DNA of 63,311 bases, filler included, from Basidiobolus ranarum (lineage: Eukaryota), in the NCBI GenBank assembly GCA_040143965.1. It is 24 parts of 24 records of this genome, joined end to end, with 100 filler letters (N's around TTAATTAATTAA, not from the genome) between each part and the next. Parts side by side here need not be neighbours in the genome. Positions count along the whole stretch, not along the records: positions 5,308 to 7,859 come from JASJQH010003213.1; positions 7,960 to 10,511 come from JASJQH010003214.1; 22 more parts are not named here. The stretch is one strand, 5' to 3'. Positions within the stretch are counted from its first letter, which is position 1. Every line of letters begins with the position of its first letter. Position numbers and translations under genes: made by a program. Positions 1 to 63,311 of this stretch are shown in pieces. The notes below the pieces were generated by a model. It saw nothing but the letters and a program-made list of their open reading frames with translations. It had not been told where the DNA came from and did not search any database.

Positions 1-301
1 GTCCAAGAGATCTACAATGCTATGTGTCAACCATCGTCAGCCTTGTGAATATCTGAATGGGTACTGAATGTAGTGAAAATAAGTAAAACTTTATTCTTCT
101 TATAGAGTAACAACCAAAAGAGGTTAGAGAATATTAATTTCTCATGCATACGATAATTTGTAAAATCTCATCAAATGACCATGATAGGTTGTGCTCATGT
201 TATTGGCAATTGTTTATAAAATCATCAAACATACAGGAAATATTAGATTTCCCATCATTTGTGAAATGAATATTGGTGTACACGCATAACATCCAAACTC
301 A

Positions 302-1263
302 TCAAAAAGTGCCTGTTTTCGAAAGTAGTGGCCTATTTATAGCCGATGAAGAGTAAGAGTAATCGTTGGGGTAGAGGATCGGATAGCAATTAGATGCCAA
401 ACTCAGTGAAATATCAACGACGGGTGGGATGCCCGTAGGGAACAGCAATGATTTCTCTGGGAACCTAATCTCTTGAAAATTTGAGGCAATCGGAGTTTGT
501 AATGATAGTAAACTTTCATATACTGGACTATCCAATATTACTAACTCGTTTACAAGGAACGTGTAATACTCAATGAGTTTACTCATCAATTTTACCTCTT
601 GTCTAAGTATACTACAATTCAAACAATGATCCACTGGTACTTCTGTACATACCAGTTCATTTTCATCTGGAGATGTTGATTGTGCACTGATAGGTGGATA
701 TGAGGATGTTGCTGGTGAGAGTAAAGTTGCGGTCGGCTTAGCAATTGTGCTTGCCTCTACCTCTGACGTTGAAAATGCTACTATGCCTCGGAAATATGGA
801 CTCTTCACACGCTGAACGAGGTAATAATCATTTGGCTGATCCCGTCTGAAATAACGGTGCGAGTAGATTACCATCAATGAATCGCTACCTTGTTTAGTTC
901 TCCGATCAGAAACTCGGCAAAAGTCATATATCTATTAAAGGATTAATAGTCGTTCATGAGAGATAAGATGAAGATTTATGCTACTACACCGTACATATAA
1001 TTGACGTGTGAATGACGCAAGTTTGTTAGTCTCATAGTACTGGGGAAGAACTTCAGAAGCAAATTTGACTGGGTCTTTGATGACAAATCTATTACCCGAG
1101 GGCTCCCAGGCTATCATAGCCGAGTATTTTGATTCAGAAAGTATTCTAGATAGAGTAAAAATCTTCTTTAGCATGCTTCATAAGAATAAGTTTACAATGC
1201 AGTTTACTTGGAAAGGCTCCGCACAAAGGGAGTCGTACGGGTACAAAAGCGAGTACCTTTCAT
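302..1263 (-). CDS. HSF-type DNA-binding domain protein, 3 exons complement(join(302..931,995..1145,1208..1263)), ~278 aa
   Basis: Spliced product MKGTRFCTRTTPFVRSLSK/ILSESKYSAMIAWEPSGNRFVIKDPVKFASEVLPQYYETNKLASFTRQLY/IYDFCRVSDRR...YSHRYFRRD. GT-AG introns are at the same positions and phases as in the paralog at 32448. Confidence 0.88.
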
Positions 1264-2473
1264 TGCTAAGATCTAAAAGTAAATGTAACAGCACCCGGCC
1301 ATATATGGAGACCAATACACATTTCTAGCCGGTAAAGAGCGATGCAAGGCTGGACCGCTCTCTCTGCTGAGTTAGTCAGTCAATAGATGTCTGAGACAAT
1401 TTCTTTTAGGAACATGATACCATATTTCGGGTTGATGAGCTATCAAATGCGGCTATATTCTAGATGATATTACTTCACCCCTTCCTGTTTGCTGAACTAG
1501 TATTCGTTGAAGTTAACCAAGTCATCTGTGTGAATGTTTTGAAGTTCACCGATGGGCTCTACCATATTGAAAAACTGAATCATTTTGCAGGCATTTTCAT
1601 ATTAGGTGCTAAAAAGAAGGGGCTTTAATAGAGCGACCTAGACATGTTGGTGATATAATCAACCATAACTTCGAGCTACAATTGTGTACCAGTTCAACTA
1701 TCAATGGCTCTTTCCCACGGACTAGTCCAGTTGGTAAAATCGTTCAGTCAACAAAATTAATTTTAATTTGTACTTTATATTTTCTGCATAAGGAAATAGT
1801 TTTTTGCGCAATTATTACTTTTAATGAGTCTATCACATTACCAGAAGTAGTTGGTACTCTGTTGCACACAAATGGCATGCTGTAACATATCTCTGAAAGT
1901 GAGGATTCTGCCAGTGAGAGATTGTCAAATGTTGTAAATAGTTTGAATTCTCAAAATTCTAACTAATAGATCAGTTTGGTAAATGTAATTCCACCAAAAA
2001 AAAAGATAGTGAATATTCCTCACAATGGATAGAATTTGATGTAGAGGATTCATTGGATGTGAACAATAATACTCAATCCTTTTACTTGTCATTTCTTATC
2101 CAGAGTGTATATATGTCAAGGATGTAGACTCTTCAGGACTATCCATTTTATAACATTACCTGTGTAATGATAAGGACAAAAACCCTTCACTAGTGTACTG
2201 ATGGTTGAAAGTTGGCAAAGAATGCGTGTTGAAAGGGTGAAGAGAAGGGAAGAGTTTATATGTCTCACATAAGTATGCTTCTCTAAATTTTCCATGAGAC
2301 ATTTATATAAATATTTTTAGTTTATTGCCGCTTTGAATATGGTGCATATAGAAGAATGAGGCCATGTTATTATGACTTGCTCACCACACCATCATCATTC
2401 ACAAGTAAATACAAGGTGGTTATCACTTAGTTAATCCAATGTTCTATTTCTCAATTCACGCTTTCTATCCTCA

Positions 2474-2554
2474 TGAGTCTTATTGTATATTTTCTTGCAG
2501 ACTTCTGAAGGCATGAAGATATAGTATTCTCTCCAAAGCAGAGTTGAAAGTTGC
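2474..2554 (+). mobile_element. LTR-like repeat family B, 5' end (truncated by contig end)
   Basis: Starts TGAGTCTTATTG. Nearly identical to 44691-44771, where it interrupts a copia pol. Confidence 0.6.
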
Positions 2555-2654
2555 NNNNNNNNNNNNNNNNNNNNNNNNNNNNNNNNNNNNNNNNNNNNTT
2601 AATTAATTAANNNNNNNNNNNNNNNNNNNNNNNNNNNNNNNNNNNNNNNNNNNN
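2555..2654. other. Artificial contig spacer (first of 23 identical ones)
   Basis: 44 N + TTAATTAATTAA (stops in all six frames) + 44 N. Repeats start at 5208, 7860, 10512, 13162, 15809, 18456, 21102, 23747, 26390, 29032, 31673, 34313, 36952, 39591, 42230, 44868, 47506, 50144, 52781, 55418, 58050, 60682. Contig lengths decrease monotonically. Confidence 0.98.
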
Positions 2655-2952
2655 CTCTGAAGACTCTTCACAGATAGTGGTCAAGATACTCGAGTATGCA
2701 TTCAAGAACTACGAGCCGCTGGTAGCTATCGAGTGTGCCCAGAACTCACAGCAGCAGTACTGCCTCATTGTAGAGGGAGACGAACTAAAGGACCATCAAG
2801 ATGTAGACCTACAGGATATTCCAGATGAGAAATTGTGCACCGAATGTGTCCAAAACTGGGTAAAAGTATATGACCAGTACTCTGACAGCTATTCGGATAT
2901 GTTTGCTAATGTGACCGATGTTTCCCAAGTAAAAGAAAGATGTAACTTCTGA
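2655..2952 (+). CDS. Secreted Cys-rich protein, tandem copy A (5'-truncated)
   Basis: Almost identical to the C-terminal half of 3691-4293; ends VKERCNF*. Confidence 0.85.
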
Positions 2953-3690
2953 TGACACCTACTATCCCCAAGCATTTAGTTCGTTTCTGTTCTCATAAGA
3001 CATCGTACTTATCAGCATCATTTTGACTCTTATTACTGGACTGTTCTGTGACTGTATCTTAGTTTTACATTGAGCCACCAACGTCATTTCAATATCAGGA
3101 TATTCACTTTTGTATCCAATAAAATACATTCAAACACTATATAATATTCTCTGCGTTGAATCTTAACCTGGTCCTCACAAAAGTGCTTAGCAGCATGACT
3201 GAAATCGAATTTAGATAATACGTGGAGGAACCGGGTATCATGTGGTTTTAAAACTAGAAGCACCTTTGAATTGATGAGCCTCAGCTAGCACTCTTTGAAG
3301 AGTAAACTCTAGTCTAGTCAAATATTATGCTATTATGAAGATTAGTGTAATGTGCAACTAGGATTAAGCAATGAGTGGTAGGAGTAGCACTACATGTACT
3401 CTACGAGCACAAATAGATTGGTTTTCAATATTTACAAGCCATTAACGATTGCTGCTAAATTTAGCAACCATGCCAAGATCAAATACTGAATCGAAATTCT
3501 ACATATTCAGCCCATTCATCAAACATTTAATTTCCTGACGGCTTAGGAGGTTACAGGATATATATTCTACAAAGGCACCGTCTACTTCTTTATCATCCCA
3601 ACAAGCAAAGCACTTCACTTCATAACTGAACTTTCAAGAACTACTAGCGAAATCAATACTAGCATATCTCGTACATTCCTTGCCTTTACC

Positions 3691-4293
3691 ATGAAATCAA
3701 CCTTATCCTTCTCACTGATTGCTGCTTCTATTCTTTTGACCAATGCTGCCCCAGTTGACAACATGCTTGGCCAGCTTTCAAGCACATGCAAACAATCACT
3801 GCTTTCCATTGTGACTGGCAATGAGCCTTGTCTTCCCTTCAGTCAGATCTGGTCACAAGCTAGTTCCATGGATTGGGAGAACTATGACTCCAGTAAAGTT
3901 GACCAGTATACCTCTCTTCTGGATACAGCGTGTGCTGCTCCACGATGTGACAAATCAGTCACAGATGCTCTAGCTACCAAAGTTCAAACTGATTGCTCTG
4001 AAGACTCTTCACAGATAGTGGTCAAGATACTCGAGTATGCATTCAAGAACTACGAACCATTGGTAGCTATCGAGTGTGCCCAAAACTCACAGCAGCAATA
4101 CTGCCTTATTGTAGAGGGAGACGAACTAAAGGGCCATCAAGATGTGGATCTACAAGATATTCCAGATGAGAAATTGTGCACCGAATGTGTCCAAAACTGG
4201 GTAAAAGTATATGACCAGTACTCTGACAGTTACTCAGATCCATTTGCAAATATGACAGATGTCTCCCAAGTAAAAGAAAGATGTAATTTCTAA
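3691..4293 (+). CDS. Secreted Cys-rich protein, tandem copy B, 200 aa, intronless
   Basis: Signal peptide MKSTLSFSLIAASILLTNA|AP, 10 Cys, acidic mature region, TATA-like GGATATATA ~130 bp upstream. Confidence 0.9.
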   Translation: MKSTLSFSLIAASILLTNAAPVDNMLGQLSSTCKQSLLSIVTGNEPCLPFSQIWSQASSMDWENYDSSKVDQYTSLLDTACAAPRCDKSVTDALATKVQTDCSEDSSQIVVKILEYAFKNYEPLVAIECAQNSQQQYCLIVEGDELKGHQDVDLQDIPDEKLCTECVQNWVKVYDQYSDSYSDPFANMTDVSQVKERCNF

Positions 4294-4976
4294 TCATTGA
4301 TATCATTCACATGTACTTAATTCGTCAACCCACATATCACACATTTTATATCATTAAAGTTATATTTACACGTCAATAGTATAATTGATTATCAAATGTA
4401 AATGTATTCATTTATACTGAATAAGTTAGCTCAGCAATGCTTATCTAAGTGACATATCAAGTAATATAATATTTGATTTAACATTTCCCACTCATAGTCG
4501 CGTTATTGTCCAAGTGAAGCTGAAGGAGACTTACATTCCACAACCGCGAAATTAGTCACTTGCTATAAGCACCTAGAATGAAGTGTACGAGTCATGATAG
4601 TATGGATAAGTATCAATTAGCTACCTACTGTAAACAGATCCATCATAAACATACCAATAAGATTCGATATAATATTCACCTTCAATACCGTAAAAGGCAA
4701 AGCGATTTGATTCCATGGTAGGATTTGTACTCGTCATTATTTATTTGCCCATGAAAGAACACTGACGTCATAATAGAATGATTACCGAAGCCTACTATTT
4801 CTTAGCCCATGTTGCCCTCAAACCAGCTTAATATGGATAGGGCTCATCCAACATCTGTGCAGTACATACTATAAAAGGATATCAACTTTTCGACATTATA
4901 ACAACACTTCTATAGTATCTCGACTACACTACAGTAACTCCAACCAAATTACATTTATCGCTTGTTTATTTCCGTC

Positions 4977-5207
4977 ATGAAAGTCTCTCTCTCTATTGCC
5001 TTGATTGCCACTTCTTTATTATCTATTAATTCAGCCCCGGTAGACACAGCATTTGGACAACTCTCGGATACATGCAAACAATCACTGCTCTCCATCGTGA
5101 CTGGCAATGAGCCTTGTCTTCCCTTCAGTCAGATCTGGTCACAAGCTAGCTCTATTGATTGGGAGAACTATGAGTCTGTCAAAATGGACCAGTACACCTC
5201 TCTTCTG
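4977..5207 (+). CDS. Secreted Cys-rich protein, tandem copy C (3'-truncated)
   Basis: MKVSLSIALIATSLLSINSAP, then CKQSLLSIVTGNEPCLPFSQIWSQASS identical to copy B. CTATAAAA upstream at ~4869. Confidence 0.85.
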
Positions 5208-5676
5208 NNNNNNNNNNNNNNNNNNNNNNNNNNNNNNNNNNNNNNNNNNNNTTAATTAATTAANNNNNNNNNNNNNNNNNNNNNNNNNNNNNNNNNNNNN
5301 NNNNNNNAGCTATTGATTTACTACGTAATTGGGGGATTACAATCTCTTCACTTGCACTATTGCTGCAAAGGAACACATCTGGTAAATTGACTAATGCTTT
5401 ATTATTATTCAAGTTAGTTTCTGGCATGTTAATGTCTTCCAAAGTGGATAGTGGATTACTATACTGCTCATCATTTAAGTCCTCTGTTCTTGCTGGTTTT
5501 TTTCCTGTTGTGCCAGCAGGCTTTGTCTTGGAAGCTAATTTTGATTTAGATATTGAATGCTTTTTGAATGGCATTGAAATTTTCAGATGGTGAACTTGTG
5601 TGATCAAATTTCTTAGAAACAGCTTAAAATAAACAAAAATTGCCATCCATTACCAGAAATATTTTGCAAATCCCGT

Positions 5677-5714
5677 GATGACTCATCTATGACACCATCT
5701 CAGAATCAGCTGAT
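5677..5714. promoter_or_regulatory. Conserved palindromic GATGACTCATC (AP-1/Gcn4-type) and ATCAGCTGAT sites between the divergent CACTA ORFs
   Basis: The same motifs recur in the copies near 22555, 26523, 36581, 46869 and 58815. Confidence 0.5.
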
Positions 5715-6310
5715 GTTATTGATGGGCTATATGTAAAATAACACCCTTATGTAGGAGGTGTTCTTTTTTGAAAAATATCCTTCTCATGCTGCAACACAAA
5801 CATTTAAAGAAGCCCTGCTATTATTGTAACAAATTCTTGTGCTATGAAAACCAGAGGCTCATAGAAAAAATAATCACAAGCACAGTCACTGTACAAAGCC
5901 ACCAGCAGCACAAAGCCTGGTGTATAACAACAGTAATAAGTGCACTAAATCAACTTTAGCTCAGCTCATTAAGTCCACTGACTGTGCTTTACCTAAAATT
6001 TTTGGTAACACAGCCAAAAGTCAGGATACTGTAGAGTTACCACAGCTACATGACCAGAATGATGTAGGTAGAAATGCAACTTTGGTCAAACCAGTAGGTC
6101 CAGTCAACTTTGAGTACATGCAGCTAGATGTTGACATCAGTCATTCCAGTGCTCATGGTTATATATCAGAAATTGAAGATGACAAAGGTTTTGTTATGGA
6201 CTCTTTGTTATTGGCAAACATTGGTCCACTCATAACACTTACAGTAAAGGAAGCAGCTTTGATTATTGAGGAGTGGAGAGTTCAATCCAATCTTAGCAAC
6301 CAGGTGTTTA

Positions 6311-6593
6311 TGTTGAAATTATTTAGGGAGAAATATTGGTCTGGCCAGGATTTGAACCTGGGACCTTCTTAACTCTAGCAAGGTGCTCTAATCACTGAGT
6401 TACCAGTCCTTGCATTCTATGCCTATATTGCTAGGGAACCTTGACCTAGTCTGTCAATGTATGGTACTTTGGCATTTCAGCTTTACAAGCAACTGATTGG
6501 CCTTAGACTTTGTGTGCAGATGCAGTCACCCTACTCAATATTTTCCTCTTTTGGGAAATACTGCTTGTACCACAAGTCACCAGACTTTCAACA
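6311..6593 (-). mobile_element. Solo LTR (283 bp) carrying a tRNA-like cassette; Helenus/TRIMp3-like
   Basis: TGTTGAAA...TTTCAACA termini and GTTTA 5-bp TSD (6306-6310, 6594-6598). The uninterrupted site is seen in CACTA copies near 22150, 27280 and 47480. Confidence 0.9.
6337..6409 (-). tRNA. tRNA-derived sequence (73 nt, anticodon position AGA, short variable arm), probably not a functional tRNA
   Basis: GGACTGG TA ACTC AGTGATTA GAGC A CCTTG CTAGAGT TAAGA AGGTC CCAGG TTCAAAT CCTGG CCAGACC A: canonical cloverleaf spacing, A-box and B-box, with a few stem mismatches. Confidence 0.8.
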
Positions 6594-7998
6594 GTTTATT
6601 GGTTTTCTTACACTTTTACCACAGTTGATTGGCAACTGTTGCTTGCCACAGACCTGGCACAAGTGGAACAAAGTGGAAAACACTTGTCAAATTGTATAAC
6701 CTATAATCCTTCAGTAATTAAACTACCTTCAGATTCTAATGGTTCATTGGCTTTCAATGGTGATCTAAAAAACCTGAATCCATGAACTATTTGCACATAA
6801 TTGGCAATCACTGAATCAGGTAAATATTGTTTGTATTTGGCTTACATACCATGGATTCCCCATCTTAAAGTTTTGATGAAATCACCCAAATATAGATCAT
6901 TAATTGAATACCAAAGTACTCACTGTAAAGCTGATGGTATTATCAATTTACTTGGAGGATATCACTACCAGAATCTGAAAAGTCAAGGTTTCTTTGAGAA
7001 CATGTATGATCATATAGTTGCATTGGCTCTGGATGGTTTCTTGCTAAACAAATATACCATTTGCAAGGCTTGCTGGCCAATAATATTAGTTAACTTTAAT
7101 ATTCTTCCTTCTGAATGGTATAAGAGTCATATTATTTTGATACTATTCATCATATCTGGACCTAAATAACCAGTGCTTATAGATAACTTCTTGGTGCCTA
7201 TGATTGTGGAATTTAAACGGTTATCTATTGGGGTTCTGCCTGATAAGTATGGGCAACATTGGGAGTTGTTTGTCAATAATGCTAATATATTCTTCTTGCA
7301 TCAACTCACATTGGTAGATCTCAGGCAGATACAGCAATTATGCAAAAATTTGGTAGTTGGATATGAAAAACTTTATTGCAGGTTTAAAGAAGATAGACTG
7401 AATCTATGCCAATATTCAATCCATTCCCTGATGCATCTTTCACAATGCTTAGAGATTATAGGCCGTTGCTATACATTCTGGGAGTTGCCAATGGAGTGCA
7501 CCTGCGGTGAAATGATGCTCTGTGCAAAATCATCAGTATTACTGTATTTTAATCTGATTAACAATGTATCAGCAAAATTGGTGATGGATGTAATATGATG
7601 GGTTAAGGAGACTCCAGAGTAAATTAAACTTCCAACAAAGGGCTCTTTTCAATGTGCCCATGGGTTTTTGCAATGTTTGAGCACAATAACAGCATCAAAG
7701 CACAATCCATGGTCACCAAGTAAGTATCTCTATAATTTGGACTAATTTGTTTGTGTTCTAATCTGATGGTCTTTTTAGGAAAGCTGCAAGACAGACTTCT
7801 TGGTGAGATAGCTCTTGTTATGCAGTATTTTGGTTTTAGCCCTGGGATAATCTATTCAANNNNNNNNNNNNNNNNNNNNNNNNNNNNNNNNNNNNNNNNN
7901 NNNTTAATTAATTAANNNNNNNNNNNNNNNNNNNNNNNNNNNNNNNNNNNNNNNNNNNNTTGCCTAGGTTTGAAGCAGTACATGCTGATTTGCTTCTG

Positions 7999-9530
7999 TT
8001 ACTTTTGTTGTCTCCTTGATATTTCCACGGAAGGAACTTTGCTTGAACCTCTGTGCTGAGTTGGTCGGTTTGATCCTGCTGAAGTTCCTCTACCTTGGCC
8101 AGCATGAGTTGTGGCTTGAGGTTGATGCGCTGTGGTATGCGTTGGCTTGTTTGGTCTAGTTTGCGGTTTGTTTGTATCTACAGTCTCTTCTTCAGATGTG
8201 GAGCCTTCACTTAATGGGTCAACCAGCCATTGCTGCTGGTGCGCAGCTCTATGTGTCAACCCGGAATGTCTCACTTGAGGTTTGTGCTTAACAGTTATTG
8301 CTTCTTCAACCATGGTAGAAGCTTCATCTCTTTTGACTGGCCACCATGACCTCTGTTGCATGGCAGAATGTGTTGGAGCAAGTTGTCTACCTTGAGGTTT
8401 GTGCTCAACAGTTATTGCTTCTTCAACCACAGTGGAATCTTCATCTCTTTCAACTGGCCATGACTGTGGTTGCATGGCAGTACGTGTTGGAGCAAGTCAT
8501 CTACCTTGTGGTTTGTGTTCAGCAGTTCTTGCCTCTTCAACCATGGTAGAAGCTTCATCTCTTTCAACTGGCCATGGCCATGGTCATATGGCAGTATGGG
8601 TTGGAGCAAGTTGTCTACCTTGTGGTTCATGTCCGGTGTTATTGCTTCTTCAACCACTGTGGAAGCTTCATCTCCTTTGACAGGCCATTGCCATGGTCAC
8701 ATTCTGGTACATGTTGGAGCGAGTCATATACCTTGAGCTTTGCATTTGGCAGTTCTTGTCTCTTTAACTATGGTTGAAGCTTCATCTCTTTTGACTGGCT
8801 GCTGTGACCTCTGTTGCATGGCAGAATGCGTTGGAGCATATTATCTACCTTGAGGTTTGTGTTTGACTGTTGTGGCTTCTTCTAGCTCAGCAAGAGTTTC
8901 ACTATCCCTCTCAAACACCCATTGTCTTGGTCTTGTGGGGGAATGCATTGTAACGGATTGCTGTCTTAGTAGATTGTTCTCAGATGTCAGATCTTCATCC
9001 AACAAAGTGGAAGGTTCAATAATTCTTGAGATTGGCCTTTGTTGCTGTGGTGTGGTTGTATGCGCTAATCCAGTATATCTTTCTGGTGGCATGCTCCTTG
9101 GAGCTGACTCTTCTCCAGATGTAAAAAGCTCACTGGTTGGTTTGGTTGAATCAGGAAAATTGTGTGCTACAATGTGTGAGAATGCAGGCTGTCCTCTTTC
9201 TGATTATTCATTGACTGCTTGCTCTGGATCAAAAATGGGAGAAACATCATGGACTCTTCCAAGCTGGCATTGCAGTCAATGTGCACTACTAGCTGATGAA
9301 CCAACTTGTTGGGCTCTTGCCCTTGTTGGAGGTGTTACCTCAATTCTAGTTGTGAGTTGTGTAAATTCTTCTTGTGAAATAGATATCTTGTCAGGAGTCT
9401 CTTTGATTAGGAGTGACTTAGTACTTCTCTGCAACAGTCTAGACTGCTCCAATTAGCCTTTGGGAATATCTTCTGATTCAATAACTTGTCTTGCTTTTCT
9501 CTTTATACCTCTGTTAATTACTCTTGCCAT
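7999..9530 (-). pseudogene. Decayed ORF encoding a low-complexity protein with ~39-aa tandem repeats, divergent from a Harbinger-like transposase
   Basis: ATG at 9530 (MARVINRGIKRKARQ) is in frame with 8841-9092; internal stops, frameshifts and CpG depletion. Confidence 0.55.
8100..8960. repeat. Coding minisatellite, ~7 units of ~113-117 bp
   Basis: TG(A/T)GGTTTGTG-like anchor at ~8162, 8276, 8393, 8508, 8621, 8734, 8851. One unit encodes PTHSAMQQRSWWPVKRDEASTMVEEAITVKHKPQGRQLA. Confidence 0.85.
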
Positions 9531-9973
9531 AGTGTCCTGAAATGTTGTTTTGAACTTTGCAACCTCCATCAACAGTTGCTGCAAAGTCTCATTGAGTAGT
9601 GGTATATATATCTATGATGTTAGACTTTATTGGTTTCAATCAGAATTAGGGATCTTTTTATATTATTGGTTAAAATGTCAAAGTTAATTTCCTATAGTGT
9701 TATCAAGCATAATGCATTCCGCTTTGAGCCATTTCAATATGTATGCTAATTAAATTGATTTGGACCAAACTATGATTAACTTTGCTGATGCAGTTTATTA
9801 TATAATTTCTATGCAATTACACATAATAAAAATAATTAGGTTAATAAATGCAAAAAGAAATTTTATTATACAGAATGGAGGAAATTTTACCATGATAATT
9901 GAAATTCTTAGATAAATAACTTGCACATGCCAAGTTGATCAGTATTGTGCCAGCTCAATACAAGATTAATATC

Positions 9974-10511
9974 ATGCTCTCCATCTACTCTAAATGGTCA
10001 TTCCTCATTAATCCAAAAGCAACTACTGGCTTTCCTATCTTCACCATAGAAGCTATATTTGGGAATTACTGTGGCTCATATACTCCAATACCTACCAGAA
10101 AGCAGCTAGTAAATTTGTTTTGTTACTACAAAACTATTGTCCAATCATATTTCAGTGCACTATTAATGGTAGCAAAAGTGGGAGAAGCTTCCTTACCAGG
10201 CTTCAATAAGTGAGAATTAACTAGCTTCAGTGATGAATGATGTTGAAGATGCCTGAGACAAAAGATTTAGAGACTCTAATTTCCTTCCATTTCCTAGAGT
10301 ATTTCCCAATAGAGTTCATATCAGAAGTATTCTAGACACATTTCCAGTCAGAATTAACAGGCCCAAAACCAACCAAAAGCTATTCTATTCTGGCAAGTAC
10401 AAAGCCCACTGTGTAAAGTTCCAGGCTTTGGCAGATTTGGAAGGAAACATCATTGGTTTAGTGGGCCACATCCAGGGAGACACCATGCCAAAAGGCTTTG
10501 GGTTGAGAGGC
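9974..10511 (+). mobile_element. Degenerate PIF/Harbinger-ISL2EU (DDE_Tnp_4) transposase, N-terminal part
   Basis: DTFPVRINRP...FYSGKYKAHCVKFQALADLEG...FSGPHPGRHH; closely matches 13262-13655. Confidence 0.75.
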
Positions 10512-10611
10512 NNNNNNNNNNNNNNNNNNNNNNNNNNNNNNNNNNNNNNNNNNNNTTAATTAATTAANNNNNNNNNNNNNNNNNNNNNNNNNNNNNNNNN
10601 NNNNNNNNNNN

Positions 10612-13161
10612 GAAGCCCTCCTATTTACCTGACCAATTCTTGTGCTATGAAAGCCAGAGCCTTAATAGAAAAACAATAATCACAAGTATGGTCACTGTGC
10701 AAGGCCCCCCGCTGCACCAAGCCTGGTGTATATCAACAGTAATAAGTGCACTAAACTGACTTTAGTTTTGCCCATTGATTTCACTGACTCTAACTGAAAT
10801 TTGAGGATTGTTATTGTAGGAAAACCATCACAATTTTAATCCATTTGGGATTGACCACTCACTTACCATTGTAAAATTGTCAAGTTAGATTTGATTTTAA
10901 TCAATTTTTTCATTTTCAGGAGTGATATTTCAAGATCTAGCAAAATAGTTGCATATGATTGGCTACAATCTTGGAGAACCATGGATCAATGCATTTGTAA
11001 GACAAATAACTCAAATTTCACACATTTGCCACTTGGACAATTATTTGTCACCTTGAAAATTCCTAGTTTCTTTGATATATTCCCCTGAATATTTTTATAG
11101 AGTTCTTCATTCCCAAGGTTTAGCTCATATCCAACACAAGTTTGTATCAATATCTCCATCAAAGCCAACGTTTGTATTAACATTTCTTAATCAACATTCT
11201 TCCAGCTATCTGGTGGATACCCTGCAATATTGAGCCACCCTGTAATACCTTCTTCCCAGATATCTGCATGGTCAGCACCAGACAGAATGTCAAGTGAATG
11301 TTCTTTGGAAGCTACTTTCTCTATACTTGCACTGGATTTTTCCTCCATACTTTTGAAAATACTCCTCTAGCACTTTTACTATTTTCATATGTCCTTGTAG
11401 AGTGACACTACCAAGGTTGCTTTGTAGTGTTTATTCTGCTTTTTGCTTGCCTTTAAATTTGGGGCTAATTTCAACACCTTGAAAAGTTCCAGTTGGGGTT
11501 GGAGACCTATTAGTTTTATTTGCTGGTGTTTTTGCCTGTTGAGAGATGCCACGTGTTAGATAAACTTCCAAATTTAGCACTCCTCCAGCTAGTGTAACCA
11601 GTTGCATGGTGAAATTATGCTTTTTGCCAGTATATCTGACTCTAGAAATGCAGATCTTTGTAATGGTAGGAAGAATGTGGTAAGTGGGACATTAGAGCCT
11701 AAACTCACTGGTTCCATTGCTTTTCCCTTGGGTTTACTAACTTTTTGCTCCTTGAGTACTTTTTTAGCTACTTTTCTTTCCTTTCCAAATTGACAATTGC
11801 ATACATTTTTGAGCTGGTTCATGCATAGGCCTATACTAGCAATTGCCGTTTGCTTGCAAAAACCCAGGATATGCCACATGAAATAAGTCAAGAACCTTGA
11901 GAGTAACAACTGGTTATTGGTTTTCCATGAGTGGCTCAAATCCAGGTGAAATTGGGCAAGATTCTGCAAAGTTTCCAAAAGTTAAACCACTCTTCATCAG
12001 AGCTAGTGATGGCAGCTCTGACATTTAGAGTCTTTTGGTTTGCCATTTTTCCTATGAGATTTCAACTTTCAAGTGCGCAAGCAATTTAGGGTTGTTGTGT
12101 AAGCCTAAAGGTCTGACACATATTCTACTCTGCTTGATTGTCATGGTGACATTCATATGAAAGATGTGGGATTGATTGAAATCCAGTTTGGGAATGCATG
12201 GAGGGTGCAGCATGTTGCTGTAGCTCAATTACAGCATTCTGAAGGTCTTTTATCAGTGTTAAGTGATGCTCAAACTGTTGACTAGTTGCTTCTGGACACT
12301 GCATTAATTGCAATATTGAAGCATCATTACTTGCCATGGCCTGTATAGCAACTTGGTAGTTTTTGCTTGTGATTGCTTATCAATCATGTTGGTGTTCTGC
12401 CAATGATTCTTTTGTTGTATTCTTTATATCAAATTTTCTGTGGAGGATTGTTGAATATTGGGCAAGGTAGCCATTTTGGAAGTCAATGGTCTTGACAGTG
12501 TTCTGCCTGAGCTTTGCTCAACTATTCATTTACTGTGTAATTGGAGGACTCCAATCTCATCACTTGCACTATTGGCAGAAAGGAACACATTTGGTCAATT
12601 GATTAATGCTTCATCACTACTTGTTTTAGTTTCTATTGTGTTAGTGCCTTCCAAAGTGGACAGTGGTTTACTAGACTGCTCATCAATTAAGTCCTCTGTT
12701 CTTGCCAGTTTTTTTCTTTCACACCAGCAGGCTTTGGCTTGAAAGCCAATTTTGAATTTGATTTTGATTGCTTTGATTTTGAATGCTTTTTGAATGACAA
12801 TGAATTTTCAGATGGTAAACTTGGCATAATAAAATTGCATAGAAACAGCTTATAATAAACCAAAATTGCCAACCATTGCTGGAAATATCTTGTAATTTGC
12901 TGGGTGACTGATCTCTGACACCATCTCAGAATCAGCTGATGATATTGATAGGCTATATCTAAAATACCACCCTTATGTAGGAGGTATTTCGTTTTTCACA
13001 ATATCTTTGTCATGGTACAACACAAATGTTTAAAAAAGCCCTGCTTTTATTGTCACAAATTCTTGTGCTATGAAAGCCAGAGGCTTCATAGAAAAAATAA
13101 TCACTAACACAGTCCTGGTACAAAGCCACCAGCTGCACAACACCTGGTGCTTATCAACAGT
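10612..13161 (-). mobile_element. CACTA family: nearly full ORF2 (-, ~10795-12872), promoter and transposase 5' end, joined to another transposase 5' fragment (10612-10790)
   Basis: Homologous to the 5308, 16703 and 44968 copies. Confidence 0.8.
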
Positions 13162-13261
13162 NNNNNNNNNNNNNNNNNNNNNNNNNNNNNNNNNNNNNNN
13201 NNNNNTTAATTAATTAANNNNNNNNNNNNNNNNNNNNNNNNNNNNNNNNNNNNNNNNNNNN

Positions 13262-13931
13262 TTGTTACTACAAACACTATTGTCCAATCAGATTTCAGTG
13301 CACTATTAATGGTAGCAAAAGTGGGAGAAGCTTCCATACCAGGCTTCAAGTAAGTGAGAATTATCTAGCTTCAGTGATGAATGATGTTGAAGATGCCTGG
13401 GACAAAAGATTTAGAGACTCTAATTTCCTTCCATTTCCTGGAGTATTTCCCAATAGAGTTCATATCAGAAGTATTCTTGACACATTTCCAGTCAGAATTA
13501 ACAGACCCAAAAGCAACCAATAGCTATTTATTCTGGTAAGTACAAAGCCACTGTGTAAAGTTCCAGGCTTTGACAGATTTGGAAGGAAACTTCATTTGGT
13601 TTAGTGGGCCACATCCAGGGAGACACCATGACAAAAGGCTTTGGGTTGAGAGGCATGCACCATTTGTAAGATATGAGAAGACTATGGCTGATTTGGCATA
13701 TGTTGGGGAAGAATGCAGAAGGCTAGGATGTATCAATGCTAACAAGAGGGCTAGAGGAGGGATACTCACAGAGAGGCAAATCTTTATAATGACATTTTTC
13801 CCATTTTAGAGCAAGAGTAGAACATAGCTTTGGTTTCCTAAAGAGACATAGCATTGTAGCAGGAAAGTATAGAGGAAAATCATTTTGTGGGCCTCTGTCA
13901 AAGTTAGGTAAAGTAGTCAAAATCTTGATTA
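13262..13931 (+). mobile_element. Degenerate Harbinger/ISL2EU DDE_Tnp_4 transposase
   Basis: DLEGNFIWFSGPHPGRHHD...ADLAYVG...FRARVEHSFGFLK (across a frameshift). Confidence 0.8.
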
Positions 13932-14334
13932 ATTCTCAATACATTCATACTCAATGATATCCATTGAGAGCTCTAGACTTGAGACACTATGAATAAAGCT
14001 TTCATCATCTTTTGAATATGCAATAATGTCAAAAAGTACTTTTCGTAAATATACCACATAAGTAAAATAAACTGTTTCCAAAACGGTAAATAACATCATG
14101 CCATATAGTGCCCAATCATACCAATTTGTGCTGGCACACTTTTTAGCTGGCCTGATCTGGCTCAATAAAATGGAACAAGTCTAATATTCTAAGAATTTTG
14201 TGGAATGCTCCAGAAGATTGTAGAATTTTCCAGAAAATAATAGGGCTAAGGTGGGCTAATACCAATAAATCTGAAATAGTAGAGGATAATACTAATGGTG
14301 TGATATGATTGGCTAGAAAATATGGGTAAGTCAA

Positions 14335-14432
14335 ATATGGATAATAAAATAGAAATTGTGCAATAGTAATGATATGAGCTTGGAGTGCAAATAAGTTAAC
14401 CTGCCAGTGGGTAGCAATGCTGCCCCACTACA
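14335..14432 (-). mobile_element. LTR-like repeat family C terminus
   Basis: Starts TGTAGTGGGGCAGCATTGC on -. A homolog starts TGCAGTG at 42999 (+). Both abut CACTA sequence, at different sites. Confidence 0.5.
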
Positions 14433-15610
14433 GTGGCATGAGAAGGATATTGTAGAAAAAGAACACCTCCTACATAAGGGTGGTATATTAGGTATAGCCT
14501 ATCAATATAATCAGCTGAGTCTGAGACAGTGTCACAGATGAGTCAGCAAGGGATTAACAAGATATTTGCAGTAATGGATGGCAATTTTGGTTTATTATAA
14601 GCTGTTTCTAAGCAATTTCATTACACCAAGTTTACCATCTGAAAATTTCAATGCTATTTAAAAAGCTTCAAAAATCTAAATCAAAATCAGCTTCCAAGCC
14701 AAAGCCTGCTGGCATGAAGGGAAAAAAGCCAGCAAGAACAAAGGACTTGATTGATGAGAAGTCTAGCAATCTACTATCCACTTTGGAAGGCATTAACATG
14801 CTGGAAACTAATTCAAGTAATGATGAAACATTAAACAATTTGGTTTAAATTTTTTAAAAAACTATATTTTAACTTCGAACAAACCATCTGGTTTAAACTT
14901 TTTCCAGGAAATTATTTTTAAAAGTTTCGGAATCAAGATCCAAAGTTTGGTTTGGGATTAAGTTTTCGAATTAAATCTAAATTAAGATCCAATTTGGGTT
15001 CGAAAATAATATTTTGCGAAATAATTTTTAAAAAGTTTCAAACCAAGATCAAAATTGGGTTAAGGTGAAGAAGGTAAAGGATTTAAGTTTTTAAAAATCA
15101 AACGATATATTATCTTGAAACCAATTCTTCAACATTTTTACAAATGCTGCACAATATGCAAATAATATGCTCAAAGTTGTCTAATATAATACCTGGGTGG
15201 TTTTAGAAGGAAAGCATTGTATTGTAATACTTTTTTTGAGAATAGTTACTTTTTCAAGGTTTGACAAATACATTTTACTAAATGTAGCTTTATAAAACCT
15301 GACAGACAACCCTCTTAATATCATTCCATATACAGTGTGATCTCTTTTGATATTTGTAAAATGAGTTGTTGCAGCTAATAACATTTCTCCACATAATAGT
15401 GTAACAAAATTATTTTTTAAAAAAGTTTTTATTCAAGATCCAAAGTTTGGTTTGAGATACCAGATGTGTTCCTTTCCAGCAATAGAGCAAGTTAAGAGAT
15501 TGTAATCCCCCAATTATGTAGTAAATTGATAGTTGAGCAAAGTTCAACCAAAACACCGTCAAGACAATCAACTTCCAAAATGGCTACTTTGCCCACTATT
15601 GAACAACCCT
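14433..15610 (+). mobile_element. CACTA promoter and ORF2 5' part, interrupted by a 0.6-kb insertion
   Basis: MLFKKLQKSKSKSASKPKPAG..., resuming at (T)ACCAGATGTGTTCC near 15458. Confidence 0.8.
14842..15457. other. AT-rich insertion with internal direct repeats and a coding fragment (15181-15384, -)
   Basis: Splits the conserved CAATTT|ACCAGATG. AAATTATTTTTAAAAGTTT..TCAAGATCCAAAGTTTGGTTTG repeats at ~14909, ~15019 and ~15407. Confidence 0.7.
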
Positions 15611-15808
15611 TGTTGTGTCCAAGAGAAAAGTGGATAAAAAGTCTTGAACTTTACTGAACCAAAGAAACAGTGAAGTGCGGAATCTTAGAACTGTTTGAGC
15701 AGGATATATAAGCAGAGCAGATCTAACTAATATATGTCTTGGGAATAGCAGTGGGTTGCTATGTTATGGTAGAGAGTAGGTTTGCTAGGCAGCTAGGCTT
15801 GGTGTTCT
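15611..15808 (+). mobile_element. LTR-like repeat family D, 5' end
   Basis: Starts TGTTGTGTCCAAGAG; near-identical to 31562-31672. Confidence 0.65.
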
Positions 15809-16702
15809 NNNNNNNNNNNNNNNNNNNNNNNNNNNNNNNNNNNNNNNNNNNNTTAATTAATTAANNNNNNNNNNNNNNNNNNNNNNNNNNNNNNNNNNNN
15901 NNNNNNNNAACAACAAATTCCAACCATGAGGCCAATATTTTACTATGTACCAGTACCATAAAAATACAGTCAAGGAGCAGCCATCTCACCACAAAAACCC
16001 TGGCAGAATGCAAGCCACCAATGTTATCACAGTTCTCTGATGGTCTCACAGTCCAGATCAAATGAATTTTATTTTTGTTAGGAATTGGTATCCATTCCAA
16101 GTACATATTTGCATGGTAATGACTTATAGAAATCAATTGGAATCACACAAATCTCTCATCCACAATTAATATGGCATTGAATAAGGTCTTCATGAGTAGT
16201 TCCACTAACTATGGCTGTGGCCACTGAGTAGAATGCAAATGTATGTGTTTCCTTGGGCATCTTGGGAAGTGATTCATCAAGACCTGTATGCAAAATTCTT
16301 GTGGACAGTTAATCCATAAGCTATCTCCTAGTACCTATGGCATCATTTAGATTCTTAAGACTGTGGGTGAAACACTAACAAGTTCTCCAACTGTCATGGA
16401 AAGGCAAGAGTCTGCAATCCTCTTAGTAAGTGTCTTAGGATCTGTCTTCTTGCTACTCCTGAATTGCATATGATAGTTGAACTGTCAAGGTCTTTCCTCA
16501 GTTGCTCTTGGTGTTGATTTTATAATGTTCTCAATAACAACTTCTGGTTCAAAAAAAATTTCCTTCTGTGTACCAGTAGGTTGTAGTTCCTCAAGTGGAG
16601 AAGCTCTCATTGTTGCATAGGCTTCAGCTAAGCAAGAAAAATCATCTTCATTGTCAGATTACAAAATTTTGCTTTGGTGTTGGACAACATCAAATAACTG
16701 TA

Positions 16703-18455
16703 CATAACACAACTTTGAGGATAGTCATCATGGGAAAACCATCACAATTTAATCCATTTTGGATTGATCATTTACTAACCATCATAAAATTGTTGGCTTA
16801 GATTTGATTTTAATCAATTTGTTTGGTTTCAGGAATAAAGTTTCAGAACCTTGCAAAATAGTTGCACTTGATTGGCTACCATTGCAGAGAACTATGGATC
16901 AACTCATGTGCAAAAAACTTAACTCACATTTAAACAGTAACCACTTGAATGCTAATTTGGCACCTTTGAAATCCCCAATTTCTTTAATATATTCTCCGGA
17001 ATATTTTTATAGAGCTTGTCATACCAAAGATTTAGCTCATATTGAACACAAGTTTATATCAATATCTCCATCAAAGCCCACCATTGTATTAACCTTGCTC
17101 AATTAGCATTCTTCCAGTAATCTGACAGATATCCTGCAATATTGTACCATTCTGAATTCAGTTCTTCCCAGATATCTGCACAGTCAACACCAGACTGATT
17201 ATCAAGTTGAATGTTTTTCTTCTGAAGCCACTTTCTGCACACTTTTACTGCATTAATCCCTTCACACTTTTGAGAATACTTGTCGAGCACTTTTACTATT
17301 TTTATAAGTTCTTGCAGTATGACACTGCTGAGGGTGCTTTGTGGTGTTTATACAGCTTTTTGCTCACCTTTAAGTTTGGGCTAATTTCAACACTTTGAAA
17401 AGTACCAGCTGAGATTGGAGAGCCATGAACTTTGCTTGCTGGTGTTTTAGCTTGCTGAGAGGTGCCAGTGCCAGATAAACTTTCAATTTTAGCTCTCTTC
17501 CAACTGGTGTACCTGGTTCCAAGGTAAAATAAAGCTTTTTTGCCAGTATATCTGACTCTGGAAATACAAATCTTGTAATGGTTTGATGAATATGGTAAGT
17601 GAGACAATAGAGCCTGCACTCACTGGCTCCTTTGGTTTTCCCTTTGGTTAACTAACTTCCTGCTTTTTGAGTACTTCTTTTGCTGCCTTTCTTGTTTAAG
17701 CCAATAATTGTGTACATTTTTGAGATGTTTCATGAATAGGCCTATGCAGGCCCATTTGCCATTTTCTTGCAAAAACGCACAATAAGCAACATGAAATAAG
17801 TCCAGAACCTTCAGAGTAACGTCTGGTTTTTGGTTTTCCACAATTGACCCAAATTGAGGTGATTTCTAGAAAGATTCCCCACATTTTCCAGGATGTTAAA
17901 CCACTTATCATCAGAGCAAGTGACAGCTGCTCTGACATTCAGAGTCTTTTGGTTTGCTGATTTTCCTATGAGATTTCTACTTTTATGTGCCAAGCAATAT
18001 CGGTTGTTGAGTAGGCCTAATGGTCCAACGCATATTCTGCACTGCTTGATTGTCATAGTTACATTCACATATATGGTGTGGGATTGATTGAAATCTCATG
18101 TGAGTATGGATAGAGGGAGCAGCATGTTGCTGTAGATCAAGCATAGCATTCTGAAGGTCTTGTATAATTGTTGAGTGACTCTTTGACTGTTGACTAGTTG
18201 GTTCAGGCCACTGCATTAATTGCAATATTGTGGCCTTATTGCTTATCATGGCCTGTAAAGCAACTTTGTAGTCTCTAATTATGAATGCATGAAAAGCATT
18301 ATAGTGTTTGGCCTGAGATTTCTTTGTTTCAATAATTCAATCAATACTTTCTACAGAGGGGTGTTCAATAGTTGGCGAAGTAGGCACTTAAGAAGTTGAT
18401 GGTCTTGATGGTGTTGCTGTAAATCTTGCTTAATTATTATTTTACTATGTAATTG
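16703..18455 (-). mobile_element. CACTA family ORF2 (decayed) and element end
   Basis: Homologous to 10795-12540; shared boundary CATAAC...TTTGAG. Confidence 0.8.
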
Positions 18456-20114
18456 NNNNNNNNNNNNNNNNNNNNNNNNNNNNNNNNNNNNNNNNNNNNT
18501 TAATTAATTAANNNNNNNNNNNNNNNNNNNNNNNNNNNNNNNNNNNNNNNNNNNNTCTACTGCTCCTCAAACAGTTTGTCTTTCCAGTTCTAAAATTTGG
18601 CTTACCTCTTGTTTCTCTCACTTCCAGGCACTTCACCAAGCTTGACAGATTTGTAGTTTGATATATCACTTCCCTAGTTTCCCATCTGCCTGAGGGCCCT
18701 TACAGACATGCCATTCTTGGTGCCTTTGGATTACCTCCATATAGTCTTAGAATACTCTGCCTGAAGACTAGACTGTTAATCAGGATTTGCAAGAGTCAGA
18801 ACCCTCTGATTATGTCCTGGATTGGTTGCCACCTCTTTGATCCTTCTTCTTGCTGGAGAATACTGTTAGGAGATCCTGAAGTCAGGAAATTTGCTTCCTT
18901 ATAGAACAATCTGAGAAGCCCTCCCTTGCCTACAAGGAATACTTGGTGGACCTTTGGCAGCAATATCTTCAGAAACACACTCCCTTCATGCTTTATGTTA
19001 ATCCTAGCCTCATCCCACTTATTTCTATTGTTGACAAACTATTTTTACCTTTATTACCCCTCCCATTCCACTTAATAGTGTCTTAGACTCTACTGACTTA
19101 ACTTTTCTGCTTTGCAATATTCATGCCAATACTCCAGAACTTCACACTTGAATTAAGAAACTACAAAAGTAGATATTGCTTCTTTGTTTTGTTTAAAATA
19201 AAGATTTCACCTGTTGGTGACTATCTCCCCCCCCCCTTTGGTTTTCAACTAACCTTAGTATTTCAATACTTCATTATCTTCTTTATACTTTAACTTCAAC
19301 TATTATTGTTAGCATATTATGCTACATAGGTTTATTTGTTTAATAGTTTTTTATCTATTTATTAAATATATATTACACCCTATGGTGCTTATCATCCCCC
19401 TAACCCTAAGTGATATTTGACTAAACAATGTTAACCAAGTAGGATACAATATTTGAAGCAGTTAGGTATAGAAAGGTAAAGAGGAATATGATAATAATGA
19501 TAAACTTCAATAATGTATTTATTGTATTTGAATAGCCCTAAATAAAGAACCATTACACCCTCAGGTATACTTCATCTCCCCCTCCATCCCAAACCTAAAT
19601 AGTTTGTTGATTTTTAGCATTGTAGTGACAACTTTTAATTGTTGCAAATATGTAGATTAATGTATGCAGGTACTTACTTAGTTTTCTCTGATTGTCAACT
19701 ATTGAACAAAGGGGAGAAACCTTACCTGGCTACTGTGGATGAGGGTAATACAATATAGCCAGTAGTTCTCACCTGGTATTTTCACCAGCCTAATTATTAC
19801 CTGGCTACCGTATATTAAACTCATGCACCGACTTATACTGCTAGGGACAGCCTAAGTCAAATATATATGTGTTCTACCCACGAAAATATACACATGAATC
19901 ATCTTCTTAGATGATACCCTCTACGTTGGCCTAAACTATTATTATGCTGGAAAAATGCACTCTTACGGAAATCACCATAACCCTAGCCCATTTTGACCAA
20001 TAAATCAAATCACTTTGCCCAAATAAGTGGCATGTTGAGAAATAAAAGTGATCAGTTTAATAAATATGTGTAGATAGCTCAATATGAGTTATGCTTTATT
20101 ATAAGTTAATCTGT

Positions 20115-20399
20115 TCAACATCCCGGACCACAAGTCCACTTATGCTGCGCACATTGACCAAACTGAGCATTTTGTTGACAAGATACTCCATTTGCTGATT
20201 CACTCTGACAAGTATACCCACTGGCTTGAAGACTGTTTAGGAACTGGCTACGGTGACGTGTTGCGGGCATTCTACATACATTATTCGCGCATTGATAGAA
20301 ACAGCGTCCATTCCTCAGCCCTACAGTAGTGCATGCGTTTTCACAAGCCTTTGCTCCAATAGCTATGGCGAAGAGAGTAATTAGAACTGGAAACTTCAT
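20115..20399 (-). CDS. Small secreted cysteine-rich protein, 94 aa, 10 Cys
   Basis: Signal peptide MKFPVLITLFAIAIGAKA; TATAAAAA ~50 bp upstream; normal CpG content. Confidence 0.85.
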   Translation of the reverse strand: MKFPVLITLFAIAIGAKACENACTTVGLRNGRCFYQCANNVCRMPATRHRSQFLNSLQASGYTCQSESANGVSCQQNAQFGQCAQHKWTCGPGC

Positions 20400-20657
20400 T
20401 GTGTAAGTGTCTTCTTGTTTTCTCTTTTTTAGACAAAGAAGACAGCCATTTTTATAACAAAGTCACTTAATGAAAGCAGGGACAAGCGCAGGGACAAGGG
20501 CAGTGCATATAGAGTAGCATATTCTGGCCGCTTGGCCTTTATCCATTACGTAATTGATTACCCGAAAACACTCTTATTATCAATGATTAGTTTCCCAGAG
20601 AGCACTCTCCTCCTGCCTCCTGTAATGTTGGGATCTACATAATAATCAGCTGCAGTA

Positions 20658-20710
20658 GATATACGGATTGATGGATATACGGATTGATGGATATACGGAT
20701 TGATGGATAT
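20658..20710. repeat. 16-bp tandem repeat (GATATACGGATTGATG) x3.3
   Basis: Three perfect units plus GATAT. Confidence 0.95.
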
Positions 20711-21201
20711 CCTGATTGGTTGCTAAAATCACACCTATTTATGATGGTCGTTAAGAGATATAATTTCAGTAAGTGTCAGAAATATACTAATAATGCATGT
20801 GTTTGCGGTGAGTTGTTGACCCTGCACTCTCAGTTACTATAATGATTAGGACAATACCACTCCCTTGAAAGTTACAATGACATTTTTATTACCTAGGGTT
20901 AAAAAGAAATGTTCCTATTTTTGAAGATTTATTGCTTAGGCGTGATATTCATGAAGTAAATAAAAAATGTATTAGTAAGTTACAAGTCGAATCCTTAACT
21001 ACACCAAAGTCATATCCTTAACTAGATCTGCTACGTCTTGAATCAGAAGATCAAGCAAATAGATAAGCAACTAGATCTTACATTTGCTTCAATATCCAGT
21101 ANNNNNNNNNNNNNNNNNNNNNNNNNNNNNNNNNNNNNNNNNNNNTTAATTAATTAANNNNNNNNNNNNNNNNNNNNNNNNNNNNNNNNNNNNNNNNNNN
21201 N

Positions 21202-23746
21202 GCTATGGCTCCAGCTGATCCCCTTTATCAATAAAATCTTAGGCTTATGACTAATACCAAGTTTGATGTTAGACTGACTATCTGGTCAGTTGATATCAAC
21301 GATCATGCTGAGACCTGACTGGGCTCTTGATGGTAAAATCATGGAATTTAGTTTTGTATTTGGATGCTAACAATGCACATGCCTGATAGAGTAGACTCCA
21401 TTGGTTTGACAATATCTAGAGCAAGATAGTGCATGGTACCCATGAAAATCTCCAAGTTTGTTGATGGTAGGAGTGTCACCAATACATACAATGATATTAG
21501 CTTAAGTAATATATTCACCCATCTAAACCCCATTAGATAATCATTCAAATTCCACAATCAAAGGATCCAAGAACCTATCTATAAGCACTGGTGATTTTGG
21601 TCCAGTTATGATGGATAGTATCAAAATACTCTGACTCCAAGCCCATTCACAAGGAGGAAGATTTAAGTAAATTTAAATTATTGGCCAGCAAGCCTTTCCA
21701 ATGGCACAATTGTTTAGCAAGAATCCATACAGAGCCTGTGCAAATGCATGATCATACATGTTCTCAAAGAAACCTTGACTTTTCAGACTCTGGTAGTGAT
21801 ATCCATTAGGTATATTGGTAATACTATCAGCTTTATTGTGAGTACTTTGATATTGGAACAATGATCTATGTTTGGGTGATTTCATCAAAACTTTAAGATC
21901 AGGAATCAATGGTATTGAAGTTAATTTCAATGATATTTACCTGATTTGGAGAATGCCAAGTGTGTGCAAACAGTGCATGACTTCAGGTTTTTCAGATCAC
22001 TGGTGAAAGCCAAACAGCCATTTGGACATGAAGGTAGTTTCATTACTGAAGGATTATAAGTGTTACAATTGACAAGCGTTTTCCACTTGTACCAGGTCTG
22101 TTGCAAGCAACAATTGCCAATCCACTGTGGTAAAGTGTAAGAGAACCAATAAACACTAGGTTGCTGAGATTGGATTGAACTATCATGTCATATAACTGCG
22201 GTAACTTCATGGTATTTTCACTTTTGGCAGTGTTACCAAAGCTTTGAGGCAAGGTACAGTCAGTGAACTCAGCGGACAAAACTAAACTTGATTTTGTGCA
22301 CTCATTGCTGTTGATATACACCAGGCTTTGTGCAGCTAGTGGCTTTGTACAGTTACCATGCTGGTGATTACTTTTTCTATGAAGCCTCCAGCTTTCATAG
22401 CACAAGAATTTGTGACAACAATAGCACGGCTTCTTGAAACATCTGTGTGGTGGCATGAGAATGATATTGTGAGAAAAAGAACACCTCCTACTTAAGGGTG
22501 GTATTTTAGGGCCATCTCATCAATATCATCCTCTGATTCTGAGATGGTATCACAGATGAGTCATCAGGGGGTTTACAAAATATTTCTGGATAATGGATGG
22601 CAATTTTGGTTGATTTTCAGCTGATTCTAAGCAATTTCATTACGCTAAGTTTACCATCTGAAGAATTCAAAGCCATTTAAAAAGCATTCAATATCAAAGT
22701 CAAAATTGCATCCAAACCATAGCCTGCTGGCTTGAAAGGAAAAGAACCAGCAATAACAGAGGACTAAATTCATGAGCAGTCTAGCGATACACTATCCACT
22801 TTTTGAAAGCAGCAACATGCCTGAGACTAACTCAAGTAATGAAGAAGCATCAATTAGTTTACCAGATGTGTTCCTTTCCAGTCATAGTGCAAGTAAAGAG
22901 ATTGTAATGCCCCATTTACATAGTAAGTCAGTAGTTCAGGAAAGGTCAGCCAAAGCATCATCAAGACCATCAACTCCCAAAATGACTACTTACAACACAA
23001 TTGAACAACCCTCTGCAGAAAATTTGGATACAGTTATTACAACAAGGGAATTGCAGGCACAACACCATCATGACTTGTATGCAATCATAAGTAAAAACTA
23101 CAAAGTTGCTATAGAGGCCATAACAAGTAATGATGCAACAATATCAGAATTAATGCAATATTTGGAAGCAACTAATCAAAAGTTTGAGAGTAACTTAACA
23201 ATGATAGAACCTTCAGAATACTGTACTTGAGCTACAGCAATATGCTGCCCCCTCTGTCCATTCTCATAAGTAGTTTCAATCAATCCCACACCATACATAT
23301 GAATGTTGCCTTCACAGTCTAGCAGAGCAGAATATGTGTTGGACTAGTAAGTCTACACAACAAACCAAAATTGCTTAGGCACATGAAAATAGAAATCTCA
23401 TGGGAAAAGCAGCTAACCAAAAGACTCTGAATGTCAGAGCTGCCAACACTTGCTCTGATGACAAGTGGTTCAATATTTTGGAAATATATCAAAGAAACTA
23501 GGAATTTTGAAGGTAACAAATTAGCGTTCAAATGGTAAACATGTAAAATTTGAGTTAGGTTTTTGGACATGCATTGATCCATAGTTCTCTGAGACTGTAG
23601 CCAATCATGTGCAACTATTTTGCAAGATCTTGAAATTTCACTCCGGAAACTGAAAAAATTGATTAAAATCAAATCTAACTTGACAATTTTATGATAGTAA
23701 GTAAATAATCAATCCCAATGGATTAAAATTGTGATGGTTTCCTACA
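21202..23746 (-). mobile_element. CACTA family: transposase (-, to 22456) and ORF2 (+, from ~22670, internal deletion near 23485)
   Basis: GFFENMYDHAFAQALYGF...KACWPII; conserved divergent promoter. Confidence 0.85.
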
Positions 23747-23858
23747 NNNNNNNNNNNNNNNNNNNNNNNNNNNNNNNNNNNNNNNNNNNNTTAATTAATT
23801 AANNNNNNNNNNNNNNNNNNNNNNNNNNNNNNNNNNNNNNNNNNNNTCTTGAACGCGA

Positions 23859-24704
23859 GTGGTGGTTGCAGTAATCTTTAGGTTTGAGCGGGATGAACTA
23901 GAGATTCGAATTAATGAGCTATGGGAACAGGTGGATATATTCATTATTGCCGAGTCCGATCGTACATTCACCGGAAAGCCTAAAGAACTGACTTTTCAGA
24001 AGAATCGTGACCGATTCAAATTTGCTGAAAGCAAGATCAGGTATGTTTTCCATCCTGGTCGTGATCTGAAGCCACACGAATCACCATTTCAACAAGAAGG
24101 AGAACTGCGTCAATCCATCACAAGATACCTGGAGGAAGAAAAACTAACGACAGGAGATCTAATCATCATGAGCGATGTTGATGAAATACCCAGAGCGGAC
24201 ACAATTCGATTGTTGCGAACTTGCCGTGGATGGGGAGACATTATCCATCTACAAATGCGTGAATATATATATTCCTTTGAATATTTTTCCAGCATGGACT
24301 TTTGGGCAGCAAGTGTCCACTTGTATAAGCCTGGCTCCACTGAGTATTCCCATGGACGCCGATCAGACAAGATCCTCTCTGATGCAGGATGGCATTGTTC
24401 CTTTTGTTTTCCTGACATTAAGGATTTTCAATTCAAGATGTTGGCGTACTCGCATGCTGATCGCGTTAATAACAACCATATGATGGATGAAGAGATAATT
24501 CGTCAGAAAGTGTGCTCTGGAGAAAATATATTTGGCCTGCTTCCGGAAGTCTATACTTTCAAGGACCTGTTTCTCCGATGGGGACCAATGGCTAGGGTAT
24601 CTTCTTTTGTTGAAGGGCCTGGGTACCTGCTGCTGAATGCCAATCGCTTCAAGTACGTTTTACCTGGGGGGGTGTGCTTGGCTGGAATGATTGAGATAAC
24701 TTGA
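23859..24704 (+). CDS. Glycosyltransferase family 17 (beta-1,4-mannosyl-glycoprotein 4-beta-GlcNAc transferase, MGAT3-like), 5'-partial
   Basis: LEIRINEL...FIIAESDRTFTGKPK...IMSDVDEIP...DAGWHCSFCF...FKMLAYSHADR. Confidence 0.93.
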   Translation: MVVAVIFRFERDELEIRINELWEQVDIFIIAESDRTFTGKPKELTFQKNRDRFKFAESKIRYVFHPGRDLKPHESPFQQEGELRQSITRYLEEEKLTTGDLIIMSDVDEIPRADTIRLLRTCRGWGDIIHLQMREYIYSFEYFSSMDFWAASVHLYKPGSTEYSHGRRSDKILSDAGWHCSFCFPDIKDFQFKMLAYSHADRVNNNHMMDEEIIRQKVCSGENIFGLLPEVYTFKDLFLRWGPMARVSSFVEGPGYLLLNANRFKYVLPGGVCLAGMIEIT

Positions 24705-25871
24705 TATAATGCTCATCTGTCAAATCAGATGTTAATACGTGTATGCATATTGTATTTCGCTGAGTGCACATGTTGTTGATTTGGAATTTGTAGATTCACA
24801 TTCATCAGAGTATTTTAAATTTCAGCAATGTATAAAAGCGTAGGTATATGATTTGCAGAATGCGATCATTTATTCAAAAACGTGGAATAAACGGGATTTG
24901 TCTGGTTCAGGTAGAATGTTGGAAATTCTATGCAATAGTGAGAACCTGCTAGCCAAAGAGTAACTAGAGATACATTCAATAGCACTCTGGTAGAGTTGAC
25001 CAAGGTACACTAAAAGTGGTTAATGATTATGAGATCAGTGTGATAAGTAATCGATTCAATCACTACTCAATACTATGAGCCACTGAGAAAGATAACCCGA
25101 TTAGGAATACTTGAGTTGGTTCTTATCAACGTAAGAGATGTATGCTTACCTATCACCAGAGTTGAAGTTTGCTTTATAGCAAGATATCCATGAAACCTAT
25201 CAGCAGCATGATTGAAGAGCAAAGTCTTCACTCAAGCATTAGTCTTAGCTGCGCTGAAGAATTTGATATTTTTTAGGACTGTAAAATTGCATCAATCTCT
25301 TCCTTCACGTTTACTTCATCAAAACTATTTGCATGTTCCAAAAGAAAGATCTTAACCTACCTTATTTGAGATTTTCGCAATGCGGCGTGGTGCCCATTCT
25401 CATGTGTGGATTTGGTGTGGGCTAAACCAAAGACTGGAGGGTCTTGTCATTTGTAATAGTAGGTAAGTTTTTTGTGTTTCTGTGCAAGTATGCGCAAAGG
25501 GATAACAATAAGCATAGGAACACTCCTGTCTAAGATTACTAACAAGATCTTTAAAGGTCAATTGGGGATGGGGGTGAGTGAGTGCTTGCCCCTAATAATA
25601 TTTTACAAATTAATCGGAAAGTATTGGTACATGGTAATTTTGCATTGAAACCATTCAAATTCCTGTTTTACTTCCATCAGTACAGACATGGCACGAGTAT
25701 GTAGAATAAAGCTAGGTATGCTCTTTAGTTAGCTTAGACAGTGGGAATAGATTTTCTCAATACCTGTGGATTGCTGTATTGAACTTTCCTGGATAACTGT
25801 TAACCAAGATATAACTTTGATGCTTATGAGCAAAGAAGACACAAGGATCATATGGGATGAATACCAAGTGC

Positions 25872-26281
25872 CATAACAGAAATTTGAGTATTGTTATTGT
25901 AGGAAACCATCACAATTTTAATCCATTATGGATTGACCATTTACTTACTATCATAAAATTGTCAAGTTAGATTTGATTTCAATCAGTTTTTTCAGTTTCA
26001 GGAGTGTAATTTCAAGATCTTGCAAAATAGTTGTACATGATTGGCTACAATCTCAGAGAACTATAGTTCAACACATGTGCAAAAAATGTAACTCAAATTT
26101 TACACATTTACCACTTGAAAGATAATTTGTCATCTTTGAAATTCCTGGTTTCTTTGATATATTCTCCTGAATATTGTTATAGTGTTCTTCATACCCAGGA
26201 TTTAGCTCATGTCCAACACAAGATTGTATTGAAATCTCCATCAAAGCTCACCTTTGTATTAACATTGCTGAATCAGCATTC
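25872..26281 (-). mobile_element. CACTA family end fragment
   Basis: Matches 10795-11200 and 16703-17110. Confidence 0.75.
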
Positions 26282-26389
26282 TGTTAAAGTATTTGGGAGC
26301 CTGTTGGAAGTGGTTTGGAGAATTAGAGGAATTGGTGGTTTTCACTTATTGATTTATTGAGTAGAAAGTTGACATTTATAGTTTTGTCA
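26282..26389 (-). mobile_element. Copia LTR family A, 3' end
   Basis: Near-identical to 62991-63098. Confidence 0.8.
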
Positions 26390-26489
26390 NNNNNNNNNNN
26401 NNNNNNNNNNNNNNNNNNNNNNNNNNNNNNNNNTTAATTAATTAANNNNNNNNNNNNNNNNNNNNNNNNNNNNNNNNNNNNNNNNNNNN

Positions 26490-29031
26490 CATCCATTACC
26501 GGAAATATCTTGTAAATCCCCTGATGACTCATCTGTGACACCATCTCAGAATCAGCTGATGATATTGATGGGCTATACCTTAAATACCACCCTTACGTGG
26601 GAGGTGTTCTTTGTTCCACAATATCCTTCTAATACCACAACACATACATTTGAAGAAGCCCTGCTATTATTGGCTTAAATTCTTGATCTGTGAAAGCCAG
26701 AGGCTTCATAGAGAAAATAATCACAAGCATAGTCACTGTACAAAGCACCAGCTGCACAAAGCCTGGTGTATAATAACAGTAAGGAAGCCCTGCTATTATT
26801 GGCTCAAATTCTGGTGCTGTGAAAGCCAGAGGCTTCATAGAAAAAATAATCACAAACATGGTCACTGTACAAAGTCACCTGCTACAGAAAGCCTGGTGAC
26901 TATCAAGGTTAATAAGTGCACAAAATCAATTTTAGTTTTGTCCACTGAGTCCACTGACTGTACTCTGCCTCAAAGTTTTGGTCACACTGCCAAAAGTCAT
27001 GATATGGTGGATATACCACGTTTATATGACCTGAATGATGTAGATAGAATAGCAACTTTGGTCAAACCAGTAAGTCCAGACAACTTTGCTGACATGCTGG
27101 TAGATGTTGACCTTAGTTATTCCAACACTGATGGTAGTATATCAGAAGTTGACAAAGAATAAAACGGTTTAATACAGACTCTTTGTTATTTGCAAGCATT
27201 AGTCCACTAATGACACTTACTTTAAAGGAAGTAGCTTTGATTATTAAGGAGTGAAGAGTTCAATCCAATCTTAGCAACCAAGTTTTTATTGATTTTCTTA
27301 CACTTTTACCACAATTGATTGGCAACTGTTGCTTGCCACAGACCTGGTACAATTGGGAAACACTGGATAATTGTAGAACTTAATCCTTCAGTGATTAAAC
27401 TACCTTCATGACCAAATGGTTGTTAGGCTTTCACCAGTGATCTGAAAAATGTGAAGTCATGTACTGCTTGCACACAATTTGCAATAACTGAATTAGGTAA
27501 ATATTGTTCATATTTTGCTTACATACTGTTGATTCCCCATCTTAGAGTTTTGATGAAATCACCCAAATATAGATCATTGATCCAATACCAAAGTACTCAC
27601 TGTGAAGCTGATGGTACTACCAATATACTTAGTAGATATCACTGACAAAATCTGAAAAGTCAAGGTTTCTTTGAGAACACATATGATTATGCATTTGCAT
27701 TGGCTCTGAATTGTTTCTTGATAACTTGCTGGTCAATAATTTTAATTAATTTCAATCTTTCTCCCTTTGAATGGTCTAAGAGTTATAATACTTTGATACT
27801 ATGCATCATATCTGTTCCTAAAACACCAGTACTTATAGATAGCTTCTTGGAGCCTTTGATTGTGGAATTTGAATGGTTATTTGATGGGGTTCAGATGAGT
27901 GAATACCTCATCAAAGCTATTATCATTTTATGTATTGGTGACACTCCTGCCATCAGTAAACTTGGAGGTTTTTACAGCCACAATGCACTTTCTTGCTGTA
28001 GATTTTGTCAAATCAGTGGAGTATACTCAATCAGGCTGGATTTTGTAATTGGATATGAAAAACATTATTACAGGTTTAAAGAAGAGGGACCAAATCTATG
28101 TACATATTCAACATATTCTCTGCTGAATATTTCACAATGCTTAAAGATTATAGTCACTTGCTATACATTCTGGGAGTTCCTACTGGAGCACACCTGTGGT
28201 GAAATGATGCTCCATGGGGAATCATCAGTATTGCCATATGCTAATCTAATTAATAATGTATCAGCAAAATCAGTGATGGATGTATTGTGATGTGAACAGG
28301 AGACACCAGAGTATATTAACCTTCCAACAAAGGGCTCTTTTCAATGTGCTCACAGATTTTTGCATTTTTTGAGCACAATAATAGTAACAAAGCCCAATGC
28401 ATAGACACAGAGTGGGTGCCTCTATAATTAGGAATAATTTGTTTTTGTAATCATCTGACAAAATTTATAGGAAAGCTGCAAGACAGACTTCTCAATGAGA
28501 TAGATCAAGATATGCAGTATTACTGTTTTAGCCACAGGGTAATCTATTCATGCAATGACAAATCTCATTGTGGCAGGACATTTGTTGACTGCAAGTTAGG
28601 AATATATGGGCTGAACTCTTTATGGAAATATCCTAAAATCTAAGATGTATTCTCATTGTGAATGGTAACAAGAGTTAGCTATTTGGATAAGTATCTCTAT
28701 AATTTGGACTTATTTGTTTGTGTGACTATCTGATGAATTTTCTAGGAAAGCTGCAAGACAGACTTTTTGGTGAGATAGATCCAGATGCACAGGGTTTTTG
28801 CATTGTTTGTGCACAATAACAGCAACAAAGCCAAGTCAATGGACACAGAGTGAGTGTCTCTCTAATTTGGACTAATTTGTTTGTGTAATAATCTGAAGTA
28901 TATCTAGGAAAGCTGCAAGACAGACTTCTTAGTGAGATAGATCAAGATACACAGTATTATTGTGTTTGCCATGGGGTAATCTATCCTAGCAATGACACAT
29001 CAAATTGTGGCAGGACATTTGTTGAATGCAA
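26490..29031 (+). mobile_element. CACTA transposase pseudogene with a ~129-bp internal tandem duplication (26655-26910) and a deletion near 28037
   Basis: CWSIILINFNLSP...GDTPAISKLGGFYSHNALSCCRFC. Confidence 0.88.
28340..29031 (+). repeat. Degenerate tandem (probably subterminal) repeats downstream of the CACTA transposase
   Basis: GGAAAGCTGCAAGACAGACTT at ~28470, ~28746 and ~28907; also at ~7778. Confidence 0.75.
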
Positions 29032-29131
29032 NNNNNNNNNNNNNNNNNNNNNNNNNNNNNNNNNNNNNNNNNNNNTTAATTAATTAANNNNNNNNNNNNN
29101 NNNNNNNNNNNNNNNNNNNNNNNNNNNNNNN

Positions 29132-29449
29132 CTTTGATCGGTCGTAAAACTGATCCTCCTTGGGCCTCGCGGGGAGGGAGAGTTGCTGATAAGGATGGTC
29201 TTGGTCGTGCATAACGAAAGCGGCTATTCAACAGAGTTAGAAGTAAATACGATATGAAGAGGGAAATTAGCGTGCATACCATATAAGATAGCCAAGAATG
29301 GATAATATCACCATAAAGGACCACCAAGCAACGGTTAACCACATCAGAAATAGCTGAGGATTCGAATATGAGGAAAGGTGGGTGTAGTCGGAGTTACCAA
29401 CCGTGGCTACCACTTTAAGGTAGTTGGCTTTAAGTTCGTCGAAAAGCAT
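29132..29449 (-). CDS. Ceramide glucosyltransferase (GT21) 5' end; exons 29280-29449 and 29132-29223, truncated by contig end
   Basis: N-terminal TM helix, 56-nt intron GTATGC..CTAAC..TAG, then CRFRYARPRPS...GGSVLRPIKG (compare VSILRPLKG of glucosylceramide synthases). Confidence 0.75.
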
Positions 29450-31561
29450 GGAGGTGCACTGCTCAGGTTGTAGGATATATATAATTTATAATGTACGAAA
29501 AGGAATCAGATGAAAATGGAGAAATGAATGATGTCTGTGACGGACAAAGCAGTTGATTTTATGGGTGTGGAAAGGTCAACATGTGAGCTGAATTTGAAGG
29601 TTATTTTTCGGATTTCTAAGCCAACAATCAAAGGAATGATCAGTCACAAGTTTATCCGTAGTTATATTGGATGGTATATATTAGTGAGTACGGAACGGGA
29701 AGTGCTGAAATATAAAAAATGGAAGAATCGGCTAATATATTCCGCAATGAGGATCATCGCCCACGAGTTAAGTTTTTAAGGATGAAATCACCATTCAATA
29801 AGACCTTGGTCATGTACGCTATCAAAGGTCTGGCGTAAATTCGTTCATTTAAGGAAACGCAGAGCTTGGTAAGGGCCGTTACATGTAAGTCAAGTTTGAT
29901 TCCATAGTAAGCAAGCACACTGGCTTCATTCAGAGGGATATTAAAGTATATCTTTCCCATCAACTCTTAAATAACCTCACTTTGGATGATGAAGACCAAC
30001 ATCTCTCGTTTGTTGACTGAGATGTAGGGATTAGTAGTCTTTTCATAATCAACACTCATTGTGTATATAGTTTCTCCGTTCGGCAAAACTCAGGACTACA
30101 TAACTCCCGATTTTACGAACAAGATTCATTCACTACATCTGGTTTTTTGCCATTTTCAATTACCGCTATTGCCTAGTTTGCCGGGTGGTACAGATCCTCG
30201 CTCTGGTATGGCTCCTAATTAAGCTGCGGATATGTACTTGTTTCATCGGTACGATACGGGTGTTCATGATTGAATCCCTTTTATGCAGCTTACCGCTTAG
30301 TAATGATGATGTACTTGGTTGATAAATGGCAATTCCATCATGAATAGCACAGGCACACTCTGGTTTAGAACAGGCTGCTGATTGAGAGCCCATATTTCCG
30401 TAGCCGAGGCACTTTTTGATGTTTACTAGCTAAATAAACATTCTATTACCCCTTCAAATATTTTAATTTAAACGCCTAATTACTAGTAACACGCCTTCCG
30501 ATCCTACATTACTAAGCTAAGTATCTTGCAAGCTTCAACCACTGAGGTTTATTAGTTGAACACCATTCAAAAATACTTTCACATTCCATCACATCTCTAC
30601 GATAATTCAGCTTCTCCTATAGAGTTTGCCTCTGATTTTACGAGCTAAAATAAGATATACCAAGGAATATTCTACTAGGCCATACTCCGTATCATTGAAG
30701 AATGGCTACATCCATTGTTTGCCAGCTATCAAGATTTATCAATACACGATTGGAAACTCGATACTAGTTAGCGAATGTTGATTGAAACCACTACGTCATC
30801 GTACTCAAGCCTTCCCGATCTATTGGTATTGTTTCTAAGAAATAGATATATTCTTTGCTTTTGCTGCAATTAGGATTATTCTAGGCCTCGTGATATTCCA
30901 TAGGCTAGATTTGCTATGTATTAGTGGCATGTTTGTTTTCCTAACAACCATTTGTAGAGAACAAAAAGGAATGAGCACCTGTTGTGGACCCAATACTATC
31001 AAAATCCAACTTTTACAATCCGTAGTAGAGTAATCGAGAATCCAAGATGGATCCTTTTTTTTAAAAACAAAGCAATAAAGTTTAACTACAATAATGGATA
31101 TACTCCTAAATAGGAATGTTTGGAGAGATATAAACTATTTACCAGCTTAATCTCTTATTGTTTCCAAAGAAAATACTTTTCCTGTTGAAAAATTGCCTTG
31201 ACTTTATGTTTTGCAGAAATACTGCTATATCAGCATGGCATAAGTTAACCACAGATCTATGATTAATGTTGTAACTATGTAGCTCTTTATTCATGTTGCC
31301 AGCACTTCCACGGCAGATATCCAATGCTTTTCTGGCAATATACTTTTAACTGACAATGGGACACTCTTACTGATATTAATGATGAAAATAAAAGATACAG
31401 CAAACACGGGGAGCAATGGAGGAAAACAGTAGCCAACAATCCACTGTTTAAGAGGCACTCCCTCAACCAAAATTTGTAGTCATTCATAACGGAGTATCTG
31501 AAGCTCAACAATTATGTTACTTCTTTAGATTGCTACTCAAACTGTGCCACATTAGAAGATC

Positions 31562-31672
31562 TGTTGTGTCCAAGAGAAAAGTGGATAAAAAGTCTTGAAC
31601 TTTACTGAACCAAAGAAACAGTTAAGTGCAGAATCTTAGAACTGTTTAAGCAGGATATATCAGCAGAGCAGA
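31562..31672 (+). mobile_element. LTR-like repeat family D, 5' end
   Basis: Matches 15611-15721. Confidence 0.65.
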
Positions 31673-32447
31673 NNNNNNNNNNNNNNNNNNNNNNNNNNNN
31701 NNNNNNNNNNNNNNNNTTAATTAATTAANNNNNNNNNNNNNNNNNNNNNNNNNNNNNNNNNNNNNNNNNNNNGAATTCTCTTATGTACACCCACCGCACT
31801 TGTATTATTGAAGCGTAGTGAATATATGAAAGTTATTTTATTGCAGACATACCACTTTTTAGTACCAAATATATCCAAATGTTATTAAAATGAAGTAGGA
31901 ATGACTCAAGAATCTTAGTCAAAATAGAGTAACCATGAAGAATGATGTAGAACCAATATACACATGATACTATTGCTACTCAATTCAATCAAATGCACAT
32001 GTATGGTCTTAACGAATTATAGTCAGTCACTGAAAATTTTGCCTTTTCGAGTGTGGCTACCAAATACATAAGATATAAATATCATCTGACGATAGCATGG
32101 TGAGGTGTTTAGCATTCATATGCTAACTAGTAATCAAATAACTTATGTTCAAGTCGAGTCATGTTTCATACCAAATGTTGACTGCTTTATAGTAGTTAGT
32201 GCAGCTTGATTGGACTAATAGTTGCCATGAATGTGAATCAACTGTTCCATGTATGCTATTCAAATGGTAGGTAATATATAAAAACACCTGGCCATTGAAT
32301 CCGTGCACGATGGCTGACTTCATATTAGCAAGTTGATTTACTCTACTACTTTACTCCATTTAGAATAGGATCATTTGTATATGCTTACTTCCATTTGAAC
32401 ATATATATAAGAACTGGATTAATCATACAAGTGGAAAACTAATCAAA

Positions 32448-33373
32448 ATGTTGGAAGGGCAAACCGGTAAACTTAACATTCGCACATCTCCATTTGTGCT
32501 GAATCTTTACAAGTAAATCTCTTTAATTTCCTATTTCTACGCTTCTCAGCCTTCGCATATTTTCTAAGGTATTTACTTACTAACTTGTTTCATTTTCTAG
32601 AATACTTTCAGAGAAATCTTACTCTGATATGATAGCTTGGGAGCGGTCAGGCACCAGATTTATCATTAAAGACCCGATCAACTTCGCCTCTAAAGTGCTT
32701 CCTCAATACTATATGACCAACAAATTTTCTTCATTCTCCCGGCAATTAAACGTAAGCCTTAATGGTTGGTGTTGATGTTAATGTGATAACTTGTTAATTT
32801 TTCGGATAGATCTATGGCTTCTATCGAGTTTCTGACCGACGAAGGAACAGCCAATGCAGTGATACACCAACGATAATCTATGTTCATCCACATTTTAAGC
32901 GGGACGGACTAGATTCTCTTTACCTTATCAAACGTATGGCAAGTTCATATCCTCATGCAACTTTCAAGCTTTCAAAACCTCAGGTAGATGCCTCAGTGCC
33001 TCAATCTGTTCCCTCGATGATTTCACCACTATTCACTTCATCCTTAAACTCTCCGGTGGCATGCCAACACGAAGGTACAGTAAAATGTGCTACAGTGCCA
33101 GCCCACGCCTGTTTAAATTGCAAGGTTCTTACCCAGGAAATAGTAAATCTGAATAGGACGATTGAGTATTACAAGTCCATTGTACACGAGCCATTAATTC
33201 TAGGTGGAATGAATGATGGCAATTACCAAGATTTCTGGTCACCTGATATGTCACTATCTCTATATTCGACCAATATCTTACCTTTCTCATTAGAAAAGGT
33301 TTCTGAAAACGCTTATTCCAATTTCAAACTTGATTGTCATTCACAAGTTATTAATAATGTGGAAATGCAATAA
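32448..33373 (+). CDS. HSF-type DNA-binding domain protein, join(32448..32512,32601..32751,32810..33373), ~259 aa
   Basis: SPFVLNLYK/ILSEKSYSDMIAWERSGTRFIIKDPINFASKVLPQYYMTNKFSSFSRQLN/IYGFYRVSDRR...HPHFKRD. Confidence 0.92.
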
Positions 33374-33910
33374 ATCTAATATATATTTGGTAGGCCTGGT
33401 AAAAAGATGTGAGGTGGCTCTAATGGCACTATTAGTAAGGCATCTCCTTCAAGCTCTCTTGTCATAAAGATTTCAGTAGGATAAATCTTGGTTTAGGTAT
33501 TTCCCGTGTGAAATTCCTTTTATGTCTGACTCTACCGAGAAGGAAATGAGAATTGAATGAGTGAAGACTATATGCTTACTAAAATGGTAGATAAGTAAAT
33601 CATCCTATACCAATATGTGTGGACAGTCAATAGATAATGTTTCGAATGGTAAGGATCTGTACTAGAAAAGTCAAGCAAAGGAATTAAATGTTACGTGTGC
33701 GTGTTTGTGTTCGTATTTGCTCTTGCGGCAAGTTTAGATGAAACATGGATAGTATTAAATAGGAAAAACATCTGTTTTAAAATCTAGTCAGAGTTATCTC
33801 AAACTTTACCCGAACTAATTTTAGTAAGGATTAAAAAAACAATTTCATATTGCCTTCTTTTCATGAATCCTGTCAATTTGTTAATTATGAGGTTAGCAAT
33901 GGTGGAATAG

Positions 33911-34207
33911 ATATTGGAGTTTTATCGAGCTTGCAACTGTTGAGGAAGTATGCATCCATGGCTGATAGTGTATGGGCATCAGCAGTTTAGGCATGATCTA
34001 CCTGATTTTCTTCATCTTGTCCCTCATATCTCGGGACTGCTTACCCAAACACGAGCGAAATATTCAACTCCAGACATGGAGACAGAATCCAAGCAGGAGT
34101 TACCTACCTCGATCATTTACCTCAATGGCAACATATGCCTATTTTGTGAATACACTGAATCTAACACCAATTTTGAGTGGCATGCCGGAAAGAAAATACA
34201 TTTCTAA
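33911..34207 (+). pseudogene. Relic HSF paralog (exon 3 equivalent)
   Basis: After a TAG acceptor: ILEFYRACNC*GSMHPWLIVYGHQQFRHDLPDFLHLV, aligning with IYGFYRVSD...IIYVHPHFKRDGLDSLYLI; in-frame stop. Confidence 0.65.
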
Positions 34208-34412
34208 TATACATCCCTACTTCCATCTGATGCCAGTTGTTGCAGTTGTATTTCTTGTTTGTGACCCTTACCTGTAATATAATAAGTATATGTATTTCTA
34301 TTTTTGGATATGNNNNNNNNNNNNNNNNNNNNNNNNNNNNNNNNNNNNNNNNNNNNTTAATTAATTAANNNNNNNNNNNNNNNNNNNNNNNNNNNNNNNN
34401 NNNNNNNNNNNN

Positions 34413-36951
34413 CCTAATTTAGGACATTGATCTAATACCAAAGTACTCACCATCAAGTTGATTGTATTAACAATATACTTGATGAATATCACTACCAGAA
34501 TCTGAAGAGTCAAGGTTTCTTTGAGAACATGTATGATCATGCGTTTGCATTGACTCTGGATGGTTTCTCACTAAACAAATATACCATTGGAAAGGCTTGC
34601 TGGCCAATAATTTTAATCAACTTAAATCTTCCTCCTTCTGAGTGGTATAAGAGTCGTAATATTTTGATACTATCAATCATATCAGGACCAAAATCACCAG
34701 TTTTATAGATAGCTTCTTGGAGCCTTTGATTGTGGAATTTGAATGGTTATCTAATGGGATTCAGATGGATGAATATCTTATCAAAGCTAATCTCATTGTA
34801 TTTTTTGGTGACACTCCTGCCATCAGTAAACCTGGAGGTTTTTGCAGGCACAATGCACTATCTTGCTGTAGATTTTATCAAATCAATGAAGTTTACTCTA
34901 TCAGGAATACACATTACTACTATCCAAATACAACACTGAACTCCATGATTTTACCTTCAAGAGCCCAGTCAAATATTAACACAATTACAGATATCAATAC
35001 ACCAATTAGTCATTGTAACATCAAACTAGGTATTTGCCTTAAACCTAAGATTAAATTGCTAAAGGAGATCAGCTGGAGCCAGAGCTTCCCATTAGGCACT
35101 ATGGGCTTCCTATTTGGCAACATTCCAATAATGCTTACTCAGCTATATAGTCAAAAATTCAATATGAGTAAGCCATTTGAGATAGGATCAATGTTTGAAT
35201 CAATTTGGAAAATGCTTGAAAACATCAAGATACCATCATATTTTACCACAACTCCTGTCAATATCCACTCATATAGGTGTTTATTCAAATGCAAAGACTG
35301 GAAGTATTGGATTTGTATACCCTAACAAAACTGGAATTGATTTGATCCGGATGGGATCCATCCTCTAAAAGAGAAAAACCACCAGAGAATGGTCACAATA
35401 TTGGTAGCTAGCATTCTGCCAGGGACTTTGATGGTGTGATGGTGGTGTATTGATGGTATTTTGCCAGTGCTCATAAATGTTAAAATATTGATCAAATTAG
35501 TCCAATTATATAGGTACTTACTCTGTGTCCATGGATTTGGCTTTATTGTGTTTATTGTGCTCAAACAATGCCAAAACCCGTGAGCAAAATGAAAATAGCC
35601 CTTTGTTGGCAGGTCAATATACTCTGGAGTCTCCTTAACACATCACATTACATCCATCACTGATTTAGCTGATACATTGTTAATCAGATTAGCATATGGT
35701 AGTACTAACAATTTCACATGGAGCATCATTCCACCCCAGGTGCACTCCATTGGGAACTCACAGAATGTATAGCAAGGGCCTATAATTTCTAAGCATTGTA
35801 AAAGATGCAGAGGGAATGTATTGAATACCGGCATAGATTCAGTCTATCTTCTTTAAACCTGTAACAAAGTTTTTCGTATCCAATTACAGAATCTGTGCAC
35901 AGTCACTGTATCTGCCTGAGATCTCCCAATTTGAGTTGATGCCATAAGAATATATTAACAATATCAACAAACAACTTCCAATGTTACCAATACTTATCAG
36001 ACAGAAATCTTTTCAAAATTCCACTTGAATATATACAAATCCAATACTTCCAGTCTTTGCAATTGAATAAATGCCTAGATGAGTGGATATTGATGGGAGT
36101 CATGGTAAAATATGATGGTATCTTGACACTTTTTCAAGCATTTTCCCAATTGATTCAAACTTTAATCCTATCTTGAATGGATCATTCATATTGAATTTTC
36201 CACTACATAGCTGAGTAAGTAGTATTGGAATATTGTTGAATATTAGGTGCATAGTGCCTAATGGGAAGCTCTGGCTCCAGCAGATCCCCTTTAGCAATAT
36301 AATCTTAGGCTTATGGCTAGTAGCAAGCTTGATGTTGAACTGACTATTTGGTGAATTGATATCAGAGATCATGTTGAAATCTGACCAGGCTGCTGATAGT
36401 AAAATCCTGGAGCTTAGTTTTATACTTGGATAGTAGTAATATGTGTGCCTGATAGAGTAAACTTCATTAATTTGACAAAATCTACAGCAAGATAGTGCAT
36501 TGTGCCCATGAAAACCTCCAAGGGTGGTATTTTAGCTATAGCCCATCAATATCCTCAGCTGATTCTGAGACAGTGTCACAGATGAGTCATCAGGGGATTT
36601 ACAAGATATTTCCGGTAATGGATGGCAATTTTGGTTTATTATAATCTGTTTCTAAGCAATTTCATTAAACCGAGTTTACTATCTGAAAATTTCAATGCCA
36701 TTCATAAAAGGGTTCAAAATCTAAGTTAAAATTGGCTTTCAAGCCAGAGCCTGCTGGCATGAAAGGAAAAAAACCAGCAATAACAGAGGACTTAATTGAT
36801 GAGCAGTCTAGTGATCCACTATCCACTTTGAAAGGCATTAACATGCTGGAAACTAACTCAAGTAATGATGAAGAATTAATCAATTTACCAGATGTGTTCC
36901 TTTCCAGCAATAGTGCAAGTGAAGAGATTGTAAACCCCCAATTACATAGTA
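34413..36951. mobile_element. Two CACTA transposase fragments in inverted orientation (+ 34413-35325; - ~35490-36520) followed by promoter and ORF2 start
   Basis: GDTPAISKPGGFCRHNALSCCRF; WSQSFPLGTM is present on both strands. Confidence 0.85.
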
Positions 36952-37051
36952 NNNNNNNNNNNNNNNNNNNNNNNNNNNNNNNNNNNNNNNNNNNNTTAAT
37001 TAATTAANNNNNNNNNNNNNNNNNNNNNNNNNNNNNNNNNNNNNNNNNNNN

Positions 37052-38070
37052 TTACCAAAGTTTTCACCTCGAAGAATACGGAGGAATGCTTCAGGTGCGT
37101 TCTCGATACCTTCCATTTTGTCTTCCTTGTACAGCATCTTGCCTTCCTTCAACCAGGTAGGCACATCCTTGGCAAATTGTGATGCGAATTCAGCAGCAAT
37201 TTCACTGACAATGAATCCTTGGAATCTGATTCTCTTACTCAATACCAAGGCAATGTTGTAAATTGGCTCAGGATTAGAAAAGCGGTTGTATTGTGAGATC
37301 ATGCCACAGACGGGAATACGAGCAAAGTCATTGCAATGCTTCAACACTGTATCCAGCATCTTACCACCGACATTCTCAAAGTACACATCAATGCCGTTGG
37401 GGCATGACTCGGACAGAGCTTGATCCAAGTCAACCTTCTTGTAGTTGAATGCGGCATCGAACTTCAACTCTTTCAATAGGTACTCAACCTTGGAGTCATC
37501 TCCGGCAGTACCTACGACTCGAAGTCCTTTGACCTTGGCAATCTGACCAACCACCTGACCAACAGCACCCGATGCAGCAGAGATGAAGATGGTTTCACCT
37601 TCCTTAGGTTCTCCGATCTTGAACAAACCTGCGTATGCAGTCATTCCAGGCATACCGAGAACTCCAAGATAGTATGACAATGGAATGGACGATTCACGAG
37701 CACCTTCAATCTTGCGCAAATCCTTGCCCCCGGAAATGATGGTGTAGTTCTCCCAGCCGACCATACTAGTGACAATATCACCTTCCTTGTATTCAGGATT
37801 CTTAGATTTGATTACTTCACTGATACCACCGGCTTGCATAACCTCACCTAGGGTGAAGGCAGGAGCGTAGGACTTGGTTCCCGCAGGACGCATTCTACCA
37901 CGCATATATGGGTCCACGGACATATACAAGTTGCGGAGGAGAACATCATTGTCATTAAGAGAGACAGAGTTGACATCGAATTCTTTGGTGACCAACTCGA
38001 TGTCTTTGCCAACGACAGGCATACCCTCGGGGACTTGTTTGAAGATTACTTGAGTGTTATTGGAAGCCAT
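37052..38070 (-). CDS. NADPH-dependent alkenal/prostaglandin reductase-like MDR oxidoreductase, copy 1 (last codons missing)
   Basis: SVDPYMRGRM, LGMPGMTAYAGL, SAASGAVGQVVGQIAK, YFENVGG, CGMISQYN, GENFGK. Confidence 0.95.
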
Positions 38071-38771
38071 GTTATTGAATTTTTGATTTAAAATGATATG
38101 AGTTCTGCAGAGGGCAGTCCCTACTTTATATAGTTGACTTTATTTTGATACCTTCTTTGAATCCTTCCATTCAATTAGTCAGCACTTTTTTTAATACGTC
38201 GACTTATCGAGACTTGGTAGTGATATTCATTAACGTTGATTACTAAATATTTAAACTCAAATGTCTATCTAATTAACTACATCATTAAAAACCTCTTTGC
38301 TCTTTGATTTCCCCACTCAATTCTCAGCTAATGAATACTTCGGTTACTCGGAAGATTTCCCGATAGGTGTGTATGCCTGTACTACTTTGGTTTTGAACAA
38401 GATGGTGATATTTCAATAATTTATATAGCATTGATTGTGGTAGAAGAATGAACCATATTTATTGTTATAAAATTTAGCCAAACTTTGGGTTGTTCATGCT
38501 TATTATATTGTTCGTAGTGGATAGATATATGTCTACAATATAAATGGTTCTTAAAGAAATATTTTAACAGTTAAGTAAAAAACTTCTTTTAGCATGCTTA
38601 TACAGCTATAGTTACATGCAATCGACATACTTCCAACTAGTATTTAAAAATGAGTTCTAAATTTTACAATATATGCACCTCAGTTCTGGTGATGTTCATT
38701 TATTCTTTATTATATCATTAATTGTTTATGCTGGGGAACGAATGCTTTACATTTTGATTTCATTACTTGAT

Positions 38772-39590
38772 TTAAAGATCAGCAAGCTTCACAACTTGCT
38801 TACCAAAGTTCTCACCTCGAAGGATACGAAGGAAGGCTTCAGGTGCGTTCTCAATACCTTCCATTTTGTCTTCCTTGTACACCATCTTACCTTCCTTCAA
38901 CCAGGTAGGAACATCTTTGGAGAATTGTGAAGCAAATTCAGCGGCAATTTCACTAACAATGAATCCTTGGAATCTGATTCTCTTGCTCAACACCAAAGCA
39001 ATGTTGTAAATTGGCTCAGGATTAGAAAAGCGGTTGTATTGTGAGATCATACCACAGACGGGGATACGAGCAAAGTCATTGCAATGCTTCAACACTGTAT
39101 CCAGCATCTTACCACCGACATTCTCAAAGTACACATCAATGCCGTTGGGGCATGACTCGGACAGAGCTTGATCCAAGTCAACCTTCTTGTAGTTGAATGC
39201 GGCATCGAACTTCAACTCTTTCAATAGGTACTCAACCTTGGAGTCATCTCCGGCAGTACCTACGACTCGAAGTCCTTTGACCTTGGCAATCTGACCAACC
39301 ACCTGACCAACAGCACCCGATGCAGCAGAGATGAAGATGGTTTCACCTTCCTTAGGTTCTCCGATCTTGAACAAACCTGCGTATGCAGTCATTCCAGGCA
39401 TACCGAGAACTCCAAGATAGTATGACAATGGAATGGACGATTCACGAGCACCTTCAATCTTGCGCAAATCCTTGCCCCCGGAAATGACAGTGTAGTTCTC
39501 CCAACCAATCATACCAGTGACAATATCACCTTCCTTGTATTCAGGGTTCTTGGATTTGATCACTTCACTGACACCACCGGCTTGCATAAC
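38772..39590 (-). CDS. NADPH-dependent alkenal/prostaglandin reductase-like oxidoreductase, copy 2 (5'-truncated)
   Basis: Nearly identical to copy 1, offset 1748 bp; ends GKQVVKLADL*. Confidence 0.93.
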   Translation of the reverse strand, partial: VMQAGGVSEVIKSKNPEYKEGDIVTGMIGWENYTVISGGKDLRKIEGARESSIPLSYYLGVLGMPGMTAYAGLFKIGEPKEGETIFISAASGAVGQVVGQIAKVKGLRVVGTAGDDSKVEYLLKELKFDAAFNYKKVDLDQALSESCPNGIDVYFENVGGKMLDTVLKHCNDFARIPVCGMISQYNRFSNPEPIYNIALVLSKRIRFQGFIVSEIAAEFASQFSKDVPTWLKEGKMVYKEDKMEGIENAPEAFLRILRGENFGKQVVKLADL

Positions 39591-39690
39591 NNNNNNNNNN
39601 NNNNNNNNNNNNNNNNNNNNNNNNNNNNNNNNNNTTAATTAATTAANNNNNNNNNNNNNNNNNNNNNNNNNNNNNNNNNNNNNNNNNNNN

Positions 39691-39931
39691 AAGGTGTAAA
39701 CAAACTGACATGTTAAATATGCTAAGGAAGGTCCCAGGAACATGTGTGCAAAGTTTGGGGCTTCTAGCACAAGTTTGAAAAATCTATATATTGGAGAACT
39801 TCTAAGTTGGTAAAAATATTCTAAGTAAATTTGGATTGAGCATAATTGATAATATCTTAGTGAATTATAAGATGACTAAGTACTAAGGTATATATGACTA
39901 TATAGGTGTTTAGGCAATGCTAATTTCAACA
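39691..39931 (-). mobile_element. Copia LTR family A (partial)
   Basis: Ends ...GCTAATTTCAACA (TGTTGAAAT on -); homologous to 62588-62908. Confidence 0.8.
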
Positions 39932-40339
39932 GATCATAGACCCCATTCAGTGGAACAGAACAGATGAAGAAAATCAAGATGGAAAAATGGCACATTCAGT
40001 TGTGCTCATGGAACATGTTAGGTGCTGGATAATGTGAAGAATGCCATTATAGATCCACAAACTATGAGTACCATACAAGCCTATTATTTGTGATGGTTTC
40101 ATTGCAAAATAAAACTTTTATTTTAGCTTAGGTTTAAGAAGGTCAAAATACATGCAAGATTTTGCTGCATTGACTGCAACTCTGTAACTTTGTGTATGGT
40201 GATGATTACTATAATAATAGATGGAGATACTGCACAGGACATTTATTCAAGTAAGCAAAGGGATATGTACCCAAGTTAATGAGTTAATGATGGTGAACCA
40301 AAACAAGAACTTCCATTTGCAAAATATACATGTTTTGGA

Positions 40340-40680
40340 TGAAATTAATATTGCCTAAGTACATATATAATCATATATAGCTTAGTACTTAGTTATCTTA
40401 TAATTCACTAAGATATTATCAATTATTCTCAATTGGAACTTATAATGTCTTTACTAACCTAGAGGTTCTCGGATATATAGATTTCTCAAGGTTGTGCTAG
40501 AAGCCCCAAACTTTGCACACATGTTCCTGAGACCTTCCTTAACACATTCTACATGTTAGTTTGTTAACATTGTGACAAAACTATACATGTCAACTTTCTA
40601 TTGAGTAAATCAATAAGTGAAAACCACCAATTCCTCTAATACTCTTAGCAGCTACCAACAGGTTCCCAAATACTTTGACA
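40340..40680 (+). mobile_element. Copia LTR family A, solo LTR
   Basis: ATTGCCTAAG...CCCAAATACTTTGACA. Confidence 0.8.
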
Positions 40681-41099
40681 GTTTCAAGTGGTACAAGTGT
40701 ATTGAGGGTATAAAAATTGATATTTGGATATAAGTCTGCTTCCTCACAACTTTGTATTTCTTGAAGTAAAGTATGGGGTATTAGTCAAACTTTTAACTCC
40801 CATAATAGCTGAAATAAGTGTGCTGACAATAACAAATATCATGAATACTGAATAAAAGTATACCAAATATATGCATGCCAAAGGCCAAACTGATGTAACC
40901 AGAAAAAGCAGAATTCAAAATAGAATTTTGTTAGCAAATTAAATTATGGTTAAAAAGCTTGTTATAACAAATATGGCAGGAATGACATCAGAAAACCATA
41001 GTGTAATTGATATAAAAGAAGTCAAAATCCTAGTTCTTGGCATTAGAAAGGATTTCTCATGGTATCTACTGCAAATATCATTAACTACTTCAATACTCA

Positions 41100-41322
41100 T
41101 AGATATAGATTTCAAATAAGGAGACCTTTGAAACTTGTTCTAGAAGCCTCAAATCTTGCACACATGTTCCTGGGACCTTCCTTAATACATTCTACATGGT
41201 AGGTTATCTACATCTTGACAACACTGTAACTGTCAACTAATTACTCAATCAATCATCATAAGAAAACCATCAACTTCTCTAATTCTCCAAACCACATCCA
41301 ACAGATTCCCAATACTCCAACA
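41100..41322 (+). mobile_element. Copia LTR family A fragment
   Basis: GCACACATGTTCCTGGGACCTTCC...CCCAATACTCCAACA. Confidence 0.7.
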
Positions 41323-42329
41323 ACTACATCCTACTTTTATATAGTGCAACTCCTCAAACTTATTCCTTCTCTATAACTTCTCCAAGTCCTATATATAATA
41401 TTATAAGTTGCTTTTAAAGTATGCAGATAGCTATGTTTTGCTATCCCTATCAATGTCAGTCAATCTTGAAGCCAAAGTGAATCAATCAGCAAAATTACAA
41501 TGAAGGGACTTGAGCTGATTCCAAATGGAAAAAATATTGAAAAATTCAATCATCATGTCATGAACACAATAACATTTTTTCACCAATCTAACCTAAAAAA
41601 TCACCAAAACAAGCAAAACTATGCCATATGAAGTAGGAATTAGCACACAGTTTGGTTTTGCCCTAGATGGATCAAGATGAACTGGACTATAATCAGTCAT
41701 GAAGCAAGAACTCTGAGTGGAAACATAACATGCTAAATGAATGCATTGGTTATAGCAATTCTTTATTCATTACAGTAAGTGCATCCCAATGTGATGCTTT
41801 GTTTCTTTCATTCAAAATATGTTATGATTGAGTCTGATAAGCAAATAGTAGAAAGTCAAAGATGTGTGGATTTGAAGCAATATTGATCTACTAGATTAAA
41901 ATATAGAAGACTAATTGCAAATAGTTGCTTAGATTTCCATATGAGCCATATATAATATCAAGACTGCTCCAAATATGAGTGAGACTGACCTCAGTGTATT
42001 TACATTGCATCAAGGCTGTATGTAAGCTTGCTGTTGATCCATATATCCATTTAGTTGCTCAATTGAATATAATTACATTGTCAATTTCAGGTTGGATATG
42101 CTACCAACTTGGAGCAGCGATTTATCAGGTAATTGAGTCATCAAAGGTCACCTTTTTAGTAAGCAAAAGATTTCTCCTACGCACAGATTCAGTATTATAT
42201 GTTAATTTGGATCTAATCTTGCTACTTAANNNNNNNNNNNNNNNNNNNNNNNNNNNNNNNNNNNNNNNNNNNNTTAATTAATTAANNNNNNNNNNNNNNN
42301 NNNNNNNNNNNNNNNNNNNNNNNNNNNNN

Positions 42330-42998
42330 TTGCCATTTGCTTGCAAAAACCCAGGATAAGCCACATGAAATAAGTCAAGAACCTTCAGAGTAACGCCTGG
42401 TTTTTGGTTTTTCCACAATTAACTCAAATCCAGGTGATTTTGGGCAAGATTCTGCACAGTTTCCAAAATGTTAAACCACTCATCATCACAGCAAGTGATG
42501 GCAGCTCTGACATTCAGAGTACTTTGGTTAGCAAGTTTTCCTATAAGATTTCTACTTTCATGTGGTCAAGTAATTATGTGTTGTTGTGTAGGCTCAATTG
42601 TGAAACACACATTCTTCTCTGCTAGATTGTCATGGTGATTCTCATATGTATGATGTGGAATTGATTGAAATCCCATATGAGAATGGATGAAGGGAGCAGC
42701 ATGTTGCTATAGCTCAAGTACAGCATTCAGATGTCTTTGTATCATTATTGCATGACTCTCAAGCTAATGACTAGTTGCTTCAGAATGCAGCACTAATTGC
42801 AATAAAGATTTCATTACTTCAAGTTTACCATCTGAAAAATTCAATGCCATTCAAAAGGCATTTAAAAGTCTACATCAGAGTTGACTTTCAAGCAAAAGCC
42901 TGCTGGCAGAAAAGGAACAAAACCAGCAAAAACAAAGGACTTAGTTGATGAGCAGTCTAGCAATCTACTATCCACTTTGGAAGGCATTAACATGCTGG
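42330..42998. mobile_element. CACTA ORF2 fragments in opposite orientations
   Basis: - strand piece to ~42815, + strand piece from ~42820. Confidence 0.75.
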
Positions 42999-43100
42999 TG
43001 CAGTGCAGCAGCATTGCTACTGACTGGCAGGTTGACTTATTTCCATTCTTAGGTCATATCATCACTATCCAACAATTTATACTTTCTTATCCATATCCAA
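42999..43100 (+). mobile_element. LTR-like repeat family C terminus
   Basis: Reverse complement of ~14335-14432. Confidence 0.5.
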
Positions 43101-43129
43101 CTTGCAAATGAAAACATTCATTTTGGGTT

Positions 43130-44690
43130 ATGGAGAAATCACAACTAGAAAGGTTTTTCATGGGATATGACCTCTTAATAAATGCCATTGGAATTGGAGC
43201 ACCTCAAGTCAATTTAGCTAGAGCTTCTGAAGAGAAAGTTTATACTTTTAGGGATGTACTGCATCTTCCAGATATTGCCAAGAATTTACTGCATCTATGC
43301 AAGGCCACATCAGAAGGGCCAAAATTCTATTTTGGTAAGTCTGGATGCATCATCACTGCTCAAAATGAGATTTATTTAGCTTTAGTAGAAAAGAATAAGA
43401 GCTTACACACATGCACATATAATCCCAGAGGTTTATGTGTAAAGTAAGTTAGTCAAGTTGCAAAACTATTTAACTATAGCATTAGATATTTGGTCATTGT
43501 GAATTTGATTATTTGAGCAAACTGACCAAAAATTGCCTAATTTTGGGAATTCACTTTTACCCCCTAACCAAGATGGAAATTTGTGAGGGTTGTACATATG
43601 GAGAGCAAGCCATGCAGCTGTTCAAGAGCTCTGGTTTAATTAAACCTATCATAAAATTGGATTTAATTCATTGAGACTTGGATGTACTGATGCAAAATTT
43701 ATCTTTAGGTGGAAAAAGGTATTTAATGATATTTATTGATGATTATTCAAGATACACATGAGTCTACTTTATGGAAAGAAAAAATAGTGCTCTCTACCTT
43801 TAGAGACTTTAAACCATTTGTGAAGACTTAAACTGGAACTAAAGTCATGAAAATACATACTGATAATGGTGGGTAATATACTGCCATATAAATTAATCAC
43901 TTTAATCAAGATCATAAAATTAAGCAAGAAACTACTTCAGCCAGTTGACCTCAAGAAAAGGAGTTGCTCAAAGAGCTAACAGGACTATAATAGAAATGGC
44001 AAGATCTATGATAAATGCACTAAATATATCTAAATACTTTTGAGTGGAATCTGTGGCTATAGCTATCAATCTGAAGAATAGGAGTTTTACTCAAAGTCTG
44101 GTCAACTCTACCCCTTTTCAAGCTTAGTTCTGAGTTAAGCCTGAAGTAATACATTTGAAGATCTTTGGATGCATTGCTTATGTCAAAGCTGTGACAGAAC
44201 ATTGGTCCCAACTTGATCCCAAACATAAAAAAGCATATTACTGGGTTATTTACTCAAACTAAGGCCCACAAACCATAACATACCAAAATTGTAAAGTTAT
44301 TTAAGTCCACAGATGAATTTTTCAATGAAAATGAAAAATGTTGAACTACAATTACCACAGATGCTGAAAATAGTCAACTCTCTCTTGATCCATTCATTGA
44401 AATAGCTTAAAGTAAAATAATGAACAAAATAGCACACTTGAGAACCCTTCACACATAAGTAGCCCTGATTACTATATCAATCAGTCCCAAATTTAGGCCT
44501 TGGCCTGCACAGCTCAAATATATGAGTCCCTGGCTGTGAAAGAGGCCTTAAATCGCTCTCATGCAGAATTTTGGAGATCTGCAATGGCTGATGAGTACCA
44601 GGCTTTGATTGATGATAAAACTAAGATTTTAACAAACCTACTTGATGATGGAAAATGAATTGGCTGCCATTTGGTGAATAAAGTCAAATA
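43130..44690 (+). mobile_element. Degenerate Ty1/copia pol (protease end, integrase, RT start)
   Basis: DVLHLPDIAKNLL, CEGCTYG, FIDDYSRYT, TDNGG*Y, RANRTIIEMARSM, IFGCIAY. Confidence 0.88.
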
Positions 44691-44867
44691 TGAGTCTTAT
44701 TGTATATTTTCTTGCAGACTTCTGAAGGCATGAAGATATAGTATTCTCTCCAAAGTAGAGTTGAAAGTTGCTTCCACTTTTGTCTAATGCCCCCTTCCCC
44801 AGCTTCTGTCAAGTTTATCAATAACTCCCATATATCCAAGCAAGAATTCATAGTGGATACCTGGGCA
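44691..44867 (+). mobile_element. LTR-like repeat family B nested in the copia pol
   Basis: Matches 2474-2554; starts TG. Confidence 0.6.
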
Positions 44868-44967
44868 NNNNNNNNNNNNNNNNNNNNNNNNNNNNNNNNN
44901 NNNNNNNNNNNTTAATTAATTAANNNNNNNNNNNNNNNNNNNNNNNNNNNNNNNNNNNNNNNNNNNN

Positions 44968-47505
44968 GTCAGGATTTCACCTGAGAGATATGCACCAAGC
45001 AAGAATCTTGTAGGAAAACCAGACAGCTAAAAGACTTTAATTGTCAAAGCTGCTGTCACTTCCTCCAGTGATAGGAAAACTAGAAAACCAAAATACTCTG
45101 AATGTCAGAGTTGCCATCACTTGCTCTGATGATGAGTGGTTTAACATTTTCAAAGCTATAAGGAATCTTGCTCAAAATCACCTTTATTTGGGCCAGTCAT
45201 GGAAAAGTCAAAGACCAGGGGTTACTCAGAAGGTTCTTGACTTATTTCATGTAGTTTATCCTGGGTTTTTACAAGCAAATTGCAATTGGCCCAGTATAGT
45301 CCTCTTCATGAAATATCTCAAAAATGTACACAATTATTATGTTGGAACAGAAACAAAGTAGCTACAAATGTACCCAAGCAGCAAGAAGCTGGAAAACCTG
45401 AGGGAAAAGCAAAGGAGCAAGTGTTTATTGCTCTAATATCTCACTAACCAATTTCTTCATGCCATTACAAAGACCTGAATTTCTTGAGTCAGATTTACCA
45501 GCATAGATATAGGCATAAAGGCTTGACTTTACTGTGTCACCAAGAACATCAGTTGCAAGAGTTCAAAAGTTGTAAGTTTATTCAACACTTGGCACCTCTC
45601 AACAAGCCAAGCTATCAGCAAATAATACTCTTTGCTCTCCAACCTCAACTGGCACTCTTAAGAGTATCCAAATACACCTCAAACTTAAAGGCAAGTAAAA
45701 ATCCACCCAAACATCACAGAGTACACCAAGTAGTGTCACACTACCAGGATGTAAAAACTAGTAAAAGGGCTTGAGGAGTACTTTAAAAGTATGAAGGGAA
45801 AAGCACAAAGCAAGTATGCAGCAAGTGGCTTCAGAAGAAGCATATTCATGTTGCCATTCAGTCTAGTGTTTACCATTTGCATACTTGGGAAGAACCTAAC
45901 ATCACAATTGGCTCAAATCCAGGTGATTTTGGCCAAGATTCCACACAGTCTCCAAAATGTTAAACCCCTCATCATCAAAGCAGGTGACAGCAGCTCTGAC
46001 ATTCAGAGTCTTTTGGTTTACTGGTTTTCCTATACATTTTCTACTTTCATGTGCCCATGCAATTTTTGATTGTTATGTAGGCTTAATGGTCTAACACATA
46101 TTATACTCTGCTAGATTGTCACAATGATGTTCATCTGTATGGTGTGGGATTGATTGAAGTCCTGTATGAGAATGGATGGTAAGAGCAGCATGTTGCTATA
46201 TCTCAAGTTCAGCATTCTGAAGGTCTTGTATCATTGTTGAGCAACTCTCTAACTTTTGACTTCTAGGTTCCAAACACTGCATTAATTATAATATAGTGGC
46301 ATTATTGTCTGTCACCACCTGTATAGCCACTTCATAGTTTTTACTTGTGATTGCACACAAATCATTATGGTGTTCTGCTAGAAATTCCGCTGTTGTAATA
46401 ATTCTTTCCAAATTTTCTACAGAGGCTTGTTCAGTGCTTGGCAAGGTAGCAATTTTGGAAGTTGATGGTCTTGGCAGTGTTTCTATTGAACTTTGCTCAA
46501 TTATTGACTTATTGCATGATTGGGGAATTGCAATCTCTTAACTTGCACTGTTGCTGGAAAGGAACCCATCTGGTAAATTGATAGATGCTTCATCATTAGT
46601 TGACTTAGTTTCTAGCATATCAATGCCTGCCAAAGTGGATAGTGTATTGCTAGATTGCTCATCAATAAAGTCCTCTGTTCTTGCTGGTTTTTTTACTCTT
46701 GTGCCAGCTGGCTTTGGCTTGGAAGTCAATTTTAATTTAGATTTTCAAAGCTTTTTGAATGGCATTAAAATTTTCAGATGGTAAAGTTGGTATAATGGCA
46801 TTGCTTAGAAACAGCCTAAAATAAACCAAAATTGCCATCCATTACCGGAAATATCTTATAAATCCCCTGATGACTCATCTTTGACACCATCTCTGAGTCA
46901 GCTGATGATATCAACTGGCTATATCTAAAATACTACCCTTGCATTGGAGATGTTATTTTTCCTGCAATATTCTTCTCATGCCACAACATATTTGTTTAAA
47001 AAAGCCTGGCTATTATTGTCACAAATTCTTGTGCTGTGTAAGCTGGAGGCTTGATAGAAACAATAATCACAAGCACAGTCACTGCACAAAGCCTGTCAAA
47101 TAGCATCATTAACAAGTACAAAATAGACTTTAGTTATACTCACTGAGTTCACTGGCTATGCTTTGCATCAAAGTTTTAGTGAGACTGCCAAAAGTCAAGA
47201 TACCACGGAGTTGCCACAGTTATATGCCAAGAAAGATGTAGGTAGAAATTCAACTTTGTTCAAACCTATAAGTCCAGACAACTTTGAGGACATGCTGCTT
47301 GATGTTGACCTTGGTTATTCCAGTACTCATGGTAGTATATCAGTAGTAGGAGAAGAAGACAGCAGTTTTGTTATGGACTCTTTATTATTGGCAAGCAATA
47401 GTCCACTCATACACCCACAGTAAAGGAAGCAGCTTTGATTATTGAGGACTGGTGTGTTCAATTTAACCTTAGTAACCAGGTGTTTATTGATTATTTTACA
47501 CTTTT
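44968..47505. mobile_element. CACTA family: ORF2 (+, to ~45890), inverted ORF2 (-, ~45900-46790), promoter and transposase 5' part (+)
   Basis: Homologous to the other copies; the segment at ~45090-45200 recurs inverted at ~45905-46020. Confidence 0.8.
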
Positions 47506-49341
47506 NNNNNNNNNNNNNNNNNNNNNNNNNNNNNNNNNNNNNNNNNNNNTTAATTAATTAANNNNNNNNNNNNNNNNNNNNNNNNNNNNNNNNNNNNNNN
47601 NNNNNGTTACCCAAGGTAAGGTGATGATTACATAGATTGCACATAATTCACAACTAATTAAATTCTGTTGCTTTTACCACACCTCAAATAGATGATAATA
47701 CCTCATTCATCTTTAGTTTGGACAGTATTCCCAGTTAAACTACCTTGCAGATACTCACTTTTGTCATGATACTGAATCATTGGTAAATAAAGGAACCAGT
47801 CTCGATTGATATTGAGTATCCCACGATTGTATCCCACGGTTGCAGTAGTTCAATGTTTATTCTTATTGCTTTAATTGATATCAGAATACGACTGCGCATA
47901 GCAGCAATGCTACAATTTTTAATATTCTTAATCAGCAATGTTTCTCAAAGAATTCCTCTATATTTGAAGATAGTTAACAAATCAACTCTCTATGTAAAAT
48001 GAGTACCTTACGCCGTCCATTTTTTGTCTCTAAGTTAAATGCTCAGAAGACTTCCGCAATTCGCAAAGTAAATAAGTTAAAGCTTAAGTTGCTGTAGGGG
48101 AAGCGGATCCTAATATTAGTAGCTAAATAGATATCTATAAGCCGTAACTGTAACTGCGAAAATCTGAATTTTATAAACAAGTGGTTTCTACACTATTAAA
48201 TCCAATTTAATTACTCTAAATCCGATAAATATATCGTTATGGACATTGATATATTTGCTATATATTGTCAAGGTTCATTGATTGTTGAGAATCAATGCCA
48301 ATTCTTTTGTGTACCTTGACCGTCTGATCAGAGTTGACGCGCGTGATCGCCCCAAAAGTGATCTGAGTGATCTATTACTGGTAGTGCTGAATGGTAGTGA
48401 TGACAGAAAGAAGCGATCTGTGAGACAATTAAGGCACATATCAAGATCTGTGTGATTATTAAGGCGCATGCCAACATACCTGGAATCACGGTGGATGCAG
48501 TTATATGTTCGCCTGAGATTATAATATGAGTGTAGTAACATTAATACTCAATATGGCTTCTCAGTACTCTCTTACTCATGGATTGTCTAGTATTATTCAT
48601 TATATCCTAATTCATTGGTCATAGGTTAATCTAGAGAATATATTGTCCAGTTTATATCGAATAGTGATCGGATCTATAATAATTGTATGTTTTTAATCAA
48701 GTCAGTGCTAGTATCTACTTGAGCTATAATTACGAGATATTGTTCAATTTTTACCAAGCTCTGGTTGCATCTGCTTTGATAAAATTATGGCCAGTAACTA
48801 TGCTGCTTAAATTATGTTGAAAACCATTCCATTAATATAAGATAAAACGTGACTTATTATAATTTCTCATATGGTACATTTCTCTATGTGAATGATGGGT
48901 TATTATCGTGCTTTTGTGAGGATTTCGCATTTATTATTTGACTGAGAATTTAAGAGTAAATCTATGAAGTAACTACTTGTAGTTGTATAATTTCATTGCT
49001 GCAAAATTTGGACACTGGATTATAATAGACAAGACACTGAGAACCTGGGGTTATTACGTAGAACAATTCGTGGCTTTATTCTTCTCACGGAAGCGTGGTG
49101 ATTGTGTTTATCAAAGTAGATCAAGGAGGTTACCGGAGGTTATATCGCTAAATATCAATTTAATTCCGTAGCCTTGTAGCATGGTTATGCATTTACAGAG
49201 CCCTATATAACCAGATAAGTTACCAACGAATAAATAGCATCATACTTTAGTTCCTAACTAAATTAGAAACAGATTTACATTAACAAGATTTCTTATATCA
49301 ACACTCTAATACTTCTTGATTTATTGTTATCCAAGTAACAA

Positions 49342-50143
49342 ATGCACTTATCTTCAATCAAATTGCTTTTTGTTCTTTCTTCTGCTTGGGTTATCGCTGG
49401 AGCTAGTGTTGCTGAGAGAGATTATTCTCCTTCTCATCACAGTAATATGTACGAAGCAAATAAGGATTGGGACAACCAGGAATATCCGGGATGGAGAAAC
49501 GATCAAGATGAATATGCCAGTCGTTGGGAGAACAAGGATCACAAACGCCATGGTGACTACAATCATGACGATGACCAAGATTTAGATATTGAACATGGTG
49601 GCTACGAACGAGGTAGTAACAGATATGAAAATCGTCATGATAAATACACAAATGATTCTCATCATGATGAAGAGGATTGGGATTATGATAATGAAGGCAG
49701 TAGAAAAGGTAGAGACAGCCACTATGATAATAATGTCCCATCCGGAGAGGATATTAGTGGGGAGAACGGGTCATTGAACTCTGGTTCACCAGCTGGTGGG
49801 GATGATGATGCACCAAGCGGTCAAGGAAATGTTGATCCAGCAGCTGGAAATGGCACTGCTGAAACAACAGGAAGTAAGGAGACCACGAAACCTGGAAGCT
49901 CACCAGCTGGAGATGCCACGAATATTCATGAGGATGATAACTGTCGTAGGAATCTTGTCGATGGGCGTATAGATGTACTTGGCATCAAAGCAAATGTCTG
50001 CCTTGACTTGGATTTGGCTGGTAATATTCTCAATAATGACCGAGATACAACCTCTTCGGGAGTTCCCAGTGGCCTCACTGAGGGATTCCCAAATGTCGTT
50101 CCCGCAGGTAAATCCAATGGCTTACCTGGAGGTTCAGCAGGTG
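49342..50143 (+). CDS. Secreted His/Asp-rich, Gly/Ser-rich protein (3'-truncated)
   Basis: Signal peptide MHLSSIKLLFVLSSAWVIAGA; open ORF of more than 265 aa; CTATATAA at ~49203. Confidence 0.85.
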
Positions 50144-50243
50144 NNNNNNNNNNNNNNNNNNNNNNNNNNNNNNNNNNNNNNNNNNNNTTAATTAATTAAN
50201 NNNNNNNNNNNNNNNNNNNNNNNNNNNNNNNNNNNNNNNNNNN

Positions 50244-50781
50244 ATATTTGATCATCATCATCGACGATTCGCAAGCACACTTCGCTGGAAGGATGCCCTA
50301 ACGTACCAAATTCCTTCCCAGGTAAACGGGTGCTTGCATAATTCACAGTACCTAAAAAGTATAAAGCTCAATAGATTGAATATGAAACGAACTTTAAGCG
50401 GGGACTTACTTCTTTTTACTGTGAGAAAGCCATTGAATCAAACTTTGAAGTATAAGAGATAACTTTGATTAGCTACAACTGAAATAGAATACCATATGCT
50501 AATATGTATATACTTACCAGTCTTGGTGGACATATTTGATACTTCCAGAACATTTACACGGATAAAATAAAGGATCTTCTGGCGTTCCTTCTGACCGACA
50601 AACTCGACATATTTCTACTGCTCAACAAAAGTAATGTTAGCCATAATTAACAAATTACTTTGACATTAGGGGAAAATATTTCGAAAACAAAATTATTGGA
50701 GGATTATTTCGTCTTTGGCTTTGAAAAATAGAAAAACGGTGTTTTGTCGTAGCAAGTAAATATACCTTCATCATCTTCCAT
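50244..50781 (-). CDS. DOA10: ERAD E3 ligase Doa10/MARCH6 N-terminal RING-CH; exons 50766-50781, 50518-50617, 50410-50442, from 50351
   Basis: MEDDE(V)[53 protein letters not shown], with GT-AG introns; missed by the ORF track. Confidence 0.88.
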
Positions 50782-51900
50782 TTTGAAAATCTACTGATCT
50801 TTGAAACGAAAAACTGAACCAAGTCAAACTTAGAAATCGGGCATCCATTGAGCAAACAACTCAGAGATTTCATTGATATGTATCACGTGCCAAAATGATT
50901 AATACTAACCCTAATAATCTCTACAAATGTTAATTGCTGCGTCACTAAATGATGGAAAATGAGCTTTTTCATATAGAATTCAACTGATCCACATAAAATG
51001 GCGGCTACCAATGCGATGATTGGATATGCCCAGAAGACTCAATCCTCGGAATCATTTAGCATATTGCGATTCCATCATTCTCTACATGTGTGTTATTTAC
51101 CACATACTATATACTTCTGTGCGGTTTTATCTTTGACTAAATGTCAGCAGAATTTTATTGGGCATTTAGGAAGAGAGCGTGGACAGAGCCTGCAATAGAG
51201 GTCAGGTTGAGTCAATGTTGAATGGAATGGGTTAGGGTTAGGGATACTCTAGGATTAGCGAATCAGGGTATAGTAAATCAATGACATGTGATCACTGGGG
51301 TTAGGGGAGAGCAGCCTCACCTTGGTGATTTAGGGTTATCTAGGAAGATTCCAAATCATCTTGCACCAAGGTGGCCTCAAAAGAAGTCTAACCCTGAATA
51401 TCTAAATCACCAGATGTTCGCCAGAAAATAGCTATTTTGAGTTGCTATAGGGACTGGCTTGGGACATCCTAGAACTTGACACCTAGAGTGGCTTGATCTC
51501 TCCAGAATGTATGAAACCTACGCGATTGATGAGAATGCATCTCATTGGTGATGATTGACATAGGTGAATTACAAATTAACATACCTCATATCCTCCATAT
51601 CAAGACCATTTCCTTATCTTGCTAACATGAACACTTGTTGGGTCATTATACGGTCATTTATTTAATGTCAAGTGAGAAAAGCTTTATACAAAAATGAGTG
51701 ATTACAGGTGGATGGCTTGAGAGAATATGAACAAGTATATCCCTTTTTCTGCTCAAAATTGATGATGGATAGTATAGCTACTATAGAAAAATGAAGTTGA
51801 ATATAGAAGTGAGGAGAGAAGAGAGAGAGGGGTGTATGAAGGAAAAATTAGAGTAATGGGTATCCCTCTAATGGGAAGTAAAGTGGTCGGTTCCCTCTAA

Positions 51901-52599
51901 TCAAGTATGGTAGCATATCACCGGTTGTAGTGGAGATACTATCATGGGCGAGCTTTTCTCAGGCGCCGTAAAAGATAACCTGCGTGCTATGGAGGCGTGT
52001 GGCTCAGGCATCTTGCCTTTATCTGTAGACAAGACATAAACGGTCTCTGCTTTAGGATGAATACGAGTTGGAGTAGCCTCCTCATCGTCTGTAACAGGCA
52101 TTGAGTAATCTGAATCAGTAGCAGAACTGCTGGTACTTGCGTGGGACACAACGGATTGTAAAGACTGAGTTTTTCTGAAATCTGGCTTGGTAGCAAGCTT
52201 GGAAGCACTGGGGCCAGGGTAGCTAATCGCACGAAGGTTGGTTTTGGTAGGTGTATTTAGAATGGTAGGCTTCGGACGTAGACTTGTTACATAGTCAATA
52301 AAATCGTCCTTTATGTCCTCACATGAACTAGCGATTGATTCTTCAGACTTAGAGTGCGCGTCAGTGATGTAGGATTCCAATTGAAAATCATCCAATACTT
52401 CTTCAATAACACTTCTGTTGCTTCGAAGGAAGTCACTTGAAACGCACTCACGAGAGAGCGTAGTAAGATCCTCGATTGTTAACTTGGTCATATGTAACGG
52501 GCCATCAGTGACGAAGCGTCTCCCTTGGATGGTTGATTGAAAGTATTTGTTCAAAAACTTGGTTTTGGAGGAGGCTAATTCAACCAACATAATTCGCAA
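51901..52599 (-). CDS. Hypothetical Ser/Thr/Pro-rich protein (likely ATG at 52590 or 52491)
   Basis: Long open frame, normal CpG content, TATATAAA upstream at ~52745. Confidence 0.7.
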   Translation of the reverse strand: MRIMLVELASSKTKFLNKYFQSTIQGRRFVTDGPLHMTKLTIEDLTTLSRECVSSDFLRSNRSVIEEVLDDFQLESYITDAHSKSEESIASSCEDIKDDFIDYVTSLRPKPTILNTPTKTNLRAISYPGPSASKLATKPDFRKTQSLQSVVSHASTSSSATDSDYSMPVTDDEEATPTRIHPKAETVYVLSTDKGKMPEPHASIARRLSFTAPEKSSPMIVSPLQPVICYHT

Positions 52600-52880
52600 A
52601 TACTAATGAATGAGCGGTGGAGATATGTTTTTCTAGTACGCAAAAAGTACTAGTGCAACTGTGCGTGCGACTTGAAGAGGAGGGGGAAGAATAAGAAGCT
52701 TTTCTTAGGATGTGTGTTCCGTCAAACCAGTTACCCGACAATTTATATACGATCACCTAGGCGGCAAAAATCTACTCACTNNNNNNNNNNNNNNNNNNNN
52801 NNNNNNNNNNNNNNNNNNNNNNNNTTAATTAATTAANNNNNNNNNNNNNNNNNNNNNNNNNNNNNNNNNNNNNNNNNNNN

Positions 52881-54680
52881 CTCTCAAAGCTATTCACTAC
52901 TCCACTTTTCTAAAGTTCCTCCAAACAGCCCATATTTTCCCAATTATTCTGGCTCAAAAATGCTCTAAAATGGAACCCAACAGCAGAAAATACATATATC
53001 TGGGTTACTGTGATAGATCTCAAGCCTACAGACTGTTTGATACCAAGAACCAGAACTTAATTAAGTGCAAAGATGTAATTTTTGATGAAAAAGCAATTAT
53101 TTCACCTCAAATCACAGTTCTTGCTCCAGTAAACTCAATCAGCACTATTCAGGAAGTGTCTGACAAGATTCCAACTATATCTGAGCCCCATTCAACCAAT
53201 ATCACAGCCTTAATTGTATCAGCAGATGATTCCAGACCTTGAAGATCATTTGAAGGTGGAATAAGCCAGGAAACTTGTGGGACATTTCCAATGATGATTT
53301 CTATGCTTATGCAGCATTTAGTGATAAACCACAGACTTGAGGTCAAGCTCTGGAGTTTCCAGAATCAAGATTATGGGAAAAGCAATGTCTCATGAGTTTT
53401 CTTGATAACAGGACAATAAGTTGGTAGCAAATGGGTCTACAAAGTCAAAAACCCAACTAATGGAATTACAGAAAGGTACAAAGTAAGATTAGTTGCAAAA
53501 GGTTATTCCCAGACTCCAGCTCTTGAGTTTATTGAAACTTTTGCCCCCTGTTGCTAAGTCTAGCACCATTATATCAATTATGGCACTCTCAGCCACCCAT
53601 AACCTTGATCTATATTAGAAGGATATTAAAACAGCCTTTCTGAATGGAAATCTGGAAAAAGATATTCATGTGGAGCAACCAAAAAGGATTTGTTGAGCTA
53701 AAACACCCTGATATGGTCTGTAAACTGCAAAAATTGCTCTAGGGACCAAAGCAAGCAACCAGGGCATGGTACAACAATATAGATTTCTATTTGAAATTAC
53801 TGAAATTCAAAATATGCACATCAGAGTATAGTACTTATAGCAAAGTAACCAGAAGTAGAATCCTTTTCTTGGCACTATATGTTAATCCCTTGATCATAGC
53901 CACAAATGATCTAAAATCAATTAATCAGACAAGAAGCAACTTATCAAACCAATTTCAGATGACTGGAATGGGTGAGTTAATCTATTTCCTTGTAATCCAA
54001 ATTAAGAGAGATAAACCTAATCAAAAAATCATGCTGAATCAGTCTAGAAACATCCTAGACATCTTAAAATCTTCAACATGGATAATAGCATGCTGTATCA
54101 ACACCAAGGGATCCCAATGTGAAATTAATCAAATTTTCTCCAATTTGGCCCCAAATGATTCTGCCACTCCTGATGAACAAAATTTTGAAGGCTGTGTTGA
54201 TGCTGACTGAGGAAGAAACCTTGATACTAGAGGATCAACAACTGGGTACACTTTCTTCCATGGCAATGGAGCCATAACTACAAATAGTAAGAGGCAAACA
54301 GCCATTGCACTTTCCATCACAGGAGCTGAGTATATGGCTGCCTCTGCTAATACACATGAAGCTATGTGGTGTGGGAAGCTATTTACAGACCCAGGATATA
54401 TGCAAAAATGTGGTATTACTTTATTTACAGACATAGGATACATGCAAAAGCATGCAATTAATATATTTGAAGTTAATCTAAGAAGTATTTAATTAGCTAA
54501 AAACTCTACATTGCATGCTAGAACAAAACATATAGTTATTAGGTGTCATTTTGTTACAGCAGCAATACAGAATGATACAGTTGAACTTGGCTATTGCAAT
54601 ATTGAAGAAACTATTGTTGACATCTTAACCTAACCATTTGCTAATGCATAATATGAACTATTAAGACATAAGTTAGGTTA
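52881..54680 (+). mobile_element. Degenerate Ty1/copia pol (integrase C-term, RT, RNase H), preceded by an LTR-end fragment
   Basis: YLGYCDRSQAYRL, KWVYKVK, RYKVRLVAKGYSQ, DIKTAFLNG, LYVN, DAD*G...STTGY, AEYMA. Confidence 0.9.
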
Positions 54681-54713
54681 AAGAAAAATACAAAATGATT
54701 TGTTGAGTAGCAG

Positions 54714-55062
54714 AGTTGAAATTAGGTAAGTAGCTCCTTATCATTTAGTAGTTAGTTTATTCAAATTCTGATGATTTAGCAGTCAATTCTTCAATCTAGA
54801 ATGTGTGTCTTTTGCTCTAATTGATAGAAATATTAACCATATTACTCTTGTTTCTTTTGGCTATTTTTACAAAATGGCTCCAAATCACCTCCAATTTTCA
54901 CCAATGCTTAACTGGCATGTTTTTATGATCTTGGCATGTCCAATAGTCTTATCTTGTACTAAGCTATAAATAGGACATATTCAATTTAATAAAAAATATG
55001 TGTCTAATTGACAAACCCAAATCTTGTCCAAATCATGTCCAAATCCCAAAAACACTTAAACA
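54714..55062 (+). mobile_element. 3' LTR of that copia element
   Basis: Follows a purine tract; contains CTATAAATAGG; its 3' part matches 59095-59197, which precedes a PBS. Confidence 0.65.
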
Positions 55063-58000
55063 CATACATAAATATAGTAGAAAGTTTGATATGAATGAGC
55101 CATTTGAAATATGATCAAAGCTGAAATCAATTGAGAAAATGCTTGGAAACTGTTGGAAGATCTTGACATAATGGGGGTAGAATTTGAGTATTAGAAACAA
55201 CTTATGATAGTGCATTTTTAGTTACTTTATTCCTAAGAGTATATGGTGCCTTACATAGTAGAAAAGTAAATCAATTGTTCGAGATATTCAGGAGTTGGTA
55301 TAATCAGATGTAATAGATAAGTGGGGGTAATAAGACATACTTGTTATATAGATATAGAGATATTCCTATTTAGAATATAGGGGCTATAGATACATTGCTT
55401 TCTGTTTCTGATATATGNNNNNNNNNNNNNNNNNNNNNNNNNNNNNNNNNNNNNNNNNNNNTTAATTAATTAANNNNNNNNNNNNNNNNNNNNNNNNNNN
55501 NNNNNNNNNNNNNNNNNTTGAGGTGCACTTGGATAACAACCATGACCATATAAAGCAAACACGACAATAGGAATGTCTATGTTGGGATTATCTCTCATAT
55601 GTAAGGGTTGGTATAGTTCAAGATCCCTGAGCACATTTCATATATATTAGGTAATTTGGCATCCAGAGTTTGTGGCAGAACAGTTTATAGGGTTAGCTAA
55701 ATTTAACTTGTGTATAACATGTAGTGCAATACGCAAAGGATTAACTTTACAATGGCGTGGCTTTAGCGTGGGTGAAGGTGGGATAACATGATGGCAATCG
55801 CAAGTTTCTGTGCAAGAATATGTGTTACACTTTGAGCCAAATGCTTGTACTCATGCAGAAAGCCTGGATCCGAGGTCTACAGTACTCGGAATCCATCTGG
55901 ACTCAATACGACTGTAATACCTGTTTTTTGTAGTTCAGAACTTGTCCATTCTATTCAAATAGCTTACAAACCGATGACACAAGCAGGTCAATATTTGAAA
56001 CTCTTAAATCAAGCTTGCATTATTGCATGAAGGCCTGTGAGTTGGTGATACCGGCTGCAAGTCACATATTTTAATTAGGTCTTTCAGTTCCATCATCCAG
56101 TAACAAATGGAAAATGCTGACATCTGGCCAATCAATTCCGGAAAATTGGCACTGAATTGGAGCAAAAGATGCCTAGTACCTTAGTTGCTGTAAATTATAT
56201 AGCATTCTGCCACACACACTAAAAGTTGCAATTATTGATAATCTAGTGTTGCTGAGTATCAGCAAGTCAAGGTTGTTAATATTGTGGGGTATGCCTACAA
56301 CAACCCTAACCAGGATATCTTTCTCATTGGTGTTGTGATGTGTACCCTCTCCCGTCGCACTGCTTGTTTTCTGCTTCAGATAGTGAAAATCTGAACCGTT
56401 CATTCTCTCATAAACTGGGAAAGAACTAACAAAAGTCATGATTGGTATCTGATTGCTGCTAGCCTGGAGCTCATGGTACTATGTATATCTGTCTAGTTTG
56501 GTTAGAAATATCAGTTATGTGAAGCTAAACACTAGTGGCTCAATTTGTCTAAGTGGATATTTTCGTATGTTATATGTATAGTTACATGTTAAATGTGGGA
56601 ATGCTGATTCAAAAAGATTTATTTTTCAATTACATTCTTGTATTTGAAAACTTCAGTATTTTGCTAATATTTGGCTCTTTCCAACATTGATAAACTTGAA
56701 AAACATTTGATAGTTTCATTAATGTCAATAGTATGACCTTACTCTTTAAATATTTAATAGCTGCATAAGACGGCACAATGTAACAAGCACAAGGCTGTGC
56801 ACAGTATATAAGTATGAGTTCATTTAGATATTTGGCAACATTCTGAAATGTTGCAGGAAATACTGAATATATATCTACGCAATAGTTCCCGTTTTGATTT
56901 CACTTGATTCGGGGGTTAATATTACAAACATCGATGTACAAATCACTCATGTACGGTGTGTTAGGCAACATTACGAAATATAGCTGAATAACTGACAAAG
57001 TTTTTATATCTCACAAACTCTCAGTTCTTGTAACATTTTTCATGTTCTATATTACCCAGACCTGACAACTCCGACCTCATCGCCATGAACCCAGAAATGT
57101 ATAGTTAAAGTTTTGATTTTAAAATACTTGGTGACACCTTACATACTGGAAATTTATACTGATAGTGATAGCCTGAGTGGTATAATTGTACCAAGTTGGA
57201 GAATGCAGGCAAGATGGCAATATTCTTGCATTGGATAATGTTTCTTACCATAAAGAAAATTTGTCAAAGATTAATACGTAGTGTATTTAGAATGGAATAC
57301 TACTTCATTTTAAGCCCAAGTTGCTTTTCTTACCCTACGCCAAAAAGATTACATATAGTTTTGAAATTATAATCGAAGTATGCATTGTAATATTCTTGTC
57401 CTAAAAAATAAACAAAAATAGAAAAATATCAGTAGGAATATAACTGGGCAACATAGGGTGAGATATTTAGACAGATGAAAGACTTCACCTGGCTTGAATT
57501 TCTTATATATTGAAATATGTGATTTAAATAGCAACGTAATATCAAATATATCAAGCAAATAATGACATGAGGGATTGCATTCCTCAAACTCCCTGCTTTC
57601 TTTTATACATGGAGGATTGCACCCCGTACCCCTACTTCTCTTACTTTCATACCGTTAACCCAGAAGAACTACAAAACTGATTGCTGGGCTCATAAGGCGG
57701 TATCTCTTCAGCAATAGACTTGTCCATAGTCGTAGTAGAAGGTTGTATATGCAGCATTACAAGTTAAGATTTTCAAACTTCGCAAAGCCAACAGTATTGA
57801 AAATGGATTTCAAATGGATTTGATATTTTCGAAAGCATTTGCTCGTAATCTCTACTTTAAGCGTTAAACGATGTGAAGTTTATTTTGTTAATTTCAGAGT
57901 TATGTAATATTTGATAGATTCTTCAGCACATGCTTGTATCATACAAGTAGATACAGGTATCCACTTAATGACATAACTACTAGAGCGCTCACTGCAGAGA

Positions 58001-58149
58001 TGGCCTTGTTAGAGTCTGACCCATTAGCACGATTGTTGTTATTGCTGTTNNNNNNNNNNNNNNNNNNNNNNNNNNNNNNNNNNNNNNNNNNNNTTAATTA
58101 ATTAANNNNNNNNNNNNNNNNNNNNNNNNNNNNNNNNNNNNNNNNNNNN

Positions 58150-58328
58150 ATGCTATGCCTATATTGCTAGGGAATCTCAACCTAGTCTGTCAATGAATGG
58201 TACTTTTGCATATCAGCTATACAAGAAACTGATTGGACTTAGGATTTGTGTTCAGATGCAGTCACTATATTCCATATTTTCTTCTTTGGGAATTACTGCT
58301 TGTACCACAAGTCACCAGACTTTCAACG
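58150..58328 (-). mobile_element. Second, truncated copy of the tRNA-bearing LTR
   Basis: Homologous to 6413-6593; ends TTTCAAC(G); abuts CACTA ORF2. Confidence 0.8.
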
Positions 58329-59085
58329 CAATTCCCTTGTTGGAATAATTTCATCCAAAGTTTCTATGGTGGATTGTTCAGTAGTTGGCAAATTAGCACC
58401 TTGAAAGCTGATGGTCTCGACTGTGTTTCTGTTGATCTTTGCTCAACTACTGATTTACTAAGTAACTGGGGACTACCAGCTATTCACTTGCATTATTGCT
58501 GGAAAAGAAAACATCTGTCAAATTTGCTAATGCCACATCTATACTTCAATTAGTTTCCAGTATGTTCATGCCTTCCAAAGTGAATAGTGGATTGCTAGAC
58601 TGCTCATCAAATAAGTCCTCTGTTCTGGCTGGTTTTTTCCTTTTGTTCCAGCAAGCTTTTGCCTGGAGGCAAATTTTGATTGAGATTTTCAATGCTTTTT
58701 GAATGGCATTGAAATTTTCAGATGGTAAACTTGATGAAATGAAATTGCTTAGAAGCAGCCTATAATGAATCAAAATTGCCATCTGTTACCAGAAATATCT
58801 TGTAAATCCTCTCATGACTCATCTGTGACACCATCTCTGAATCAGCTGATGATATTTATGGGCTATACCTAGAATGCCACCCTTACATAGGAAGTGTACC
58901 TTTTCTACAATAACTTTCTTATGCCAAAACACAAACATTTAAAGAAGCCTAGCTATTGTTGTCACCAATTCTTGTGTTATGAAAGCCAGAGTCTTAATGG
59001 AAAACATAATCACAAGCACAGTCACTGCACATAGCCACCAGCTGTACAAAGACTGGTGAATATTAACAGCAATTAGTGCACTGAA
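58329..59085. mobile_element. CACTA ORF2 5' part, promoter and transposase start
   Basis: Homologous to 5308-5950. Confidence 0.8.
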
Positions 59086-59094
59086 TTTCATATT

Positions 59095-60681
59095 AAACTA
59101 TCAATAGGACATATTTAATCCAATAAAACTTTAGTGTCTAATTCACAAATCCAAATCTTGTCCAAAACACTTACAAATCCCCTAAACACTTTTATCAGGT
59201 TATGAGCCCCAAGCTAGCTGTCAAAGCAATGTCTACCAGTACTATTACCAATGTTTTTGCACTCACAGAAAAGTTGAATGGTGAGGGCTCTCAACTTTGG
59301 AGGTTCAAGAGGCAAATGGTGCTAGAAGACAAGGACCTTTGGGGATTTGTTACTGGAGAAGAAATAAAGCTTAAAGGACCACCAGAAGTTATCCATGCCC
59401 TTCAAAAGAAGCAGAGGAAAGGTCTATCCACAATTTATCTACATCTCAGAGATTCTCAATTGAGGCATGTAAAATAAGCCCAAATGACCAAAATGTTTCA
59501 ATCAGCCAAAAACATCCAAAATGCTTGGGAAACACTTGAGGGACTATATGAGACTAAAGTTCTGGCTAATAGGCTACATCTTGGGCAAGAATTATTCTCA
59601 ATTCAGATGAATCCTGATGATTATATGCTTAATCATATATGTTGGATTAAAACTATGGCAGATCAGCTCTCATCCATTGGAGCACCTCTATATGAAGACA
59701 ACTTAGTCATGACACTACTTAGAAGCCTGCCAGACATGTTTCAGAGCCACATAGCTGCCCTAGAATCAAGATCAGAGCCATTAACAATGAAATATGTTGG
59801 TGCTAGGCTTTTGAATGAAGAATTGAGGAGATCTATTCTCAGCAAAATCATGCAGAACAGGCATTTTTTGGAGCTGTAAAATGTCCAACAGGCTTGACTA
59901 ATGGTGCCCCTATTAGGAAATTAATCATCTGCAACTATTGCAAGAAACCAGGCCATTTAATCAAAGATTGCAGAAAAAGGATTTTTGCCAAAAAGCTAAA
60001 GTGGGATCAAGCAATCAAAGTAAACACTGATGGGGATCTTCTATTTGTGTCTGCCCTATCAGTAACCATCAAAGAAGACTCAGAAACATGGTACATTGAT
60101 TCAGGAGCTTCTCAGTATATGTCAAACAGGAAAGATTGGTTTTCCAGCTTAAAACCAATCCAAACAAGGAAAGTCTACTTAGGTGATGACTATGCACTAG
60201 ATGCAGTTGGTAAGGGCAAAGGTGTACTGAACTTAGACCAATGTTCAGCTACACCATCTACAAAATTGGATGATGTACTCTATGTACCAAATATAGCCAA
60301 GAATCCACTCTTAGTAAGCCAAGCAACAACTCAGGGACTAAATTTTGTGTTCAGTAAGGCTAGATGCAATATCAGAGATCACATAAATACCAAATTAGCC
60401 ACTGGGATTAAAACTCAAAACTCATAAAAGCTAGAAATCAGCAAATTTCATACTGGGCATGCAAACTTGGCCAAACCTGCTAATGTAAGTTGTCAAATGT
60501 GGCATAGAAGACTAGGCCACAATGGGGAACATAAATTGACCCAAATGATCCAAAATCAGCTTGTTTCAGGCTTGGAAATTGGAAATATCACTGAATTGAA
60601 TCTGTGTGAAGGTTGAATATATGGAAAAATCACCGACGCCCATTTTCAACCTCAGGAGATAACAAATCCACTCAGAGTTTT
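59095..60681 (+). mobile_element. Ty1/copia element 5' part: LTR end, PBS, gag, protease, pre-integrase (few stops)
   Basis: EKLNGEGSQLWRFK, LLRSLP, CNYCKKPGHLIKDC zinc knuckle, WYIDSGAS, WHRRLGH. Confidence 0.93.
59198..59209 (+). promoter_or_regulatory. Primer-binding site GGTTATGAGCCC (internal tRNA-iMet half)
   Basis: Directly follows LTR-terminal CA; complementary to the iMet anticodon arm GGGCTCATAACC. Confidence 0.85.
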
Positions 60682-60781
60682 NNNNNNNNNNNNNNNNNNN
60701 NNNNNNNNNNNNNNNNNNNNNNNNNTTAATTAATTAANNNNNNNNNNNNNNNNNNNNNNNNNNNNNNNNNNNNNNNNNNNN

Positions 60782-61090
60782 CTAATTCCTGCTTTAAAAC
60801 CTAAATGCTGTGACCGGCGTTCCACGCACTTACTCCCCCAAGGCGCCACTTCAGGTTCTCTAGAGACTACATCTTAAAGCTCCCTGTCTTCCAGCATGGT
60901 TTGCATCTTGAACTTCCAGAAATTGAAATTTTCTCCATCAAGCTTTTCACCACTTGAGTTAATAAAAGTGTTGGTAGTGGTTTCTGTCATGCTGTCAATT
61001 TTTGGAACACTGGGCTCATAAACTAATGGGAAAATATGGGCTGTTTGGAGGAGCTTTAGAAAAGTGGAGTTCTGAATAGCTGTGTGAGAT
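60782..61090 (-). mobile_element. Copia 5' LTR end, PBS (61012-61023) and gag start (ATG 60990)
   Basis: GEKLDGENFNFWKFKMQTMLEDREL*; the LTR piece matches 52881-52945. Confidence 0.8.
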
Positions 61091-61499
61091 AATTATTTAC
61101 TGTCCAGAAATAGAGCATTCATACATTTGGGTGGAAGTACAGAAAACTAACACTGGGGTTGTCACAATAAGGAACTGGACAAGGACTGGGAACAACAACA
61201 AGATGCTAGAAGGCCGGAGAGTACTTGGGTGTAGACCACAAGACAAGACTGGACAAGGAAGATACTTTGGCCAGGATCTTTATTGATAACTGGTGTTGAT
61301 CAGACTGAGGTCTGATCAAGGAATACATGGGGCTTATATAAATATTGCAAGGTGAAACATAATATACTCAATAGGGAATATACTGTGGCAAGTTCCAGAG
61401 TTGGGGTGTTGGGGACTACAAGGACCAATACAAAGAGGAATGATGTAAGGATGATCTGGTGACCTTCCATGGAAGGTCTTGGTGGAAATACACTATGTT

Positions 61500-62564
61500 T
61501 GGGATGACATGATTGGTTAGGCTTCATGGAATGTTCAAAAGAACATGAATTCCATATAAGGTAATCTGGATGAACTAACACAAGATTGCAAGGAGGGAAG
61601 GCACAGCAGATATGATGTCATAATCTAATAATAGAGGAGTTCTATTTGCAGTGGATTGGTACGCCAAGATCAAAATCATGACACTAATAGTGGTGATCCC
61701 ATGTACTATCTTGGTGTCCAAATTAAGATAGACAAAACTACCTGAAAATAACTTTAAACCAGTCAAAGTATATCCTATATACTTACAAACTTTAAAATAG
61801 AAGAACATAATCCAGTTTCTCCTCCAATGGAGACAAATCTTAACTTGACCAGAAATGGCTCAGATCAGACATTCTGGGATTCAAAAGAAAGCCAGATATT
61901 TTCTTATCAATCTATGGTTGGTAGTTTGATGTATATCATGGTTGCAAGATGGCCCAATAGTGCATATTCTGTGGGAGTTATTTGCCAATATCTTCAAAAT
62001 TATAGATCTGATCAAATCATAGCAGTTAAGTGGATTTTCAGGTATTTGAAAGGTACTGTGGATCTGTGCTTACAATAGATACATTCTGAATCAAACTCTG
62101 ATCTGATGGGATATTCAAATGCAAATTGGGGAAGAGATATTAGAGTCAGGAGATCTACAACAGGATACTTATTTCTTTGCTATAATGGAGCTATTTCTTG
62201 GAATTTAAAGAAACAATCTACCATAGCACTTTCAATAACAGAAGCAGAATATATATCTGCTGGTGAGGCAACAGAAGAAGCAACATGGATAAGCAAACTC
62301 TTAACAGATTTGGGCTATTCCCAAAATTTGCCCACTATAATACTTCAAGATAGTCAAAGTGGTATCAAATTAGCTAGAAATTCAATGTTTCATTCTAGAT
62401 GCAAACATATAGATATTAAGCATCATTTTATTATAGAGAGTATAGAAAATGAGCTTATTGACTTAACTTGTTGTTCTACAGAAGATATGATTGCTGATAT
62501 ATTAACCAAAGCACTAGCTAGACAGAAATTTGAGAAATTCAGATCTCTCTTAGGATTAGTTTAG
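61500..62564 (+). mobile_element. Degenerate copia RT/RNase H
   Basis: YQSMVGSLMY, GYSNANWG..RRSTTGY, EAEY, KHIDIKHHFI, ADILTK. Confidence 0.92.
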
Positions 62565-62587
62565 ATGACTATTTAGTTGAGGGAAAG

Positions 62588-62908
62588 TGTTGAAATAAGC
62601 ATTGCCTAAGCACCCATATAGTTGTATATAGCTTATTATTTAGTTAACTTATATTTCACTAACATATTATGCATTTTTCTCAATCAGAATTTACTTTAAA
62701 TAATATTACTAACTTAGAAGTTCTCAAAGATATACATTTTTAAGCTTTTGCTAGAAGCCACACTCTTAGCACACATGTTCCTGGGACCATACTTACATCT
62801 CGACAAAAGTACAAATATCAACTCTGCACTAAATATATCATCAGGTGAAAACCACCAATTCTATTGGTTCTCCATATTACTTCCAACAACCCCCAAAATA
62901 CTTCAACA
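62588..62908 (+). mobile_element. Copia 3' LTR (family A, 321 bp) after PPT TTGAGGGAAAG
   Basis: TGTTGAAAT...ACTTCAACA. Confidence 0.9.
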
Positions 62909-62990
62909 ATTGCTGGTTGGGCCTATATAAATGCATCATTGTGATTTGGCATTGATCTATTTGTTCTAATACTAGTTTATATATTACAAG

Positions 62991-63311
62991 TGTTAAAGTA
63001 TTTGGGAGCCTGTTGGAAGTTGTTTGGAGAATTAGAGGAATTGGTGGTTTTGACTTATTGATTTATTGAGTAGAAAGTTCACATTTATAGTTATGTCAAC
63101 ATGTAAACAAACTAATGTGTAGAATATGTTAAGGAAGGTCCCAGGAACATGTGTGCAAAGTTTGGGTCTTCCAGCAAAAGTTTGAAAAATCTAAATATCT
63201 GAGAACTTCTAAGTTGGTGTCAATATTCTAAGTAAATTCCGATTGAGAATAATTGATAATATCTTAGTGAATTATAAGGTAACTAAGTACTAAGCTATAT
63301 ATGACTATATA
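62991..63311 (-). mobile_element. Family A LTR in inverted orientation
   Basis: Reverse-complement homolog of 62588-62908 and 40340-40680. Confidence 0.85.

Follow-up and report, generated by a model that had tools for sequence, protein, structure and literature searches.

A 283-bp insertion in the genome of Basidiobolus ranarum appears, on balance, to be a solo LTR left by a Helenus-type element. Such an element is a small LTR retrotransposon that would be moved in trans by copia. The evidence comes from the ends and target duplication of the insertion, from a tRNA-like unit close to the 3′ end of the LTR and from a layout that matches that of Helenus LTRs in rusts. The find probably adds a new host lineage to a known type and not a new kind of element.

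The sequence analysed, a stretch of 63,311 nucleotides referred to here as the window, consists of 24 contigs of 2,530–2,554 bp each, joined by N44-TTAATTAATTAA-N44 linkers, and what are called sister copies below thus lie on different contigs, the assembly being fragmented. The contigs vary little in GC content (0.33–0.41). Contig c15 carries a reductase ORF of 362 aa, for which a protein atlas had given a hint of Streptophyta; this hint was overruled by a direct search, in which the ORF is 80–88% identical to proteins of Basidiobolus ranarum and B. meristosporus, the next matches (45–58%) being in other early-diverging fungi and plants. The coordinates of the features discussed are collected in Table 1.

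Table 1. Positions of the LTR copies, their component parts, the target sites and the copia features along the window
Feature	Position	Strand	Basis or remark
Solo LTR, 283 bp	6311–6593	−	In sense, 5′ TGTTGAAA at 6593–6586 and 3′ TTTCAACA at 6318–6311; empty sites
Target site duplication GTTTA, left	6306–6310	.	Single copy at the c9 and c18 empty sites; TTTTA in c11
Target site duplication GTTTA, right	6594–6598	.	Sequence and empty sites
Upstream part, 184 nt (U3-like under the Pol III model)	6410–6593	−	Conserved in second copy
tRNA-like unit, 73 nt, LTR positions 185–257, anticodon AGA, 5-nt variable loop	6337–6409	−	ARAGORN, Rfam
Tail, 26 nt, from unit to LTR 3′ end	6311–6336	−	T runs of at most 3
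Empty site, sister CACTA copy c9 (GTTTA)	22150–22154	−	Flanks contiguous
Empty site, sister CACTA copy c11 (TTTTA)	27284–27288	+	Flanks contiguous
Empty site, sister CACTA copy c18 (GTTTA)	47482–47486	+	Flanks contiguous
Second LTR copy, element positions 104–282	58150–58327	−	88.8% identity over 179 columns; other CACTA-family site
Copia primer binding site GGTTATGAGCC	59198–59208	+	Just 3′ of LTR end, 5′ of gag ORF
Copia 3′ LTR (family A)	62588–62908	+	After pol end and purine tract; only termini in common with the 283-bp LTR

An LTR-type insertion in a CACTA family

The 283-bp element lies in contig c3 (5308–7859), where it is flanked by a repeat family whose members are 80–88% identical from contig to contig. 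The c11 copy of this flanking repeat contains a Transposase_21 domain (tnp2, CACTA/EnSpm; E = 4.3e-13), and an ORF in c3 matches a 698-aa Transposase_21 protein with 81% identity in a protein search. Altogether, this CACTA family accounts for 31.5% of the non-N bases of the window.

Read on the plus strand, the element starts with TGTTGAAA (6311–6318) and finishes with TTTCAACA (6586–6593), which form a perfect 8-bp inverted repeat with TG..CA termini. Precise empty sites are found in all three sister copies that span the insertion point, with homology continuous on either side. Because the flanks in c11, c9 and c18 are contiguous over a single TTTTA or GTTTA, the 283 bp constitute an insertion with a 5-bp target duplication. 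With its TG..CA ends, 5-bp duplication and empty sites, the element is an LTR-type insertion. A previous reading made from the sequence only had described the 283-bp length, the 8-bp inverted termini, the perfect GTTTA duplication and the three empty sister CACTA sites, all of which were reproduced.

The same sequence-only reading had placed a second copy at 58150–58328, at a different CACTA site. We recovered this copy as well (Table 1). Its outer boundary agrees with that of the first copy to within 1 nt, and its site is empty in all four sister copies (c18, c9, c5 and c7). A contig boundary cuts this copy off 4 nt before the tRNA-like part would begin, and the unit is visible in one of the two copies. 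The two copies differ by about 11%, which indicates that the 283-bp copy is old. The family had further been described as hopping into CACTA elements. That both copies lie inside the CACTA family, at different sites, is borne out, whereas a preference for CACTA targets was dropped: given the 31.5% share of the family, two of two insertions would fall there by chance with a probability of about 0.1, and the distribution is therefore no evidence for target preference.

A tRNA-like unit near the 3′ end of the LTR

In sense order, on the minus strand, the LTR reads TGTTGAAA, 176 further nucleotides, the tRNA-like unit and a 26-nt tail that ends in TTTCAACA, with CAACA as its final bases. The longest ORF of the LTR (49 aa) gave no protein match in a protein search. 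ARAGORN calls a tRNA-Ser(aga) at 6337–6409 on the minus strand, the sole tRNA called in the window (61 kb), and under the Rfam tRNA model this stretch reaches 46.1 bits, above the gathering threshold of 29, with E = 1.7e-8 in the local search and 1.2e-6 over the whole window. The tRNA family is the only Rfam family that reaches threshold anywhere in the window; the same search gave no match to 5S in the window.

The B box of the unit, GGTTCAAATCC at 6358–6348, is intact. The A box region, TAACTCAGTGA at 6402–6392, departs at two positions from the consensus TRGCNNAGTGG. In the description of Helenus by Kojima, box A is TRGCY..YGG and box B is GGTTC (PMC10886601); against this box A the unit has TAACT..TGA, one departure in each half, in what is a single old copy and not a consensus. 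A cloverleaf can be drawn for the unit with three mismatched stem pairs. The minimum-energy fold is not a cloverleaf, its z-score is −1.35, and 22 of 200 shuffled sequences fold at least as well. On the sense strand 3′ of the unit, the longest run of T is 3, with no T4. A 73-nt cloverleaf located 26 nt from the LTR end, with no T4 after it, had been proposed previously, and the ARAGORN call, the Rfam score and the T3 maximum agree with that proposal. So does the variable loop of 5 nt with the remark that an AGA anticodon on a body with a short variable arm is no normal tRNA-Ser. The tRNA-like unit is no working tRNA.

The complement of the unit starts with TGG, and we considered whether it is an over-long or read-through primer binding site or a relic of strong-stop cDNA. 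This reading was rejected because only 26 nt precede the complement and the adjoining end reads CAACA, not TGTTG, in the tRNA sense.

Comparison with Helenus elements

Helenus elements are TRIMs with tRNA-derived sequence in their LTRs and are among the groups proposed as TRIMp3 (Kojima 2024, PMC10886601). Between their two LTRs lie a PBS and a PPT. Their target duplications measure 5 bp in fungi and plants and 4 bp in animals, the ranges for membership being a duplication of 4–6 bp and a whole element of about 0.3–1.3 kb, and copia is the presumed mover in fungi (PMC10886601). That Pol III drives these elements is inferred there from conservation of the boxes and is described as unproven (PMC10886601). 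Solo LTRs with 5-bp duplications are common in Helenus, which also causes many false tRNA calls in rusts, tRNA-Ser-AGA included (Table 2 of PMC10886601). In the accessible parts of Table 1 and Table S1 of that paper, the only fungal hosts of Helenus are Pucciniales and a few Agaricomycetes, with LTR lengths of, for example, 116, 220, 236, 247 and 269 bp. The facts on Helenus that the sequence-only reading had brought in, namely tRNA-like LTRs, a 5-bp duplication in fungi and copia as presumed helper, all stand in this paper.

We compared the 283-bp LTR with the DataS1 consensus set by eye and by short-motif look-ups, covering 26 complete rust LTRs in part 1 of that set. In all 26, a tRNA-like unit in sense orientation lies near the 3′ end and is followed by a short tail, and the minus-strand layout of the 283-bp LTR (TGTTG..., a variable part, the sense unit, a short tail and CA) matches every one of them. 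Where counted in this part of the set, the rust tails are about 14 to 55 nt long; the tail here is 26 nt. Among these rust LTRs, several have TGTTGAA at the start, and AATTTCAACA closes one of them, as it does the 283-bp LTR.

The likeness to Helenus therefore includes a TG..CA LTR of a few hundred base pairs with a sense unit near the 3′ end and a short tail, a conserved B box, an anticodon–body combination that corresponds to no genuine isotype, and the occurrence as a solo LTR with duplications. With Helenus of fungi and plants the element has in common the 5-bp duplication; with fungal Helenus, the copia-type termini and the presence in the same genome of copia with a GGTTATGAGCC-type PBS; and with rust Helenus, the call of 'tRNA-Ser-AGA' by a tRNA finder. 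Its length of 283 bp is near the fungal LTR lengths given in the accessible part of Table S1.

The element also differs from Helenus in several respects. After the unit there are runs of T3 at most, whereas all 26 rust LTRs in part 1 of DataS1 have T4 or longer, as judged by eye; the absence of T4 may possibly reflect decay of a single copy that is about 11% diverged from its sibling. Unlike in Helenus, the A box is weakened. In contrast to full Helenus elements, the element is known here from a solo LTR and a cut LTR alone: the window, whose contigs are about 2.5 kb long, has neither a two-LTR copy nor a PBS or PPT belonging to the LTR family. Finally, the host is Basidiobolus, as opposed to the Pucciniales and few Agaricomycetes in the accessible host lists. 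The supplement of Kojima contains no names with Basidiobol-, Zoopag-, Mucor- or Entomoph-. However, the screen behind it started from Repbase and covered only relatives of known hosts (PMC10886601), and the absence of Basidiobolus from the list is consequently no evidence of absence. Among the accessible titles and abstracts of the retrotransposon literature on the genus, none reports TRIMs in Basidiobolus. Of the papers listed on TRIMp3, Kojima's alone is relevant, and one paper listed on Helenus cites it in passing.

Copia as a candidate helper

At the 5′ end, all 8 bases compared are the same in the family A copia LTR and the 283-bp LTR, and at the 3′ end 14 of 18 are, which upholds the previous claim that their termini match; the sequences in between show no resemblance. 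A copia gag with zf-CCHC and Pol_BBD domains was found at 59819–60427 (Pfam). Two other copia LTR ends are visible, one before the PBS at 59198 and the other at 61023 on the minus strand, and both finish differently from the 283-bp LTR. These two copia copies carry a PBS of the GGTTATGAGCC type, one exactly and one with a single mismatch. Kojima (2024, PMC10886601) gives this PBS type for most fungal Helenus and for rust copia, with priming from the anticodon arm of the initiator tRNA. Judged from the resemblance of the termini and the length of the duplication, copia is a plausible helper of the 283-bp family. Taken as a whole, the sequence-only reading is supported in part: it held for the LTR-type insertion, the Helenus layout and the copia-like termini, the non-autonomous, Pol III-driven element that it proposed is a putative one, and a preference for CACTA found no support.

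For a Helenus-type element moved by copia, the following cycle can be proposed. TFIIIC and Pol III would use the B and A boxes of the unit in the 5′ LTR, and transcription would start near LTR position 185. The transcript, meeting no T4 stop, would pass through the 26-nt tail, the PBS, a short internal part, the PPT and the 184-nt part of the 3′ LTR, and would end at or after the second tRNA-like unit, such that the unit would serve as the repeated R region. The transcript would be copied by copia reverse transcriptase. Copia integrase, which is assigned this role by resemblance, would recognise the TGTTGAAA...TTTCAACA ends and insert the element with a 5-bp duplication, and recombination between the LTRs would subsequently leave a solo LTR between identical GTTTA repeats. 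Of these steps, the insertion with a 5-bp duplication between such ends is the one that we count as documented; the other steps are those that we infer.

Alternative explanations

The strongest competitor is that the solo LTR comes from a conventional LTR retrotransposon of greater length, whether an autonomous copia or a large derivative that is non-autonomous. Its LTR would happen to contain a tRNA- or SINE-derived piece, and Pol II would transcribe the element as usual. We regard this as rather unlikely, although several observations fit it: 'not a few' Repbase LTRs hold tRNA-like parts and only some of these are TRIMs (PMC10886601), the internal region is absent from the window, and the unit has a weak A box and no run of T4 behind it. 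Against it, the interior of the LTR does not resemble that of the single copia LTR available for comparison, the placement of the unit and the length of the tail equal those of the rust Helenus LTRs viewed by eye in part 1 of DataS1, and 283 bp is near the fungal Helenus lengths in the accessible part of Table S1.

A one-off event, in which a tRNA-derived SINE or a tRNA copy landed in a single LTR copy after the LTR had inserted, is doubtful in our view. Such an event would agree with the visibility of the unit in a single copy, the second copy stopping 4 nt short of it, and with the hexamers CAATAT and TCCCTA, which occur on both sides of the unit. However, the order of the two hexamers is swapped, and they are therefore not a simple duplication. 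If CAATAT alone were the duplication, the insert would begin 15 nt before the unit and include bases that are also in the second copy. Moreover, there is no A-rich or simple-repeat tail, and the unit has precisely the size of a tRNA and occupies the place at which the Helenus LTRs in part 1 of DataS1 carry theirs.

A MITE that captured a tRNA-like piece, to which the perfect 8-bp terminal inverted repeat and the small size might point, is highly improbable. The combination of TGTTG...CAACA with a 5-bp duplication is the copia LTR signature, and a copia LTR in the window ends in the same way. The element also lacks a subterminal repeat structure, and Transib, to our knowledge the only DNA transposon superfamily that makes 5-bp duplications, has different ends.

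The solo LTR of a Helenus-type element, which we prefer to these alternatives, also invites comparison with two other kinds of element that carry small-RNA modules. Cassandra is a TRIM of plants whose LTR contains a unit derived from 5S rRNA. The arrangement proposed here is like that of Cassandra in that both LTRs of a miniature LTR retrotransposon contain the gene of a small RNA, with the Pol III promoter inside that gene; it is unlike Cassandra in that the module is tRNA-like and not derived from 5S rRNA, and Cassandra belongs to the plant lineage. Like tRNA-derived SINEs (SINE2), the element carries A and B boxes in a module derived from a tRNA, occurs as interspersed copies and gives rise to false tRNA calls. 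A SINE2, however, has its tRNA head at the 5′ end, is moved by a LINE, makes duplications of variable length and has a LINE-type or A-rich 3′ tail, whereas the unit here occupies positions 185–257 of 283, between TG..CA ends, with a 5-bp duplication and a 26-nt tail ending in CAACA.

Searches for relatives

Searched exactly, a 26-mer taken from the outer, conserved portion of the LTR had 0 matches in metagenome contigs and 0 in viral contigs. The 22-nt T arm of the unit is present in identical form in at least 120 metagenome contigs. Among the T-arm matches listed, ARAGORN calls ordinary tRNAs (Met-cat 67, Val-cac 13, and others), and in a BLAST search of the element against the contigs listed only the tRNA part matches, with no Helenus relatives among them. 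In the accessible part of the supplement of Kojima, the same 22 nt are identical to the T arm of Helenus-2_MLP and Helenus-4_CroRib. Since the T arm is also found in at least 120 contigs with ordinary tRNAs, this identity with rust Helenus is no sign of kinship. A 9-nt string of the anticodon loop occurs 8 times in that supplement, and the two passages available belong to rust families of one group. This shared string may serve as a lead only.

Implications

A Helenus-type element in an early-diverging lineage such as Basidiobolus might share descent with the rust 'Ser-AGA' Helenus group, a reading that we consider unlikely. The features in common on which it draws are the 9-nt anticodon-loop string, the T arm and a similar tail. 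If it were true, tRNA-bearing TRIMs would be far older than the approximately 130 My proposed for Pucciniales, or would have moved between distant fungi.

Elements of this kind were already described in 2024 (Kojima), and the finding opens no new question. Confirmation in the full assembly would carry the Helenus type beyond Basidiomycota to a zygomycete-grade fungus, and this wider range would support the idea that LTRs with tRNA units widely arise or persist. Such LTRs inflate counts of tRNA genes, as illustrated by the window, in which the sole 'tRNA' in 61 kb is an LTR unit. They could, in addition, spread binding sites for Pol III and TFIIIC through a repeat-rich genome.

Copia elements and their primer binding sites

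In two copia copies in the window, the primer binding site belongs to the GGTTATGAGCC type. Kojima 2024 (PMC10886601) reports this type in copia elements of rusts and in the majority of fungal Helenus, with priming from the anticodon arm of the initiator tRNA. An opposed pair of LTRs represents a single family, copia-A, and the minus-strand member of this pair is incomplete, as it continues past the contig end. More copia-A fragments are found on contigs c16 and c10.

Coordinates of copia features, ordinary genes and linkers in the window
Feature	Position	Strand	Details
Copia primer binding site, GGTTATGAGCC type	59198-59208	+	Immediately 3′ of LTR end, ahead of gag
Copia primer binding site, GGTTATGAGCC type	61013-61023	-	Immediately 3′ of LTR end, ahead of gag
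Copia LTR, first of pair	62588-62908	+	Opposed orientation, gap ~83 bp
Copia LTR, second of pair	~62992-63311	-	
Enoyl/alkenal reductase ORF, zinc-type	37052-38139	-	Tandem; ADH_N_2 + ADH_zinc_N
Enoyl/alkenal reductase ORF, zinc-type	38772-39590	-	Tandem; ADH_N_2 + ADH_zinc_N
Glycosyltransferase family 17 ORF	23853-24704	+	E 3e-108
Linker (example)	2555-2654		
Linker (example)	58050-58149		

The tRNA-like unit

At least 120 metagenome contigs (loci L001–L120) share the 22-nt T arm of the tRNA-like unit without a mismatch, and ARAGORN predicts ordinary tRNAs in these contigs, with 67 Met-cat calls, 13 Val-cac calls and others among the matches listed. Two hexamers, CAATAT and TCCCTA, flank the unit on both sides when the minus strand is read (6410-6440 and 6311-6342), with their order swapped. 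This arrangement is coincidental or else left over from the event in which the LTR first captured a tRNA or SINE.

Gene content and contig ends

Neither of the tandem reductase ORFs contains introns, and both exhibit 80–88% identity to proteins of Basidiobolus ranarum and B. meristosporus; the assignment of the organism to Basidiobolus is founded on this similarity. The contig encoding the glycosyltransferase also contains fragments of the CACTA family and of a copia-A LTR, which ties ordinary genes to the two repeat families within a single genome.

The window comprises 24 contigs of ~2.5 kb each, arranged from longest to shortest and joined throughout by N44-TTAATTAATTAA-N44. Apparent closeness of features across a linker does not correspond to genomic adjacency. 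The contig bearing the second LTR copy (c23) starts at 58150, which leaves a gap of 4 nt to the boundary of the tRNA-like part, and other contig ends in the window coincide with repeat edges. The LTR copies may diverge or pile up at exactly the tRNA-like module.
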